DNA of 64,000 nucleotides from Candidatus Aenigmatarchaeota archaeon. GTDB lineage: Archaea > Aenigmatarchaeota > Aenigmatarchaeia > PWEA01. Shown here one piece after another: positions 1 to 64,000 of this stretch. The position numbers and the translations under genes were made by a program. Numbering within the stretch: the first letter of the stretch is position 1; every line of letters starts with the position of its first letter. The stretch lies in NCBI GenBank assembly GCA_046539325.1, contig JBKHHD010000004.1:25352-89351 (forward strand), read 5' to 3'. The notes under the pieces are model-generated. The model did not search any database and was not told the origin of the DNA. It worked only from the letters and a program-made list of their open reading frames with translations.

Positions 1-1
1 T

Positions 2-184
2 GTCAAGGTCAAGAAGCCAACTGTGATTAGGGAAGGGGATACTGTAAAGGAGTGCTTCATGTACAAAGGGATGAAGGAGTGCTTTGAAGACAGGTGTTTT
101 TGGAAGAAGAACGGTGAGTGTCCCATATCCAAGGCTCTGGACGAGGAACCTGAAGAAGACGAAGAAAAGGTTGAAGCGTGGTAG
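2..184 (+). CDS. 3' end of a hypothetical protein (partial, Cys-rich C-terminus)
   Basis: Open frame from window edge VKVKKPTV...CFMYKGMKECFEDRCFWKKNGECPISK...EAW*; its stop abuts the trm1 stop. Confidence 0.6.
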   Translation, partial: VKVKKPTVIREGDTVKECFMYKGMKECFEDRCFWKKNGECPISKALDEEPEEDEEKVEAW

Positions 185-1252
185 TTAATCCATACAATCA
201 ACTACTTCCTCGAAAGGAGCTTTGGTTTTTACTGCTGTTGGTGAATACACTGATTTTCTTGTTTTGTACCCCCTTTCTTCTAACCTTCTCATAAGTTCTT
301 CCGTTTTTATTATAGGAAGACTCTGTTTCTTGGCTATGTAGTGCAGATCGTAATGGTAAGGCATATCCATATCTTTTGAAAGTTCCTGCACCTTCCTCCT
401 TTCCTTGTAGAATCCTCTTTCCTTGCACTCCCGGGCAACTTCCTTACAGAAGCTTTGGGTGTTAAACTTGGGCGCGTATACGTTCGTTCTCTCAGTTCTC
501 CTTCCGCATACTTTACATTTTTCATGGAAACCACGGCTTCTCCAGCCGCAGCTAAAGCAGTGTGAAATATAGTCAAAGTTCTTGAAGTTTTCCTTTACTT
601 CCTTGGCGCCCTTGGCCACCTCACCAAATATTCTCGCGTAATGCTCCTTGAAGTAGCAGAGTCTTGGATAAAAGGTCTTTTTGTATCTGCCCAAACTTTC
701 GATGATAGCTGAAACCAGAATTCTGAGTCCAAGTTCCTTGTTGTAACCTGTTTTCATACTTTTCCTTGTGTATCTTCGTTTCGATACCCTGGGGTAAGTA
801 CCGAAAAAGGAGGACGTATCGGTGGCGGATACCGCCAAGATTCCACCTCTTCTTATAGAGCCGGCAGCTGCATCAAGAAACTCTGCAGGTGAGCCAAAGG
901 GATCTATGTCTATAAAGTTGAAGTCCTCTTTCCTTAGAAGCACAGCTGCGTCCTTGTTCCTTACCTCCACATCCACTTGATTTCTCCTTACGTTCTCCTT
1001 TATCAGATCCACGGCCTTCGGGTTTGCGTCGTTGAGCCATACTTCAGGAACCTCTGCTTCCTCTTTGTACCTTATACCCCGGATACCGGAGGCAGAGAGA
1101 GCATCACAGGCCCTTTCAGGCTCTATCACAGAGGCTACAGCCACGGACAGATTCCGGTCGTACTCCATTTTCGGGTTGTAGAAAACTTCCTTGTCGTAGG
1201 ACTTTCCCTCGTGGACCTCTATATCGACTTCTCCTTCCGTAATGGTTTTCAT
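185..1252 (-). CDS. trm1: tRNA (guanine26-N2)-dimethyltransferase Trm1
   Basis: VFYNPKM, DALSASGIRGIRY, DIDPFGSP, SATDT and C-terminal CxxC zinc ribbon. Confidence 0.95.
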   Translation of the reverse strand: MKTITEGEVDIEVHEGKSYDKEVFYNPKMEYDRNLSVAVASVIEPERACDALSASGIRGIRYKEEAEVPEVWLNDANPKAVDLIKENVRRNQVDVEVRNKDAAVLLRKEDFNFIDIDPFGSPAEFLDAAAGSIRRGGILAVSATDTSSFFGTYPRVSKRRYTRKSMKTGYNKELGLRILVSAIIESLGRYKKTFYPRLCYFKEHYARIFGEVAKGAKEVKENFKNFDYISHCFSCGWRSRGFHEKCKVCGRRTERTNVYAPKFNTQSFCKEVARECKERGFYKERRKVQELSKDMDMPYHYDLHYIAKKQSLPIIKTEELMRRLEERGYKTRKSVYSPTAVKTKAPFEEVVDCMD

Positions 1253-1337
1253 ATCTAGAACCTCTTTTATTCTAGGTTTTAATTATTTGATTGTGTATGA
1301 GAGAACAAGATGCTATTTTGAAAGCAGAATACTATTA

Positions 1338-1868
1338 TCAACAGTTCTTGCAAGCGATGAGAGATCCTTTTGGAAAGTAACCTCGGTTCTCCACGCTGTA
1401 TCCGTTTGATGATAATAGTTCACCTATTTCTTTAATCTTCTTATCGTTATTCTGATGATTACACATTTCAAGTGCAAAAAAGCCTGGCCTGAGGGTTTCG
1501 GATACATGCCTGGCAAGTTCTTCTCCACTATCACTCTTCCCATTCAATCCATAATACTTCTGATATGTTTCAGGAACTACGTCAAACAGATATCTATTAC
1601 TGGGTACCAGTTCGGGGTCTATTGCCTTGATTTCTATATTGTCTTTGTCCTCAACCTCCATCTTTTTTGAAATCTCCTTTGCGTAGTTTGGATTGCTGCC
1701 TGTACCTATCACAGCTACCTCATACATCCCGAGTGAATCAAACTCCTTATCAATGTAATCATACAGTCCTCTTTTCAAAGGATGGTTGGGATTGTAGGAA
1801 CTGTGATTGTTTTCTCCGCACATCTTTACTGAAAGTATAGCATCGGGTTTATTTGGCAATTTCAACAC
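1338..1868 (-). CDS. hypothetical protein (possible degenerate Rossmann/methyltransferase-like fold)
   Basis: 176-aa ORF; VAVIGTG...IKAIDP resembles SAM-binding motifs; start uncertain. Confidence 0.5.
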   Translation of the reverse strand: MLKLPNKPDAILSVKMCGENNHSSYNPNHPLKRGLYDYIDKEFDSLGMYEVAVIGTGSNPNYAKEISKKMEVEDKDNIEIKAIDPELVPSNRYLFDVVPETYQKYYGLNGKSDSGEELARHVSETLRPGFFALEMCNHQNNDKKIKEIGELLSSNGYSVENRGYFPKGSLIACKNC

Positions 1869-1928
1869 CTGTTGTTATTTATTGGTAACCAATACTTATA
1901 AAGTTTCCCAGAAAGCTGTAGAGAACGA

Positions 1929-2474
1929 TCATAGGTCCTTCTGCATTATCACAGTGTCCTCATAACTACCTTGTACATATGCTCCGTCCCTGATTCTTCC
2001 TCTTTCCTCAAAACCCAGGCTTTTGTAGAAACTTATAGCTCTCTTATTGCTTTCAAACACTTCCATCTTTATTATTTCGATGCCAAGTCTCTCCTCTGCT
2101 TCGTTGAAGATGGCCTCTGCAAGCCTTGTACCTATTCCCATTTCTCTTACATCCTTTTTCAGTCCTATTCCAAACTTGCCTACATGAGACTTGGCACCTA
2201 CTCCACACTCTACAGAAGCTCCACCCATTACCTCTCCTTTGACCTCCACGACAAGGTAAATCTTTTCACCGCTCTCGTTATTCTCCAAAACATCTGATAG
2301 CCATCCAATTTCCTCCTCTCTAGTTTTCTTCTCTTGGAAAAGAAGGTATCCGCCTTCTTCGATCAAGGAGTTTATATATTCCAGAAGATCGTCCAGGTCC
2401 TTCATCTCAGGATACCTGATTTTCACTTCCTTGCCTTCGACTTCAAACTCGTCCACGGTATTTCCAACCAACAT
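1929..2474 (-). CDS. GNAT family N-acetyltransferase (RimJ/RimL-like)
   Basis: REMGIGTRL acetyl-CoA motif and N-x-RAISFYKSLGF-x-E-x-G. Confidence 0.9.
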   Translation of the reverse strand: MLVGNTVDEFEVEGKEVKIRYPEMKDLDDLLEYINSLIEEGGYLLFQEKKTREEEIGWLSDVLENNESGEKIYLVVEVKGEVMGGASVECGVGAKSHVGKFGIGLKKDVREMGIGTRLAEAIFNEAEERLGIEIIKMEVFESNKRAISFYKSLGFEERGRIRDGAYVQGSYEDTVIMQKDL

Positions 2475-2558
2475 TCTATCCAGTAAATCTTTCTTGGCTT
2501 AAGATATAAGTTTTTTCAGGGGCCTCGAAATAAAGAAAAACGGATCCGTTAACCTGAC

Positions 2559-2927
2559 TTACTCTGAAGAAGGTAATCTTTCTGAGAGGTTCTCCAGATC
2601 GGATTTTATGGACTTCATTTTTGGGACGAAATCTTCGATGTTATCTTCCCTTCTGCGCCATAACTCAACTTTGTCGGTTTTTTTATTGCGAGTTATTAAA
2701 GCACTTTTCTTATATTCACCTTCATTTACCTCTTCTTCGTAGTCTATTTTCTGATGGCTATGACCTTCAAAATATTTTATTTTACCTTCACCACAATCCA
2801 CTGCATTTCCTTCACGGTTAGAGTAAAATGCATTCTTTTTGGCCAGAGAAAAAAGCTCTTCGTAAAAGGAATCGTCGAGCTTTTCTATTTCATTTGATTT
2901 TCCAACAAAGAGGTTTTTTTCTTCCAT
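2559..2927 (-). CDS. hypothetical protein
   Basis: 122-aa ATG ORF filling the gap, E/K-rich like neighbours. Confidence 0.6.
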   Translation of the reverse strand: MEEKNLFVGKSNEIEKLDDSFYEELFSLAKKNAFYSNREGNAVDCGEGKIKYFEGHSHQKIDYEEEVNEGEYKKSALITRNKKTDKVELWRRREDNIEDFVPKMKSIKSDLENLSERLPSSE

Positions 2928-3027
2928 AGCAAGTGATGATTATTCACAAAAATTTATATACGTTGAGAGAGCCCCGTAGGGTTACTTTTCACTGTGATTT
3001 CCTAGAGGAAGGTGTCCTTTCTAAACA

Positions 3028-4308
3028 TTATTCTTTGTCGATATACTTCTTGCCGTCCATGTACGGACGTAGTGCCTCCGGCACCTTAACAGTTCCGTCC
3101 TCCTGTTGGTTCTGCTCGATTATGGCTATTATAGTCCTGCTGGTCGCTAGTGCTGTGTTGTTAAGCGTATGCACGTACCCTTTAGGTGCTTTACCTTCAC
3201 CTTCCCTGTACTTTATCCCCAGGTTCCTCGCCTGGTAGTCCAGACAGTTGGAGTTTGATCCAGTTTCATGGAACTGTCCATCGGCCATCCAGCACTCCAC
3301 GTCGTAGAGCTTGCTGGCCTTGTCGTTCATATCGCCTGTGCAGGCCTTGACTACTCTATGATGCAGTCCCAGTTTTTTGTAAAGCTCCTCTGCGTTTTCC
3401 TGCAGCTCTTTGAAGTAGTTCCAGGAGTCCTCGGGTTTGCAGAAGACGAACTGCTCTACCTTGTTGAACTGGTGCACACGGTACAGACCGCGCGAGTACT
3501 TTCCGTGTCCCCCTCCTTCTCTGCGGAAACATGGGGAAACAGCGCATAGCTTCATAGGAAGATCATCCTCGAGAAACGTTTCGTCCTTGAACATACCGCC
3601 AACCGGATACTCGGAAGTAGGTATAAGCCACAGGTCCTTATCCTTCACCTTGTATGACTCCTCTCCTGTTCCGTCCGTGGCTCCTGATATGCCTTTGTAT
3701 ACCTCATCGTTGACCAGGTAAGGTGGTTCGACAACCCTGTAACCTTTCTCCTTGAGAAAGTCCAAGGCAAACCTTTGGAGTGCAAGGTCCAGCTCCACAA
3801 GTTCACCCTTCAGGAAGTAAAAGTCGGAACCTGCTACCTTTGAACCTCTTTCTACATCCAGCAAACCTTTGTTCTCAAGTATTTCAGTATGGGTCCTAGG
3901 CTCGAAGTTGAACTCGGGTTCCTCGCCCCACCGTCTTATCTCTACGTTATCTTCCTCTCCTTCGCCTTCGGGAACCTCTTCATCCAGTATGTTTGGTATT
4001 TTTTTCAGAAGCTCGTCCCTCTCGTTCTTCAGTTCTTCAACCTCCTCCTCAAGCTCTTCTAGTTCCTCCTTAACTTCTTTCATTTCCTTTATCTCGTCCT
4101 CTGCGTCCTCACCCTCCTGCTTCAGCTCGGAGATCTTCTCTGTCATCTCGTTTCTCCTATGACGCAGGTCCTCCACTTCCTGCAGCTCCTCCCTCCACTC
4201 CTTGTCCTTTCCGAGAACTTCGTCCACTATCCCCGTGGATTCATCCCTTCTCCTCTGCGACTCCTTGACTTTCTCCGGTTCTTCTCGCACCAGCTCTATA
4301 GACAACAT
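3028..4308 (-). CDS. serS: seryl-tRNA synthetase
   Basis: N-terminal coiled coil, LIPTSE, CFRRE, GLYRVHQFNKVE, HTLNNTALATSR. Confidence 0.97.
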   Translation of the reverse strand: MLSIELVREEPEKVKESQRRRDESTGIVDEVLGKDKEWREELQEVEDLRHRRNEMTEKISELKQEGEDAEDEIKEMKEVKEELEELEEEVEELKNERDELLKKIPNILDEEVPEGEGEEDNVEIRRWGEEPEFNFEPRTHTEILENKGLLDVERGSKVAGSDFYFLKGELVELDLALQRFALDFLKEKGYRVVEPPYLVNDEVYKGISGATDGTGEESYKVKDKDLWLIPTSEYPVGGMFKDETFLEDDLPMKLCAVSPCFRREGGGHGKYSRGLYRVHQFNKVEQFVFCKPEDSWNYFKELQENAEELYKKLGLHHRVVKACTGDMNDKASKLYDVECWMADGQFHETGSNSNCLDYQARNLGIKYREGEGKAPKGYVHTLNNTALATSRTIIAIIEQNQQEDGTVKVPEALRPYMDGKKYIDKE

Positions 4309-4392
4309 GGATAAAAATTGGTGGTTGTGACTTTTAAAGATGGAGTCGCCAAAACGAATAAAAATATTTCTGAAGAAGGTTGGATTGATTGG

Positions 4393-4797
4393 ATGTCAAG
4401 TGAATTTTCCGGGATTAAAGAACCATTAGAAAACATCTTGGAAAAGCTGCAGGACGAAGACTTTATATCTGAGAAAAATTTGAAGCCAGCTGGCTTCCAG
4501 GATGAAGTCAGAGTAACAGTTGAAAACCTTGAAGTGTGGGCGGGGAACCATCTTTTTGATAATTATCCAGAAGACTTTGATATCGATAAAGACAAGGGAC
4601 GTGAAATTCGAGCGTACTTTCAGGAAGGTCTAATAAACAGAGACTATGATTTTGTCGCCGAGCTCTATGAGGAGTTTCCCGATAAACTCGACGGTGAAAG
4701 GGAAGGATATGTTGATGATATAAACGAATACAGGGAAAGAAACGATCGTGAAGCCTTTCAAATATCTGGGGATGGTAAAGTTTTACGCGATGACTGA
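4393..4797 (+). CDS. hypothetical acidic protein
   Basis: ORF 4318..4797; ATG at 4393 preferred because the upstream part is the serS promoter region. Confidence 0.6.
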   Translation: MSSEFSGIKEPLENILEKLQDEDFISEKNLKPAGFQDEVRVTVENLEVWAGNHLFDNYPEDFDIDKDKGREIRAYFQEGLINRDYDFVAELYEEFPDKLDGEREGYVDDINEYRERNDREAFQISGDGKVLRDD

Positions 4798-4859
4798 AAT
4801 CGGATTCTCTGCGAAAAGTTATTTAAATACTAGCGATAAAAATCCTAAGAGGTGGGAAG

Positions 4860-5816
4860 ATGCCTACACTGAAAGAAATACATAGTTTCGCGGTCGAAGA
4901 AGGTATAAAGGAAGATCCGAGGGACAGAGAGAAGATAGAGGAGATGCTCGAGGAAAGGCAGGAAAAGCACGAAGAAATGGAGAGTCCGAGGAAAGATCAC
5001 TTCGACAAGGACAAGCTTGAAAATCCCTTCGATGATTCCAAAGTTCTATACGGCGGCGAGGAGGAAGTGGAAAAACTCGCTGTAGGTATAGATATTGAAG
5101 CACAGGATCTAATTCTTATAGATAGACTGAATGAGAAAGGGAGAGATATAGATGCGGCTTTTGGACACCATCCAGAAGGAAGAGCCCTGGCAAACCTTCA
5201 TGAGGTGTTGGGTCTACAGGTTGACACTCTGGAGAAGGCAGGCGTTCCTGTCTCCCAGGCCGAAGGTATCGTGAGGCCAAGGGCAGAAGAAGTCAAGAAG
5301 GGTGTGCATGCTACGAACCATCCAAGGGCTCCACGGACAGCTGAGCTGCTGGACATCCCGTTCATGTGCTTACATACGACCTGTGATAATCATGCTTACA
5401 GTTTTATGGAGGACTACATAGAAGAGAAGGATCCTGAGACTTTGGGCGACTTGGTGGATGCCTTGCTTGAAATTCCTGAATACGAATGGGCTCTAGAGTA
5501 CGACATGGGTCCAGAAATCTATACGGGAAGCAAGGAAAATCGGGCGGGAAAGATAGAAGTCCTAGGATTTACAGGTGGTACAGGACTGAAGGAGGACATG
5601 ATCGATAAAATGGTCGAATCGGGAATCGATACAGTACTTGTAATGCATGCATCCAAGGAACAGATAAAAAAGGCTAAGGAGGAAAATGTACACATAGTCT
5701 CCGCGGGTCACATGCCATCGGACTCACTCGGCATAAATCTAGTTCTCGATAAGATCCAGGAAAAGTTCGATTTGGAGGTAATGGAACTCTCAGGTTTCAA
5801 GAGAGTGGAAAGGTAG
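4860..5816 (+). CDS. NIF3 (NGG1p-interacting factor 3)-like protein
   Basis: NPFDDS, VGIDIE, HHPEG, HTTCDN, GFTGGT, AGHMPSDSLGIN metal-binding motifs. Confidence 0.85.
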   Translation: MPTLKEIHSFAVEEGIKEDPRDREKIEEMLEERQEKHEEMESPRKDHFDKDKLENPFDDSKVLYGGEEEVEKLAVGIDIEAQDLILIDRLNEKGRDIDAAFGHHPEGRALANLHEVLGLQVDTLEKAGVPVSQAEGIVRPRAEEVKKGVHATNHPRAPRTAELLDIPFMCLHTTCDNHAYSFMEDYIEEKDPETLGDLVDALLEIPEYEWALEYDMGPEIYTGSKENRAGKIEVLGFTGGTGLKEDMIDKMVESGIDTVLVMHASKEQIKKAKEENVHIVSAGHMPSDSLGINLVLDKIQEKFDLEVMELSGFKRVER

Positions 5817-5841
5817 CTTGAAGAAAACTTGGTAGCTATAT

Positions 5842-7113
5842 ATGACATCTTTGAAATTTTTAGGTGGTTGTAGAGAAGTTGGGAAGTCAGGAGTTCTATT
5901 AGACACAGGTGCTGAGAAGATACTCATGGACTACGGGATAAAGCTCAGTGACCCTGAGAGCGAGGACGGTATCGGAAGACCGGAGAAAGTTAATCTAAAT
6001 ATAGATGGAGTTCTACTGAGCCACTGTCATCTTGATCATTCCGGGCTTGTACCGCGCCTTTACAACAGAGGCTACGATGGAAGCGTGTACGCTACCGCTA
6101 CCACATTCGATCTCTCAAAAACTCTGTGGCAGGACTCTATAAAGATAGCAAAGATGGAAGGAAGACAACAGGACTTTATTGAGTCCGACATAGAAAAGCT
6201 GGTGAGAAACCAGAGAAGGGTGGCTGTAGGCCAGACGGTGCCGATAGGCAATTCAGAAGTCTCGGTTTTCGACGCCGGTCATGTACCAGGGAGTTCCTCT
6301 TTTCTTGTCGATACTGGCGAAGAGACAGTTCTATACACTGGTGATATGAACACGATTGATACAAGGCTTATGAAGGGAGCAGATCCGAACTATCCGGACG
6401 TAGACGTACTTGTAATGGAAAATACCTATGCTGACATAAACCACAGCCCGAGGAAAGAGCTGGAGAGGAAGTTCGCAGAAAAAGTCAAAGAAAGACTCGC
6501 CAAGGACGGTACTGTAATTGTACCTTCCTTCGCCATAGGCAGAAGCCAGGAGATGCTTCTCGTCTTAAAGGAAAATGGAATTGATGCGCCGATCTACCTG
6601 GATGGAATGGCAGTCGAAGCTACGAAGAAGATACTGAGATATCCAGAGTTCTTGAGATACCCCGACGAGCTAAAGGAGGCCTACCATGACGCAAAGATTC
6701 CCGAAGACGATGACGAGAGGAAGAGAGCGCTTGAAGGTCCCAGTGTTATAGTGACCACGGCAGGAATGCTAGGCGGTGGGCCTTTCGCCTATTACATAAA
6801 GGAGATCTACGACGAGGAGAACTGCTCGATTCTTATGACCGGCTATCAGGTAGAGGGGACTGCGGGACGAAAGCTTCTGGATACAGGGATCTACGAGCCT
6901 GAGAAGCAAGGACTGGACGTCAATTGTTACTACGAACTTTTTGACTTCTCTGCACATTGTGGAAGGAAGGAGCTTTTCGAGTACGTGGAAGCTGTAGACC
7001 CGGAGAAGGTAATTGCTATGCACGGTGAAGAGGCAGAAAACTTCATAGCTGATTTAAAGGAAAGAGGCTACGACGGTGTAGCTCCGGAGAACGGTGAAGA
7101 AGTAAAAATTTAG
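5842..7113 (+). CDS. beta-CASP metallo-beta-lactamase ribonuclease (aCPSF2-like, no KH domains)
   Basis: LGGCREVGKS, SHCHLDH, AGHVPGS, YTGD, GRSQE, TGYQ, FSAH, MHGE. Confidence 0.92.
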   Translation: MTSLKFLGGCREVGKSGVLLDTGAEKILMDYGIKLSDPESEDGIGRPEKVNLNIDGVLLSHCHLDHSGLVPRLYNRGYDGSVYATATTFDLSKTLWQDSIKIAKMEGRQQDFIESDIEKLVRNQRRVAVGQTVPIGNSEVSVFDAGHVPGSSSFLVDTGEETVLYTGDMNTIDTRLMKGADPNYPDVDVLVMENTYADINHSPRKELERKFAEKVKERLAKDGTVIVPSFAIGRSQEMLLVLKENGIDAPIYLDGMAVEATKKILRYPEFLRYPDELKEAYHDAKIPEDDDERKRALEGPSVIVTTAGMLGGGPFAYYIKEIYDEENCSILMTGYQVEGTAGRKLLDTGIYEPEKQGLDVNCYYELFDFSAHCGRKELFEYVEAVDPEKVIAMHGEEAENFIADLKERGYDGVAPENGEEVKI

Positions 7114-7173
7114 TTCTGAAGAAAGGGAAAATATTAATAACCTTTAGGGACCATTATTTTCTTAGTAGTTTAG

Positions 7174-7251
7174 TAGTGTGGGTGGTTGTATCCGAGAAGA
7201 AGAGAACTTGGGTGTGCGGACCTGTCATTTCTTTTCAGATAGCCTACGCTG
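7174..7251 (+). ncRNA. candidate structured RNA or 5' leader (three-way junction)
   Basis: Hand folding: 7174-7183/7242-7251, 7188-7196/7207-7215, 7223-7226/7238-7241, with complementary loops; many G-U pairs. Confidence 0.3.
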
Positions 7252-7289
7252 TCCTGTTCTTTCATCGAAAGAAAATAAAAAGAAAAGAG

Positions 7290-8084
7290 GTGATTCTAAT
7301 TAGTAGTTTTGATGGGTTTAGACACGATGAGGTTCTTAAAAAACAGCTTGAAGATTTCAGAGAAAACGGTTACCATCTCAATAAGTTAGGTGAAGTCTGG
7401 GGGTATTTCGACGAAATAGTGAAGGAAGATGTGTTTTCCGACTCTTCGGGGTTTCACATAGGCGAAGCTGATATAGTTGGTAAGGATTATGACAATGATG
7501 TCTGTGTGGTTTGCGAAGTTAAGCCTGATTACGGAATCGGTCCTATAAAGAAGGCTTACGAACAACTGGTTAGAAATAAAAGGCATTACGAAGGTAAGTT
7601 TCCTGGTGTCGAGATCAGAACGTGCATGAGATTGGATGATAGTTTCCAGGAGATTATCGCGCAGGATAAATCAGAGCTTAGAAAGGAGGCTGTCAAGGAA
7701 TTTGAAGACGAGGGTATCTACGACGTCATAAGTGAGAAAAAGAGGTTCTACAGGAATCCTCAAGAACAGAGCGGTATAGTTTCTGTTTTTGCTGAGAGCG
7801 AAGAAGAGAAGGTTGTCTCGCTTTGTAATATCGTGGCTCCTGTTAAAGAGAACGTTTGCCAGTCGGCAATAGAAAGATTGAAAAACAGAAAGAGGGAGCT
7901 CCTTGGCCGAAGAGAATACGAGGATTTTAAAATAAATACCTATGTCAAACCACTTGGGATCGAGATGATGAAGGTAGATAAAGTCAACGGACCTGAAGAG
8001 GATGTGAAATATCCCATGATAGAGGAAGTTGTGGAGAAGGTTCCCTATCCCTATCGCTGGACAAGGCTAAAAGATAACACATAA
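7290..8084 (+). CDS. PD-(D/E)XK-family nuclease-like protein
   Basis: GEADIVG...VCEVK...KAYEQL motif; SD GAGGTGA at 7287-7293 suggests a start near 7290-7299 rather than 7176. Confidence 0.6.
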   Translation: MILISSFDGFRHDEVLKKQLEDFRENGYHLNKLGEVWGYFDEIVKEDVFSDSSGFHIGEADIVGKDYDNDVCVVCEVKPDYGIGPIKKAYEQLVRNKRHYEGKFPGVEIRTCMRLDDSFQEIIAQDKSELRKEAVKEFEDEGIYDVISEKKRFYRNPQEQSGIVSVFAESEEEKVVSLCNIVAPVKENVCQSAIERLKNRKRELLGRREYEDFKINTYVKPLGIEMMKVDKVNGPEEDVKYPMIEEVVEKVPYPYRWTRLKDNT

Positions 8085-8096
8085 TTCCTGGTTCAT

Positions 8097-8996
8097 ATGA
8101 ACTCGCTGGATGAAACAACAGTTTTGGGCAAGTACGATGACAGCAATCTTATTTTAGAGAAAGATATAGCTAACCTTGAGGACCCGAAAGCTGTCAAGGA
8201 TGAGTTTTTGGACAGAGGTTATGACGAAGATACATGGTTCAATGTTTTAGAGTATTACAGGAGAAACGGTTCATTCCCACATGGAGAATTGGGAAAAAGG
8301 GCAGACAAGATATCTGCAAGAATTCATGAAATAGATGATAGATTTTTGGAGAGAAAATTCGACTCTGAAGAGGTAAATAAGCTTTACAGTATAGCCTCGG
8401 GGATGGACAGAGAAAATAATATTCAGAGATCACCTCTTACGTATCACGATGAACTTAAACTTTCTGATTTCAAGGACCTTGAAGCTCTGGTTTTAGATCA
8501 CAATGTAATATATGGGTTATTTGAGAACTCACCACAACTTAAATTTAAGAAGCAAGATGGCACTGAGCATATATTTTATGTCGAGTGGCAAAAACCACTT
8601 GAACTTATTGACAACTGTCTAAAATTACAGGAAGATGTTGATCTACGGTATCCAGGTAATGTTTTTGAAGATGCCTCAAAATACTGTGATAAAAATGGTT
8701 ACAATAAATATCTCAGTTTTGAGTTTATGAAAAACCTAAAGAAGGTGGGCAGACCCCTTCCTATTTCATACCATTCAGAAAGACTAAAGGAAACCTTGGA
8801 TTGTAATGAGGACGCTTCAATAATCCTTTCTTCATCAGAGGAATACGATAAGTTTGGTGTTGTTACATACGACAACCACTTCACTAAGAACGGAGAGCTC
8901 GAGGAAGTTATCGATGATATAGATGCTGATATGTTTCCATTACTCCCAGACTGCGCCAACCTTATCGTTAAATGTCTACGAAAAGAGGATAAATAG
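8097..8996 (+). CDS. hypothetical protein with C-terminal PIN-like domain
   Basis: LVLDHNVI...EDASII...VVTYDNHF matches the PIN acidic pattern. Confidence 0.55.
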   Translation: MNSLDETTVLGKYDDSNLILEKDIANLEDPKAVKDEFLDRGYDEDTWFNVLEYYRRNGSFPHGELGKRADKISARIHEIDDRFLERKFDSEEVNKLYSIASGMDRENNIQRSPLTYHDELKLSDFKDLEALVLDHNVIYGLFENSPQLKFKKQDGTEHIFYVEWQKPLELIDNCLKLQEDVDLRYPGNVFEDASKYCDKNGYNKYLSFEFMKNLKKVGRPLPISYHSERLKETLDCNEDASIILSSSEEYDKFGVVTYDNHFTKNGELEEVIDDIDADMFPLLPDCANLIVKCLRKEDK

Positions 8997-9001
8997 AAGT
9001 T

Positions 9002-9958
9002 TTATTCTAGATATATCTGTCCGAACCTGTTCTTTCCTGTCCACTTGTGGAAATCTTCCGTGTCCGCGTTCTCCTTCAGGTCTATCATCTGCACGGTCTG
9101 CGAATCCAGCTCGTCCAGATAGTGTATGGCGAGAGCTTCCGGGAACATCGGTTCCTTGACTGCGCCGTATTCATTCTTCCCGTGATGCGAAACAACTATG
9201 TGAAGGAGCTTGTGTTTAAGGTTTTCTGGAAAGTTCTCCAGTTCTCTGACCTTCTTCAGTATGATCTCCTGGCCAAGGGTTACATGCCCTGAAAGAAGAC
9301 CACCTCTGGACTGCTTTATGTTTGTGGTAACCTCAAACTCTTCCATCTTCCCTATGTCGTGGAGGAAGCAACCCACCTTGATTAGGTCCAAATCCAGGCT
9401 TTCATGTTGCTCACAGAGCTTCTCGCCAAGTTCAATCATATGTAGTACGTGTTCCATAAGACCTCCTATGTAGTCATGGTGGTAGAACATGGCTGCAGGA
9501 GCTCTTTTGAATTCTTCGACAAAATCATCGTCCACGAAAAAGGCTTGCATAAGACGTTCGAGGTCTTCGTTTCGGATGCCTTCAAACTTGATCTTAAGTT
9601 CTGAAAACATTTCATCGAGGTCCCTGTCTGCCTTCTCTATGAACTCCTCTATATCATATTCCTCGACCTTTCTCAGCCCGTCTTCTTCTATATTTATCTG
9701 TATATTCCCTTGGAACTCTGACGCTTTACCCTTCACTTCGAGGACGTTGCCAGAACTTATCTTACTCTGAACCTTCTCCACCTTCTCCTCGTTCTTTCCA
9801 CCCCAGTACTTGGCCTCAATTTCCCCACTTCTATCCGCAAGACCTAACGTAAACATATAACCTTTTTTGTAGGACTTCACAGGTTTTTTGTACTTCACAG
9901 AATATGTGCTTTTTACCTGGTCACCTTCTTGCAGCTCTTCGATGTCAGTTCTGTTCAT
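9002..9958 (-). CDS. yhaM: 3'-5' exoribonuclease YhaM family (OB + HD)
   Basis: LADRSGEIEAKYW OB fold; APAAMFYHH, GGLMEH, LHDIGK, SHHG, EALAIHYLD. Confidence 0.9.
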   Translation of the reverse strand: MNRTDIEELQEGDQVKSTYSVKYKKPVKSYKKGYMFTLGLADRSGEIEAKYWGGKNEEKVEKVQSKISSGNVLEVKGKASEFQGNIQINIEEDGLRKVEEYDIEEFIEKADRDLDEMFSELKIKFEGIRNEDLERLMQAFFVDDDFVEEFKRAPAAMFYHHDYIGGLMEHVLHMIELGEKLCEQHESLDLDLIKVGCFLHDIGKMEEFEVTTNIKQSRGGLLSGHVTLGQEIILKKVRELENFPENLKHKLLHIVVSHHGKNEYGAVKEPMFPEALAIHYLDELDSQTVQMIDLKENADTEDFHKWTGKNRFGQIYLE

Positions 9959-10028
9959 TTCACACCCAAGGAAAAATTATCAGGCAACAATAAAAAGCTT
10001 TATTTAGGTTCAACCTGAACTTTGGTTT

Positions 10029-11036
10029 ATGATAGAGATAGACGGAAGTTACGGCGAAGGCGGAGGACAGATAGTTAGGACATCCACGGCACTGTCGGCT
10101 CTTGCCGGTAAGAATATAGTTGTAAAGAATATAAGATCAAATAGATCTACGCCTGGCCTGAGACCACAACACGTAAAGGGTGTAGAAACCTTAGCTGAGT
10201 TCTGTGAAGCTGAAACAAGCGGTGTGGAAGTGGGCAGCAAGAAAATTACGTTTGAGCCTGGGGAAGTTAGAGCAAAGGACCTGGAGGTTGACATCGGAAC
10301 GGCGGGCTCCGTGGCACTTCTTCTTCAGTCCATAATGCCTGCTTTGATGCAATGCGAGAAGAAAGTTGAGGTAAAGCTTAAAGGGGGTACAAACGTTAAG
10401 TGGAGTCCACCTATCGACTACCTTAAACATGTCTTACTTCCTATACTTCGAGACCACGGTTACGAAGCTTACGTGGAGGTTGAGAAACGTGGATTCTATC
10501 CTAAAGGTGGCGGTGAAGTTACTTTTAAGTTCCATGGATCTGATTTGGAAGAATTCAATCTAACAGAAAGGGGTGGAAGCAAGAACATAGAAGGCGTATC
10601 TTACGCTTCTGAACACCTGAAGGATGCAAACGTAGCCGAAAGACAAGCCGAGGCTGCACGTAAACATCTATGGGAAGAGTTCGAACTGACACCAGAGATA
10701 AGAGAAGAGCACTGCGACTCCCGATCACCTGGTTCAGGCGTTCAGCTGTGGTTAAAAACCGAGAACTCCGTCATCGGAGGAAACGCCCTCGGTGAAAAAG
10801 GCAAGCCTTCAGAAAAAGTAGGCAAGGAGGCTGCCAAGGACCTTATAAATAACTCAAAGGGTGCAGTGGATAGGTATGCTGGTGACCAGCTGCTGCCCTT
10901 TCTTATGGTTTCAAGTGGGAGAATAAAGCCTGCCCAAATTACTAAGCATTGTAAGACAAACCAAAGGATAATAGAAAAGTTTTTCGACTCTGGTTTTGAA
11001 TTATCACGAAGAACTAAAGAGATTAAGATTCTTTAA
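10029..11036 (+). CDS. rtcA: RNA 3'-terminal phosphate cyclase
   Basis: DGSYGEGGGQ, PGLRPQH, TAGS, GGTNV, RGFYPKGGG, DQL, catalytic His in TKH. Confidence 0.95.
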   Translation: MIEIDGSYGEGGGQIVRTSTALSALAGKNIVVKNIRSNRSTPGLRPQHVKGVETLAEFCEAETSGVEVGSKKITFEPGEVRAKDLEVDIGTAGSVALLLQSIMPALMQCEKKVEVKLKGGTNVKWSPPIDYLKHVLLPILRDHGYEAYVEVEKRGFYPKGGGEVTFKFHGSDLEEFNLTERGGSKNIEGVSYASEHLKDANVAERQAEAARKHLWEEFELTPEIREEHCDSRSPGSGVQLWLKTENSVIGGNALGEKGKPSEKVGKEAAKDLINNSKGAVDRYAGDQLLPFLMVSSGRIKPAQITKHCKTNQRIIEKFFDSGFELSRRTKEIKIL

Positions 11037-11409
11037 ATGTTTCCGGCGTAGTGTTGAATACCAGATTTCCTTCCTCCAATATTTCCTTTATGTAGTTGTC
11101 ATACTTGGATATGATTGCGTACCCTTCGGAGAAATGTTCATCTTCTTTTCTAGGAACATTTTCCGGGTCTCTTATTTTTCTTTGGGGGGTTTTATTAAAC
11201 CAACATCCCTTGCCTCCTGAGTTTCTTGGTGTATATACAACATTTATGGGTGGTTCAAGATCAAACTCTTCAAGTCTATCTCTGTTTATTGCTATTTCGT
11301 ACCAGTCTAATTCCTCGCTTATGTCACAAATTCCAGTTTCGTAAAGATTTTGGGCTATTTTTTGTAATCTTCCACTACAGAAAGGGAGGTTCTTTTTCCA
11401 TGAGTACAT
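11023..11409 (-). CDS. hypothetical protein
   Basis: 128-aa ORF converging on rtcA. Confidence 0.5.
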   Translation of the reverse strand: MYSWKKNLPFCSGRLQKIAQNLYETGICDISEELDWYEIAINRDRLEEFDLEPPINVVYTPRNSGGKGCWFNKTPQRKIRDPENVPRKEDEHFSEGYAIISKYDNYIKEILEEGNLVFNTTPETFKES

Positions 11410-11448
11410 ACAGTAATTATGTGAAGAAATAAATAAAAAGTTGGGAGG

Positions 11449-11880
11449 TCACTGGACCTCTATTTCTTCCTCTTCTGTCTTCTTCTTTTCCTTCTTCGGC
11501 AATGTGATCTCAAGGACTCCTTCTTCCATTTCCGCCTCTGCTTTTTCGGATTCGACCTCTTCCGGAAGCGTTATAGTTCTCTTCATCCCTGATCTCTTTC
11601 GCTCCCTTCGGTAGTAGTTCTCTTTCTGTACTTGCCTTTCGCCTTCTTCCTTGCAGGAAATCATCAGCTGGTTCTCTCTGGCCTTCACTGCGACGTTCTC
11701 CTTGTCCACACCGGGTAGGTCGGCCTTGACCACTATGTTTCCATTTTCTTCGCGGACGTCAACAGGGAAGCCTCTCATGGTTCCTGCGGCCCTTGGCCCT
11801 CTCTGCCAGAAGTCCTTCACAAGCTTGTTCATCCTTTCCTGCATGTCTTCGATTTCCTTAAACGGATCTTTAACGGGCAT
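11449..11880 (-). CDS. small heat shock protein Hsp20
   Basis: PVDV, ADLPGV, RRER, RTITLP, GVLEITLPK; SD GGAGGTGA before ATG 11880. Confidence 0.95.
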   Translation of the reverse strand: MPVKDPFKEIEDMQERMNKLVKDFWQRGPRAAGTMRGFPVDVREENGNIVVKADLPGVDKENVAVKARENQLMISCKEEGERQVQKENYYRRERKRSGMKRTITLPEEVESEKAEAEMEEGVLEITLPKKEKKKTEEEEIEVQ

Positions 11881-11987
11881 ATAAATCACCTCCATAGTTT
11901 TTTGTTTACGGTGGTTTTTGTGTTTACATAAATTAAAATAAGATCTATTTAAAGGTTACCCAGAACCCAGTAACTCATCAAAACAGA

Positions 11988-12542
11988 CTAGAAGAGGTCC
12001 TTCCACCAGCGTTTCTCTTTGTCTTTGATCCTCCCCAACATCTCCTTCGCGGTCTCAGTTTCCAGCTGTCCGTCGATAGTTTCTATCCAGAACTCGGCAC
12101 CTTCATTGCCGTCTTTGACGTACTCCTTGGCCTGGATCGCACATTCGATGAGGTCCGCGTCCCTTGCGACGATGGCTTCCTCGCTATCTCCGTGGTTGAA
12201 GCCTTCCAGAATTTCTCTGTATTCCTCTCCATACTTTCCAGGTATTTTCTTGCTTTGGTCCTCGATTGCCTTGTCCTCTGCCCTATCTTTGCCGTGATAG
12301 ACCATTTCGACCTTCTCCAGATCACCTATCCTTGTTTCGGGTACATCATGGAACAGAAGCATCTTGACCACTTCGTTTTCGTCCACTCCTTCTTCTCTCG
12401 CAAGGAAGTAACCGACTACGGTGGCTCTGAATGAATGCTCCGCGACGCTTTCGGGGTCCGGGACAGAAATCCTGTGCCACCCCGACCTGCTTTCCTTCTT
12501 AAGTTCCCCGACTTCGAACAGGAAATCCACTAGATCCTTCAT
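11988..12542 (-). CDS. HD-domain hydrolase (YfbR/HDDC2-like 5'-deoxynucleotidase)
   Basis: RSGW, ESVAEHSF, HDVPETRIGD, DADLIE. Confidence 0.9.
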   Translation of the reverse strand: MKDLVDFLFEVGELKKESRSGWHRISVPDPESVAEHSFRATVVGYFLAREEGVDENEVVKMLLFHDVPETRIGDLEKVEMVYHGKDRAEDKAIEDQSKKIPGKYGEEYREILEGFNHGDSEEAIVARDADLIECAIQAKEYVKDGNEGAEFWIETIDGQLETETAKEMLGRIKDKEKRWWKDLF

Positions 12543-12639
12543 GCTACTACAGTTTCCAATGGAGTTTAATAAATGTTTCTTCCTGCCAGCCGATAAGTTT
12601 TTAAATTATACATTTGAAGGATTAGGTGGGGTGTTTCGT

Positions 12640-13125
12640 TTGGTAGAAAGGCCTGTTTCAGTGGCTATTTCCGCTCTAGTGGACGGAGACAAGATACTCC
12701 TCATAAACCGTGAGCGAGGCGACTACACCGGACTGTGGGGTCTTCCCGGCGGCAAGATCGAAGGGGACGAACATATACACCAGGCGGCCGAGAGGGAGAT
12801 TCAGGAAGAAACAGGCATCGACGCCGACTTCGAGGAACATCTGGCCATCGTCTCGGAACACCTAAAGGAGGACGGTGAAATACTGAAGCACCTGATTCTC
12901 CATATCTGCGAGCTAGAACCTCTTCATACCGACTTTTCCACAACGGAGGAGGGAGATCTAAAGTGGTTCGACCTGGAAGAGATAGAGTCCCAGAGAGAAA
13001 ACCTTATACCGAGCGACTATTTCTTTATAGAGAGGTTCGTCAAGGGCGATGAGGACGGATGCTTCAAGTGCGGTATCCTTAAAGACGGCAGTGAGCATAC
13101 CCTGGAGAAGTTCGAGAAGGTATGA
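12640..13125 (+). CDS. NUDIX hydrolase
   Basis: Nudix box PGGKIEGDEHIHQAAEREIQEETGI; TTG 12640 or GTG 12631 start chosen to avoid overlap. Confidence 0.9.
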   Translation: MVERPVSVAISALVDGDKILLINRERGDYTGLWGLPGGKIEGDEHIHQAAEREIQEETGIDADFEEHLAIVSEHLKEDGEILKHLILHICELEPLHTDFSTTEEGDLKWFDLEEIESQRENLIPSDYFFIERFVKGDEDGCFKCGILKDGSEHTLEKFEKV

Positions 13126-13635
13126 TTACCTCATTTTCTTGTAGTAGTACAGGAGAAGGACGGCAACTACAGCGAACAGAATAACAGCTGCCGCTAGATG
13201 TATGTTTCCACTTGTAGCTTCAGCCGTTGTCTCTGCGACACCCGTTGCTTCTTCGGTCATCGTTCCAGGATCCGCTGATTCTTTCATTTGATAACCCGTT
13301 TCAAAGTAGGAGTACAGCTGCTGGATCCCTATAACTCCGGCAACTGCAGACGAAGCGAAAAGCAAGACCTGTTTAACTCTGTTTCCGACGACGTCCTTGC
13401 CTTTCTTCGTGAGCTCGTAGTAGACCCATTTCTTCCCTTCTTCGTCCAGCTTGTTTACAAACTTGGCGTCGAGAAGCTTGTTCAGGTGTTCGTGGACCGT
13501 TGACTTCGAGAGATCGAGTTTCCTGGAGAGTTCTGTAACTGTCATATTTCTCTCGTCTAACAGCTTGATTATCTCCTTTCTTGTATCCGAAGAAAGCACC
13601 TTTGCTGTCTCCTCGTTCAGTCTCAGGTTTGTCAT
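13126..13635 (-). CDS. ArsR-type wHTH regulator with two C-terminal transmembrane helices
   Basis: KVLSSDTR..I..LL, TVTELS, STVHEHL, YYELT, then two hydrophobic segments. Confidence 0.85.
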   Translation of the reverse strand: MTNLRLNEETAKVLSSDTRKEIIKLLDERNMTVTELSRKLDLSKSTVHEHLNKLLDAKFVNKLDEEGKKWVYYELTKKGKDVVGNRVKQVLLFASSAVAGVIGIQQLYSYFETGYQMKESADPGTMTEEATGVAETTAEATSGNIHLAAAVILFAVVAVLLLYYYKKMR

Positions 13636-13675
13636 AGGTTTAAACAGTGATCGAGAAAATTTAAATGTTTCAAAA

Positions 13676-13697
13676 ACGTTCGGTCCAAACCGAACGT
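13676..13697. promoter_or_regulatory. perfect inverted repeat, candidate operator
   Basis: ACGTTCGGT-ccaa-ACCGAACGT between two divergent TATA-like boxes. Confidence 0.65.
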
Positions 13698-13743
13698 ATT
13701 CGTAACCGTTTTATATGAGGGAAGAGTATAGATACTTGATAAA

Positions 13744-14238
13744 ATGAAAAGAGATAAAACAGCAGTCATGATCGCGTTCTTAGTAATTTCGACCGCTTTA
13801 ATGGGCTTCGTAGCCGCAGCCGAGGATTCTGGATACAATGCAGACGTGGAAGTATTAAACTCGGACTGTTCTTCAACTCCAAACAGAACAGAAATTACAG
13901 AAAGAAATTCCACGGAAAACGGAGTAGTTTTCCACGGAGTTTTCCAGACACCGAATCCCTGTCACACTGTCAACGTTTCTAGTCTGGAAAAGGATGGTGA
14001 AACGTACACTCTCGACCTGACTGCAAATTCAGAGGAAGGGATGTGCGTACAGTGTGTAGGAGCCGTGACCTACGAAGTGAACTTCACAGCGGAAGAGTCC
14101 GGGGAACTTGAAGTTATGCACGATGGCAAGAGAGTGGATACCATAGAGTTCGAGGTAGAAGGAACAAATACCGGAACCAGCGGAAAGAACCTTTTTGAAG
14201 TGGCTTCTGACTGGTTCAGTTCTGTCTTTGGATTCTAA
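13744..14238 (+). CDS. secreted protein (Cys pairs, N-glycosylation sequons)
   Basis: Signal peptide ending AAA; TPNPC and CVQCVG; NRT/NST/NVS/NFT sequons. Confidence 0.75.
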   Translation: MKRDKTAVMIAFLVISTALMGFVAAAEDSGYNADVEVLNSDCSSTPNRTEITERNSTENGVVFHGVFQTPNPCHTVNVSSLEKDGETYTLDLTANSEEGMCVQCVGAVTYEVNFTAEESGELEVMHDGKRVDTIEFEVEGTNTGTSGKNLFEVASDWFSSVFGF

Positions 14239-14265
14239 AACCCCCGATTCCTTGTTTTTATTTTT
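14239..14265 (+). terminator. oligo-T terminator (AACCCC...T-tract)
   Basis: Directly after the stop; motif recurs at 15030, 17375 and 19045 (minus strand). Confidence 0.5.
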
Positions 14266-14322
14266 CCAATCTAATGAGTTTTAAATTTCTTTACGTCTAA
14301 TGTATGGTGTGTGGGAGAACTT

Positions 14323-14415
14323 ATGTTCGACACGGAAAGATGTGTTTACATTGAGGAAGTCGACGATGCCTGGAAAGAAGACTATGAGGAACTGAGAGAT
14401 CAAGGTAGAATTTGA
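14323..14415 (+). CDS. small acidic peptide (30 aa)
   Basis: MFDTERCVYIEEVDDAWKEDYEELRDQGRI*, TATA-like TTTAAA upstream; below the ORF-track cutoff. Confidence 0.4.
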   Translation: MFDTERCVYIEEVDDAWKEDYEELRDQGRI

Positions 14416-14417
14416 TC

Positions 14418-14681
14418 TCAGTCCTCCGTAACGTAGACCAGGAACTTGCCCTCGGGCGGGGCCGAGACCTCCAGTTTTAGGTCCTTAATGAGTCTGTAGT
14501 ATCTCCTCCTTCCTTCTTTGTAGCTTTCTATAATACCTCCCCCCTCTAGTTTTTCCAGGTGATGTTTCGTCCTCTTTCCGTCCATGTCGGTCAGTTCCAT
14601 AAGTTCCGAGACGTACCTATCTTCCCGACTCAGATGTTTCAGTATCTCCAACCTTTTCTTGGATCCTATTATCTCCAACAT
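14418..14681 (-). CDS. ArsR family transcriptional regulator
   Basis: KRLEILKHL, YVSEL, HHLEKLE..GII, GRRRYY. Confidence 0.88.
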   Translation of the reverse strand: MLEIIGSKKRLEILKHLSREDRYVSELMELTDMDGKRTKHHLEKLEGGGIIESYKEGRRRYYRLIKDLKLEVSAPPEGKFLVYVTED

Positions 14682-14743
14682 ATATGTATAAAATTACTAA
14701 AAACATTTATATATTTTACCTGTAAGTAGAAGAATGTGATATA

Positions 14744-15022
14744 ATGGAAATTTCAGACAACAAATCCGAAGGCAGAAAAAACATCGAGGGCAACTTCAAC
14801 AAGGAGTTCTACATGGGAAGAGAAGAACTCAGTGATTTTCTCAAGAACCTGGCAGATGAAATAGAGCAGGGAAATGAACTGGAGATAAAGACTGACGAGT
14901 GGGTCCTTCCCTTCAAGTTCAGGGACAACGTAGAAGTAGAAATAGACAAGGATTACGAGGAGCTGGAGATAGAGCTGGAGTTCGAAGAGTTCGAGAAGAA
15001 GGAGAACGTCACAGTAGGCTAA
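14744..15022 (+). CDS. amphi-Trp domain protein
   Basis: REELSDFLKNLADEIE...VEVEID...ELEIELEF pattern. Confidence 0.7.
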   Translation: MEISDNKSEGRKNIEGNFNKEFYMGREELSDFLKNLADEIEQGNELEIKTDEWVLPFKFRDNVEVEIDKDYEELEIELEFEEFEKKENVTVG

Positions 15023-15029
15023 TGCCCTC

Positions 15030-15050
15030 AACCCCTTATTTTTTATTTTA
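15030..15050 (+). terminator. oligo-T terminator
   Basis: AACCCCTTATTTTTTATTTTA after the stop. Confidence 0.5.
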
Positions 15051-15084
15051 TACCTTGGATACCGTACTTTTGTGAGGTGAAAGG

Positions 15085-15581
15085 ATGAAAGATATGTGGA
15101 GAGAAGTCCCAGCCGGTGAAGACGTACCAAAGGTTGTAAACGCAGTTGTGGAAATCCCCGAAGGATCCAAGAACAAGTACGAATACAGCAAGGAGTACGG
15201 AGGCTTCAAGCTGGACCGTGTACTACACTCCACGGTTTTCTACCCAGGAGACTATGGCTTCATACCCCAAACACTTTACGATGACGGAGATCCACTGGAT
15301 GTTCTTGTTTTGGTAAACGAGCCTACTTTCCCAGGATGTGTGATACCTGTCAAGCCCGTTGCTCTGGTAGAGATGAAGGACGGTGAGGAAAGCGACGACA
15401 AGGTCCTGGCGGTTCCCGTAAACGATCCCAACTTTCAGGAAATGGAAACAAAAGAGGACATACCTTCCCACCGTCTGAAGGAGACGAGCACACGGAGGTA
15501 CTTGGTTGGGGAACAAAGGAGGAAGCATACGAAGCTATCGAGAACTCCTTTGAGAAGTTCAAGGAAGGAGAGAATTCGTAA
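15085..15581 (+). pseudogene. ppa: inorganic pyrophosphatase with internal deletion and frameshift
   Basis: EIPEGSKNKYE, YGFIP, DGDPLD, DDKVLAV intact; at about 15483 the FFxxYK segment is absent and the native-looking tail (EVLGWGTKEEAYEAIE..., TAA 15579-15581) is in another frame. Confidence 0.8.
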
Positions 15582-15625
15582 CCGGTGTTCGAAAAGTTAA
15601 ATAAATTCAAGTCAAACAGTGCTAT

Positions 15626-16519
15626 ATGAAGCGCCTGATAGCCCTGGTTGCACTTATTTGGATCTTTTCAGTTCCAGGAGCTGTCGCCGCGGAGAGCCAT
15701 GATATCACATTTGAAGTTAAGGATGGGTCTGTCGAAGTAGGTGAGGAACTAGTACTTGGCAACGATACAGAAGAGCTGAGATTCTTTGTACCAGGTGACA
15801 CCTACAACATCCGCACACGGATAGATGGCGATCCTACGACCTTCGACCTTGTGGATGAAGACAACAAGAGAATAATGGTCTTGGACATCGAAGAGAGCGC
15901 GGAAACAGCTTCCCTCGAGTACGAATCCTCTGAGCCTGTCGATGAAGGGAGCCCATCTTACTTCGTATACGGCTTTCGTACCGATAGGCGAACAGAAAAT
16001 GTCGATATAAAGCTGGTACTTCCAGAAGGGGCTGTTCTGTCCGGATCTCTTGACTCTACTACGCCGCCTGTAAACCCGCAGCCTGAAGAGGTCACTACAA
16101 CAGGTAAAAGGCTTGTGATCAGGTGGCATGAAGAAGACTTCGAACCTGAAGACACCTTCTCTATGTTCGTTTCGTACGAGGAGGACAGTTTCAACTGGTT
16201 GTATCTCCTTCCGTTGCTCGCTCTGGGCGTCATTGCAGCCTTGTTTTTCTACTACAGAAAAAAGCGTGTAGAGGAAGTACTGGACTCGTTTTCACATCTC
16301 TTGGACAAAGAGAAGAAGATCGTCGAGGAGCTGGCCAAGGCCGATGAAAACACATTATGGCAGAAGCAACTTCAGCACAGAACGGGTTTCACCAAGTCCA
16401 AACTCAGCCGTACGGTACGGAATCTCGAGGAAAGAAACGTCTTGGAGAAGATACCCCACGGAACCTCAAACAAGGTGAGACTGATCTTAGAGGGCGGCTC
16501 AGACGAAAAGGAGGACTAA
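15626..16519 (+). CDS. membrane-anchored transcription factor (signal peptide, extracellular domain, TM helix, MarR-like wHTH; COG2512-like)
   Basis: Signal peptide; TM WLYLLPLLALGVIAALFFYY; QKQL...FTKSKLSRTVRNLEERN...G..NKV. Confidence 0.8.
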   Translation: MKRLIALVALIWIFSVPGAVAAESHDITFEVKDGSVEVGEELVLGNDTEELRFFVPGDTYNIRTRIDGDPTTFDLVDEDNKRIMVLDIEESAETASLEYESSEPVDEGSPSYFVYGFRTDRRTENVDIKLVLPEGAVLSGSLDSTTPPVNPQPEEVTTTGKRLVIRWHEEDFEPEDTFSMFVSYEEDSFNWLYLLPLLALGVIAALFFYYRKKRVEEVLDSFSHLLDKEKKIVEELAKADENTLWQKQLQHRTGFTKSKLSRTVRNLEERNVLEKIPHGTSNKVRLILEGGSDEKED

Positions 16520-16526
16520 TTCTCTT

Positions 16527-16556
16527 ACTTGTTGCGACTTGTTTCGCGCCGTTTCG
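16527..16556 (+). promoter_or_regulatory. three 10-bp-phased direct repeats, candidate activator site
   Basis: GTTGCG (16531), GTTTCG (16541), GTTTCG (16551). Confidence 0.45.
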
Positions 16557-16611
16557 GCCAACCTTCAAGGGGTAAAGACTACAAGTTAATGGTACGTGGA
16601 GGTGTTAAATT

Positions 16612-17367
16612 ATGAAAAAGATTGCAAAGGTTCTGACAGCTTTGGTAGCATCAGTCCTGATCTTCTCACCACTGGCTGCTGCACAGCCCCAGCTTCCTGA
16701 TCCAGGAATTACACCGGATAGTCCCTTTTACGGTTTGGACAAGGCCTTCGATAGGTTTCAGTCCAGTGAAGCCGTAGCGGACGAAAGAGTAGCTGAGATC
16801 AAGGCCATGGCCGAGGAAGACAAGACGGAAGCCATGGAAAAGGCCGTTGAAGGATACGAAGGAGGGATGCAGAGGTCAGAAAGAGAAGCAGGCAACGATA
16901 CCAACAGATTAGAAGAGAAAGCAAGACAGGCAAGCAACCACATGGCTCACCTGGCTAACGTCAGCGAAAGAGTTCCTGAACAGGCTAGACAGGGGATTGA
17001 GAGAGCTATGGAAGACGGTGCACGTTCCAGGGAAAGATCCGTAGAGGGCATCAACAGAACAGATCCAGAAAGAGCTAGGAATGTAGCAGAAGCCACACTG
17101 GAGGAAGTAATGGCCAACACGCCTGAACAGGCAAGAAAGGGTCTTGAGACAGCTCTGGACAACGTCAGAAGAGAAAGAGGTGGAAAGCGTATAGGTCCAC
17201 CTTCCAACGCCAGCGAAAGAGGTCCTGAAGGGAGAATTCCCGACGAAGAAGAGAGAGGTGAAAACGGACCCGAGAACGGTGGTCCGGATAACGTGACCGA
17301 AGAGACAGAAGCAGGAGAAGAAGCTGAAAACGGATCCGAAGACGAAGAACCCCAGTCGCCTGTATAG
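16612..17367 (+). CDS. secreted helical protein, DUF5667-like
   Basis: Signal peptide, PGITPDSPFYGLD motif, repeated PEQAR-GI/LE helices, acidic tail. Confidence 0.7.
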   Translation: MKKIAKVLTALVASVLIFSPLAAAQPQLPDPGITPDSPFYGLDKAFDRFQSSEAVADERVAEIKAMAEEDKTEAMEKAVEGYEGGMQRSEREAGNDTNRLEEKARQASNHMAHLANVSERVPEQARQGIERAMEDGARSRERSVEGINRTDPERARNVAEATLEEVMANTPEQARKGLETALDNVRRERGGKRIGPPSNASERGPEGRIPDEEERGENGPENGGPDNVTEETEAGEEAENGSEDEEPQSPV

Positions 17368-17374
17368 GCGGTCC

Positions 17375-17400
17375 AACCCTTATTTTTTCTTTATTTCTTC
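17375..17400 (+). terminator. oligo-T terminator
   Basis: AACCCTTATTTTTTCTTTATTTC after the stop. Confidence 0.5.
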
Positions 17401-17455
17401 AGTATACTTCTTTTACGAATTAAAACTTTTTAATACAGCTTCCAATAACTAGCCT

Positions 17456-17653
17456 ATGAAAGACAGGATAGGTGAGCTTGCCGGGAAAATCTATCATTTT
17501 TTGGAGAGTAACGGAGAAGCCAGCATGAGCCAGATAGCGAAGAACATAGATGGTCCAAAATCTAAGACGAATATGGCAATAGGTTGGTTGGCAAGGGAAG
17601 ATAAACTCGAGTTCTTCAAGAAGGGCAATGGAACCGGTATAAGGCTCAAGTAG
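17456..17653 (+). CDS. small winged-helix protein (DUF2582-like)
   Basis: IGELAGKIYHFL...MAIGWLAREDKL signature. Confidence 0.85.
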   Translation: MKDRIGELAGKIYHFLESNGEASMSQIAKNIDGPKSKTNMAIGWLAREDKLEFFKKGNGTGIRLK

Positions 17654-17709
17654 GTCTTAGACTGAAACACATCTCTTCCAGTTACATACATAACAGCTAA
17701 AGGAGTTTT

Positions 17710-19023
17710 ATGTTAAAGAGAGAGACTTGGGATACAAGGATAGGTTTCATACTAGCGGCCGTGGGGAGCGCAGTTGGCCTCGGAAACATATGGCGCTTTC
17801 CCTTTCGTGCAGGCCAGGCCGGCGGAGCAGCCTTCGTGATAATATACCTTGCCTTCGTATTTCTGATAGGACTTCCTTCCTTACTTGTGGAGTTCGTGAT
17901 AGGTCGCAGAGCGAAGAAAGACGTCGTAGACGCCTTCGATGAAATAGGTTACGGAAAGTGGAAGTTTGTAGGGATTATCGGTGCGGTCACAGGCTTCATA
18001 ATAACAGCTTACTACAGCGTCGTGAGCGGATGGGTTCTGAGGTATATCGGTGCGAGCGCGACAGGAAGCTACTTTGCCGACGTATCCGGCTACTTTGAAA
18101 CTATCTCCACCGGAACAGGAGCTTTACTGTTCCACCTTGTTTTCATGGGTATAATCGCCGGAATCGATTCCCTCGGTGTGAAGAAGGGTATAGAAAAGAC
18201 TGTCAAGTTCATGGTCCCTGCGATAGCTTTCCTCTTCGGAATTCTTGGTATCTATGCATTCACTCTGGAAGGCTCGGGTGCTGGCTACTCCTTCTACCTT
18301 TCCCCAGACTTCGCGTACATAGCCGAGAACTGGTTTTCGATACTGTCCGAAGCTGCTGGACAGGCCTTCTTTACACTGTCCCTGGGAATGGGTGCTCTGG
18401 TGACCTACGCCTCGTATCTACACGGGGAGAAAAATATGTTCGAGGACGCCGCATCCATAGTTGGCTTCGACACATTAATAGCTGTAATCGGAGGCTTCGT
18501 AGTTTTCCCACTTCTCTTCGCTGCAGGGATAAGACCCGCCGAACCAGGTGCCGGGGCACTTTTCATCGGAGTCAGTGAAGCGATCGCGCAGATACCCGGA
18601 GGCCGTGCCATAGGCTTCATGCTCTTTTTCGCAGTCTTCATAGCAGCGCTTTCCAGCGCAGTGAGTATCCTGGAGGTTATAGTTTCCTACGCAGTCGACC
18701 ACCTCGGCATAAGGAGAAAGGTGGCTTCACCACTGGTCGCAACCCTGATATTTCTGGCCGGTGTTCCTGTTGCACTCCGAGGATCGTTGCTGGGAGTGTA
18801 CGACCATTTCGCCTCGAAAGTCCTACTTCCCCTTGGCATGTTCCTCCTAGTGTTGTTCGTGGGATGGTTTTTCAAGGAATCAGGGGATGAACTCTCAAAG
18901 GGAATAGAATCAAAAAAGTGGGTAAAGGTATGGCTCTGGTACGTACGGATCCCGATCCTCCTGGTCACGGCCTTCGTTCTAGTCATAAACGTACTCGATT
19001 ACCTCGGAGTTCTGGTCTTATAG
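17710..19023 (+). CDS. sodium-dependent transporter, NSS/SNF family
   Basis: RETW, GSAVGLGNIWRFP, GGAAF, QAFFTLSLG, TYASY. Confidence 0.95.
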   Translation: MLKRETWDTRIGFILAAVGSAVGLGNIWRFPFRAGQAGGAAFVIIYLAFVFLIGLPSLLVEFVIGRRAKKDVVDAFDEIGYGKWKFVGIIGAVTGFIITAYYSVVSGWVLRYIGASATGSYFADVSGYFETISTGTGALLFHLVFMGIIAGIDSLGVKKGIEKTVKFMVPAIAFLFGILGIYAFTLEGSGAGYSFYLSPDFAYIAENWFSILSEAAGQAFFTLSLGMGALVTYASYLHGEKNMFEDAASIVGFDTLIAVIGGFVVFPLLFAAGIRPAEPGAGALFIGVSEAIAQIPGGRAIGFMLFFAVFIAALSSAVSILEVIVSYAVDHLGIRRKVASPLVATLIFLAGVPVALRGSLLGVYDHFASKVLLPLGMFLLVLFVGWFFKESGDELSKGIESKKWVKVWLWYVRIPILLVTAFVLVINVLDYLGVLVL

Positions 19024-19043
19024 ATAAAAATAAAGAAAGGGGG

Positions 19044-19175
19044 TTAGGACAGCATCCTGTCCTGGTAGTCCTTTGCCTTGCCTTCTTCGTCCAGTCCGAG
19101 GCCAGAGATATGTGAATGCGAACCTATACGTTCGAACTCCTCGACGTCTTCAGAAACTTCCTCTATTTCTACCAC
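19044..19175 (-). pseudogene. 43-aa N-terminal stub of TIP49/RuvB-like helicase
   Basis: GTG start after SD GGTGAT; MVEIEEV...FERIGSHSHISGLGLDEEGKAK matches the TIP49 N-terminus; stop, then T-tract. Confidence 0.7.
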
Positions 19176-19287
19176 TGTATCACCAATCTTTTTTGAAAGA
19201 GGTTATGACTTAAAAATATTAAGTAAGTTGGGTTACCGAAAATAAAAATAAGAGAAGGAAAGTTTTTAGGAATTTTCTTACTCTTTT

Positions 19288-19503
19288 CTATTCCTTCCAC
19301 ACCCCCGAAAGAATGGAAAATCCTGTGAGCACTGCAGCCGATAGAACGACATAGTCTCCTGCAGGCTGATATCCTGCGAGTCCTGCTCCGGTCTCCACGA
19401 CGAAGATTACTACGAAAAAGGCCAGTATCGACAGGATAAGCATTACTATAGCGGCGACGATATTACCAGAGATCCCGGAAAGTACCTTTTTGGCAGATGC
19501 CAT
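19288..19503 (-). CDS. small two-TM membrane protein
   Basis: 71-aa hydrophobic ORF, SD GGGGTGAT. Confidence 0.75.
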   Translation of the reverse strand: MASAKKVLSGISGNIVAAIVMLILSILAFFVVIFVVETGAGLAGYQPAGDYVVLSAAVLTGFSILSGVWKE

Positions 19504-19567
19504 TTAATCACCCCACTGCTTATTACTTCTTCAGAAATAAAAAATTATCCTTGTATACACGGTGATC

Positions 19568-20053
19568 TTACTTTAATTTGTTCAGAACTTTCTTTAATTC
19601 CGAAAGGGAGGTAACAATCTTTCCGCCGTTCTCCTTTACGAAGTACTCGACCTGAAGATTCACAGATGTTCCGAGGTTTTCCGAGGAAAGTCTGAAATCA
19701 CTCCTGTAGCCAATAATCTTCTTTCCAATTCCTGCTGCGTAGCCGACTTCTGAGGCCGTGCCACTATCGACATCAGAGCCTTCGAGAATTGCCAAAATTA
19801 GATCACAGTTTTGAATTGATTTTCTATTCATCTCACCAATTTCTCTGTCCAGTTCAGCCAGTTTATCTCTTCTTTCGTCTATATCCGATATGTTTCCCAG
19901 CTTCTTTACTTTGTCATCAGGGATGTTGCTAAAAGGGTTTATGACATCAAACCCGAGTTCCTCGACTTCAGGGATCAACTCTTCTTGAAGGAAGTATCTA
20001 CCTGGCTCAGAAAAACCCAAAGGATTGGCAAGGTATACCGTCTTCTTATTCAT
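19568..20053 (-). CDS. nucleoside 2-deoxyribosyltransferase family protein
   Basis: VYLANP, DVDSGTASEVGYA, DFR, NL motifs. Confidence 0.92.
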   Translation of the reverse strand: MNKKTVYLANPLGFSEPGRYFLQEELIPEVEELGFDVINPFSNIPDDKVKKLGNISDIDERRDKLAELDREIGEMNRKSIQNCDLILAILEGSDVDSGTASEVGYAAGIGKKIIGYRSDFRLSSENLGTSVNLQVEYFVKENGGKIVTSLSELKKVLNKLK

Positions 20054-20074
20054 ACTTATCCAAACTGCTTGAAC

Positions 20075-20653
20075 CTAGTAAGTTTTGTTTTCTGGTAAAC
20101 TTTCGTAAAGATTTTCTGATTCCAAGTAGTTTCCGCCCATTTCTTTGAAATCCTTTGAAAGAATTTTTTCGAAGTCTGTTTCTTCGAGTATATCTTCACA
20201 TTCATCCAAGGCCTCGTAAACTTCTCTGTATCTTTCAGTGATTTCATCTGAGAAATATCCAGATTCAAAGCCTCCCATAAAAAAATCGTAAAGGTTCTCA
20301 TGCTCAGGATAAGAGCTTTCAAAAGGCGTATACTTAGAGGCTTGACCTTCCATCAGTTCGGCATATAGATTCTTCTCTTCGGGGCTGAAATTACGGCCAG
20401 ACATTCTTTCGTACTGCAATGGATGTATTCCTTCATGGATTGCTGTGAAATTCTCCCTTTCAGTACCAAGGTAATCACTGTTTATGGCCACCGTTCCGTT
20501 TATAGGTGAATAAACGCCAACTACGTTTTCAGGAACCCCGGCGTCTTCGGCATCAAAGGTTCCCACGGAGGTTATGTAATCCTCCACATTGAGTTCTTCA
20601 GTAACAGTATTTACCTTTTCTGCAAAGGTCTCGTTTCCGTAATTCTCCTTCAT
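20075..20653 (-). CDS. hypothetical acidic protein with HExxH zincin-like motif
   Basis: GVY...IN...AIHEGIH..Q...LMEG. Confidence 0.55.
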   Translation of the reverse strand: MKENYGNETFAEKVNTVTEELNVEDYITSVGTFDAEDAGVPENVVGVYSPINGTVAINSDYLGTERENFTAIHEGIHPLQYERMSGRNFSPEEKNLYAELMEGQASKYTPFESSYPEHENLYDFFMGGFESGYFSDEITERYREVYEALDECEDILEETDFEKILSKDFKEMGGNYLESENLYESLPENKTY

Positions 20654-20670
20654 TTTATCACAAAGCTATC

Positions 20671-21078
20671 TCATATTTTTCTTAAAAACTTCCTACCTGA
20701 AACTACCAAAAGTATCGTTGAAACCATGGGGAGAAAACTTATTAAGCGTACTCCAATATTCGGCTGTGTCAGCTCAAAGAAGCCAGGACGTCCAAGGATT
20801 CCAAGAGAAGTGAAGATAACAGCAGATGAAAAGAGGAGATAGCTTCCTGTAAACTTTCTATTTCTTATGTAATCCGAGGCTACAAAGAGAGCTAGTAATG
20901 AAAAGACAAGTCCTATGGTTCCCGAAGCACTCAACACTTTTTCGCCTGTTCTAAAGAGTCCAATCCCGAAATCAAAGAGCGAGGAAAGGATTCCTAAAAA
21001 GGAACCTAAGACTGCATATCCAAACTCTCTGGATATTATTATCTGACATTTTCCGCTGATCCTTTGAAATTCTGTCAT
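20671..21078 (-). CDS. hypothetical membrane protein (about 4 TM)
   Basis: Hydrophobic 135-aa ORF. Confidence 0.6.
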   Translation of the reverse strand: MTEFQRISGKCQIIISREFGYAVLGSFLGILSSLFDFGIGLFRTGEKVLSASGTIGLVFSLLALFVASDYIRNRKFTGSYLLFSSAVIFTSLGILGRPGFFELTQPNIGVRLISFLPMVSTILLVVSGRKFLRKI

Positions 21079-21179
21079 ATTAAACTAGTTGAAGTTTAGA
21101 AGGTAAAATTTATAAGATTTGCTTAGGCTCCCGGCTCTAAAAGGGGGAAAATTATAAGGATCGGGAACAACTTAAAAAC

Positions 21180-21386
21180 ATGGCTCCGGAGAAAAGGCTT
21201 TACAGAACAGAAGATAATAGGATATTGGGTGGTGTCTGTGGTGGGATAGCTGAGTACTTCGACGTGGATCCAACATTGATCAGGCTTCTTTGGGTAGGAT
21301 TTTCCCTCGCCTTCGGTGGAGGGCTCCTTGCATATATAATAGCTCTAATTATAATCCCGAAAAAATCAGATGTAGTTGAGAATTAA
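21180..21386 (+). CDS. PspC domain protein
   Basis: RLYR...GGVCGGIAEYFDVDPTLIR...AYII..IIP. Confidence 0.93.
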   Translation: MAPEKRLYRTEDNRILGGVCGGIAEYFDVDPTLIRLLWVGFSLAFGGGLLAYIIALIIIPKKSDVVEN

Positions 21387-21620
21387 AGTCCAGTACTGTT
21401 CTTCCGTGAACCTACTCATCTTCCTGGTTATCAGATCTCCGTGAAATAGCCATACTTTATTACCAAAATCAAAAACTTTTTAAAAAACCAAGTCTGATTT
21501 CAAAGCTTAAAACTATCCGTTTCTCAGTCCAGGAAAACAAATCAAAGCATGAGGCCAATATATTCCGTAGCCCTTTGATTGTAGCTTACCTCAGAACTTC
21601 TTTTATTTCCTCAATAAGCG

Positions 21621-21851
21621 TTAAATTTCAGGTTCTTCTATTTTCCTTATACTTGATAACTTTTCCAAGTATTCATCGAGAGAATAGTCAGTATTCTGTA
21701 TGTCGGTTATCTTATTGTCGTCATTTTTGGAACCAATTCTTTCACAGTCTCCTTTTTTCTCCGCCTTTAAAATTGGGTCAAAGTATCCTATGCTCTGAAG
21801 TCCCGGAACGTTCGAATTTCGAGAAAGGGTTTCAGGCGCCATAGATACCAT
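21621..21851 (-). CDS. hypothetical protein
   Basis: 76-aa ATG ORF with upstream TATA-like element. Confidence 0.4.
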   Translation of the reverse strand: MVSMAPETLSRNSNVPGLQSIGYFDPILKAEKKGDCERIGSKNDDNKITDIQNTDYSLDEYLEKLSSIRKIEEPEI

Positions 21852-21958
21852 CTAATGTAGTTATTGTTCTTTAATTTATTTAAAATTTCACATATTAATA
21901 CGAAATTCGTAATATTCAGGTATTTCAGAAATTTAAGCCTTGAACGGTAAGTAAGGGT

Positions 21959-22435
21959 ATGAAGTACGTCAAACCGCTCAAGCTGGCCCTTTCAATACTT
22001 ATCAGTCTTAGCGCCGGCTTCATAGGCTCCTTCTTCACTGCGCAAACCGTGGATACGTGGTACGCAGGACTAGAGTTGCCAAGGTTTGCACCCCCGGGCT
22101 ACATTATAAGTGTTATCTGGATTGTTCTGTATGTTCTCATGGGCATAGCTCTCTACCTCGTACTTACAAAGGATATCTCAGAGAGAAACGTTCAACTGGC
22201 TATTGGTGTATTTGGAGTCCAGCTCTTCCTTAACGCTATATGGTCCTATCTTTTCTTCGGACTTACTTCACCTCTTTACGGCCTAATAGGAATCATAGCT
22301 CTCTGGATAGCTGTAGCCTCTACCATCTACACATTTCAGGAAGTTTCAAAGAAAGCGTCCTACCTCCTTTACCCGTACATAATCTGGGTCACTATAGCTC
22401 TGATCTTGAACTACTTGATATACGTTATGAACTAA
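21959..22435 (+). CDS. tspO: TspO/MBR family protein
   Basis: WY..L..P...PP, W..LY..MG, QL.LN..WS.LFFG, L.PY..W. Confidence 0.95.
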   Translation: MKYVKPLKLALSILISLSAGFIGSFFTAQTVDTWYAGLELPRFAPPGYIISVIWIVLYVLMGIALYLVLTKDISERNVQLAIGVFGVQLFLNAIWSYLFFGLTSPLYGLIGIIALWIAVASTIYTFQEVSKKASYLLYPYIIWVTIALILNYLIYVMN

Positions 22436-22454
22436 TTTATTACCTAGAAAGAAA

Positions 22455-23129
22455 TCATCTAGACTTTAACTCTCTCTGCTCCATGTAAGAACCTACATTG
22501 CTCTCATCCTGGATTTCTGGCCAGAAATTTTTAGACTCATAGTCCTTTGGAATCTTGTCTTCTTCCTTCAGGATCTCAAATATCTCGTGTCTGTAGTTAT
22601 TCAAGAGCTTAGCATCATCAAGGTCCTGCTCTCGACTTTTTTCAGAACGGGTAACAGTATCGTTGTATGCCTTTTTCTTGGCCCTGATAAGCTGGTCTGG
22701 ATTGGGAACATTAAGATCAAGATTCTCTATCTCTGGAAAGTCTTCATTGAAGTCAACCGTTAGTTCCTTCTCTTTTTCTAGATCATCCATAAATGGATAG
22801 TCGGTTATAAGGTCTATGAATGTCTCAGGTTTTCCAGGATTGGGGACCCTTGCCTCAGAAATTTTATCCCTCGGGAGGCGGGCGCCGCTCCTACCTGCGC
22901 TAAAATTATATTCCTCGGCCAGTTCAAAGACAGGAAGAATATCGTTCGTTGCAATATCTACGTCATCGGTTTCTCTGTATTTATGCACTTCGCCTTCGCC
23001 TTTTGTCTTTTCTAATAAATATCTAAATGCTATTCCACCGACAAGATAGCCTTGAATTTCTTTTCCATGGTCACCAAGAACTTCGTCAAACTCCTCTATC
23101 GTTTCGTAAGCTTCATCCCAGGTTTTCAT
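22455..23129 (-). CDS. nucleotidyltransferase-fold protein (AbiEii/DUF6036-like)
   Basis: YLVGGIA...RETDDVDI...IDL...LIRAK...REQDLDD. Confidence 0.65.
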   Translation of the reverse strand: MKTWDEAYETIEEFDEVLGDHGKEIQGYLVGGIAFRYLLEKTKGEGEVHKYRETDDVDIATNDILPVFELAEEYNFSAGRSGARLPRDKISEARVPNPGKPETFIDLITDYPFMDDLEKEKELTVDFNEDFPEIENLDLNVPNPDQLIRAKKKAYNDTVTRSEKSREQDLDDAKLLNNYRHEIFEILKEEDKIPKDYESKNFWPEIQDESNVGSYMEQRELKSR

Positions 23130-23305
23130 AGTAATTACTTATCAGTAACAATATATAAAACTTTTCTTTGTTGTGATCCGCACCTTCTAACCTTATATTA
23201 TCTTTCTACTTTATAGTTTATTAATAACTTGAGCAGAAATGGCCTTGCCTTTCGCCCATATTTAAATATTACAACCCATAAACCATACACATCTAAGGCG
23301 GTAGC

Positions 23306-24811
23306 ATGTCCGAGGAAACTAAAGACAAGGAGAAGGAAAAGCTGAAAAATCTTCAGAAACTCAGCGAGAGAGGAATGAATCCCTACGATTCTTATAGATA
23401 CGATAGAACGCACACCTGCCAGGAGATAGTCGACGAATTTGAGAAACTTCAAGGCAGTCGAGCAAAGGTCTGCGGAAGAATAGTTGCTATACGGGAACAC
23501 GGAAAGATAATATTCATGGATATTAAAGACAGGAGTGGTACTTTACAAGTTGTATTGAGGAAGGATGAGGTGGGTGAAGGCTTCGAAAACCTAAGCCTTC
23601 TTGGAAGAGGCGACTTTCTGGGCGTCGAGGGAGAAGTAGACAAGACCAGTCACGGTGAGAAATCGGTCATGGCCGAAAGTTTCAAAATCCTCTCAAAGGC
23701 CCTTAGAGATATTCCGCCCAGAGGACAGAAGCTTGAGAATCCAGAAAAGAGGTACAGGCAGCGTTATCTTGACCTTATATCCAACGAGGAGACGAAGGAA
23801 GTCTTCAGGAAGAGACATGAAACCACAAAGGCTATGAAGGAGTTTCTCCACAAGAAGGAGTTCATAGAAGTCGAGACGCCTATCCTGCAGGAAATATACG
23901 GCGGAGCTCTGGCAAGACCTTTCAAGACCTATCATAATACTTTGGATCGTGAATTCTACCTGAGGATATCAGACGAGCTGTACCTAAAAAGGCTTATAGT
24001 CGGGGACTACGAGAAGGTCTACGAGATCGTCAAGGACTTCCGAAACGAGGGAATCGACACCACACATAATCCCGAATTCACACAGATGGAGTGCTACTGG
24101 GCCTTTGCCGATTACAAAGATATGATGGGTCTTACGGAAGAGATGATTTCATATATAGCTAAAGAGGTTCTAGGTACTACGAAGTTGGAGTACAACGGCA
24201 AAGAGATAGATCTCTCGACACCGTGGGAGAGAATAACCATGCTCGAAGGGTTGAAGGAGTACGCAGGAATAGATGCGGACGGAATGACGAGAAAGGAGCT
24301 GGCTATAAAGGCTGAAAATAACGGCCTTGAAGTCGATAAAAACGACTTTTGGGGCGATCTAGTCGCTTTACTGTTTGAAGAGCTTGTTGAAGAGGAGTTG
24401 GTACAGCCCACTTTTGTATATGACTACCCTGTCGAGATCTCACCACTTGCGAAGAGGAAGAGGGGCGACGACAGGCTTACGGAAAGGTTTGAAATATTTA
24501 TAGCAGGTGATGAATTCGGAAATGCTTACTCCGAGCTTAACAACCCGATAGAACAGAAGAAGCGCTTCGAGGAACAGATGAAGTTGAGAGAAGAAGGAGA
24601 TATGGAAGCTCACGGAATGGATAAGGACTATATACGCGCTTTAGAATACGGAATGCCTCCTACTGCTGGCCTCGGTATAGGTATAGATCGACTTGTTATG
24701 TTGTTTACAGACAAACAGTCTATAAAGGAGGTCATAGCCTTTCCACAGATGGCAGAGGAGGAAGGAGAGATAGAGCTTCGCAGCGATAAAGTAGACGGGG
24801 AGAATTTTTAG
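23306..24811 (+). CDS. lysS: lysyl-tRNA synthetase, class II
   Basis: OB fold, RYRQRYLDL, EVETP, GGALARPF, FRNEGID, HNPEFT, EYGMPPTAGLGIGIDR. Confidence 0.97.
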   Translation: MSEETKDKEKEKLKNLQKLSERGMNPYDSYRYDRTHTCQEIVDEFEKLQGSRAKVCGRIVAIREHGKIIFMDIKDRSGTLQVVLRKDEVGEGFENLSLLGRGDFLGVEGEVDKTSHGEKSVMAESFKILSKALRDIPPRGQKLENPEKRYRQRYLDLISNEETKEVFRKRHETTKAMKEFLHKKEFIEVETPILQEIYGGALARPFKTYHNTLDREFYLRISDELYLKRLIVGDYEKVYEIVKDFRNEGIDTTHNPEFTQMECYWAFADYKDMMGLTEEMISYIAKEVLGTTKLEYNGKEIDLSTPWERITMLEGLKEYAGIDADGMTRKELAIKAENNGLEVDKNDFWGDLVALLFEELVEEELVQPTFVYDYPVEISPLAKRKRGDDRLTERFEIFIAGDEFGNAYSELNNPIEQKKRFEEQMKLREEGDMEAHGMDKDYIRALEYGMPPTAGLGIGIDRLVMLFTDKQSIKEVIAFPQMAEEEGEIELRSDKVDGENF

Positions 24812-24847
24812 TTTTATATAGAAAATCAAGCAAACGAAGTACTTATC

Positions 24848-25399
24848 ATGAGCCTTTTTACTGCAATACAGTCGATCACAGGAAACAGTGCCTTGAATAG
24901 CCTTATGGTATTTTCTGCTAAGTATCTTGTCCTTGTAGTCCCTGTTTCTCTCATCTATCTATGGATATCCAAGAGAGATGAAAACGGAAGATCCGACTCC
25001 TTGTTTAGTTTCTTCAATGTTTTATTAGGGCTTGTTATATCATACATTATAGGAATCTTTTATTTCCACGGAACGCCTTACATGCAGGGATTTGATACCA
25101 TACTAACGGATGCAGCTGAGAACTCCTTTCCGAGCCAACACACGACTGTAGTTTTCTCACTAGTCTGGTCCCTTGTCTACAAACAAAGGAAGAAGCTATC
25201 CTGGATAGCCGGGTCTGCGGCTGTGCTGACAGGATTCGCAAGGATCTACACAGGTCTACACTTTCCTATAGATATCATTGGAGGGATAGGAGCCTCGGTT
25301 CTGGGTTTTCTTATATCCCTTTGTCTTGAAGGTTACATGAAAAGGATCTCTGAATTTATTGAAGCTCTTGAAGAAAGGATACTATCGAGGCTACAGTAA
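24848..25399 (+). CDS. PAP2 phosphatase (BcrC/undecaprenyl-diphosphatase-like)
   Basis: SFPSQH and ARIYTGLHFPIDI motifs, TM helices. Confidence 0.9.
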   Translation: MSLFTAIQSITGNSALNSLMVFSAKYLVLVVPVSLIYLWISKRDENGRSDSLFSFFNVLLGLVISYIIGIFYFHGTPYMQGFDTILTDAAENSFPSQHTTVVFSLVWSLVYKQRKKLSWIAGSAAVLTGFARIYTGLHFPIDIIGGIGASVLGFLISLCLEGYMKRISEFIEALEERILSRLQ

Positions 25400-25440
25400 G
25401 CTTTAAAAACAAAAAGAAAAAGACATCTGACGGTGATGGG

Positions 25441-26202
25441 ATGCTCTGGTATCTGACAATACTTTCAATACTATCGACTCTGTCTGCTGTAATAATTTTC
25501 ATATTCCTCTTACTCAGAAAAGAGCATCTACAGTCATTCAAATTCTTCCTTCTTGGAATATTCCTAATGATAATAGATTTTTTAGTAGAATACACAGGAA
25601 CTAGCCGAGGTATGTGGACCTACCACCAGTCTATGTTTTTCATAAAAGGCCTGGTCCCCATAGAACTAATGTTCCTTTTCTTTTCAGCAGGTGTATTAGC
25701 TGCATTCTTCCATACAAAGATAAGCAAAATAGAAACGCCAATCAGAATAGATTTCATCCTCTATTTTTTCATTTTAGTCACCTTTCTGCACTATATACGT
25801 AGTATCTATATGACGGGCAGCGGGGATCTCCTCTACTTGTCCATAACCATAGGCCTTTGGGGTCTTTACAATATCTCGGAGAAGAACAAAGAAAGTGCTC
25901 TCATGCTCGCCTTTCTGGCTGCAGTGTTGGACTTCGTAGCTGAAAAAATAGTAATAGGTGCAGGAGGATATAGTTACCAGCATGGCTTCGACATCTCGAT
26001 TCCGATACTATATGCACTCCTGACCCTTGGCCTGCTCGCAGTACTTGAGAAAATGGACAAGCTGGACGAGCTTCTCGAGCATCCTCTAGTTAAAAGAATT
26101 CTGAAGACAGTGGGCGTGAAAAGGGAAAAATACAAGGACAAGTTCAACAACATCAAGGAAAGACTCGAGGAAAAGATGAAAGAAAAGAGTGGACTGGTCT
26201 AA
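25441..26202 (+). CDS. hypothetical multi-pass membrane protein
   Basis: About 7 hydrophobic segments; repeated D..E.....G.(W/Y).Y pattern. Confidence 0.75.
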   Translation: MLWYLTILSILSTLSAVIIFIFLLLRKEHLQSFKFFLLGIFLMIIDFLVEYTGTSRGMWTYHQSMFFIKGLVPIELMFLFFSAGVLAAFFHTKISKIETPIRIDFILYFFILVTFLHYIRSIYMTGSGDLLYLSITIGLWGLYNISEKNKESALMLAFLAAVLDFVAEKIVIGAGGYSYQHGFDISIPILYALLTLGLLAVLEKMDKLDELLEHPLVKRILKTVGVKREKYKDKFNNIKERLEEKMKEKSGLV

Positions 26203-26354
26203 TGTACCTTTAGTCAAGGATGAACCAGTTTTGGTTACTTATTCTACAGACCTGCTTTGTGGTACTCAATAAAGATCGCAAGGGTATAATGACACCTTTG
26301 AAGGAGAAGGATTCCTTGAATGCGTCATAAATGCGGGGTTCATTTTCAGAGCCT

Positions 26355-26604
26355 TCAACCCATCAGGGACCTGTACTGGTTTTCCTTGCCTTCGTCTAAT
26401 TTCCCTGTGGTGAATTCATTCTTTCCCTCGTCCTTGAGGTCTTGAAGAACCATCAGCATTTTATAGCGCGGAGGCTCTGAATCAGGGTTTGCGACTTCCT
26501 CGGTAATATCTTCTATCGTAAAGCTTCCTTCATTGTATTTGTTCCCGATTACATCTCTAACGCTTTTTTTTCAGTTCTCCGTTTATCTCGTAACACTTAA
26601 CCAC
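26355..26604 (-). pseudogene. small wHTH-like gene frameshifted at an A8 run
   Basis: SD GAGGTG, GTG 26604; removing one A from the run at 26564-26571 gives one 82-aa frame (FTIEDITEEV...VLQDLKDEGK) ending TGA 26355. Confidence 0.55.
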
Positions 26605-26711
26605 TAAGCACACCTCTTATGCATTGTTGAGAGATAAGCTTAAATATCTCAATAATCTTCTCATCAGATCCTCAAATTTTTAGTAAGTTGAAAACAAAAT
26701 AATGTAACACT

Positions 26712-26855
26712 ATGACGAAAAAGTTTTTCGAATGTCAGGTCTGTGGGGATATCCACTACGGTGAGGCGGGTCCAGCTATCTGCCCAACCTGTGGCTCAGA
26801 GGAAGCGTACGAAGAGACTGAGGAAATAGAAGCAAGGGAGGCGATGGGCCTCTGA
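26712..26855 (+). CDS. rubredoxin-like small protein (47 aa)
   Basis: ECQVCGDIH...PAICPTCG; its stop overlaps the next ATG (TGATG); below the ORF-track cutoff. Confidence 0.85.
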   Translation: MTKKFFECQVCGDIHYGEAGPAICPTCGSEEAYEETEEIEAREAMGL

Positions 26856-27571
26856 TGAAGACCGAAGCAGAGATTAAAAAGATAAGTGAGGAGACACATG
26901 ACGTTAAGACCTTTAGACTTGATCCGGAAAAAACTGTAGACTTTACACCCGGACAGTACTGCTTAGTTTCAATAATTGGTTCTGAGGAACACAAAGGAAC
27001 GGAAAAACCCTTCACTTATGCCAACTCGCCTATGGAGAACTACGTGGAGCTAGCTATAAAGAAAATCGGCGAGTTCACGGCAGCTCTCCATAACTTGGAA
27101 GAAGGAGACAAGCTGCTTCTGGACGGCCCAAGAGGTGAGTCGTTGAATTTTGACGAAACTGTGGAAGAGGATGTTGTTTTCCTTGCCGGAGGTTCGGGTA
27201 TAACTCCTTTCATCTCTGCGATCCGCTACTCAATAGATAAAGAACTTTCTAATAAAATGACGGTTATATTCAGCAACCGGACCGAGGAGGATATAATTTA
27301 CAGAGAAGAACTGCAAAATATCAACAATCGGAAAAAAATAAAAGTGGTTAACACGCTGACCGATAATTGGCCTGAGGACTGGGAGGGGGAGACGGGACTG
27401 ATAGATAATGAAATGTTAGAAAGACATGTAAAAGGTGTCAAGGACAAAATCTGGTACATCTGCGGTCCGCCGCCGATGATAGACGACATGGAAGATCTGC
27501 TGCTATCGAAAGACGTACCTCAGGAAAGGCTTAGATACGAGAACTGGATGATCCCTGGTAAGGGAAATTAA
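26855..27571 (+). CDS. FAD/NAD(P)-binding oxidoreductase, ferredoxin-NADP reductase family
   Basis: FTPGQY, GPRG, LAGGSGITPF, YICGPPPM. Confidence 0.92.
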   Translation: MKTEAEIKKISEETHDVKTFRLDPEKTVDFTPGQYCLVSIIGSEEHKGTEKPFTYANSPMENYVELAIKKIGEFTAALHNLEEGDKLLLDGPRGESLNFDETVEEDVVFLAGGSGITPFISAIRYSIDKELSNKMTVIFSNRTEEDIIYREELQNINNRKKIKVVNTLTDNWPEDWEGETGLIDNEMLERHVKGVKDKIWYICGPPPMIDDMEDLLLSKDVPQERLRYENWMIPGKGN

Positions 27572-27577
27572 CTTTTT

Positions 27578-27724
27578 TCACCGTTTGGAGTAAACTATTA
27601 AATCAGAAAAGATGTCATACGCTTCCTCCTTTTCACCGTAAGGAGGAAACATTTCCAAAGTAGTCTGCAGCCCTTCTTCATAAATTCTTGTTTTTTCACT
27701 TAGTTCTTTCTTCCCACTTCCCAT
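27578..27724 (-). CDS. small hypothetical protein (48 aa)
   Basis: MGSGKKELSEK...YSKR* fills the gap downstream of the MBL gene. Confidence 0.35.
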   Translation of the reverse strand: MGSGKKELSEKTRIYEEGLQTTLEMFPPYGEKEEAYDIFSDLIVYSKR

Positions 27725-27731
27725 TTCCACA

Positions 27732-28376
27732 TCACTGTATCTGGGAAAGTATATTTTCTATGGCACCGTCATCGTATATATTTTTCTCCGAGGCTGGAGT
27801 TCCATGTCCAGGAAGAAGTACGGATATATCTCCAAGGTTTTTGATTCTTCTCAGCGACTCCTTTATCTTTTCCTCGCTGCCGCCGGGTATATCCGTCCTA
27901 CCGAAACCATCAGTAAAAATTAAATCACCGGAGATCAGAACTCCCTTGTCTTCGTCCCAGAGGACTATTGATCCAGGAGCATGGCCAGGTGTATGCAAAA
28001 CTTCAAAGCTGTACGTGGAAGTTTCAAGAGTCTCGTTCTCCTCTAATCTCTCGTCAACCTCCGGAGGTTCGAAGTCACCATCGAAGGCCTGCGAAAGGCT
28101 TCTTTCCTCAGTAAGTTCTGCGTTCTCATGAGCAAGGAGCTTCGCGCCTGTTTCCTCCTTGAGTTCCTCCGCGGCTCCGCAATGGTCGAAATGTTCGTGT
28201 GTCAGAACTATTCTTTTGATCTTGTTTTTGTCCACGTCAAATCTGTCCATCTGTTCCAACGTTTCTTCAACGAAGGAGCCAGTTCCTGCATCCACTAACA
28301 GCTCGTTGTCGATGCAGTAGACGTTTGAGTCCATACCGGCGCCATTCAGCAATAATATGTTTTCGGTTATTTGCAT
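27732..28376 (-). CDS. MBL-fold hydrolase (glyoxalase II-like)
   Basis: THEHFDH, HTPGHAPG, SGD, GRTD, PGHG. Confidence 0.92.
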   Translation of the reverse strand: MQITENILLLNGAGMDSNVYCIDNELLVDAGTGSFVEETLEQMDRFDVDKNKIKRIVLTHEHFDHCGAAEELKEETGAKLLAHENAELTEERSLSQAFDGDFEPPEVDERLEENETLETSTYSFEVLHTPGHAPGSIVLWDEDKGVLISGDLIFTDGFGRTDIPGGSEEKIKESLRRIKNLGDISVLLPGHGTPASEKNIYDDGAIENILSQIQ

Positions 28377-28463
28377 AAGCAAGTATTCTTCAGAAAAACT
28401 TAAATAGGTTGGTCTTCTTGAAAACTTAGAAATTTAAAGAAAGGAAGAAAAGACTTAAAGAGT

Positions 28464-28973
28464 ATGGATCCTGAGGATACCGAAGAAGAAGTTCTTATGG
28501 ACCTGAAGCCATCCAGACGTCGGTTCATAAAGGAATACGTAGGGGCCGCAGTCTGGGCCATAATAGGATTTGTTATACTATACGGCAACTGGACATTTCC
28601 CCTTCAGGAGACATTACGCCGGCCGGAGCTACTCGGTGCAGCCTTTTTCTTCTCAGCGGCATTTCTCTTCACTTCATATGCAGAAGCAAGGAGATATGTT
28701 GAACATTATATAATCACGAATACAGCTGTTTACGAGGACATAGGTGTTTTCACAGATCGGCACACGGACCTCCCTTTCATGAAGCTAGAAAGATGCGGTG
28801 TCCATAGACCTTTCATAGAAAAGATCATGGGTATAGGAGACGTGAGAGTTGATTCAGGCCGCGACTTCTTCATCATAAAGGGGGTAACCAATCCCAATGA
28901 CGTGGAGAGACTTATTGAAAGAAGGATGAGGGAGGTCATGGGCGGTGGAAGCGTAGCTGCCGTCAACGATTAA
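28464..28973 (+). CDS. membrane protein with bacterial PH (bPH_2) domain
   Basis: Two TM helices, then Y.IT....G.....R...E...GIGDV. Confidence 0.8.
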   Translation: MDPEDTEEEVLMDLKPSRRRFIKEYVGAAVWAIIGFVILYGNWTFPLQETLRRPELLGAAFFFSAAFLFTSYAEARRYVEHYIITNTAVYEDIGVFTDRHTDLPFMKLERCGVHRPFIEKIMGIGDVRVDSGRDFFIIKGVTNPNDVERLIERRMREVMGGGSVAAVND

Positions 28974-28976
28974 ACT

Positions 28977-29198
28977 CTACTGTCGAATGTTCATGTGGTC
29001 CGAAATAAGCTTCTCTTCTTCGCTCTCGCTTATCTTGATGAGGACTGCAATGGAAATTACACAGAAGAAAAAAGCCAAGGCCAGCGAGGACCATAGAGAA
29101 ATAATACTGGAGCCAGGAACCATCAAATTCATCAATAAAGAGTAAAATGAAAAAGTAACCGGAATAGCAAGTGCAAAAAAGGCTTTGGGTCTTATCAT
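28977..29198 (-). CDS. small two-TM membrane protein
   Basis: 73-aa hydrophobic ORF. Confidence 0.55.
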   Translation of the reverse strand: MIRPKAFFALAIPVTFSFYSLLMNLMVPGSSIISLWSSLALAFFFCVISIAVLIKISESEEEKLISDHMNIRQ

Positions 29199-29229
29199 AG
29201 TTTAGAAATATTCGTCAGAGAATAAAAAT

Positions 29230-30294
29230 CTATCCTTCCTTGGATCCGCTTTTCAGTCTTCCGTAGATGGCATCTTCCACATAATCAAGGAATTCATCTA
29301 TCGGACCGGCAATGTTCTTATCGGCTGTTGGAGTATCCTTTTTTATGTCGTGCTTAGTTTCAGAGCCTTTCATATCGTCTACAAAACCGTCAAGCTTCTT
29401 TAGAAAGAGATCAGAAGACAGTGGAACGCCCCTTTCATCTTTTTCCTTGTCAAAGTATTTTTCGGGTTCCTTGCCATCAATCAAGAAATCCCTGTACTGC
29501 TTGAAGTTACTGTTCCAGTCTTCAAAGCTATAGTTTTCGTCTTCAAAAATAAGGTCCGCTGCAAGTTCTGCGAACTCCTCTGCTTTCTCGCCTCTTTCCT
29601 CTATAACTTTGAATCTAGTACCTTGATACATACCCAACGCAGCCTTGAGGTATGTCTCGGCTTCCAGAGGATCAACACTCCACAGACCATCCTTTCTTTT
29701 TTTCAAGGTCAGCTCAGCCGAAAGCTCCAAATGGTCGTTCTCCAAGCTCAGTTCATAGTTGACCTCCCTTTCACCTTTCATGGTTTTAGAATCAGAATCA
29801 GTAACCACCCAGCTCGCAGAAACCTTTTCTTCACCTAAGGTCATGTTCTTATTCCAGGAGTCTATGTCTTCATGCCTCTCCATATGTCTTGCAAAGAGCT
29901 CGGGGAACTCAGAGAAGGTACTGTAGTCATACTTCGTTTCCGGGGCCTCAATTTCCTCCCTCAAAGAATACGTATACTTTCTCGAAAAACGTTCTTCTTC
30001 CCATTTTTCACCCATGTTGTTTATCTCGTTAGCTATCTTTTCTGGAGGACTTTTCACACTTAAAGCTGCCTTCCTCCTACCGTTTTCCCAGATTCTTGTT
30101 CTGTAAAGCTCTTCGTTTTCAAGGCCGTGTATAATCCCTTGTCTCAGTCGCCTGGAAGAGGTATCCTTGAAATCTCTCCGCAGCTTCTGTAAGGTAATTG
30201 TATCTTTGAAGATGCCCTCAGAAGCGACGTAAGGAACAATATACTCTGATATCTCTTCTGCAGTTTCTTCATCTATCCCATTTGATTCGCCCAT
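29230..30294 (-). CDS. hypothetical protein, possible N-terminal wHTH
   Basis: SD AGGTGAT before ATG 30294; ITLQKLRRDF...RLRQGIIHGLENEEL resembles a winged helix. Confidence 0.7.
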   Translation of the reverse strand: MGESNGIDEETAEEISEYIVPYVASEGIFKDTITLQKLRRDFKDTSSRRLRQGIIHGLENEELYRTRIWENGRRKAALSVKSPPEKIANEINNMGEKWEEERFSRKYTYSLREEIEAPETKYDYSTFSEFPELFARHMERHEDIDSWNKNMTLGEEKVSASWVVTDSDSKTMKGEREVNYELSLENDHLELSAELTLKKRKDGLWSVDPLEAETYLKAALGMYQGTRFKVIEERGEKAEEFAELAADLIFEDENYSFEDWNSNFKQYRDFLIDGKEPEKYFDKEKDERGVPLSSDLFLKKLDGFVDDMKGSETKHDIKKDTPTADKNIAGPIDEFLDYVEDAIYGRLKSGSKEG

Positions 30295-30298
30295 GAAA

Positions 30299-31123
30299 TC
30301 ACCTTTCTTTGTTATCGTCGTGTATCTCAACTAATTTCATCCTACCACAGTTCAGTAGTTCCTCTACAATTTCTCTTTCAGGTTCTCTGAAGTCAAGGAC
30401 AGCCTCCTCTGAACCCTCAAATCCGAAGTTTATGACCTTACAGTCAACCTCCTTTTCAGGATACTCCTTCTCAACAAGATAAGCGTTGCCTAAAGTCTGT
30501 AAAACATGGTCTTTGTTGAGTTCTTTGACTACCTTTATCTCCCGAAGGCGCGCTTTATCATCTTCCCAAAAAACATCCGCCTTGCCCACCACACCGTTAC
30601 TCCTGAACATTCTTTCAGATTTTATATCCGGTATCTTAAACCCATGCATCCCTTCAGCATTGAAGTCAGTCCGAATAAGTTCGTCGACGTAGTCCTCCTT
30701 AAGAAACTGTTCAGCAGCCCTTTCGCCATGTTTCTCAAGGTAGAAACCCATAAAGCTTTCGTAGATCTTTCCAATGCTATCAAACAAGTCATCCTTTCTG
30801 TAGTTTACTGTATTCCCTGAAAGTAAATCTCTTCCAAAGCTCTTGCATTCATCAACAAACTCTTCCCCATCTTCCGAAATCAAGGCCAAGGAAGGGGACA
30901 ACGCGTAGAGCTTCTGAATAAAGTCATGTGCTATTTTCTTCTCCTCACTATTAGGAATCCAGATACCATCATCAGGTTCGTATTTATTGTCGAAGGTTCT
31001 TTCTGTCTTGCTCTGTGCAGCGTCGCCGCTTAGGACCTTATAAATTTCTTCATCAGGCAATTCACCCTTTCTTATATCATCGACACAACCAAGCTGAGAT
31101 GTGTAAATGTCCACAGAAATCAT
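30299..31123 (-). CDS. PD-(D/E)XK nuclease, Cas4/RecB-like
   Basis: E...GVVGKADV...REIK...HVLQTLGNAYL (QxxxY-like motif). Confidence 0.65.
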   Translation of the reverse strand: MISVDIYTSQLGCVDDIRKGELPDEEIYKVLSGDAAQSKTERTFDNKYEPDDGIWIPNSEEKKIAHDFIQKLYALSPSLALISEDGEEFVDECKSFGRDLLSGNTVNYRKDDLFDSIGKIYESFMGFYLEKHGERAAEQFLKEDYVDELIRTDFNAEGMHGFKIPDIKSERMFRSNGVVGKADVFWEDDKARLREIKVVKELNKDHVLQTLGNAYLVEKEYPEKEVDCKVINFGFEGSEEAVLDFREPEREIVEELLNCGRMKLVEIHDDNKER

Positions 31124-31425
31124 TCCTCCAAAAGAACTCTTATCGAATCAAAATAAGATATACAGTATTTAAGCCCTTTCCTGTTTCTTAATACATCAAG
31201 CTTTCCGTCTATCAAAACGTCGATACCTTTAGTTTTATCGTCTTCAAGATCCTTATATACTTCTTCATAATCAGACTCATTCAGCCTAACGACCTCCGCC
31301 GATCTGGAGTCAGACTCATTAAAATAGAATTTTTTAGATTCTCCATCGTACCTGAGAGTACCCCTGTACAGTCCTTCTTCGCCTACATACTCCTCGGAAA
31401 TATGTCCCAGGTCTTTGTCTTTCAT
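31120..31425 (-). CDS. hypothetical beta-rich protein
   Basis: 101-aa ORF with ATGA overlap to the nuclease gene. Confidence 0.65.
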   Translation of the reverse strand: MKDKDLGHISEEYVGEEGLYRGTLRYDGESKKFYFNESDSRSAEVVRLNESDYEEVYKDLEDDKTKGIDVLIDGKLDVLRNRKGLKYCISYFDSIRVLLEE

Positions 31426-31511
31426 GTAAGGTTTACTTGTTCCAAAGGCTTAAATATCGTGAAAAAAAACGCCGAAAACAATTCAAACATGGGATATTAC
31501 CTCATTATATC

Positions 31512-31955
31512 ATGTCAGAAATGAATTCAGAGACTAAGGAAGAAATCAAAAAAGGCTACGAGGCTCTCTGCTACGTTGCTCAGGAAGAACTTGGAAAGGA
31601 CGGGATCCCTATTCCTGAATCCTGCATAATCGCAAAGGAAGTCCAAGAAGAAACTAATGGAAAGATCTTCAGTTACATGGAGAAAACAGATAGGGATAAG
31701 TTAAAGGAGCTTGTAGAAGATGCAAGTGATAAAAGACCAAATGACGTCCTAGACGAAATTTACAACAACAGAAAAGAACTGAGAAGCATCTTCAATGTTG
31801 CACAAACAAACGGAGTAAGCTTAGGTAAAACAGGACATGACGAGGCATGCATTTACAATTCATCTTCAAGGCTTCCAGAACAATACAAGGACCACCTTGA
31901 TGAGATCAAAGAAAAGGCAGGGAAATTTTTGGACGACGACAGAAAAGAAAATTAA
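31512..31955 (+). CDS. hypothetical protein
   Basis: ORF 31437..31955, first ATG 31512. Confidence 0.65.
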   Translation: MSEMNSETKEEIKKGYEALCYVAQEELGKDGIPIPESCIIAKEVQEETNGKIFSYMEKTDRDKLKELVEDASDKRPNDVLDEIYNNRKELRSIFNVAQTNGVSLGKTGHDEACIYNSSSRLPEQYKDHLDEIKEKAGKFLDDDRKEN

Positions 31956-32045
31956 GAAGATTTAATTTACCTGAAGTAATTCTAATTAATAGTTTTGAGT
32001 TATTTGTAATCATATAATAGTAACATATTTTTTAGAAGATCAGAT

Positions 32046-33056
32046 CTAAACTACTTTACCCAAGTAGAGGTTGTGTTTGCTTCTTAGGATTTCCACATCG
32101 ATCTTCTCTCCAATGGTAGTTTTCTCTCCGTTGAGAACTGTTATAGTTCTATGGTCTGAAACAGCCAGCTTCTGTCCAGGATTCCAGCCCTGTGCAAGCA
32201 CTTCAGCTTTGACCTTCTCACCCCTTCTAAAAACCTTAGGCAGGGCAAATCCTACCTTCTCTATGTTGAAGTCTTTGGGGCTTAACCTTAGCTTTATGCT
32301 GTACTTTTCTTCCAAAGACCTAAGCTTGTTGTGAAACTCCTTCCAGGATTTTTCACTGCAGCCGTCGACCTTCCTACCGTTTCTATGCTCTCTGTACTTC
32401 TGTATTCCCAGCGCAGGCCAGTTCTCTCCTGCGCCTATACCCTTCGCGTACTGTACAATCTCCTCAATATCTCCATCGTTCAGGCCGTCTATCCAGACAG
32501 GAGCTATGAGTAGGTCTATTTCGCTTTCGGCTATAGCTTCAGCGTTTTTCCTCACCTTGTTTAGATCGTAGCTACCGGTTCCTGCCATGAACTTCGCTCT
32601 TTCATCTTCCAGAGAGTTGATGGTCAGATTTATCCTGTCCAGTCCTGCTTCCTCCAGCTGATTTATCATCTCTTCGTCCAGAAGCATTCCGTTGGTCTGC
32701 ATGGACATAACCTCCACGTCCTCAAGCCTGGAAAATCTATCCACGAGCTCCACGATCTTTGGATAAAGAAGTGGCTCGCCGCAGCCGTCTATATGCATTT
32801 CTACATCATTGCTTTCCTTCCTCGAAGCCATAGCTCCCGCGTACTCGACCATGTAGTCCGGGGATACTTCATACCTCGCTTGTTTATTGCCTTCTGGACC
32901 TTCGTCCACGGAACAAAAGGGACAGAAGAGGTTACAGCCGGAGACAGGTCTTATCTGCAGCAAATTCGTGCCTCTGTCCACGACCCCAAAGGGAAGGGCT
33001 CCAGTCAGAGGAAGATCTACTTCTTCGCCAACCTTAACCAACTCTCTATCGTCCAT
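32046..33056 (-). CDS. radical SAM protein with C-terminal TRAM domain (COG2100-like)
   Basis: FGVVDRGTN, CNLFCPFCSVDEG, HIDG.GEP, QTNG. Confidence 0.9.
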   Translation of the reverse strand: MDDRELVKVGEEVDLPLTGALPFGVVDRGTNLLQIRPVSGCNLFCPFCSVDEGPEGNKQARYEVSPDYMVEYAGAMASRKESNDVEMHIDGCGEPLLYPKIVELVDRFSRLEDVEVMSMQTNGMLLDEEMINQLEEAGLDRINLTINSLEDERAKFMAGTGSYDLNKVRKNAEAIAESEIDLLIAPVWIDGLNDGDIEEIVQYAKGIGAGENWPALGIQKYREHRNGRKVDGCSEKSWKEFHNKLRSLEEKYSIKLRLSPKDFNIEKVGFALPKVFRRGEKVKAEVLAQGWNPGQKLAVSDHRTITVLNGEKTTIGEKIDVEILRSKHNLYLGKVV

Positions 33057-33137
33057 AGACCTAACTAAGCCTGTGAAATGATTTAAAGAAAGGGGTAACC
33101 GCGATCTATAAGTGTCTTGAGAAGAAACTATAATGTT

Positions 33138-34499
33138 ATGAATAAGCACGATCTTGTGATTGTGGGTTCAGGCTCAGGCCTACAGGTTGCGAGAGCCGGA
33201 GCTCAGAAGGGATTAGATGTAGCCGTAGTTGAAGAAAGCGCAATTGGTGGCACCTGTCTGAACAGAGGATGCATACCTTCTAAGATGTTAATACACAGAG
33301 CAAACGTCGCCGAAACGATAGAAGACTCTGAAAAGTTCGGTATAAGCTCAACCTTGGAGGATATAGACTTCCACGGAATAACTAAAGAGGTGAATGAAAG
33401 CGTGGACTCTGACTCCGAAGCTGTCAGACAAGGGATAAAGAGGTCAGGCATATACACGCTTTACGAGGACAGAGCTTCCTTTGTCGACGAAAGGACACTA
33501 AAGGTAGGGGATGAAAAGGTAAGGGGTGAAAAGATGGTTGTAGCTGCGGGTGCGAGACCGAGGATACCTACTATTGAAGGCTTGGACGAAGTAGATTATA
33601 TAACAAGCAAGGAGGCCTTGAAGCTCGAGGAAAGGCCCGAACACTTGGTGATTGTAGGCGGTGGATATATAGCAGCTGAGTTAGGACACTTTTTCGGCTC
33701 CATGGGATCAGACATAACCGTGCTGGAGGCAAACGAAACTTTGATTGGCGGGGAGGACAGAGAGGTTTCAAAGAAGTTCACGTCTGAGTTCTCGAAAAGG
33801 TACGAAGTCAAAACAAACACCAAGGTAAAGAATGTTTCACAGAAAAGAGATAGAAAAAAGGTAACTGGCGAGAAAAACGGTGAAACTGTGGAGGTTTCTG
33901 GTGATGAGCTGCTCATAGCCACCGGAAGAAGACCAAACAGCGATATACTTGATGTAGAGAAAGGAAACGTTGAAACGGATGAAAAGGGCTTCATCAAGGT
34001 TAACGACAAGCTTGAGACGACAGCCGAAAACACTTGGGCTCTTGGTGATATAGTAGGTGGAAAAATGTTGAAGCACGTTGCAAATCTCGAGGCAGAGTAT
34101 GTTACTATGAACGCGGTCATTGAACACGAACATAGCGTGAATTATACAGCTATTCCACATGCGATATTCTCCAGTCCTGAAGTTTCAGGTATAGGCAAAA
34201 CAGAAGAGGAGCTGGAAAAGGAGGGGAAGGAGTACCTCAAGGGAACCTTCAACTACGAGGACACGGGTTTTGGCTCAGCACTGAAGAGCAAGGGTTTTGC
34301 AAAGGCACTTGTAAGCCCAAAAAGCGGCGAAATACTTGGATGCCATATCATTGGCCCGAGAGCATCGATGCTTATACACGAAGTCTCTGTCTCTATGAGA
34401 AAAGGTTCCGGCAAAGCTGATGACATAATTAAAAGTATCCACGTGCATCCAGCTCTGAATGAAGTCGTTCAGAGAGCATTTGAATCCCTGGAATATTGA
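33138..34499 (+). CDS. dihydrolipoyl dehydrogenase-family pyridine nucleotide-disulfide oxidoreductase
   Basis: GSGSG, GGTCLNRGCIPSK, GGGYIAAE, ATGRRPN, HPALNE. Confidence 0.9.
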   Translation: MNKHDLVIVGSGSGLQVARAGAQKGLDVAVVEESAIGGTCLNRGCIPSKMLIHRANVAETIEDSEKFGISSTLEDIDFHGITKEVNESVDSDSEAVRQGIKRSGIYTLYEDRASFVDERTLKVGDEKVRGEKMVVAAGARPRIPTIEGLDEVDYITSKEALKLEERPEHLVIVGGGYIAAELGHFFGSMGSDITVLEANETLIGGEDREVSKKFTSEFSKRYEVKTNTKVKNVSQKRDRKKVTGEKNGETVEVSGDELLIATGRRPNSDILDVEKGNVETDEKGFIKVNDKLETTAENTWALGDIVGGKMLKHVANLEAEYVTMNAVIEHEHSVNYTAIPHAIFSSPEVSGIGKTEEELEKEGKEYLKGTFNYEDTGFGSALKSKGFAKALVSPKSGEILGCHIIGPRASMLIHEVSVSMRKGSGKADDIIKSIHVHPALNEVVQRAFESLEY

Positions 34500-34610
34500 C
34501 TCTCACATTTTCTGGATTTCATCAAAATTCTCTTGTCAAGCATTTCAAGGTATAAAAATTTTAAGTTTTAAGCCCTTTATCTGGGGTGTCGGACTATAGT
34601 ATCTCACTAT

Positions 34611-34856
34611 TTGTCAGTATATGGATTAGAAGCATCGGGAATAACCCTGAGTATGGTCTTCATTTACTTCTACTTGAGCTTAATATCAGATGTCGAGGAA
34701 GAACTAAAAAGGGAAGTGCCAGATCCTTACCACGGAAACTTTTGGTTTACAAGAACTGAAGCAAGAGAAATCAAGGACAGAGTGAACGAGAGATTCTGGT
34801 CAAGTATACGCAAGAACTTGTATGAGATTCGTACAGGAAAAATAGAGGGAAAATAA
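34611..34856 (+). CDS. small membrane-anchored hypothetical protein
   Basis: 81-aa ORF with one hydrophobic helix; start uncertain. Confidence 0.5.
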   Translation: MSVYGLEASGITLSMVFIYFYLSLISDVEEELKREVPDPYHGNFWFTRTEAREIKDRVNERFWSSIRKNLYEIRTGKIEGK

Positions 34857-34868
34857 TTAATAAGAATT

Positions 34869-35021
34869 TGGAGCCGCCGGTGGGATTTGAACCCACGACC
34901 TGCTGATTTCTAAGCCAGCTTTCATCCGCGCAGAACGCGTCAACAAATCAGCGTACAAGTCAGCCGCTTACCGAAGGACGTCATACGACGTCGGTTTCCG
35001 GCCGAACTGAGCTACGGCGGC
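34869..35021 (-). tRNA. tRNA-Thr(UGU) with two introns (34996-34968 at position 23/24; 34953-34908 at 37/38) and encoded CCA
   Basis: Removing 29 and 46 nt gives a 78-nt cloverleaf: GCCGCCG/CGGCGGC, GCTC/GAGC, GCTGA-CTTGTAA-TCAGC, GTGGG-TTCAAAT-CCCAC, T-CCA. Confidence 0.93.
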
Positions 35022-35110
35022 ACGTACAACCATTACGGATATACTCATTTTTATACTTTTACTCAAAAACCCGCGTAAAATTTATACCTATTAAAAGCAA
35101 GTATTAAGGC

Positions 35111-35563
35111 ATGCCTGATTTGGTTTTCCTGTATATAGAAATAATTGCCAGCATCTTAGGAGGACTTGTAGCAGGAGCTCTGTCGCTCCTTGTACTGAAA
35201 AACTACGAAATGGCAGAGCATACAACGGAAAGATTTTCTCAAAAACTCAGCCTTGGAAAAAAGACATCTTTCATCCTGTTTTCGGTTGTGATCGCGATTA
35301 TCCATGGTCTCATAGTAAGTGCTATCAGGATGTCAGGTCTCATGGGAAACGTATCACTTCTGATGTCCACACCGTATCTACTGCCCTTCACAATAGTATT
35401 CTCTGTCGGAATGTTTCTTGGACTTTGGAAATATTTCCGAAGAGAAAAAGAGAAGGATGAAAGGAATCAGTGGATAAAGATCGCAGTGCTGTACAGTTTT
35501 GTACTGAATATAGTCTCTGGCTTCCTTACGTTCTTCTTGGGAATGCTGGTGTTCTTTTCGTAG
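35111..35563 (+). CDS. hypothetical membrane protein (4 TM)
   Basis: Hydrophobic 150-aa ORF. Confidence 0.7.
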   Translation: MPDLVFLYIEIIASILGGLVAGALSLLVLKNYEMAEHTTERFSQKLSLGKKTSFILFSVVIAIIHGLIVSAIRMSGLMGNVSLLMSTPYLLPFTIVFSVGMFLGLWKYFRREKEKDERNQWIKIAVLYSFVLNIVSGFLTFFLGMLVFFS

Positions 35564-35571
35564 AACCAAGA

Positions 35572-36834
35572 TCACATGCGGATTTTCTTTAGAATATCCT
35601 CTGCTGTGTCCTGAGAAATCCTGTCCTCCTCTGCCATCCTTTCAGCCACTTTGTCCACCTCTTTGCCCTCGGCTCCGGCTTGCTTGGCTATGTTCTTTGC
35701 ATGTAGTTTCATGTGACCTTCCTGTATTCCTTCCGTAACAAGAGCTCGAAGTGCAGCGAAGTTCTGCAAAAGGCCTACGGAAGCCATAACTTGAGCAAGT
35801 TCCTCTGAAGAGTCCACATCCAAGATCTTAAGCGAAAGCTCCGCAGTCGGATGGAGGGAAGTTATACCACCCACTGTTCCGACCGCAACGGGAACCTCTA
35901 TACTGCCTCTGAGCTTTTCGCCTTCAATCCACCACTTTGTCACCGGACCGTATCCATTTTTAGCTGCATAGGCATGAACCCCAGTTTCGAGAGCACGGGA
36001 GTCGTTGCCCGTGGCTGTACAGACAGCGTCCATGCCGTTCATTACACCCTTGTTATGTGTTGCGGCACGATAAGGATCCGCCACCGCAAATTCGTACGCG
36101 CCAACGATGGCTTCTGCGACTTGTCTTCCGCCCATTTTTTCCTTCTGCAGAGTTTCGAAGCCAAAGGAAACCTCGGCCTCCGCAAGACGTCTATCGGAGA
36201 GATTGGAAAGTATCCTCAGATTAGTTTTGGTATTAGTTAAATCCTCTATCGTAGGAGCAATGGTCTCACACATCGTGTTTACAGCGTTAGCTCCCATAGC
36301 GTCTCTTACATCCACGATAACATGAACAACGGCCGTTCCTTCCTTGTCTATATCTCTGACTTCGATATCTCTGGCACCACCACCCAGCTTGACCAGTGTC
36401 TCGTCAGCAGCGTTTGCTTCCTTGATCAGCCTCTCTTCGTTTTCCATTATAGTTTTACGGAACTCTTCGAACTTATCTACGCCGTTGACTTGAATCTGTC
36501 CTATCATCTCTGGTTTAGTCGTTTCTGCTTCTACGCCTCCGTTCTCTCTTGCAAGCTTTGCAGCGTAGGAACAGGCCGCCACCACGGACGTTTCCTCCAC
36601 GGCCATGGGAACCAGGTAGTCCTTCCCGTTTACCTTAAGGTTCGTTGCGATTCCTAACGGGAGCTCGTAGTTAGAAACCACGTTTTCTATCATATCATCT
36701 GCGTTTTTTTCACTCAGAGCTCCAAAGTTCTCAAGTAGCTCCATATCTTCGTCTGTAAGCCCGGCCCTGTCCTTGAGAACTCTTCTCCTTTCTTTCGGGT
36801 CAAGTTTATAGAAGCCGGATATCTTGCTGTCCAT
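35572..36834 (-). CDS. mvaA: hydroxymethylglutaryl-CoA reductase, class II
   Basis: MIENV, PMAVEETSVVAA, DAMGAN, RILSNL, THNKG.MNG, EGIQEGHMKLH. Confidence 0.95.
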   Translation of the reverse strand: MDSKISGFYKLDPKERRRVLKDRAGLTDEDMELLENFGALSEKNADDMIENVVSNYELPLGIATNLKVNGKDYLVPMAVEETSVVAACSYAAKLARENGGVEAETTKPEMIGQIQVNGVDKFEEFRKTIMENEERLIKEANAADETLVKLGGGARDIEVRDIDKEGTAVVHVIVDVRDAMGANAVNTMCETIAPTIEDLTNTKTNLRILSNLSDRRLAEAEVSFGFETLQKEKMGGRQVAEAIVGAYEFAVADPYRAATHNKGVMNGMDAVCTATGNDSRALETGVHAYAAKNGYGPVTKWWIEGEKLRGSIEVPVAVGTVGGITSLHPTAELSLKILDVDSSEELAQVMASVGLLQNFAALRALVTEGIQEGHMKLHAKNIAKQAGAEGKEVDKVAERMAEEDRISQDTAEDILKKIRM

Positions 36835-36996
36835 AGTTACCTAATCAATTTCGTGGATTAATTAAGGTTATGTGTTGCTAATGTCGAACCTATGAGTCAG
36901 AGAAGACAAAAGCTTATAAAGGTAAACGAGTATTGTGGCAAATTAATAGACGTTCGGTTCGCCCCCAAAACCGTAAAAAAGAATTCAGATAAATAT

Positions 36997-37566
36997 ATGA
37001 AACCCAAAAAGGTAGAGGCCACGAACTCCGGTGTAAAAGCCGAAGGAAGCTGGGACGAAATATGCCAGTTCTTAAGAGACTTCGAGTCAACTACGGAGGA
37101 AACAGAGCCAGATAAAGCTGTAGAGGAACTCAACCGCTGGAGGCCGAGGGAAGACGAAGAGGACGGGAAGGTAGTTGAGAAGACGGCCGAGGAAGCTTCC
37201 ATGAAGAAAAGGGGAGTTGAAGAGAAATCCAACGGCACAAAGGAAGATCTGAAAGAAGCTGAGAAAAATCTCGCTAACTCTGTAAAGGTGAAAAGGGGTG
37301 AAAGCCCACAGAAGGAACTGAAAAGCGCCTCTGAAAAGATCGCAAGGGCCATAAGCGTCAAATCTATAGAGTCTCTCAGAAAGGCCGAAGAGTTCATATA
37401 CGAAAAGTTCATGATAAAGTTCAACTCCTGTTACTTTGATACAGGCAAATTTTCGGTGAACCTGAAGAGGGAGAAGAATGGTGAGTATTCTACGAAGATA
37501 AACATACCAGATGAAAAGCTCAGGGAAAGGACCCAGGAAGAGATGACAGGAGAAGGTAACCAATGA
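36997..37566 (+). CDS. DUF5828-like protein
   Basis: G...G.W..I, WRP, LRKAEE.IYE..M....CYFD...S.N pattern; ATGA overlap with the PiT gene. Confidence 0.7.
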   Translation: MKPKKVEATNSGVKAEGSWDEICQFLRDFESTTEETEPDKAVEELNRWRPREDEEDGKVVEKTAEEASMKKRGVEEKSNGTKEDLKEAEKNLANSVKVKRGESPQKELKSASEKIARAISVKSIESLRKAEEFIYEKFMIKFNSCYFDTGKFSVNLKREKNGEYSTKINIPDEKLRERTQEEMTGEGNQ

Positions 37567-38510
37567 TCAACGTTCTCGTGGCGCTTGCGTTTCTCGCCGC
37601 CGTGTTCATGGGCATATCCATAGGCTCTTCTTCCGTTCCACCGGCCTTCGGACCTGTAACCTCTTCGGGCATCACCGGCGTTCTCAAGTCGGCGCTTCTG
37701 GCTGGAATAGCCGCAGGTCTAGGAGCGATCTTACAGGGTGGTAGTGTAAGCGCAACCGTAGGAAATGGAATGGTGGTAGGCGAAGTGCAGGCTTTACAGG
37801 CCTTCATCATACTCCTCGTGGCCTCTGTCCTCGTAATAGCAAGTGTCGTGGGTAAATATCCCATGCCCACCGCCTTCACCGTGGTCGGAGCAGTAATAGG
37901 AAGTGCACTCAGCTTCAACGAAGGTGTAGTCTGGCCGACAGTAAACAAGGTTGTGGGCTACTGGCTGATAATTCCCTTCATAGCAATGGGAATGGGATAC
38001 GTGATTTCCTGGCTGCTTCGCAAGTATCTCCCCAAGGAGAAATCCAAGAAAAAAATACAGTACACAGCCCTCGGTGCCGGGCTGTTCCTTGCCTATACGG
38101 CAGGGGCAAACTCCGTTGGACTAGCCGTGGGTCCGCTTTTCTCACTTGGATACGAGCTGACATTTCTCCTATTGATAGGTGGTATTTCAATACTGATGGG
38201 TGCCTGGGCACTCTCGCCAAAGATAATAGACGCGGTCTCATTCGAGTACTCCAACGTAGGACCCAGGAGGTCCATAGCCGCCCTGGGCACAGCGGCGATT
38301 CTGGCACAGATAGGTGTCTTCCTTGGAATCCCTATATCCTTCAGCGAGGCAATAATAGCTTCGGTACTCGGAAGCGGAATGGTAGTAGGAAAATCAAACG
38401 TCGGAAAGAAAAAACTTGGCTTCACGGCAGGAGCCTGGATCTTCGCCTTCTTTCTAGCAATAATCTCCACCTACGCCCTTTCTGAAGCAGTTCAGTATAT
38501 TGGTCTCTGA
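37563..38510 (+). CDS. inorganic phosphate transporter (PiT family)
   Basis: GSSSVPPAFGP, QGGSVS.T.G, GANSVG, GIPISF repeated PHO4 domains. Confidence 0.88.
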   Translation: MINVLVALAFLAAVFMGISIGSSSVPPAFGPVTSSGITGVLKSALLAGIAAGLGAILQGGSVSATVGNGMVVGEVQALQAFIILLVASVLVIASVVGKYPMPTAFTVVGAVIGSALSFNEGVVWPTVNKVVGYWLIIPFIAMGMGYVISWLLRKYLPKEKSKKKIQYTALGAGLFLAYTAGANSVGLAVGPLFSLGYELTFLLLIGGISILMGAWALSPKIIDAVSFEYSNVGPRRSIAALGTAAILAQIGVFLGIPISFSEAIIASVLGSGMVVGKSNVGKKKLGFTAGAWIFAFFLAIISTYALSEAVQYIGL

Positions 38511-38555
38511 AAACTGGCCTGAACGAACAAACGAGGAATCTTTATATATTTCCTA

Positions 38556-38575
38556 TTTTCATAATATTGTGAAAA
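38556..38575. promoter_or_regulatory. near-perfect palindromic operator
   Basis: TTTTCATAAT-ATTGTGAAAA between TATA (TTTATATA 38541) and the regulator start. Confidence 0.65.
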
Positions 38576-38585
38576 TGGTGTAAAA

Positions 38586-39077
38586 ATGACTGATCCCAGA
38601 GAGGAGTTCAAGGAGCTCCTGGCGGAAACACACAGAATGAGGGGGATAGATGAGCTTTCCTCGCAATTAATCGCGGAGCTTTTTATAGAGTCCGGAAAAC
38701 TCTCACTGAAGGAGCTAGCCGAAAGAACAGGCTACAGTCTATCTGCCGTATCCAGCGAGATGAAAAATCTGGGGAACAGTAGCTTCATCAAACGAACCAA
38801 GAAACCGGGGTCCAAGAAGATCTACTTCCATATAGAAAAAAGCCTTATGAAGAACTTCCTTGAAGGAATATCAGAAAAGCATAAAAAGATAATGGATATG
38901 CTGGAGCAGAAGCTCCCAAGAATAATTGACAAGTACGAAAACAAAGGAGGCGGAGGCAGCAACGAAGAAAAGGAGATAGTTGAGAACTACTACAGAGAAA
39001 TACAGGCCATGGATAAAATATTCGAAGAGTTGAGGGGAAAAATCGAAAAAAGGAAAAGGGAGTTGGAAGATGAGTGA
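38586..39077 (+). CDS. GbsR/MarR-type transcriptional regulator
   Basis: LSLKELAERTGYSLSAVS..MK.L, PGSKKIYF. Confidence 0.85.
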   Translation: MTDPREEFKELLAETHRMRGIDELSSQLIAELFIESGKLSLKELAERTGYSLSAVSSEMKNLGNSSFIKRTKKPGSKKIYFHIEKSLMKNFLEGISEKHKKIMDMLEQKLPRIIDKYENKGGGGSNEEKEIVENYYREIQAMDKIFEELRGKIEKRKRELEDE

Positions 39078-39753
39078 CAACGAAAACATAGTTATAGAAC
39101 TGGAGGATGTACACAAGGTCTATCAGATGGGTGAGACGAAGGTACGTGCGCTCAGAGGCTCGTCTTTGGAGGTCAGAAGAGGCGAGTTCCTGTCCATAGA
39201 AGGTCCTTCGGGCTCAGGGAAGTCAACGCTTATGAATATGATAGGCTGTCTGGACGTACCGACTTCAGGAAAGGTGCACCTGGAGAAGTGGGACATACAG
39301 AAACTAACGGAGTCGGACCTGGCACAGATACGCGGAAAGAAGATAGGCTTCGTATTCCAGACCTTCAACCTGATAAAGAACCTAACTGCACTGGAGAACG
39401 TGGCGATGCCTATGATGTTCCAGGGAATATCCAAGGAGAAAAGGCTCAAAAGGGCGAAAAATCTGCTGGTGGAGATGGGCCTCGGCGAGAGACTCAATCA
39501 CAAGCCTGCGGAGCTTTCAGGGGGACAGCAGCAGAGGGTCGCGATCGCAAGGGCGCTTGCAAACGATCCCGATGTACTGCTTGCAGACGAGCCAACAGGA
39601 AACCTCGACAGCAAGACAGGCAAAAAGGTACTGGAAAAACTCAAGGATTTAAATGAAAGGGAAGGTAAAACTATCGTGATGGTTACCCATGATCCAAACG
39701 CGGCTGAGTACGCCGAAAGGATCGTGGAGATAAAGGACGGTGTTGTGAAATGA
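39070..39753 (+). CDS. ABC transporter ATP-binding protein (LolD/MacB type)
   Basis: GPSGSGKST, GFVFQ.FNL, LSGGQQQR, LADEPTGNLD. Confidence 0.96.
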   Translation: MSDNENIVIELEDVHKVYQMGETKVRALRGSSLEVRRGEFLSIEGPSGSGKSTLMNMIGCLDVPTSGKVHLEKWDIQKLTESDLAQIRGKKIGFVFQTFNLIKNLTALENVAMPMMFQGISKEKRLKRAKNLLVEMGLGERLNHKPAELSGGQQQRVAIARALANDPDVLLADEPTGNLDSKTGKKVLEKLKDLNEREGKTIVMVTHDPNAAEYAERIVEIKDGVVK

Positions 39754-41069
39754 GTAAGTATATGAAACCGGCGTTTCTCCTCACAGTCCTTGCTCTGTCC
39801 CTTTCACTTTTTGTAACTATACCGGAGGCCGAGGCCTCGACAGGTAGGATGTCACAGCTCGAAGTAGTCTACAGGAAGTCTGAACCAGATCCATTGAGAA
39901 CCGGGGAGTACGCGGATGTCTGGGTTAAGGTAAAGAATACCGGGGACACAAAGGCCGAGGACATATCGCTAGAGTTCGTTCCGGAATTTCCTTTTTCTCT
40001 GGATCCGGACAAAGAAGCCGTAAAGGAACTCGGTGATATGAATCCCGGTGTTGAGTATCATGCGCACTACAAGATACGCGTCGACGAGAACGCAGTTCCC
40101 GGAGAAAACGACCTCAAGTTCAAGACAAAAAGCGATATAGCTGAGATCACAAAGACCCTGCCCGTACAAGTGAGAAGTAGAGAATCCGTGCTTTCCGTGG
40201 AAAGAGTAGGGGTCGAAGGTGGGAAAATACCCCCGAGCAAGACACGAAATGTAACTTTAAAACTGAAGAACCGCGCGGACACATATCTCAGGAATATAGA
40301 CTCGTCCCTTGGGCTGAGACCTGTCAGTAGTGAGACAGCAGAGATGGAGGAGGAGGCCGAGATGCTGGGCACAGAGGAATACCAGACTGCGGAGGAGATA
40401 CCGCTCATCACTGTAGGAGAAACCACGGAAAAAAGGATAGGCAAGATAGCTCCTGGAGAGACAAAGGAGGTTACATTCCCTGTACGCGCCGAGTCAGACG
40501 CGACCGAAGAGGCGTACAAGGTCCCCGTGGAAATGAGGTACGAGGACGAAATGGGAAACACGTGGCAGAAGATAGAATTCACAGGGATAACCGTTGGCGG
40601 AGAACCGGTAGTCGAGACGGGGATAGCCGATATAGACGGCTACCCTGTATCCGATACCTCAACGGAAGTCTCGCTAAGACTTGTGAACCGTGGTCTTTCC
40701 GAGGCGAAGTTTCTACAGGCAGAACTTCTACCGCATGAGTCATACCAGGTCGTGGGAGAACCCGACGTCTACGTAGGCCATATGCAGCCCGACGACTTCG
40801 ACTCACCGTCCTTTACGGTTTACATGGAGCCCGATCACGAAAGGGTGGAAATTCCCGTTGAACTGAACTACAGGGACTCGGAAGGAAACGAAGTGACGGA
40901 GGAACAGACCGTAAGCTTCCGCACCTATACAAGCGGAGAGATAAGTAGCTTACGTGTCGAGGAAGGTGGGAACGCACTTTATTACATAGTAATAATTCTA
41001 GTAATAATCGGAGCCGTCTACCTTTACAGGAGAAGAAAGAAAAGCAAGGAGAAGCTCCTGGAGGAGTAA
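39750..41069 (+). CDS. COG1361 S-layer-domain protein
   Basis: Signal peptide, Ig-like CARDB-type repeats (V.V.N.G), C-terminal TM and basic tail. Confidence 0.85.
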   Translation: MSKYMKPAFLLTVLALSLSLFVTIPEAEASTGRMSQLEVVYRKSEPDPLRTGEYADVWVKVKNTGDTKAEDISLEFVPEFPFSLDPDKEAVKELGDMNPGVEYHAHYKIRVDENAVPGENDLKFKTKSDIAEITKTLPVQVRSRESVLSVERVGVEGGKIPPSKTRNVTLKLKNRADTYLRNIDSSLGLRPVSSETAEMEEEAEMLGTEEYQTAEEIPLITVGETTEKRIGKIAPGETKEVTFPVRAESDATEEAYKVPVEMRYEDEMGNTWQKIEFTGITVGGEPVVETGIADIDGYPVSDTSTEVSLRLVNRGLSEAKFLQAELLPHESYQVVGEPDVYVGHMQPDDFDSPSFTVYMEPDHERVEIPVELNYRDSEGNEVTEEQTVSFRTYTSGEISSLRVEEGGNALYYIVIILVIIGAVYLYRRRKKSKEKLLEE

Positions 41070-41076
41070 AGTTCCT

Positions 41077-42276
41077 ATGCTTCTTGATGAGTTTGTGCTT
41101 GCAGTCAGGAACATAAAGGAGAAGGGCGCACGGTCCTGGCTGACGATAATAGGGATATTCATAGGGATAGCTGCCGTGGTCGCGCTGATCTCTCTTACCC
41201 AGGGCCTGAGCCAGTCCGTTGAAGCGGAGTTCGAGCAGGCAGGAACGGACACGATAACTGTAATGGCAGGGAGGAGTTCGGGAACGGGCGGAATGGGAAT
41301 GGTCGGCGCAGTGGGGTCTTACATAAGTGAAGACAACGCCGACACTATAAGGAACGTGAGGGGTGTGGAAAACGCCGAACCTATGAGCATGGAGTTAGGT
41401 CAGATTAAGTACAGAGGAGATACGCAAAGGGTTCCCGTCGTAGGCGTAGAACCTGCTCTCTTTGAAATTTTCCCACAGTACTCCGTTGAGAAGGGCCGTG
41501 AACTGAGGGACAACGACAGGTTCAGCGCAGCCATAGGACCGAAACTCGGCGACGACGTTTTCGATGATGAAATAGACCTCAGAAACAACTTAGATATAGA
41601 GGGAAACAGGGTAAGGGTTGTCGGAATCCTTGAATCAATGGGCAACCCAAGCGATGACAGAAGTGTGACCATACCCCTGGATACTGCGCAGGACATATTT
41701 GATGCCGAAGGACAGATCTCCATGGTATACGTAAGTGTATACGACTCATACGAGCCGTCCGAGGTGGCAGAAGAGATAGAGGAAGAACTAGAGGACGAAA
41801 GGGGCGAAAGGGACTTCTCCGTTCAGACAATGGAACAGGTTCTCGACGCTGTAAACAACATCCTCTCAATGGTTCAGGCCCTCTTCGTGGGAGTTGCAGC
41901 CATTTCTCTTTTTGTGGGAGGTGTAGGGATTATGAGCACGATGTATACCTCAGTTCTTGAGAAAACAAGGGATATAGGTATAATGAAGGCCGTCGGAGCC
42001 AGAAACTCCGACGTTATGAAGATATTTCTCTTTGAGTCAGGACTGCTCGGCTTAACAGGTGGAGTTCTAGGCGTGATAATAGGACTTTCGATAGCAAAAG
42101 GCGCTGAATACGTGATCCAAGAGTTCTACGGACTTGGAATGCTGGAAATAGCTGTAACCCCGGAGCTGATAATAGGCGCTTTGGGTTTCTCCTTTATAGT
42201 TGGTACGCTTTCAGGTGTTCTCCCCGCGAGAAGCGCAGCGCAACTAGACCCTGTGGACGCTTTGCGGTCAGAGTGA
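41077..42276 (+). CDS. ABC transporter permease (MacB/FtsX type)
   Basis: RSWLTIIGIFIGIAAVV, EKTRDIGIMKAVGA, PARSAAQLDPVDALR. Confidence 0.95.
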   Translation: MLLDEFVLAVRNIKEKGARSWLTIIGIFIGIAAVVALISLTQGLSQSVEAEFEQAGTDTITVMAGRSSGTGGMGMVGAVGSYISEDNADTIRNVRGVENAEPMSMELGQIKYRGDTQRVPVVGVEPALFEIFPQYSVEKGRELRDNDRFSAAIGPKLGDDVFDDEIDLRNNLDIEGNRVRVVGILESMGNPSDDRSVTIPLDTAQDIFDAEGQISMVYVSVYDSYEPSEVAEEIEEELEDERGERDFSVQTMEQVLDAVNNILSMVQALFVGVAAISLFVGGVGIMSTMYTSVLEKTRDIGIMKAVGARNSDVMKIFLFESGLLGLTGGVLGVIIGLSIAKGAEYVIQEFYGLGMLEIAVTPELIIGALGFSFIVGTLSGVLPARSAAQLDPVDALRSE

Positions 42277-42335
42277 TCCTTTAGGAAAGTTAAATTCTGC
42301 TCCTTTGTTCAGTTTCCTCTTCAGTGTTGTAGTTC

Positions 42336-42611
42336 TTAATCACTATCTTTTGACTTTGATACGGCTGTCTTGAGGTCCTTGCCGTCAAAACCTATGACCT
42401 CAACATCCTTTGAATCTATCCATTCCTTGAACTTCTTATCAACATCATCAATCTGAATTTCTGAGAGTGTTTCTTCCAGGTCTTTGAGACTGTCCTCGGG
42501 ATGTATAAAGAAATCACCCCGGACGTCGATCTCCTTGACTACATTGTCCTTTACCTCTACGTCTATTTTCAGCATCTTTCCATCGGGCACTTTAAAATCC
42601 ACATGCTTCAT
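42336..42611 (-). CDS. lipoate-protein ligase accessory C-terminal subunit (LplB)
   Basis: KVPDGK..., GDFFIHPED...LE..L. Confidence 0.85.
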   Translation of the reverse strand: MKHVDFKVPDGKMLKIDVEVKDNVVKEIDVRGDFFIHPEDSLKDLEETLSEIQIDDVDKKFKEWIDSKDVEVIGFDGKDLKTAVSKSKDSD

Positions 42612-42617
42612 AATCTA

Positions 42618-43391
42618 TTACCTCATAAAGTTCCAGTCCTTTGTTCCGTATTTCTCCTTGCGAAGCTCCTTGGCTTTTTCCTCCTCGTAATCAGTGAGGT
42701 CACCGCTTTGAAGGCTCTGCCCGAACTCCTCGCTGAAAGCCTGGCTCAAGGCTTCTTTTACCTCTTTCATGGACAGCCCCGGCTTCCTTTCCTTCAACGT
42801 CGTAACTCTTTCTTCAAGACCAGACGTCACCTTGTCCTTTGACTTCTCCTCGGAAATTTTAAGATACTTTACCATCTTTTCAGGCTCAAAGTCAAGAAGT
42901 AAAGTTCCGTGTTGAAGGAGAACTCCGTTTTTCCTGGTCTGTGCGTTACCCGAGATCTTTCGTCCTTCGACAACTACGTCATTTATTCCGGAATGTTCGG
43001 CCTCAATTCCGATTTTTTTCAGAGCCCTGATAATACACTCACTGATCTTTCTGTAGGACTCCTTGATATCACTGGGAATTCCCTTTAACTCCTCTGGGGC
43101 AATTATACTGTAGTTGATCTCACCCTTCGGATCTTTGTAGACAGCTCCACCACCAGTCATCCTTCGGAAAATCTCCACATCGTCCTCCCGGCACTTCTCA
43201 ACGTCCACCTCCTCTTTGACGGACTGGAAGTAACCGATGGCCACAGCTGGTTCACTCCACCTATAGAACCTAAGTGTGGACTTCACTTCCCCTTCCGATA
43301 CGGCCTGAAGTATAGCTTCGTCCGTGGCCATCTTCCGGTAGGAATTCTCGACGGGGTCCGACTCTATCAGTCTGAAGGTCATTTTCTCCAA
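42618..43391 (-). CDS. lplA: lipoate-protein ligase A catalytic subunit
   Basis: MATDEA, LRFYRW, RRMTGGGAVY, ND...GRKISGNAQ, HGTLL. Confidence 0.95.
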   Translation of the reverse strand: MEKMTFRLIESDPVENSYRKMATDEAILQAVSEGEVKSTLRFYRWSEPAVAIGYFQSVKEEVDVEKCREDDVEIFRRMTGGGAVYKDPKGEINYSIIAPEELKGIPSDIKESYRKISECIIRALKKIGIEAEHSGINDVVVEGRKISGNAQTRKNGVLLQHGTLLLDFEPEKMVKYLKISEEKSKDKVTSGLEERVTTLKERKPGLSMKEVKEALSQAFSEEFGQSLQSGDLTDYEEEKAKELRKEKYGTKDWNFMR

Positions 43392-43393
43392 CT

Positions 43394-44152
43394 CTATCCT
43401 TCCCTTGAGATCAGTCCGGTCAGTGGGTGGTCGGGATTGGGTTCGGAAACCAGCATCTGGTTTACTGCAGGCGGATAGGCAAGGTCCGTTTCCTCTACTC
43501 TGTCAAGAGCTTTTTCCAGGTCTTTAGTTGTCAGACCGATCCATAGCTCATCATCCTGTGAACCAGCGATACTTCTAGCACCGCCGCAAGGAACGGTCAA
43601 CCACGGAACTCCTTCCTCCGCGACCGGAACGATAACTTCACAGGCTGCATGCCCGTTGACCCTCGGCGACGTTTTCTGTCCTGTCTTATCGAAGACGCCT
43701 AGTAGTAGTAAATAAACCTGGGAGGAATCGGTTACCATGACTACAGAATCAGGATGCATTCCCAGATCGTCGAACTCTCTCAGTGGTGCCATCACCGCAG
43801 CCTCGTAGTCTCCAACAGGCAGAGTCTCCGTCTTCTCCATCAGCTCCTCGAACCTCTCTTCTGTGTAGCCAAAGCCATTGACCCATCTTTCCTTCAGGTC
43901 GTCGGGAATTTCTTCAAAGCCGAGGACCCTGGAACCTATCACGCAGCCGCCCATGTTTTCCATGGAAACACCGCGCGTTTTTTCGTATACTGCAACCTCC
44001 TTCAGAACCTGGCACAGACCCAGGTCCTTGTCCGGAAACATCACTTTGTTCCCCACCTCCTCTTTATTCTCAAGAAGTTTGACACCGATAGGAACGCCTT
44101 TGCCTTTGATTAGATCGTCGTACCTTTTCTCCAAGTTTTCGTACTTTGTCAT
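43394..44152 (-). CDS. DUF169 family protein
   Basis: PIGVK, LCQ, GC.IG...LG, P..V, AC, PCGGAR...DDEL pattern. Confidence 0.85.
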   Translation of the reverse strand: MTKYENLEKRYDDLIKGKGVPIGVKLLENKEEVGNKVMFPDKDLGLCQVLKEVAVYEKTRGVSMENMGGCVIGSRVLGFEEIPDDLKERWVNGFGYTEERFEELMEKTETLPVGDYEAAVMAPLREFDDLGMHPDSVVMVTDSSQVYLLLLGVFDKTGQKTSPRVNGHAACEVIVPVAEEGVPWLTVPCGGARSIAGSQDDELWIGLTTKDLEKALDRVEETDLAYPPAVNQMLVSEPNPDHPLTGLISREG

Positions 44153-44161
44153 AAGATCACC

Positions 44162-44551
44162 TCACATATTTTTTTCGACCCATTCCTCCGCTTCTTCTGC
44201 GTCCATAAGTTCCTCCAGTTCGGAGGGATCGGACAGCTTAACTTTGACGATCCAGCTGCCGTACGGGTCTTCGTTTATTTTTTCGGGGTTGTCGTAAAGG
44301 TCATTGTTGACCTCGATTATTTTCCCGGAGACTGGACTTGATAGATGTCCGGACCATTTCATGGCTTCCAGGGAAGTGTAGTTGTCTCCCTTTTCGACTT
44401 CTTCACCTTCCTCGGGCAGGTCTATGAACACGAACCTCTTGACCCTGTCAGCGGCCGGCTGGATAATCCCCAGCTTCGCTTCTCCGTTCTCTACTTCTAC
44501 CCAGGAGTAATCCTGGTTGTATTTCAGCCTTTCCGGCAGTTTTTCACTCAT
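44162..44551 (-). CDS. gcvH: glycine cleavage system H-like lipoyl carrier protein
   Basis: W, G, FIDLP, LEAMK lipoyl-lysine site, SPVSG, NEDPYGSW. Confidence 0.9.
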   Translation of the reverse strand: MSEKLPERLKYNQDYSWVEVENGEAKLGIIQPAADRVKRFVFIDLPEEGEEVEKGDNYTSLEAMKWSGHLSSPVSGKIIEVNNDLYDNPEKINEDPYGSWIVKVKLSDPSELEELMDAEEAEEWVEKNM

Positions 44552-45968
44552 CTTGATCACCTTCTTTATCTTTGTCTTCGGAACCTTTAGTTTTTTGGTA
44601 AATCAACTTTATAACCAAGGCAGCAAGTACAGCACCGCCGAACACGTAGATCGTTCCTGCTATGCTCTCCATAAGATCAGGAGCGAAGAGGAGGCTCATC
44701 GCGAGTGCAAACATGATCGTTCCTCCGATTAGCTTGAGGAACCTCCCTTGCTTCTTGCCCAGCTTTGCTTTGTCCATCGTAACAACCGCGGAGAAGAAGA
44801 TGACAAGTTCTATGCTGAGGTAGATGAAGAGATACAGTCCTAAGAGAGCGGCAAATGTCAGGGAAAACATCTCCAGCCCTTTACTTGCTATTATATTGGT
44901 CCACATAACAGGAAATCCTGCTGTGCAGGGCAGTTCGACAAGAACGATGCCCAGGGCCATACCTGCAGTGGCGGCTATCATTGCTGGAACGTTTCCTTCT
45001 TTCTTCAGGACCTCTCTCATCTTTCCAATTATCTTCGGTTTATATCTATCGGGAATCGTAAAGGAAACACCCTTCTTGTACCAGAAGTAATCCTTGATGT
45101 TGACTACTGCAAAGGTCAGTGCCAGGGCAGCCACTGCTATACGGATCCATAAGAGGTGCCCTGTATAGGAAAACACGTTCAGAAGGCCGATGATAAAGAG
45201 TCCATAGGCCGCTGTTGTGGTCAGCAAGAACGTCAAACCAACGGCAACTACCTTTTTCCTGGAGCCGGAGTAGATTACCAGACCGAGTAAAAAGGTTATG
45301 ACCCACAATGAGCAGGGATTGAAACCATCTACAAATGCAATAAGACTCGTTAGGACGAAAAGTGATGTATTTTTTGAACTTATCTCACCGAAAACGGGTA
45401 GTTCAACTGTTCCCTCGGTCTCGTTAAACCCGGAATAATCACCTGGGACAGACTCTTCCTTCGAACTGTCCTCGTCTTCAGGTGGAGTCTGAGTTTCTTC
45501 ATCATCGGTACCTGTTTGAGACTTCAGTTTTTCTCCTGGATCCACACAGGTCTCAGTCTCCAGACATTCATCGATCTTTTCTTCCATCTCTGTGCCCATG
45601 GATTCAGAATAACCGACCCAGACCTCGTCGTCTATAAAGGTGGCGGGAACTCCCGAAACCGACCTTCCGTAGGCCTCAGCAACCTCCTGGAACAGCTCCT
45701 GGTTGCTTTGATTATGGTACACTTCGAACATCTTCACCTCAAGTTCCGGGTGCTCTCTTTCAAGATCTTCAAGAAACGATTTCTCCTCGGCACAGTGTGG
45801 ACAACCGTCTCCCCAGAAGAAGTAAACCGTTACCTCATTATCCTCTGTGAGGCTGGTATCTGTAATATTATCTGTTTGTGAAGCCTCGGCAGCTGAAACT
45901 GGAGGAATTAAAAACACGGCCAATACAGCCAAAACCAGTACACCTGCTATTTTACCCCCGAAATCCAT
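44544..45968 (-). CDS. extracytoplasmic thioredoxin domain fused to a CcdA/DsbD-like membrane domain
   Basis: Signal peptide, GCPHC, cis-Pro GVP, membrane DGFNPC and ELPCTAG; its stop overlaps the gcvH start. Confidence 0.85.
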   Translation of the reverse strand: MDFGGKIAGVLVLAVLAVFLIPPVSAAEASQTDNITDTSLTEDNEVTVYFFWGDGCPHCAEEKSFLEDLEREHPELEVKMFEVYHNQSNQELFQEVAEAYGRSVSGVPATFIDDEVWVGYSESMGTEMEEKIDECLETETCVDPGEKLKSQTGTDDEETQTPPEDEDSSKEESVPGDYSGFNETEGTVELPVFGEISSKNTSLFVLTSLIAFVDGFNPCSLWVITFLLGLVIYSGSRKKVVAVGLTFLLTTTAAYGLFIIGLLNVFSYTGHLLWIRIAVAALALTFAVVNIKDYFWYKKGVSFTIPDRYKPKIIGKMREVLKKEGNVPAMIAATAGMALGIVLVELPCTAGFPVMWTNIIASKGLEMFSLTFAALLGLYLFIYLSIELVIFFSAVVTMDKAKLGKKQGRFLKLIGGTIMFALAMSLLFAPDLMESIAGTIYVFGGAVLAALVIKLIYQKTKGSEDKDKEGDQDE

Positions 45969-46010
45969 ATTCATCACCCTTCTTTTGTGGAGTAACACCT
46001 TATAAACGTT

Positions 46011-46029
46011 TGTTTCAAAAAGTGAAATA
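46011..46029. promoter_or_regulatory. imperfect inverted repeat upstream of the operon TATA box
   Basis: TGTTTCA-AAAAG-TGAAATA beside TTTATAAG (minus strand). Confidence 0.4.
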
Positions 46030-46046
46030 GCTTCAAACCTGCATCT

Positions 46047-46550
46047 TCAAGAGCCCACGTAAAGGTCCACAAAGGGTTCCTTCAATCTAATCAGGTTGCT
46101 CATCCCCGAGTCCTCTTTGCTGATTATCCCCCTGTCTTCCAGTTTGGACAGCTTTCTAGAAACCTTTACCTTGTCTACTCCCGTCTCCTTGACTATCCTG
46201 CTCTGCTGCATCGCTCCATCCTCGTCGATAAGCTCTTCGACTATCTTCCTCTCGTCGTTGCCCAAAAACTTCAATGTCTCCCTCGCCTCCTCGCTCAACT
46301 CCTCCTTCTCCTCCTTGAAGGCTCCTGAGAGGTAGTAGTAGGTGGCCATTCCGACAAGGACGCCCAGAGACGTGAGAATAGCCAGGATCCAGTTTATCGG
46401 CAATGTACACGCACAGGCCGATGGATCCATGTAGTTCTGGTGTAGGTAGTAGTAGAAGAAGCTGACGGCTATCACGAACCCGACGATGATCAGAACTACT
46501 GACAGAAACCTCCTGAAAAACTTCTTCCTGTCCTTACCGTTCATAGGCAA
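46047..46550 (-). CDS. membrane-anchored wHTH regulator (2 TM with CxC loop)
   Basis: TM-PSACACTLP-TM, then DERKIV...QSRIV..TG.DKVKVSRKL..LE.RG. Confidence 0.85.
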   Translation of the reverse strand: MPMNGKDRKKFFRRFLSVVLIIVGFVIAVSFFYYYLHQNYMDPSACACTLPINWILAILTSLGVLVGMATYYYLSGAFKEEKEELSEEARETLKFLGNDERKIVEELIDEDGAMQQSRIVKETGVDKVKVSRKLSKLEDRGIISKEDSGMSNLIRLKEPFVDLYVGS

Positions 46551-46595
46551 TCACTTGTTGTTTTAATTTCTGCTTGTTCGTTTTAATAGTTTATC

Positions 46596-46699
46596 GATGA
46601 CATCAAAGAGTCTATGCCGCAGTCAGGTATCTTCCCACCGCTCGGTAGGTCGATGGCCCTGGCGTTAAACCCGTCGGTTTCGTAAAAGACCTCACATCC
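46596..46699 (-). ncRNA. candidate structured small RNA or leader
   Basis: GC-rich island in an AT-rich spacer; nested helices GAGGTCT/AGACTC, CAGG/CCTG, ATC/GAT, CCTACC-GAGC-GGTGGG; strand uncertain. Confidence 0.3.
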
Positions 46700-46749
46700 T
46701 TTTCTGAGGGAAGTTCAGTTTTAAAAACAAAGGGCTACCATATTGCCCT

Positions 46750-47730
46750 ATGGGCGACGACGAACTGGTTGTCAAGATATCCATAATACTGCTACTGATC
46801 CTTTCGCTTTACATACTGTGGCCCTACGTGTCTGCGCTCCTCTTCGCGATGATACTGGCCTACTTCTGCTACCCGCTCTACGAGAGGCTCCGCGAGAAAA
46901 CCACGGACTTTGCGGCGGGTGCAGGTCTCACGGCGCTCGTGGCGGTTTTAACCATATTCATGGTCAGAGAAGGCACCAGGATCCTCATAAGAGAAGCTCA
47001 AAGGCTTTACAGAAAGCTACCTGAGCTACTGGCGAACTTCGGGAACCTTCAGGAAATAGAGTTCATGGGCTACAGAGTTATACAGGAGGCCTCGGACACG
47101 GCAATGACTAAATTACTGAACTACCTCACAGGTCTGGGGACGAGAATACCACATATTACCTTCTCACTTGTGATATTCTTCATAGGTTTCTTTTACTTCC
47201 TTACACAAGGAGAAAAACTGTACCAATACGTCAGAGACAATCTTCCACTCCACCAGGACAACAAGAAGAGGGTACTTAACAAGGTAAAGCTGAACGTCGA
47301 CGGCTTCATCCGGGCCCAGATACTAGTAGCAGTCACCGAGGGTGTTGTAGGAGGAATCATATTCTATCTACTCGGACATTCTTATCCCGTCTTCTTCGGA
47401 ATAATTATAGGCATACTTTCACTCATTCCCCTCCTTGGGCCTTCCCTCGTCTACTTCCCTGTTGGTATATACGAGATGCTGAAACAGGACTACCTCCTAG
47501 GTGCCGCATACATAATCTCCGGAATCTGTGTTGTAGCCATAGCAGACTACTTCATCAGACCCCGTGTAATGGGAAAAAAAGCAAAGATACATCCTTTTAT
47601 AATCCTCCTGGGATTTGTAGGTGGAATCCACACATTTGGTCCAGGAGGAATAGTTATAGGTCCTGTCCTGCTTTCCCTGGCCGTAATTCTAATAGATGAG
47701 CTCAAAATAAAGGACGGAAAAGAGGGCTAA
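46750..47730 (+). CDS. AI-2E family transporter
   Basis: LAY..YP, IPLLGP, D...RP...G, HP...LLG..GG...FG..G...GP. Confidence 0.93.
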   Translation: MGDDELVVKISIILLLILSLYILWPYVSALLFAMILAYFCYPLYERLREKTTDFAAGAGLTALVAVLTIFMVREGTRILIREAQRLYRKLPELLANFGNLQEIEFMGYRVIQEASDTAMTKLLNYLTGLGTRIPHITFSLVIFFIGFFYFLTQGEKLYQYVRDNLPLHQDNKKRVLNKVKLNVDGFIRAQILVAVTEGVVGGIIFYLLGHSYPVFFGIIIGILSLIPLLGPSLVYFPVGIYEMLKQDYLLGAAYIISGICVVAIADYFIRPRVMGKKAKIHPFIILLGFVGGIHTFGPGGIVIGPVLLSLAVILIDELKIKDGKEG

Positions 47731-49877
47731 TCTCCAAGTATTTCCTGGTCTTCCTGTGTATCCAGCTGCTCCTTTATCTTTTCTCCTGTCTTCGGTCCGA
47801 TCACTTCCTTCAGGCGCGCCGCCGGAGCCGACCTCAGATCAGAGAGGCTTTTGAAGCCAGCCTTCCAGAGCTTCCTTGCCCTGACTCTTCCAACGCCTCT
47901 CAAACGAACAAGGGGGACTAGTTCTTCTCTTACACCGTGCTTCAGACGTGTTCTAAGTTTGCGTACAGGCTTGAGTTTGTCCTTCCTGTTCAGTAGACGT
48001 GCCAGCTCCTGCATCGAATAAAGCAGCCAGTCTCCAAGTTCTTTACGGCTTCTCAGACCCCCGGGCGTTTCACCGTACTCTTCCATAAGCTTGTCTTCTC
48101 CCTTCTCCTTTATCCAGTCCTGGAGCATCAGAGCCGTCTTAACCGCTGAAAGGAAGTTTTCATAACCGAGATCCCAGGGTGATGGCGCGGGCTTCAGAAG
48201 CTCGTTCTCATGTTTCGCGAGTTCCCCCTGTATATTATCGAACTCGCTGTCCTTCATCCGCAAGGTCCTCATCTCACCCGTGCTACAGATAAGCGTAAGA
48301 AGACCAAATGCTGTGTACTGGCGCTCGCTTTCAAGACCAGCAAGAAGCTCGTGGGCTGAATCAGGATCCAAATAAAGTTCAGCAACTCTTTTTCCAACCC
48401 TTGTAGGTTCCAGCCCACCTCTGTCCTGCTTTATGAAGCGCCAGTCCTCGAGTTTCCCTAAAATCCTATCGAGCTTCGATTCGATCTTCTTCATATCGTT
48501 GTACTGATGGTAGAAAAAGGTCTTTGAAAGGAAGTCGTTCAGTGATTCCTTATCTCTAGTTACCCTGGTAGATATCAGAGATAATATATGTGTCCGAAGA
48601 ACTGGCTCAACGGCAAGCTTAGAGTATATTTCCTCCGCTTCGCCCCCTATAAACCTTTCCTTGAGTTCCTCGGCTTGATTCTCATTCTTCCCTATAAGTA
48701 TTGCTTCACCATAGTCGTCGTAGTCAGGTCTGCCTGCCCGGCCGCTCATCTGCTCGTACTCCAGTACAGGTATAAACACCATACCTTTGTCCGGATGATA
48801 CCTCTTCGCGTCACGTATAAGAACTCGGAATGCAGGAAGGTTAACTCCTGCCGCGAGAGTAGGCGTCGCTGAGATCACCTTTATCAGCTTGTCCCGAAAA
48901 GCGTCCTCTATGAGATTTCTCTGGCCGTTTGCAAGGCCGGCGTGATGGAAGGCCGCTCCTGTCCTGACACACTTCGCAAGCCTTTTGCACTGCTTCGTAG
49001 GCTGCGAAGGAACATCCAGTATTTCCTCTGCTAGTTCATCCAACTCCTCCTTCTCGTCTTCGGATAAATGGTACGATATCTCCCCGCCGGTTTTTTCGGC
49101 TATCGACTCGGCATTCCTCCTTGAGGAAGCAAAGATCAAGGCTTGTTTGTTGATATCCAAGGTATGGTCCGAGATAACATGCTCTCCTCTACCGCTTCTA
49201 TCAAAACCAAGGTCTTCCTGCTGCTGGAACTCTACTTTGTTGCCATCGAAGACTCCTTCATGAAGCTCCACGGGTCTGTAGTCAGAGGATACGAGTTCCG
49301 CGTCCAGCCAACCAGCAAGCTCATCTGCATTTGAGATAGTAGCCGAAAGGCCAAGAATTTGCGCATCTGTGATCTGCCTAAGCCTTGTAAGCGTTACTTC
49401 AAGTGTGGGTCCACGTGATTCGTCGTTGAGAAGGTGTATTTCATCCGAAACTACAAGTCCTATATCTTCCACCCAGGAAGGATCGTGCCTGAGAATTGAA
49501 TCCATCTTCTCCGAGGTAGTTATAATCAGGTCGTAGTTTCCGAGGCCGGAAGCAGATGAATCGTAGTCTCCCACGGACACAGCTACGTCCATTCCAAGCT
49601 CCTCGTACTTCTTGAAGTCGTTGTACTTCTCCTGCGCCAAAGCTCGTAGGGGCACGATGTAGACGCATTTCTTGTTTTCTTGCAGTATCCTTTTGAGAAA
49701 GGCAAACTCAGCTATAGCTGTCTTACCTGAGGCCGTTGGGGCAGCAACGACCATTGATTCCTTTTCAAGAAGTCCAGAATCCACCGCCTTCTCCTGCGGA
49801 GGATTAAGCTCCTCTATACCTCTTTCGACGAACTTACCCTTGCTTTTCTCGGGGATATCCAAGTCTTCTACAAGCAT
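47727..49877 (-). CDS. hel308: Ski2-like DNA helicase Hel308
   Basis: APTASGKT, PLRALA.EK, DEIH, LSAT, FHHAGL, TPTLAAGVNLPA, QMSGRAGRP, C-terminal HhH RVRAR. Confidence 0.95.
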   Translation of the reverse strand: MLVEDLDIPEKSKGKFVERGIEELNPPQEKAVDSGLLEKESMVVAAPTASGKTAIAEFAFLKRILQENKKCVYIVPLRALAQEKYNDFKKYEELGMDVAVSVGDYDSSASGLGNYDLIITTSEKMDSILRHDPSWVEDIGLVVSDEIHLLNDESRGPTLEVTLTRLRQITDAQILGLSATISNADELAGWLDAELVSSDYRPVELHEGVFDGNKVEFQQQEDLGFDRSGRGEHVISDHTLDINKQALIFASSRRNAESIAEKTGGEISYHLSEDEKEELDELAEEILDVPSQPTKQCKRLAKCVRTGAAFHHAGLANGQRNLIEDAFRDKLIKVISATPTLAAGVNLPAFRVLIRDAKRYHPDKGMVFIPVLEYEQMSGRAGRPDYDDYGEAILIGKNENQAEELKERFIGGEAEEIYSKLAVEPVLRTHILSLISTRVTRDKESLNDFLSKTFFYHQYNDMKKIESKLDRILGKLEDWRFIKQDRGGLEPTRVGKRVAELYLDPDSAHELLAGLESERQYTAFGLLTLICSTGEMRTLRMKDSEFDNIQGELAKHENELLKPAPSPWDLGYENFLSAVKTALMLQDWIKEKGEDKLMEEYGETPGGLRSRKELGDWLLYSMQELARLLNRKDKLKPVRKLRTRLKHGVREELVPLVRLRGVGRVRARKLWKAGFKSLSDLRSAPAARLKEVIGPKTGEKIKEQLDTQEDQEILGD

Positions 49878-49983
49878 GGGTAAATCATTAGAAATGGATT
49901 CTTTTAAATCAAAACTGTTAAGATGATTCTACTTACAAACCGAGGTCAAAGTATTTTATTAAAGAACAACAATTCTAGATAAT

Positions 49984-50601
49984 ATGAAAGGAAAGTTCAT
50001 CGTGATAGAAGGTATAGATGGCTCCGGGACTACAACCCAAACAAAACTTCTCTGTGAATGGCTTGAGGAAAACAAAAAGGAATACGTGAGAACGCAGGAA
50101 CCGGTCAAGGAAGATCTCCACATAGGCAAGGTCATAAAAGAACATCTCGTCCAGGACGACGACGATCACTCGCCTGAGTCCATAGCTTTGGCTTTCGCCG
50201 CAGACCGCCTGATCCACCTCGAAGACAGGGTTGTTCCAGCACTCGAGGAAGGCAAAACTGTTGTCTCGGACCGTTACTACCATTCCTCCATGGTCTACCA
50301 GCCAGAGCATGGCGCCGACCTGAGTTGGGTGAAGGAGATAAACAAGTACGCTAGGGAGCCTGATGCAACGATAATAGTGGATGTACCGGCAAAGGAGTCG
50401 ATGAAAAGGCAGCAGAAGAGGGATGGTGGAGAAAGTTCAGTTATATTTGAAAACCTCGACTTCCAGAAAAGGATAAGAGAAAGGTATATAGAGCTGGAGG
50501 AAAAGCTCGACGAAGACATCTACATAGTGGATGGAGTAAGGAGCAAGCAAGAGGTTCATGAAGATATAATAGAAGTTGTCGAGGAAGTTTTAGGGAAATA
50601 A
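49984..50601 (+). CDS. tmk: thymidylate kinase
   Basis: IEGIDGSGTTT, EP, FAADR, DRY..SS..YQ, PD. Confidence 0.95.
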   Translation: MKGKFIVIEGIDGSGTTTQTKLLCEWLEENKKEYVRTQEPVKEDLHIGKVIKEHLVQDDDDHSPESIALAFAADRLIHLEDRVVPALEEGKTVVSDRYYHSSMVYQPEHGADLSWVKEINKYAREPDATIIVDVPAKESMKRQQKRDGGESSVIFENLDFQKRIRERYIELEEKLDEDIYIVDGVRSKQEVHEDIIEVVEEVLGK

Positions 50602-50602
50602 C

Positions 50603-51142
50603 TCATTGAACTCCGTCATCACATTTCTCTATATAGTCTGTGGGAATCTCTTCCGAAAGGTATAACTCGTCGTTTGCCTTGTAAAACTTGATTCCATTTT
50701 CCCTTGCCTTCACACAATCTATCTTAAGCAAAACCGGGTCGTCTGTCCTTCTTTCGCCGACCTCTCTTGCTATATCCTTGGCCGAAGAAAGGTGAACCAT
50801 ATTTCTGTCCCTCGCTTCCAATCCATTTAAGAGAATCTTGTATGCAGCCTTGCTTGTAGTTCCATGGTAAAGCTCCTCTACGTCTTCGTCCTCTGGTAGA
50901 TCGATCTCAATGTCCAAAGAATGACCGTAAAGGGCTCTTATCTTATCGTCCTTTATCTCGTATCTCTTCTTACCTTCTTCAACTATGCTTTCAACGAACT
51001 CTCTGTCAATATCAGGAAATCTCTCCTCCAGCTTATCAACAAGATCCTCGATTTCCACAAAGCCGTTTTTATCCATTTCAAGTCCTTCGGGTTCGTGTCT
51101 CAACCAGTAAGACATCTGCTTGCTTACATCAACTTTATCCAT
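50603..51142 (-). CDS. kptA: RNA 2'-phosphotransferase (Tpt1/KptA)
   Basis: SK.MS..LRH, KRY, IRALYGHS, LYHGT, R..VHLS. Confidence 0.95.
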   Translation of the reverse strand: MDKVDVSKQMSYWLRHEPEGLEMDKNGFVEIEDLVDKLEERFPDIDREFVESIVEEGKKRYEIKDDKIRALYGHSLDIEIDLPEDEDVEELYHGTTSKAAYKILLNGLEARDRNMVHLSSAKDIAREVGERRTDDPVLLKIDCVKARENGIKFYKANDELYLSEEIPTDYIEKCDDGVQ

Positions 51143-51146
51143 AATA

Positions 51147-51554
51147 TCATTCCATTTTTACAGTTTCCCATACGATCTTTCCTTCCTCCACAGCTTCCTT
51201 GATCTTTCTCTGAACTGAACTAAGCTTACTTTGCCCCGTTTTTACATCTGCAAGCACTACTTTTATATCTTCCGATTCCTCGCTAATACCATCAAATATA
51301 ACATAATCGACGGGCGAGCCCAAAAAACGTGCGTCCGAAGCTTTGTAGTCGAACTCTTGTGTAAAGGGCGCAAGGTGCTCGGAAATCTTCCCCTTCAACG
51401 TCGACCTGCTTCTCTCCAGAGCGTCCCTTCTTATCTCATCCTCCCTTTCCTCGACCCTTTTCTCCACTTCGTGCCGAAGCTTCCATCGAAGATAAAGAAC
51501 ATAGAGAAAAAACGCAGAGGCTACAAAAGAAAGTAAAATTACAATATAGTTCAT
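51147..51554 (-). CDS. Holliday junction resolvase-like endonuclease with N-terminal TM (COG4741-like)
   Basis: SRSTLKGKISEHLAP, DARFLGSPVDYVIFDG, DVKTG. Confidence 0.88.
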   Translation of the reverse strand: MNYIVILLSFVASAFFLYVLYLRWKLRHEVEKRVEEREDEIRRDALERSRSTLKGKISEHLAPFTQEFDYKASDARFLGSPVDYVIFDGISEESEDIKVVLADVKTGQSKLSSVQRKIKEAVEEGKIVWETVKME

Positions 51555-51558
51555 GGTC

Positions 51559-53535
51559 TCATCCTACAACGATTCCTCCTCCGGGAGGTATCAGAGGCTT
51601 TACGTTTTCCTTTCTGATCTTCTTGACGAACTTTCTGTCCTCGGGCGCAGCCTTCTGCGTAAGTTTGCTTATAACCTCCCGGGCCAGTTCATCCTTCGCC
51701 ACGTTTCCAGGATTCAACGAAACAAAGTAGTCAGCTTTGTTTCTGACTGACTGGGTGGAGCCGTTGAAAACTCTTATCTCGTTTTCCTTTCTATCAAGTT
51801 TGACGCCTATGGATATCTTAAGCTCCGTCCTCTTGAGGTATTTCTTCTCACCTTTTATCATGAAGGACCCTTTTCCTATATACTCTCCTGAAGGAGCATC
51901 CTTGCTGACCTGTTCAGGCCTGACCCAGTATACGTCCACGCTTCCTAGACCTCTCTTCCAGGCCTTCGAAAAGGAGGCACAGAACTCCGAAGCTTCTCTG
52001 ATAGCAAGAGGTGTTACGTCCTTGTCCTTCGTCTTTATAATGGTGAACGGCGACCCCTCGATCTCAGCATGTAAAATAACATCGTCCTTGTCAACCTTAT
52101 CCTTCACAAGCTCCTCGTTCTGGCTTGCGCTCTTACCGGCAACCACAAGAAAGTCTTCGGATGTCTTAAACCATCTGTACTTTTTATACCAACCATTCTC
52201 CCCTTCCTTGACCTTGATCTTTTCCTCTGGTTTTGACCTCTTCTTGTTTTCGGCGTAATCCTCCTTATCCTTTTGCTTTATAGACCTTTCCTTCTGTATG
52301 ATTTCCTTCTTCTTTTCCTTTATCTTTTCTATCTTATCTCTCGCTTTCTTCTTGCTCTCGTAGAAGGACTCGGCATTCTCCTCAACAGACTTCCTGAAGT
52401 TAAGCTCTATCTCCTTATCATCGACCTCCACTACAACCACGCCTTCACCTTCCCTTATCTCCTTCACAGCTCTCGCCTGGGGCGTATCCTCCTGGTCAAT
52501 CCTCTCCTTGACCTCGCTCCAAGAGACGTCCGAGTTCATTGCCTTCTGTATCCCGCTGAGGATATCATCCACAAGGCTGTAGTTCTCGTATATTATGTTA
52601 GCTTTCTCCTCGGACTCCTTCTTCTTCTCGCTCATCTCCTCCTCGACCTCCTCCTGCTCCTCCTTTATCCTCTGGACCTTTGATAGTTTCTCCTCCTTTT
52701 TCTCTTCGGCTTCCTTTTCGACTTCCTCCTTCTCCTTCTCTGAGAAAAAGTCATCAAGAGCCCTGTTAAAGGTCTCATACCTCTCGTATCCTTTGTCCTC
52801 AAATTTACTCAATGGAAAAGGAACTGCAGCCAGCTTCTTGTTTCCTCCCTTGACTATGCCTGGATCCGTTTCCTCTTTGAACAGGGACATAACGCTTCTT
52901 CTCAGTTTGTTTATCTCTGCGTCATCCAGCTCTTCGCCTAGTTTGGACTTGTCGATGCCTGCTTTAAAGCAAGCCTCCTCGGCCCATCTACCACCTAGGT
53001 TCAGATCCCTTGCAATCTTCCTGACAACCTCCCTATCGGTATCTATAAACCTCCCGAACTCCCGGCTTCCAAGCTTCCTTGGATCCTTTCCAGCAGGTGG
53101 ATACTTATAGATCTCTCCCTTTGCAACCTTCCTCTCGCTCCACTTCTGAACCTCCAGAGGCTGGACAATTTTACCATCCCTATCCAACAAGATGAAGTTA
53201 CCCTTACCGAAGAGCTCACATACAAGGATAGAACCTTCGGTGTGTATCTCAACTATCCTATCGAACTTGTGTTGTTTGACTTCCCTTATAGTCTCGTTGC
53301 GGAGATGCTTCCTGAGAAACATGCAGAAGTTAGGCGGCTTTCTTGGTCCTTTCCTATCATAGCGCGAAATGTATATCTTACCAGGCTCGAGGATAAGGTC
53401 GTAGCTGTCACCCTTAGCGTAGACGTCGATGCGCAGCCTCCTGTCCCTCTGATAGATCTTCTGTATCTTGCCGCCCTGAAGGCTCTTCAACTCCTCCACA
53501 GCGTAGTAGACGTCAAGGGAGTTCATTTCCTCCAT
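51559..53535 (-). CDS. rqcH: ribosome quality-control protein RqcH (NFACT/Rqc2 family)
   Basis: F.M.LRK.L, FDR, ELFG.GN, WY.KYRWF, G..A.QNE, QVSK.A.SGEY..KG.F; first ATG 53535. Confidence 0.92.
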   Translation of the reverse strand: MEEMNSLDVYYAVEELKSLQGGKIQKIYQRDRRLRIDVYAKGDSYDLILEPGKIYISRYDRKGPRKPPNFCMFLRKHLRNETIREVKQHKFDRIVEIHTEGSILVCELFGKGNFILLDRDGKIVQPLEVQKWSERKVAKGEIYKYPPAGKDPRKLGSREFGRFIDTDREVVRKIARDLNLGGRWAEEACFKAGIDKSKLGEELDDAEINKLRRSVMSLFKEETDPGIVKGGNKKLAAVPFPLSKFEDKGYERYETFNRALDDFFSEKEKEEVEKEAEEKKEEKLSKVQRIKEEQEEVEEEMSEKKKESEEKANIIYENYSLVDDILSGIQKAMNSDVSWSEVKERIDQEDTPQARAVKEIREGEGVVVVEVDDKEIELNFRKSVEENAESFYESKKKARDKIEKIKEKKKEIIQKERSIKQKDKEDYAENKKRSKPEEKIKVKEGENGWYKKYRWFKTSEDFLVVAGKSASQNEELVKDKVDKDDVILHAEIEGSPFTIIKTKDKDVTPLAIREASEFCASFSKAWKRGLGSVDVYWVRPEQVSKDAPSGEYIGKGSFMIKGEKKYLKRTELKISIGVKLDRKENEIRVFNGSTQSVRNKADYFVSLNPGNVAKDELAREVISKLTQKAAPEDRKFVKKIRKENVKPLIPPGGGIVVG

Positions 53536-53593
53536 AGTAAATCCTATCCATAGTTTCAGCGTCAGGATTAAAAAGTTTGACAGGCTCGAACAG

Positions 53594-54121
53594 CTAGGCC
53601 CCCTCAAGGAATTCCTCTGATTCCTCACCCAGCGTCTCCTCCAGTTTCTCCTCCAACTCCTTCCTCTCTTCTATACCGAAGTAGTTCTTGAACTCGTCCG
53701 TGATCTCCAACGTCTTCGTTCGCTTATGCTTTTCTGTCCTTATCAGTTGTTTCCTCTCCAGATCTTTGATGTAAGAATAGGCACGGTTTCCTATAATCTT
53801 GGCTATGTTCGACTGCTTTATAGGTCCCCTGAAAGCGACGAGAGCGAGAACTTTAAGCTGGCCACGGGAGAGATCGGAGTAAGGCGTGAGATGCGAGACT
53901 TCGTCCAGATGCTCAGGTTTTACTCTCAGTTCGTAGCCTTCTGCTGACTGGAATAGTTCAATTCCATGGCTTTCATCGGAAAACTTTTTCCTTATGTTCT
54001 CCAATGAATTATTCACTTCCTTCTTATCAGCTTCTGAAACCTTTTTCAGCTTTTGAGCTGTCAACGGCTCCGAGGAGATAAACATAGCAGCCTCGATTAC
54101 GGCTTCTGTTTCCTCACTCAT
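53594..54121 (-). CDS. scpB: segregation and condensation protein B
   Basis: IEAAMF...PL, GY.L, LALVAF..PI, F..YFG. Confidence 0.92.
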   Translation of the reverse strand: MSEETEAVIEAAMFISSEPLTAQKLKKVSEADKKEVNNSLENIRKKFSDESHGIELFQSAEGYELRVKPEHLDEVSHLTPYSDLSRGQLKVLALVAFRGPIKQSNIAKIIGNRAYSYIKDLERKQLIRTEKHKRTKTLEITDEFKNYFGIEERKELEEKLEETLGEESEEFLEGA

Positions 54122-54815
54122 CTGTATCACCGATCCTGATAACTATATCCTTAAAGTAGTCATCCTGCTCTGCCTCGACCCTACCTTCCTGGTTTAGACG
54201 TAGTAGAGGCGAGAAGTTTCTCACTACTTCTTCCCTGCTCCATTCAGGCAAAAGATCTGAAAAGGTGGTCTTTCCTTCCTTCATATTTTCAAGTATATTG
54301 TCTATCTTTGAATAAAGTTTTTCTATTCTCTCCTCTATATCCTCCTTCTGGCCATCTATGGGCATCGCTTCCTTGACCCTTTTCTCTTTCCTGCTCTTCC
54401 TCTTCTCTCTCCTCTCCTTCGTATCAAAGGCCTTTTTGAAGGCTTCGATAAGTTCATCGGCTGTAGCTTTTCTCACAGGCTTCCTTTTCTTCGGTGCCTC
54501 CAAATGCGGTATATCGGAAACATCTATGTCCAGTTCCTCTATGTCCACCTCTTCCGCCTCTTTCTTCTCTTCCTTCTCCTCCCACATAAGGAGTTCCACC
54601 TTGATACGGAGCAAGATGGCCATGACAATTACGACTCTCGCAGGGACAGTAAAGTTGAACTTCTGCCATTTCTCCACGAACTTGGAGAACGCATTGGCCA
54701 GCTCCACGAGATCTATATCCCATGGATCTATACCCTCCTGGGAAATTATCCAGTCCAGAGTCTCTTCCCAGTTCGGCTCAGTCCTCGCAAAGTCCAGAAT
54801 CTCCTGCTCCTTCAT
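54114..54815 (-). CDS. scpA: segregation and condensation protein A (kleisin)
   Basis: IDPWDIDL, AILLRIK, F..LL.L..EG.V...Q...F.DI. Confidence 0.92.
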   Translation of the reverse strand: MKEQEILDFARTEPNWEETLDWIISQEGIDPWDIDLVELANAFSKFVEKWQKFNFTVPARVVIVMAILLRIKVELLMWEEKEEKKEAEEVDIEELDIDVSDIPHLEAPKKRKPVRKATADELIEAFKKAFDTKERREKRKSRKEKRVKEAMPIDGQKEDIEERIEKLYSKIDNILENMKEGKTTFSDLLPEWSREEVVRNFSPLLRLNQEGRVEAEQDDYFKDIVIRIGDTDE

Positions 54816-54856
54816 ACAGCAAAGAATTAGCTTCCGAAGCTTAAAACTTTTCGACT

Positions 54857-57373
54857 TTATTCCTCTGGCATCTCCAGAGCCATAACTTCTGAGGCACCTT
54901 CCTCCATAGAAACGCCGTAGACGTAGTCCGCCTTCTGCAAGGTCTGATCGTTATGAGTTATTACTAAGAACTGAGCGTCAGTGGAGTGCTTGTCTATCAT
55001 CTCTGCAACCTTCTTCGAGTTCTTGTTGTCCAGAGCAGCATCTATCTCGTCAAGAATGTAAAAAGGCGCTGGGTCATAAAGCTGCACTGCAAAGAGAAAC
55101 GCTATAGCTGTCAGTGACTTCTCTCCACCGGACATGGAGTCCAGCGAAAGCCTGTTGCCGCCTGAGGTCTCGGCCTCAATTATCAATCCTGACTTTATGT
55201 CGTCCTCGTCCTCCAGCTCAATAGTTGCTTCGTGCCCCTGAAGTTCGTTGAACAGCTTCTGGAAATGTTCGTTTATCTCCTCAAGAGCTTCCATAAACGT
55301 ATCCCTTCTCCTCTGCTCTATCGATTCTATAGTTTCTTCGATGGCTTCCTTCTCCTCCTGGATACTGTTTATCCTCTCCTTCAGATCCTCGTAAACCTGT
55401 TTCGCAGACTTGTACTCTTCCTTTGCTTTGAAGTTCACAGGACCTATCTCCTCTAGATCCCTTGTAAGATCCTTCTTCTCCTCCTTGAGTACCTTTACGG
55501 ATTCATCCTCCACATCGATATCTTCCACGTCCTCATGCTCCTCCAACTCTGTCTCTGCATTGTCGAACTTCGCATCTATCTTTGCCTTTTTCACCTTAAG
55601 ATTGTTCAACTTCTCCTTGACCTTCACTTTCTCCTCGTAATACTCCTTCCTCTCAGTTTTCAGCTCATCTATTTCCTCTTCGATCTCTTCCTCCTTCTCC
55701 TCCAGCTCCGTAAGCTCGTCCTCCTCCGTTTCCTCCTCGTCCCTCAGCTCATCCAGCTTCCTTGAACACTCAGCAATCTCTTCTCTTATACCTTCGATCT
55801 CGTCCTCAAGAATCTCCTTCTCCTCCTTCAGGTTCTCTATCTCCGAGCTCTTGCTGCTCTTGAAAGAACCGAAGCTGCTGCTTGACCCGTAGTGCCCACC
55901 TTTCATGGCTCCGGACTTGTATACGATCTCACCGTCCAAGGTTACAACTCTGGCGTCACCTGCATACTTCTTCGCAACGTCCAAGCTTTCGGCCACCAAT
56001 GTATCCTTGAACACGTACTGGAAGGCAAGCTCGTAGTCGGAATCGTAGTCTATAAGGTTTATAGCAAAATCTATAACTCCTTTCTCATCCTTTATCTTCC
56101 TTGCCTCTCTGCTCTTGTTCCACGGTCTTAGCTTCCTGAGAGGTAGAAATGTGGCTCTACCTACTGCGTTTTCCTTGAGGTATTCTATACATTCCTGAGC
56201 TACATCCGCGTCCTCGACAACAACCGAGTTCATATTCCCTCCAGCAGCCACCTGAAGAGCCTTCTGATACTTCTCCTTTACGTTTCCCAAGGACTGTATA
56301 ACTCCGTGCACGCCTTCCTTGTCCAGCCGCAAGATCTCCTTTGCAGGACCTTTACCTGAGATCCTCTGCTGCTTCTCCTGCATCTTTTTGAAATCTTCTA
56401 TGGAGCTCTTGATTCTCTCTATCTCGCTCCTCTTGTCCTCTATCTTGTCCTTTTTGTTCTCTATCTCGCTCTTTATGGACTCTATCTCCCTGACGAGATC
56501 CTTGTCCTTCTTCTCCTCGCGCATCTTCTTCCTAAGCTCTTTGAGCTCTTCTTCCTTCTCCTCCATCTTCTCTTCCAGTTCCTCCTGCTTGCCTTCCGCC
56601 TCCTCTAGCTTCTCCTCCAGTTCTTCAAGTTTCTCCTCCTTTTCCTCCTTCTCTTCCTTGTGTTTCTCATACTTCAACTTGGCTATCTTCTTTCTAATCT
56701 CATCCAGTCTGTTCTCTATGCGCTCCCTCTTCTCCACAAGCTTCTTCTCCTTCTCCAGCTTGTCCAGAGCCTTCTTCTTCTCCCCAAGAACTAGCCTGGC
56801 TTCTTTCAGCTTGTTCTCTACCTTTTCCAGCTCCCTTTCCGAGTCCTCCTTTTTCCTATCGAACTCCTCAATACCCGAGGCCTCATCGATTATCTCCCTT
56901 CTCTCCGTGGAACTCATCTCTATGAAGTTGGTTATAGATCCCTGCATTATGATGTTGTGGCCGTCTGAACGTATTTTCGCAGAGGAGAGCGTATCTATTA
57001 TTTTTCTACGTGTGACTGTTTCTCCATTCATCCGGTAGATGCTGTTGCCTCTTTTGTTTATCTTTCTGGTTATCTTTACCTCATCTCTGTCCACGGGAAT
57101 ATCACCGTCCTCGTTGTCAAACACAAGAGAAACCTTGGCCTCCTCCCTCGCCTCCTTCCCATCACTTCCGGAAAATATAAGCTCCTCGAGCTTCCCGGCT
57201 CTTATCTGCTTCGTGGACAAGGTACCTAGAACGAAGGTTATAGCGTCGATTATATTTGATTTACCGCTGCCGTTGGGGCCGCATATACAGTTGAAGCCGG
57301 AGGGAATAGGAATTTCAGTCTTCGTCGCAAAGCTCTTGAAGCCCTGCATCTCCAGCTTCTTTATCTTTACCAT
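54857..57373 (-). CDS. smc: chromosome segregation protein Smc (short, 838 aa)
   Basis: GFKSF, GPNGSGKSN, hinge (GRATFLPL, VTLDGE, SGAMKGG), GPVN..A, MSGGE, LDEIDAALD. Confidence 0.93.
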   Translation of the reverse strand: MVKIKKLEMQGFKSFATKTEIPIPSGFNCICGPNGSGKSNIIDAITFVLGTLSTKQIRAGKLEELIFSGSDGKEAREEAKVSLVFDNEDGDIPVDRDEVKITRKINKRGNSIYRMNGETVTRRKIIDTLSSAKIRSDGHNIIMQGSITNFIEMSSTERREIIDEASGIEEFDRKKEDSERELEKVENKLKEARLVLGEKKKALDKLEKEKKLVEKRERIENRLDEIRKKIAKLKYEKHKEEKEEKEEKLEELEEKLEEAEGKQEELEEKMEEKEEELKELRKKMREEKKDKDLVREIESIKSEIENKKDKIEDKRSEIERIKSSIEDFKKMQEKQQRISGKGPAKEILRLDKEGVHGVIQSLGNVKEKYQKALQVAAGGNMNSVVVEDADVAQECIEYLKENAVGRATFLPLRKLRPWNKSREARKIKDEKGVIDFAINLIDYDSDYELAFQYVFKDTLVAESLDVAKKYAGDARVVTLDGEIVYKSGAMKGGHYGSSSSFGSFKSSKSSEIENLKEEKEILEDEIEGIREEIAECSRKLDELRDEEETEEDELTELEEKEEEIEEEIDELKTERKEYYEEKVKVKEKLNNLKVKKAKIDAKFDNAETELEEHEDVEDIDVEDESVKVLKEEKKDLTRDLEEIGPVNFKAKEEYKSAKQVYEDLKERINSIQEEKEAIEETIESIEQRRRDTFMEALEEINEHFQKLFNELQGHEATIELEDEDDIKSGLIIEAETSGGNRLSLDSMSGGEKSLTAIAFLFAVQLYDPAPFYILDEIDAALDNKNSKKVAEMIDKHSTDAQFLVITHNDQTLQKADYVYGVSMEEGASEVMALEMPEE

Positions 57374-57438
57374 CTTAACACTCTACCTACAAGTATAATT
57401 TCACATAGGCCTTAAAATTATTTTCAGGTACAGGAAAA

Positions 57439-57996
57439 CTACTCCTCCCATTCTACAAGGTTTCCTCCCACCAGAAACTTGTTGCCTCCTACGTGGTGCA
57501 AGGCCTCCGCCTCCTCAGCCAAGAACCGACCGTCCTTCCAGAACTCTTCATCGATCTCTGCAGCAACTATCTCACCAACCACGACGTAGTGATCGCCGGC
57601 TTCGTGCATACCATCTACCACGCACTCCAGCCAGACAACAGCCTCTTTTATCCGTGAGGGCTCGACCTCCTCTGCTTCCTCAAGCTTAACCTCTGCTTCG
57701 TCCATCTTATTTGGGTTGTCCTTGAAGCTCTCACTTCCGAGGTACATGACATCGTCTAAAAAGTGCTTTGTCATAACGTTTACGACGAACTCGCCTGTGG
57801 CCTTGAGGTTTCCGTAGGTATACCTTTCCGGCGAGACCATGATAGCGACCATCGGAGGGTCATGTGAAACCGGCGAAAGCCAGGAAAACGAAGCTGCGTT
57901 GCATACATCCTCTTCATTCACTGTCGTAACCACGGAAGTAGGATGTGTCTGTATAAGCCTTACTACGTCCTTCGAATCCATGTCCATATTTACCAT
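57439..57996 (-). CDS. flavin reductase-like protein (FMN-binding split barrel)
   Basis: N.A.FSW, PP, GEFVVN, P.I.E....LEC, GDH...GE. Confidence 0.9.
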   Translation of the reverse strand: MVNMDMDSKDVVRLIQTHPTSVVTTVNEEDVCNAASFSWLSPVSHDPPMVAIMVSPERYTYGNLKATGEFVVNVMTKHFLDDVMYLGSESFKDNPNKMDEAEVKLEEAEEVEPSRIKEAVVWLECVVDGMHEAGDHYVVVGEIVAAEIDEEFWKDGRFLAEEAEALHHVGGNKFLVGGNLVEWEE

Positions 57997-58026
57997 CTTT
58001 TGATTTCACAAAGAGATTTATAATAT

Positions 58027-58535
58027 TTAATGACTGGAAAGCCAACCGTTCCCATACTCCAACGCATCAGGAATTTCAACCATATCTCCCCTCGTTACAT
58101 CTTTCCTTTCATAGAAACCCTGGTTTACCTCCAGCGCGTATCTGTAAGGTTCCGAAGGACTGTGCATTGTCGTTGTCTCTGACTCCATCCTTTGAATATC
58201 TATTATCCTTCCTCAAGGTGCTATAAAGGCGATCGAAAGAGGTATAGTTGTGTTTTTCATCCAAAAGGCTCCTGTTGTATTCTCTTCGTAGACGAACAAC
58301 ATCCCACAGTTCTTGCAGAGACTGTCCCTGTTCATAAGGCCCTGCTCTCTCTCTCCTGAGGCGTAATCGCTGTTTCGGCTTTGACGACCACTTTACCTTG
58401 ATTCCCCTGAATATTCACCTCCATTGTTTCCTTCTCGGATTGGTTTCCGCTCCCGAAAACGTAAAATCCAGAAAATACGAGAAGCACAGCTGATAAAACC
58501 ACAAAAGTCCTTCTGATCTTTTTAGAACTCATCAT
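58027..58535 (-). pseudogene. DUF192 family gene with frameshift and nonsense codon
   Basis: E.A.T...R, then GLM.R, GMLF, FWMKNT.IPL, ALEVN.G motifs; 2 extra nt in the (GA)n run 58345-58355 and in-frame TGA at 58213-58215. Confidence 0.85.
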
Positions 58536-58557
58536 ATTACAACCGCATTGATACCCA

Positions 58558-59223
58558 TCATTCAACAAGCCTGGCCTTCAGAACCTCCAAGTAACCAGTC
58601 TTGGTCCTTGGGTTCCACCTTATATCCGTAGTCTCCAGCTCTATCCTTTTGCCAAACATGGGACAGTCGACCACTAGGGTTTCAAACTCACCACCCTCTC
58701 CAGCAATATGTATCCTGTACTTCTCCTCCAGCTTCCCCAGTTCCTCTATTGCTTCTTTATCGAGCTTTCTACCAAGCCAGTTCTCGTCGAAGCCCTGGGC
58801 AGCGACCTTAGTAATCAAAACTTCAAAGCCTTCGTCAAGCAACTGCTCTAAAAGCTCGTGTTCGTCCATGTCCCAAAGTGGCGTCAAGCTCTCCAACCCG
58901 AACTCATCGCAGATACTTTGCACCTTCTCCCTCTGATAGTTTGAAGCCAGAGCTCCAGAAACCACACCCTCAACTTCTCTGCTAACTGCTTCCACAGCTT
59001 CTCTGAGAGGTTCTGTTCCTTCGCCAGAACCCTGTCTCCAGACCAGAGGAACTCCCATCGACTCGGACTGTAACTTTACAAGGTCCAGATTCTCGCTGTG
59101 GAGCAGCTCCGAATCCTCCTTGCCCTCGACGCATATAAGGTATTTTATATCATGCTCTTCTGCAACCTTCTTCAAAGCGTAGAGCGAATCCTTGCCTCCG
59201 GACACAAGAGCTGCTAACTTCAT
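58558..59223 (-). CDS. dph6: diphthine-ammonia ligase
   Basis: SGGKDS, GA..S.YQ, PLW, WLGR, GEGGEFETLV.D.P.F. Confidence 0.92.
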   Translation of the reverse strand: MKLAALVSGGKDSLYALKKVAEEHDIKYLICVEGKEDSELLHSENLDLVKLQSESMGVPLVWRQGSGEGTEPLREAVEAVSREVEGVVSGALASNYQREKVQSICDEFGLESLTPLWDMDEHELLEQLLDEGFEVLITKVAAQGFDENWLGRKLDKEAIEELGKLEEKYRIHIAGEGGEFETLVVDCPMFGKRIELETTDIRWNPRTKTGYLEVLKARLVE

Positions 59224-59269
59224 GCCAAAACCTATGTTTTTTATATTTAAGAAGATACATGGGATAACT

Positions 59270-60097
59270 ATGGACGTTGTATCCACACTCTACCAGTACC
59301 TTCCAGACGGTATGAACGTGATGTACTCCCTGATAACTATAGCAGCCGCAGTTCTAATAAACAGGCTCGTTTTCCACGGGTTAATCAACAGAATGGCAAA
59401 GAAGGCAGGTGTGGAAAAACACTACGTCAAGCCTCTTAGACATGCTTCCTCTGCCATAGTCTACCTCGCGGCCCTATTCACTATACTTTACATCTTCGGT
59501 GTAACCACATCACTTGCAAGCCTGGTCACAGGAGCCGGTATAGCAGGTATAGTTATAGGCCTAGCTCTCCAGGACGTACTCTCCGGTGTTATTTCCGGCA
59601 TCATTCTATTTGTAACAAGACCTTTCAAGATAGGGGACTGGGTTGAGATAAACAACTATGAAGGTATGGTGAAGGACCTGAGGCTTCAGAGGACTGAACT
59701 AATAACGCTGGACGGCGAAGATGTTACGCTTCCAAACAGCGAGGTGAACAACAGCCCAATAGTCAACAAGACTAAGAGCCCAGAGTCCAGGATAGAGGTG
59801 ACGATAGGTGTGGACTACGACACGGACATGGAGAAGGCCATAGGTATCTGTGAAGAAATACTGCAGGACAACGACTACGTCCTCTCTGACAAACCACAGA
59901 AGACATTGGTCCAGGAGTTTGGAGGTTCCTCGATAAACCTAACACTACGGTTCTGGATAAACAGAACCGAAATTCAGAACAGCAGCACAAACCTCGGACA
60001 GCTCAAGAGCGACATAAGGAACGAGATCGTCGAGCGCTTCAGAGAAAAGGACATAGAAATTCCATTCCCGCACATGGAGATTATCAAGAAGGATTAA
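59270..60097 (+). CDS. mscS: small-conductance mechanosensitive channel
   Basis: 3 TM, GLALQD, RPFKIGD, PN, IEIPFP. Confidence 0.93.
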   Translation: MDVVSTLYQYLPDGMNVMYSLITIAAAVLINRLVFHGLINRMAKKAGVEKHYVKPLRHASSAIVYLAALFTILYIFGVTTSLASLVTGAGIAGIVIGLALQDVLSGVISGIILFVTRPFKIGDWVEINNYEGMVKDLRLQRTELITLDGEDVTLPNSEVNNSPIVNKTKSPESRIEVTIGVDYDTDMEKAIGICEEILQDNDYVLSDKPQKTLVQEFGGSSINLTLRFWINRTEIQNSSTNLGQLKSDIRNEIVERFREKDIEIPFPHMEIIKKD

Positions 60098-60245
60098 CAA
60101 ACTTTCTTTCTGAACTGACCCACAGAAAAATATAAAAGAATAGGTTTCAATTTCTTCCTTAGTGGTTTTATGTCTGGGGTCCACGATTTATTCACAGCAG
60201 CAAATTCACCCCTGCCTGCTAGAAGTTCTTTGACTTGAGGATAAG

Positions 60246-61070
60246 ATGGAAGAGATTGATGAAGGCCTAGGAGAGCTGAAAGGGGAAGTGAAGATATCAG
60301 CCGTAGTTGCCAGTGACCCACACGCCTGGAAAAGAAATTTAGATGATATCGAAGAAGAAGTTACAAAGCTTTCTAACTACGCCGATGAGTATGACTGTGA
60401 CGAGCTTTGGATCGCGGGGGATATATGCTCACTTGATTACGCGCAGCTCGTTGCAGATTCTGAGTTCGAGAAAAAGAAGATTGTCCCTGGAAACCACGAT
60501 ACACTTGATAGAAACACACTCGAAAAGAACGGGCTTCTGGGAGAAGATGTAGAATGTAACGATAGGCTGGAGTGGGAAGAGGAAGTTGGAAGTGAAAAAC
60601 AAAAATTCTCTATCTCACACAAGCCCCATGACTTTGATACAAGGATTAACTGGTCAAGGGTGATGGACTATTGGCATCAACAGAAAGACGTAATAGTACA
60701 TGGACATTCACACATGTCCCGATATAGAGCCACGGACGAAAATATACTTGTCATAGGCTGCGGGAGTACCTTTAGGAATTTCTACGAGCCTCTAAATCCC
60801 AGAAGAAGTTGTCAGATACTCAAAGTCAATTCACATGTAAAGGTTTCTGAAATAGATATGGAAAAGGATGAAAAGGTCCTTGAAAAGAAATTTGGACGGA
60901 CAGATGATGGTTTTGAAGAGATGGAATCTATTGGAAAGGACTACCAAGAAAAGGTCTATCCCAAGAGCTATCCCAAAGAAATGCACTTCAAGGACCATCG
61001 GAATAAGATGTATCAGAGAGACTTCCAAAAAGAGCTTTACCGTCAAGGAGTCAACGATCCAAACTTCTAA
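60246..61070 (+). CDS. calcineurin-like metallophosphoesterase
   Basis: SDPH, GD, GNHD, H, HGHSH motifs. Confidence 0.85.
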   Translation: MEEIDEGLGELKGEVKISAVVASDPHAWKRNLDDIEEEVTKLSNYADEYDCDELWIAGDICSLDYAQLVADSEFEKKKIVPGNHDTLDRNTLEKNGLLGEDVECNDRLEWEEEVGSEKQKFSISHKPHDFDTRINWSRVMDYWHQQKDVIVHGHSHMSRYRATDENILVIGCGSTFRNFYEPLNPRRSCQILKVNSHVKVSEIDMEKDEKVLEKKFGRTDDGFEEMESIGKDYQEKVYPKSYPKEMHFKDHRNKMYQRDFQKELYRQGVNDPNF

Positions 61071-61201
61071 CTCATATAGACCAGTTCTCTAGTAGACTGA
61101 ATTAATTTAGAAGAAAAATAGAATAAATGGAGAAAATGGGTGTTTTGCAGACCAGTTCACTCCCTCAAACGCAAAGGCTTGTCCAATACCTGCCGAATTC
61201 C

Positions 61202-61609
61202 TTAAGCGTCAACTACAACTGTTTTGCCTGCTAGGTCACCGAGTCTCTGGTTCTTGTCCGTGACAGCTATGATTACGGCACCAACAATGTAGATGAACAT
61301 TCCGTCTATGATTCTCAGGATATTTCTGATGAAGGATGCCATCATGTCACATGGACTCCCGTCGTCTTTGACTACCTTGATACCGGTCACCATCTTCCCT
61401 ATCGTCTGTCCTTTGTAACCTTCCAGAAGGAAGAAGTACAGAAAGAACAGAACTGACCAGGCTCCTCCTAATGTCATGGCATCAGCGCCGAAGACCTGGA
61501 AGTTAAGTGACCCCGTATATGCGAAGCCTGCGATCATGAAAAACACGAAGCCAATTATTGTATCGATGATCACAGAAACGGCACGGATACCTATTCCTTT
61601 ATTTTCCAT
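61202..61609 (-). CDS. RDD family membrane protein
   Basis: R....ID, GQTIGK...IKVV, RN..R..D, QRLGD..G.T.VV. Confidence 0.93.
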   Translation of the reverse strand: MENKGIGIRAVSVIIDTIIGFVFFMIAGFAYTGSLNFQVFGADAMTLGGAWSVLFFLYFFLLEGYKGQTIGKMVTGIKVVKDDGSPCDMMASFIRNILRIIDGMFIYIVGAVIIAVTDKNQRLGDLAGKTVVVDA

Positions 61610-61790
61610 ATTTTTCACCTCCATGTATTAATTGTACTGCTTGCTTTTAACTTTCAGGGTATTTGGAGCGTTATATGCTTTTTAGAGGCCAAATCAAATC
61701 TAAGCTTTGTGACTTGCTTCAGTGTAATACCAAAGAGAAAACTGTAAACTTACCGGAGAAATATAAGCTTTTCCTTAACTATAATTTCCC

Positions 61791-62885
61791 ATGCCAATAA
61801 TCTCCGACGTAGACTATGAGGAATGCGAAGGTCTGGAATTTTGGACTGAAGACGGAGAGAAGGAGGACTTCGAGGGGATAAGCCAAGATCTGCGTATTGG
61901 CGATAAGCTATATAGACATAAGCCTAGGTCCGAACCAATAGGAATAGACGCTCTTTCCGGAGACTGGGAAAGGTTCAAGAACAAATACCTGGAGGAAGTT
62001 CCGGTAATCGAGGAGGACGACAGGGCACCTTCAGTGGACACAGGTGCAGAAAAGGCCTGGTTTATTCGGCCTGACGATACTTACTACACTGAAACCATGG
62101 AAAAGGTACAGTTGCCTGAAAACTTCTGTCTTGATGTTTCCAGCCGGAGTAGTTGGGCAAGGTACGGAATAGAAACTCAAAACGTTGAAGATGCTCTGGA
62201 TGAACACAAAGGCTACGAAGGACGTATACCGCTATGGATAATTCCCAGGGACAAACCTGTTGTTCTGAGAGAAAAGGACAGTATATGCCAGGGTGTTCCC
62301 TACTCCAAAGGAAGGGGCTGGCTGATGAACGATAAGCTCCTGGAAGTCTATGATAGGGATGGTGTAGACGCTAGTACTGAGGGTTCAGATTTCATTAAGG
62401 TATCTCCTAAATCGCCCTCGAAGAGCTACTATATTGAACTGACCCTCGATGATACAGTGAAGAAGTTTACAGGAGAGTGGATTGACCCGCGAGAAGATAA
62501 TTCTGATAAATACGAAGAAATAGATATACGTAATGGAGGGGTTGTGGTTGAAGGAGATGATTTTTACCTCGCTTCCTCAAAGGAAAAGGTCGAGTTAGAC
62601 GACGGCTATGCAGGCTATCTTGACTCAGAATCAAGAATAAGAGGACTAATGCCAGACATTGTCCACGCAAACGCACCTTGGATAAAACCAGGCTTTGAAG
62701 GCAATATTATCTTTGAAATATACAGTCTGATTCCACAAAAGACGGAAAAAGCCGAGGAACTACATGAAGGAAAAAACATCGGGGGATTTCTTCTCTGTGC
62801 TCTTAAAAATCCTTGTTCTAATTCCTACGACTCGAAATACGCCGGCCAAGAAGATGTAGTCACAAGCAAGATCCACCAAGAATAA
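61791..62885 (+). CDS. dcd: dCTP deaminase-like protein with two tandem dUTPase-like domains
   Basis: DLRIG, T.E.V.LP, SRSSWARYG, GYEG.I; second repeat S.EKV.L, IKPGFEGNIIFEI, Y.SKY.GQ. Confidence 0.75.
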   Translation: MPIISDVDYEECEGLEFWTEDGEKEDFEGISQDLRIGDKLYRHKPRSEPIGIDALSGDWERFKNKYLEEVPVIEEDDRAPSVDTGAEKAWFIRPDDTYYTETMEKVQLPENFCLDVSSRSSWARYGIETQNVEDALDEHKGYEGRIPLWIIPRDKPVVLREKDSICQGVPYSKGRGWLMNDKLLEVYDRDGVDASTEGSDFIKVSPKSPSKSYYIELTLDDTVKKFTGEWIDPREDNSDKYEEIDIRNGGVVVEGDDFYLASSKEKVELDDGYAGYLDSESRIRGLMPDIVHANAPWIKPGFEGNIIFEIYSLIPQKTEKAEELHEGKNIGGFLLCALKNPCSNSYDSKYAGQEDVVTSKIHQE

Positions 62886-62918
62886 ATGGAAAACTATGGA
62901 TCTAAGGTAGTAGAAAGA

Positions 62919-63404
62919 TCAACTCTGTAGATATGAACTATCCTCTACAAAATGTGGCTTCGGACGGTCGGTCCAGGTCGCACCGTCCGTCTTTTCGTTC
63001 ACGTAGTACCTTCGATAGGATTCAACTACGTTTTCTCGGGCATAGTTGTCCGGCATCGCCATAGGTCTATCGGTTACGCCGAGTGATGGAAGATCAGGCT
63101 TGTTTTTCTGGAGCCATTGCAATACCCTGGCCGTCTCGTGAACCTTGTTTCCGTATCTATGGTTATATTCTCCGAGAAGATTTTCCGCCAGGGACAGCAG
63201 CCAGTCGTAGTTCTCTATACTCTCCCTTGTCCATAAATTACAGGGATGGTTCACATGCGTCTTTTTGTAGGGTGCCTCGCTCCCGCTGACGTGATGGGCC
63301 GTAGAGAGCATCTGCGCCGACTCTATCAACATCTTGTTCACATGTCTGTCTGTGTGAAATCTCGCACACTTCTCCGGATCGAGATCCAGCACGAATATGT
63401 TCAT
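62919..63404 (-). CDS. pyrimidine-dimer DNA glycosylase/endonuclease V-like protein
   Basis: MNIF.LD.DP, D.HV.KM..E.AQMLST, TH.NHPC..W, EY..RY, AMPD, YR.YY; SD GAGGTGA before ATG 63404. Confidence 0.82.
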   Translation of the reverse strand: MNIFVLDLDPEKCARFHTDRHVNKMLIESAQMLSTAHHVSGSEAPYKKTHVNHPCNLWTRESIENYDWLLSLAENLLGEYNHRYGNKVHETARVLQWLQKNKPDLPSLGVTDRPMAMPDNYARENVVESYRRYYVNEKTDGATWTDRPKPHFVEDSSYLQS

Positions 63405-63507
63405 TTCTTTCACCTCGGACCTGATTAAAACAGTTTTCAACCCATTTAAACACATCGGAGAAACAGACAAAGCCGAACAGCTATACCAAAGGAAATCAAT
63501 ATCCGGC

Positions 63508-63870
63508 CTAGTTTTCCCTTGCCCTTCTTTCAACGTATTCTTTCAGCTTTCCTCTCTCTTCTCCGTTTCCCTGTAAATAGTAAACCTTGCTGTTACTTTT
63601 CTGTCTGAAGGCCTTCCTTGAATCGTATTTGTCTATCAACTCACCGTACTCCTCTGAATCGATCTCATCATCTTCCTGCAAGACATCGTAAAGCTCGTTT
63701 GAGTTCAAATCCAGTTCTTCTAAAAGTTCACCTGCCATAGCAGGGTCTTTCCGTAATCTCTCCTTAACTATCTTCTCATTCTCCTCGTAGACACGTTCTT
63801 CTTCCTTCTCTGATATCAAAATAACACCCAAATCAATAAGACACTGAAGCCTGAAATAATTAGTCTCCAA
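63508..63870 (-). CDS. hypothetical acidic protein
   Basis: 120-aa ORF; true start may be TTG 63819. Confidence 0.6.
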   Translation of the reverse strand: METNYFRLQCLIDLGVILISEKEEERVYEENEKIVKERLRKDPAMAGELLEELDLNSNELYDVLQEDDEIDSEEYGELIDKYDSRKAFRQKSNSKVYYLQGNGEERGKLKEYVERRAREN

Positions 63871-63915
63871 AAGCTTTTATTTTTAAGCTACATAGCCCGG
63901 GAACCAAACCGGATC

Positions 63916-63999
63916 TCATATCTCTTCCCTGAGCTTCCTGGCTACGGAATGTCTCACTTCCTCGGAAACATCTTCTTCCCTGTGGTAAGGCTTGTAGTG
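63916..63999 (-). CDS. 3' end of a hypothetical protein (partial)
   Basis: Open frame from window edge HYKPYHREEDVSEEVRHSVARKLREEI*. Confidence 0.45.
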   Translation of the reverse strand, partial: HYKPYHREEDVSEEVRHSVARKLREEI

Positions 64000-64000
64000 G

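Follow-up and report, generated by a model that had tools for sequence, protein, structure and literature searches.

Organization of the locus

The window analyzed here, a 64,000-nucleotide stretch of a contig from a tiny, salt-loving archaeon of Candidatus Aenigmatarchaeota (715-kb genome, 91% complete, 10 contigs), contains six tightly spaced genes, all on the minus strand. From upstream to downstream, these encode a 2-TM winged-helix regulator; TrxMem, in which an exported Trx-fold domain with a CPHC motif is joined to a two-cysteine membrane domain; a GcvH-type lipoyl carrier; a DUF169 protein; and the two subunits of a split lipoate-protein ligase, LplA and LplB. The 3' end of the TrxMem gene (44544-45998) overlaps the start of gcvH (44162-44560; PF01597, 1.6e-36; NF002270, 129.9 bits, cut-off 117) by 8 nt if gcvH begins with ATG, or by 17 nt if it begins with GTG; the ATG at 44551 yields MSEKLPE, in line with the homologues, and GTG is the alternative start. 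Downstream, gaps of 9, 2 and 6 nt separate gcvH, the DUF169 gene (43394-44152; PF02596, 1.4e-29), LplA (42618-43391) and LplB (42336-42611). The tight clustering and the overlap between the TrxMem stop at 44544 and gcvH had been described in the sequence-only reading, and the coordinates bear this out; the Pfam and NCBIfam matches likewise agree with the gene identities given there, apart from the label 'CcdA' (see below).

LplA, the large catalytic subunit, matches PF21948 (1.1e-58) and scores below the cut-offs for NF053750 (238.7 bits) and TIGR00545 (204 bits), whereas LplB, the small subunit, exceeds the cut-off of the NF053749 equivalog (67.9 bits, cut-off 65). In the split archaeal LplA/LplB ligases (NF053749/NF053750), the large catalytic and the small C-terminal-domain subunits are likewise encoded by adjacent genes; the ligase itself is ordinary, and unusual only in its sole substrate.

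The regulator (46047-46550) belongs to DUF7343 (PF24034, 4.5e-15), and the short external loop between its two TM segments reads SACAC, so that the CAC previously reported there is confirmed. This CxC motif is retained in 6 of 7 module-type regulator homologues, the window copy included. Homologues of the regulator are encoded upstream of TrxMem at five loci and upstream of a small thioredoxin at another. A further paralogue in the window, at about 16193, lacks the loop. A TTTATAA element, read directly from the sequence on the minus strand (46000-46006), is located between the regulator stop (46047) and the ATG codons at 45974 and 45968, one of which is probably the true start of TrxMem. We take this element, from its presumed consensus and spacing to the start, to be an archaeal TATA-like box, which suggests a separate promoter for the five-gene operon.

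An H protein probably outside glycine cleavage

The predicted lipoyl lysine of GcvH, K68, lies within the motif EA(M/V/L)KWSGHL; all 20 module GcvH sequences compared share K68, W69, S70, G71 and H72. This protein is the sole GCV_H and Biotin_lipoyl match in the whole genome. The lack of P, T and E2 partners, originally noted for the window, extends to the entire genome (91% complete), where no GcvP (GDC-P), GcvT (GCV_T) or E2 (2-oxoacid_dh) was detected. The check for a complete GcvP/T system co-occurring with this H protein gave the same picture, with GDC-P and E2 found in none of the 14 other module genomes.

Conceivably, GcvH could still serve glycine cleavage or a 2-oxoacid dehydrogenase, its partners having been lost to incomplete assembly and its adjacency to TrxMem being accidental; the genome is in 10 contigs and incomplete, and the partner search was for P, T and E2. 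However, the absence of P, T and E2 here, the absence of GDC-P and E2 from the other carriers, and the repetition of the adjacency in at least 17 further loci leave this reading close to refuted, with a negligible probability. That the GcvH module is instead a self-contained thiol-redox unit outside glycine cleavage has, in our estimate, an even chance of being correct.

A related case is the GcvH-L / LplA2 / SirTM operon of S. aureus, in which, as reported in PMC12440151, a second H protein with its own dedicated ligase protects against oxidants and is involved in redox stress rather than glycine breakdown. Unlike in that operon, no SirTM/macrodomain gene was found in the module loci examined, and whereas GcvH-L is reported to pass lipoate to E2 subunits, E2 is absent from the module genomes.

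Conservation of the TrxMem-GcvH linkage

A survey of other genomes, set beforehand as a test of the linkage, showed that the TrxMem-GcvH-LplAB association persists. GcvH directly follows TrxMem in 3 other Aenigmatarchaeota genomes; it does so too in 10 of the 80 nearest species-genome TrxMem loci (7 in small bacterial genomes and 3 in archaeal ones) and on 4 metagenome contigs. GcvH-paired members occur in each of two TrxMem subfamilies with a mutual identity of only about 35%, and in a quick tree all 14 linked TrxMem rows fall outside a 58-row clade of Chloroflexota, Deinococcota and Actinomycetota. Archaea of the DPANN group and bacteria with small genomes both preserve the linkage, and this recurrence in two domains of life puts the adjacency far beyond chance. 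TrxMem, GcvH and LplAB form the constant core, with LplA and LplB closing the module at 13 loci. The accessory genes differ, and encode LipA, a CoADR-like flavoprotein or a TusA-TsuA-DsrE/H set, DUF169, and small exported thioredoxins with signal or lipobox-like N-termini. The copy in the window represents a variant that includes DUF169 and lacks LipA.

The same linkage might reflect co-regulation of neighbors that exchange no electrons directly. GcvH and LplAB would then store lipoate in the cytoplasm or buffer against oxidants, a role also proposed for the GcvH-L of S. aureus, ordinary thioredoxin would feed TrxMem, and the shared operon would serve only the response to oxidative or thiol stress. 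The trxA/trxB check revealed two thioredoxins and two TrxR-like genes in this genome, a possible usual donor that weakens the proposed feed from lipoyl-GcvH. In addition, 70 of the 80 nearest loci surveyed lack a GcvH close to TrxMem, so that the TrxMem family functions without it in most lineages, and the S. aureus GcvH-L, with its own ligase, is protective against oxidants (PMC12440151). We nevertheless regard this explanation as unlikely, given the translationally coupled TrxMem-then-GcvH order in two distant subfamilies and both domains of life, the absence of an E2 to receive stored lipoate, and the dedicated reductases within the module.

The membrane protein TrxMem

TrxMem consists of an N-terminal anchor, the exported Trx-fold domain, a disordered linker and a 7-helix membrane domain. 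The CPHC motif occupies residues 66-69 (C66, C69), and the membrane domain contains C229 in an NPC motif (DGFNPCS) and C358 in an LPC motif (ELPCTAGFP); none of the 28 aligned family members deviates at the CPHC pair, C229 or C358. TrxMem has a second cysteine pair, C145 and C151. The Trx fold is indicated by PDB fold matches at E of about 0.016, and the Pfam matches to Trx/Grx are weak, all under cut-off. In the AF2 model (pLDDT 78.1), helices 1 and 4 are kinked at the PC motifs.

The earlier assignment of the membrane domain to CcdA found no support in either Pfam (DsbD_TM, DsbD_2) or hhalign. Searched by itself, the membrane part matched no DsbD-family Pfam model even at E<=10; across the genome DsbD_TM drew no match at E<=0.1, and an hhalign comparison with four DsbD_2 sequences gave no significant result. 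In DsbD/CcdA/ScsB, according to PMC8945050, electrons pass from cytoplasmic TrxR-Trx to two membrane cysteines and on to periplasmic Trx-fold domains. TrxMem resembles these proteins in the two invariant cysteines in proline-cysteine motifs of membrane helices 1 and 4, the 3+3 helices in the AF2 model, the Trx-fold domain outside, and the additional exported thioredoxins encoded close by. Apart from the failed family matches, it differs from them in having a seventh helix and a cytoplasmic loop that is K-rich and conserved, in lacking a cytochrome c biogenesis context, and in its cytoplasmic partner by gene linkage, which is lipoyl-GcvH instead of thioredoxin. In a cytoplasmic loop, K309 is present in 11 of 11 linked rows, whereas K occurs in about 10% of 70 unlinked rows, in which E predominates; this pattern is a weak lead and is confounded by phylogeny.

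Flavoprotein reductases and sulfur-relay variants

The dihydrolipoyl dehydrogenase-family gene that had been noted about 8 kb away is confirmed (33117-34499, plus strand, ATG at 33138, outside the operon). It encodes a class I E3-like flavoprotein disulfide reductase with a GGTCLNRGC motif and a C-terminal HPALNE; its best NCBIfam match is dihydrolipoyl dehydrogenase NF004946 (586.6 bits, short of the cut-off of 634). As the only Pyr_redox_dim protein in the genome, it is a candidate partner in trans. At other loci, a CoADR-like pyridine-nucleotide disulfide reductase (PNDR) with a single active-site Cys (SPCALPY) is encoded inside the module (eight loci) or near it (one locus). The proposal that a flavoprotein reduces lipoyl-GcvH is therefore only partly borne out: the PNDR genes beside GcvH fit it, but the E3-like gene is not co-distributed with the module, being present in three genomes where GcvH was undetected and not found in three module carriers.

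A Pyr_redox_dim protein is missing from 7 of 14 module genomes. Six of these possess the TusA-TsuA-DsrE/H set, an indication of sulfur chemistry instead of NADH; the seventh, G046, has neither. Accordingly, lipoyl-GcvH might be an LbpA-type carrier or a reductant of persulfide or thiosulfate, releasing sulfide for assimilation or detoxification, with TrxMem and the surface thioredoxins handling external polysulfide or thiol-bound sulfur, and DUF169 acting as a sulfur-transfer protein. Variants at six loci, in which TusA, a TsuA/YeeE-type thiosulfate transporter (NF052577, 319.7 bits, under the cut-off of 400), two DsrE and DsrH are encoded between GcvH and LipA, are consistent with this possibility, as are the single active-site Cys of the in-module reductase and the gene neighborhood of one DUF169 relative (see below). 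That lipoyl carriers can serve sulfur metabolism has a precedent (PMC6067878, PMC11094781) in the sHdr-LbpA system of sulfur oxidation (Cao 2018, PMC6067878; Tanabe 2023, PMC10332631; Tanabe 2024, PMC11094781): according to these reports, it employs a GcvH-like lipoyl carrier outside glycine cleavage, its clusters contain an LplA-type ligase, TusA and DsrE occur in some variants, and a linkage to E3 is noted in archaea. Unlike sHdr-LbpA, the modules lack Hdr-like genes (among 15 module genomes, a CCG, HdrB-type, domain was detected in a single one, on a contig other than that of the module), and those of the relatives carry LipA rather than LipS1/S2. Furthermore, no homologues of TusA, TsuA, DsrE, DsrH or DGC were found in this genome (tblastn, E<=0.01), and the constant partner is the membrane Trx fusion, not a sulfur relay. 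Hence we consider a sulfane-sulfur function improbable.

Proposed route of electrons

The most likely reading, about evenly balanced between right and wrong, is a relay from NADH through a flavoprotein, lipoyl-GcvH and the membrane cysteines to a surface thioredoxin. Lipoate taken up by scavenging would be attached by LplA and LplB to K68 of GcvH; this genome lacks LipA. The lipoyl disulfide would be reduced with NAD(P)H by a flavoprotein, here the resident E3-like enzyme and in many relatives the CoADR-like reductase encoded in the module. Dihydrolipoyl-GcvH would then pass two electrons, presumably by direct contact, to the C229/C358 pair of TrxMem, which would reduce its own exported CPHC domain and, through it, surface or external disulfides. 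The winged-helix protein may sense the outside thiol state via its CxC loop and regulate the operon through the TATA box immediately downstream of its gene. Such a relay had been put forward from the sequence alone; the orphan GcvH and the linkage speak for it, whereas the CcdA membership, the use of E3 and the DUF169 role were weakened or found no support.

A lipoyl-dependent thiol peroxidase relay is known in M. tuberculosis (Lpd-DlaT-AhpD-AhpC). In relays of this kind, as in the one proposed here, protein-bound dihydrolipoamide, recycled by NADH and a flavoprotein, reduces a Cys-based protein; the carrier, however, is the E2 of a working dehydrogenase rather than an orphan GcvH, and in the present case electrons would presumably be accepted by a membrane protein. 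No AhpD/CMD protein was found in this genome; of 15 module genomes, a single one has such a protein, encoded on a different contig. Lipoylated proteins are also reported to reduce Cys-based Ohr/OsmC (Cussiol 2010, cited in PMC8945050), and DsbD to carry electrons across the membrane (PMC8945050). We found no published description of such a lipoyl-GcvH/TrxMem module or route in the literature; if the relay exists, thiol redox power would cross the membrane of ultra-small archaea and bacteria by this route.

The electrons might also flow inward. CPHC is a DsbA-type motif, compatible with either an oxidant or a reductant, and E3 normally oxidizes dihydrolipoamide. The surface domain would then oxidize cysteines of exported proteins to disulfides and deliver electrons via C229/C358 to lipoyl-GcvH, with NAD+ (via E3 or PNDR) or, in the TusA/DsrE variants, sulfane sulfur as sinks, which the PNDR and sulfur-relay sets resemble; this arrangement would be a quinone-free substitute for DsbA/DsbB. 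A DsbA-like couple, however, is far more positive than lipoamide. Electrons would have to move uphill to lipoamide at about -0.29 V (E0' as given in PMC6067878), and the module encodes no terminal oxidant stronger than NAD+, which makes the inward direction distinctly unlikely.

In the outward relay, DUF169 would be a cysteine-rich accessory beside GcvH, possibly an adapter. An alignment of 24 sequences confirmed that this protein retains four spaced cysteines, C47, C171 and C189 being invariant and C70 present in at least 90%; H168, E172 and DDE200-202 are conserved as well. No sequence relative was found in PDB, and the AF2 model (pLDDT 87.6, pTM 0.86) has no solved fold relative, with the best PDB fold match at E 0.044 and TM 0.30. 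A role of DUF169 in a lipoate or thiol relay, as originally suggested, is unsupported; of 67 metagenome loci, 7 show the linkage to GcvH, and these belong to the closest DUF169 subclade. One unlinked DUF169 relative is encoded between a class-V aminotransferase and ThiI.

Gene composition of the operon

Six co-directional ORFs on the minus strand span positions 42336-46550 of the window. The first encodes a 167-aa regulator (46047-46550) whose N-terminus forms two membrane helices and which contains a DUF7343 winged helix, and the second encodes TrxMem, a 484-aa protein with weak, below-cut-off matches to Trx/Grx folds, in which an exported thioredoxin-fold domain with the CPHC motif is fused to a two-cysteine membrane domain (44544-45998). 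These are followed by GcvH (44162-44560; PF01597, 1.6e-36; NF002270, 129.9 bits, cut-off 117), a DUF169 protein (43394-44152), LplA (42618-43391; PF21948, 199 bits, cut-off 27) and LplB (42336-42611; NF053749, 67.9 bits, cut-off 65). Pfam and NCBIfam confirmed the identities of the last four genes, as assigned in the sequence-only reading. Two further models were narrowly or clearly missed: GcvH scored 113.6 bits against TIGR00527, just below the cut-off of 115.85, and LplA reached 238.7 bits, short of the strict LplA_large cut-off of 480 in NCBIfam. As in the H protein of the glycine cleavage system, the lipoyl lysine (K68) is invariant in the GcvH alignment, and, as in a split lipoate ligase, the LplA and LplB genes are adjacent and each matches its family model.

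GcvH, DUF169, LplA and LplB follow one another at intervals of 9, 2 and 6 nt, and the end of the TrxMem gene, stop codon included, overlaps the start of gcvH. By archaeal promoter rules, the TTTATAA at 46000-46006, between the end of the regulator gene and the earliest TrxMem ATG codons, is presumably the promoter of a five-gene operon, so that the GTG at 45998 is unlikely to be the start codon of TrxMem.

TrxMem and the DsbD/CcdA design

The membrane part of TrxMem had been taken for a CcdA-type domain, an assignment compatible with the predicted structure and not supported by family models. The AF2 model (pLDDT 78.1) begins with an N-terminal anchor and a Trx fold (residues 56-162); a disordered linker then leads to seven membrane helices, of which helices 1 (213-242) and 4 (337-372) break at PC motifs and are each followed by two more helices. 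Thus modeled, TrxMem has the DsbD/CcdA design, a 3+3 inverted repeat in which membrane helices 1 and 4 each hold a conserved cysteine, although neither sequence nor fold comparison demonstrated homology. The membrane part alone did not match the DsbD/CcdA models PF02683 and PF13386 at E<=10, nor did anything in the whole genome at E<=0.1; comparison of the membrane domain with the DsbD_2 proteins of four loci (L011, L015, L033 and L085) by hhalign was not significant (E 0.25, probability 0.2%). A fold search with the whole model retrieved thioredoxins as the only matches. Some TrxMem homologs are labeled 'CcdA' by JGI, and Atlas neighbors of TrxMem carry SfLAP, DsbD_TM or DsbD_2 (scores 0.86-0.90), both of which are leads only. 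Within the TrxMem family, CPHC and the membrane cysteines C229 (DGFNPCS) and C358 (ELPCTAGFP) are invariant in the alignment (28 of 28 sequences for the two membrane cysteines).

Linkage of TrxMem and GcvH across genomes

The family to which TrxMem belongs is large (2802 matches at E<=1e-3 among 8000 scored). The best 80 of the 586 relatives in species genomes were fetched, and in 10 of these 80 loci the gene immediately following TrxMem was GcvH; together with the Aenigmatarchaeota relatives, this shows that the suspected TrxMem-GcvH-ligase neighborhood recurs. The 10 linked loci variously carry LplA/LplB, LipA, a CoADR-like reductase or a TusA-TsuA-DsrE/H set, and small thioredoxins; DUF169 is present in two of them. 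The genomes of these 10 carriers are all 0.4-1.3 Mb in size, seven with the bacterial ribosomal protein L20 and without the archaeal S28e, and three with the reverse combination. Five genomes with L20 and without S28e (G208, G209, G211, G212 and G217; loci L024, L027, L030, L031 and L085), of 0.7-1.0 Mb, look like CPR-type small genomes, and their record titles (Pseudomonadales, Gammaproteobacteria, Bacilli) seem unreliable.

No GcvH lies near TrxMem in the other 70 of the best 80 loci, most of which come from Anaerolineae, Bipolaricaulota and Trueperaceae. Among the genes around TrxMem there, ArsR (7 loci) and an ArsP_1 permease (5 loci) alone recur, the rest being heterogeneous; this context, observed at L018, L021, L045 and others among L017-L096, suggests a second, arsenic-type setting for the TrxMem family.

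In a quick tree of TrxMem sequences taken as tblastn HSPs, the 14 linked rows all fall outside the clade of 58 unlinked rows, and the linkage label requires 5 changes, against a mean of 13.1 for shuffled labels (0 of 500 shuffles as low). Given an external Trx domain, the K-rich loop at residues 306-336, which is conserved, would lie in the cytoplasm. Residue 309 in this loop is K in 11 of 11 linked rows and mostly E in unlinked ones; in a divergent subfamily, it is K in all four rows, three linked and one unlinked (L016).

Lipoate-dependent partners in the genome

The genome containing the window (715,179 bp in 10 contigs, 91% complete) encodes no other lipoyl carrier: GcvH is its sole match to both GCV_H and Biotin_lipoyl. 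In this 91% complete assembly, there was no match to GDC-P, GCV_T or the E2 catalytic domain (PF00198), and neither GDC-P nor PF00198 was detected in any of the 14 other genomes carrying the module. A role in glycine cleavage, for which the H protein is present and the P and T proteins were not found in this assembly, was accordingly rejected, as was an E2 lipoate relay; the proposal of an H protein operating without P and T subunits held here and, for GDC-P, in the other carriers. The genome also encodes two thioredoxins and two TrxR-like genes, which could supply TrxMem in the conventional way and speak against lipoyl-GcvH as its donor.

Two further lipoate-based systems were considered. The sHdr-LbpA system was rejected given that the CCG (HdrB-type) domain is absent from this genome and TusA and DsrE are absent by tblastn; among the 15 module genomes, CCG was found in one (G213), on a contig other than that of the module. 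TusA/DsrE belong to the sHdr-LbpA cluster and, whereas the copy of the module in the window lacks both, six module variants (L011, L024, L038, L076, L084 and L085) contain them. The relay from Lpd through a lipoyl protein to AhpD and AhpC was rejected on the basis of zero matches to PF02627 (CMD/AhpD) in this genome; again, one of the 15 module genomes (G213) has a match, off the module contig.

The sequence-only reading pointed to a dihydrolipoyl dehydrogenase-family gene about 8 kb from the operon. This gene (33117-34499, plus strand) encodes the only Pyr_redox_dim protein of the genome, and all its best models are indeed dihydrolipoyl dehydrogenases, but every score is below the cut-off (NF004946, 586.6 against 634; TIGR01350, 378.3 against 408.8). 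It carries the motifs CLNRGC and HPALNE, which we take to be the CxxxxC redox disulfide and the C-terminal His-Glu pair of an E3-like protein. A Pyr_redox_dim reductase is also encoded in 7 of the 14 other carriers; of the seven without it, six have a sulfur relay, and G046 has neither. No homolog of LipA, TusA, TsuA, DsrE/H or DGC was detected in the window's genome by tblastn, and in the absence of LipA, lipoate must be scavenged.

Module variants and a probable gain of the module

Among 26 relatives, GCV_H was detected above the cut-off in four, namely, the genome containing the window, G175, G155 and G046. The G175 locus is the longest, with the order regulator, TrxMem, GcvH, small exported Trx, DGC, TusA, TsuA, two DsrE, DsrH, LipA, two unknowns, LplA, LplB, ArsR and DsbD_2. 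In G155, the regulator, TrxMem, GcvH and a small Trx are followed by the contig end, and in G046, a truncated locus retains GcvH, DUF169, LplA and LplB. In another relative, G172, the order is TrxMem, GcvH, DUF169, CoADR-like reductase, LipA, an unknown, LplA and LplB. DUF169 in the G172 locus (L014 6232-6989, contig C9) is split into a 220-aa frame and a 51-aa tail and is labeled 'partial' by NCBI, which could reflect a frameshift, a pseudogene or an assembly error. Two exported proteins without a family assignment, one of 145 aa with a CTSGCGG motif and the other of 213 aa, recur in several module variants, either immediately before LplA or behind LplB (L011 3175-4255; L014 3625-4062; L024, L026 and L158); both are absent from the window's genome.

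Few genomes of the phylum encode DUF169 (6 of the 201 sampled), and it was not found in any of the 6 other genomes of the same genus. In seven other same-genus genomes, DNA matches both flanks of the module and not the region at ~42300-46700, so that the module is an indel in this species, which, judging from these alignments, would most simply represent an acquisition. The window thus adds evidence of a recent gain within its genus, along with a variant of the module that contains DUF169, has E3 in trans and lacks LipA.

The DUF169 protein

The predicted fold of DUF169 is confident (pLDDT 87.6), with neither a sequence relative nor a fold match in PDB. No longer, fused forms were found, which is weak evidence, and prediction of a GcvH-DUF169 complex (alignments A3 and A2) scored 0.00, giving no verdict. 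The available portions of the literature mentioning DUF169 yielded no function. Searching metagenomes with the alignment of DUF169 produced 67 loci; GcvH adjoins DUF169 in seven, all of which are among the nearest relatives (53% identity or higher), and relatives at 45-50% identity occur in unrelated gene contexts.

Outside the lipoyl module (L117, L148, L121, L132 and L109), DUF169 lies beside tungsten-type aldehyde:ferredoxin oxidoreductases (2 loci) and LarA-like genes (2 loci), and at one unlinked locus, beside a class-V aminotransferase and ThiI. These and other neighbors give no clear function; they may point to a connection with cofactors that contain sulfur.

A proposed lipoyl-driven membrane thiol relay

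The constant core of the module is TrxMem, GcvH and LplAB. The parts that vary would make the cofactor (LipA), exchange electrons or sulfur with it (a pyridine-nucleotide disulfide reductase or TusA/DsrE) or add further thioredoxins at the surface. Mechanistically, the simplest proposal is a DsbD-type relay driven by a lipoyl protein, in which electrons would pass from a flavoprotein through lipoyl-GcvH and the membrane cysteines of TrxMem to the surface thioredoxin; we infer the direction of this relay, direct contact between its partners, participation of the resident E3 and the part played by DUF169. AhpD systems provide one lipoyl-dependent precedent. Another is lipoyl-dependent Ohr/OsmC, as described in PMC8945050, and the relay would be thermodynamically sensible if lipoamide is at -0.29 V, the value given in PMC6067878.

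The reverse reading, which taken as a whole appears improbable to us, is that the module is a quinone-free disulfide-bond former of ultra-small cells without a respiratory chain. The CPHC surface domain would then act like DsbA, oxidizing exported proteins, and electrons would move inward via the two membrane cysteines to lipoyl-GcvH. Their sink would be NAD+, via E3 or the CoADR-like enzyme, or, in the TusA-TsuA-DsrE/H variants, imported sulfane sulfur or thiosulfate, and DUF169 would be a Cys4 adapter of a new fold between lipoyl-GcvH and its partner.

Lipoate is, in textbooks, bound to five enzyme complexes. The module carriers studied here, this archaeon and other tiny symbiont-type archaea and bacteria, retain a lipoyl carrier, a ligase and often a synthase without any of these five, and in these genomes the carrier gene is always joined to the putative membrane thiol relay. 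No description of a TrxMem-GcvH module was found in the literature on lipoate/LbpA/sHdr, GcvH, DsbD, DUF169 or DPANN/Patescibacteria. If lipoyl-GcvH is the cytoplasmic partner of the relay, as in the DsbD-like mechanism, thiol chemistry at the cell surface would be powered by a new route linked to NADH; this would also explain the retention of lipoate genes in genome-reduced DPANN and CPR, and would offer the first functional handle on the large unclassified Trx-membrane family, as well as a handle on one branch of DUF169. Because the parts are small and either soluble or expressible in E. coli, the idea is directly testable.

Genes surrounding the operon

A radical-SAM gene (32046-33149, minus strand) diverges from the E3-like gene, with overlapping starts; among NCBIfam models it matches MoaA best, with no more than 79.5 bits against a cut-off of 284, and it is neither LipA- nor LipS-like. 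The HMG-CoA reductase encoded at 35572-36834 (minus strand) scores as the NAD-type 'degradative' class (TIGR00532, 427 bits, cut-off 259.95) and not as the usual archaeal NADPH class. A tblastn search with the regulator detected a second membrane-tethered wHTH paralog at ~16193 of the window, with a large N-terminal extracellular domain and without the CxC loop. Genes for a MacB-type ABC ATPase, a CARDB/NEW3 surface protein and an FtsX permease (39070-42276, plus strand) end beside the module, and an FtsX gene also adjoins the regulator homolog in G155 and G175 (L015 10273-10704; L016 4822-6000), so these genes may form a conserved neighborhood.
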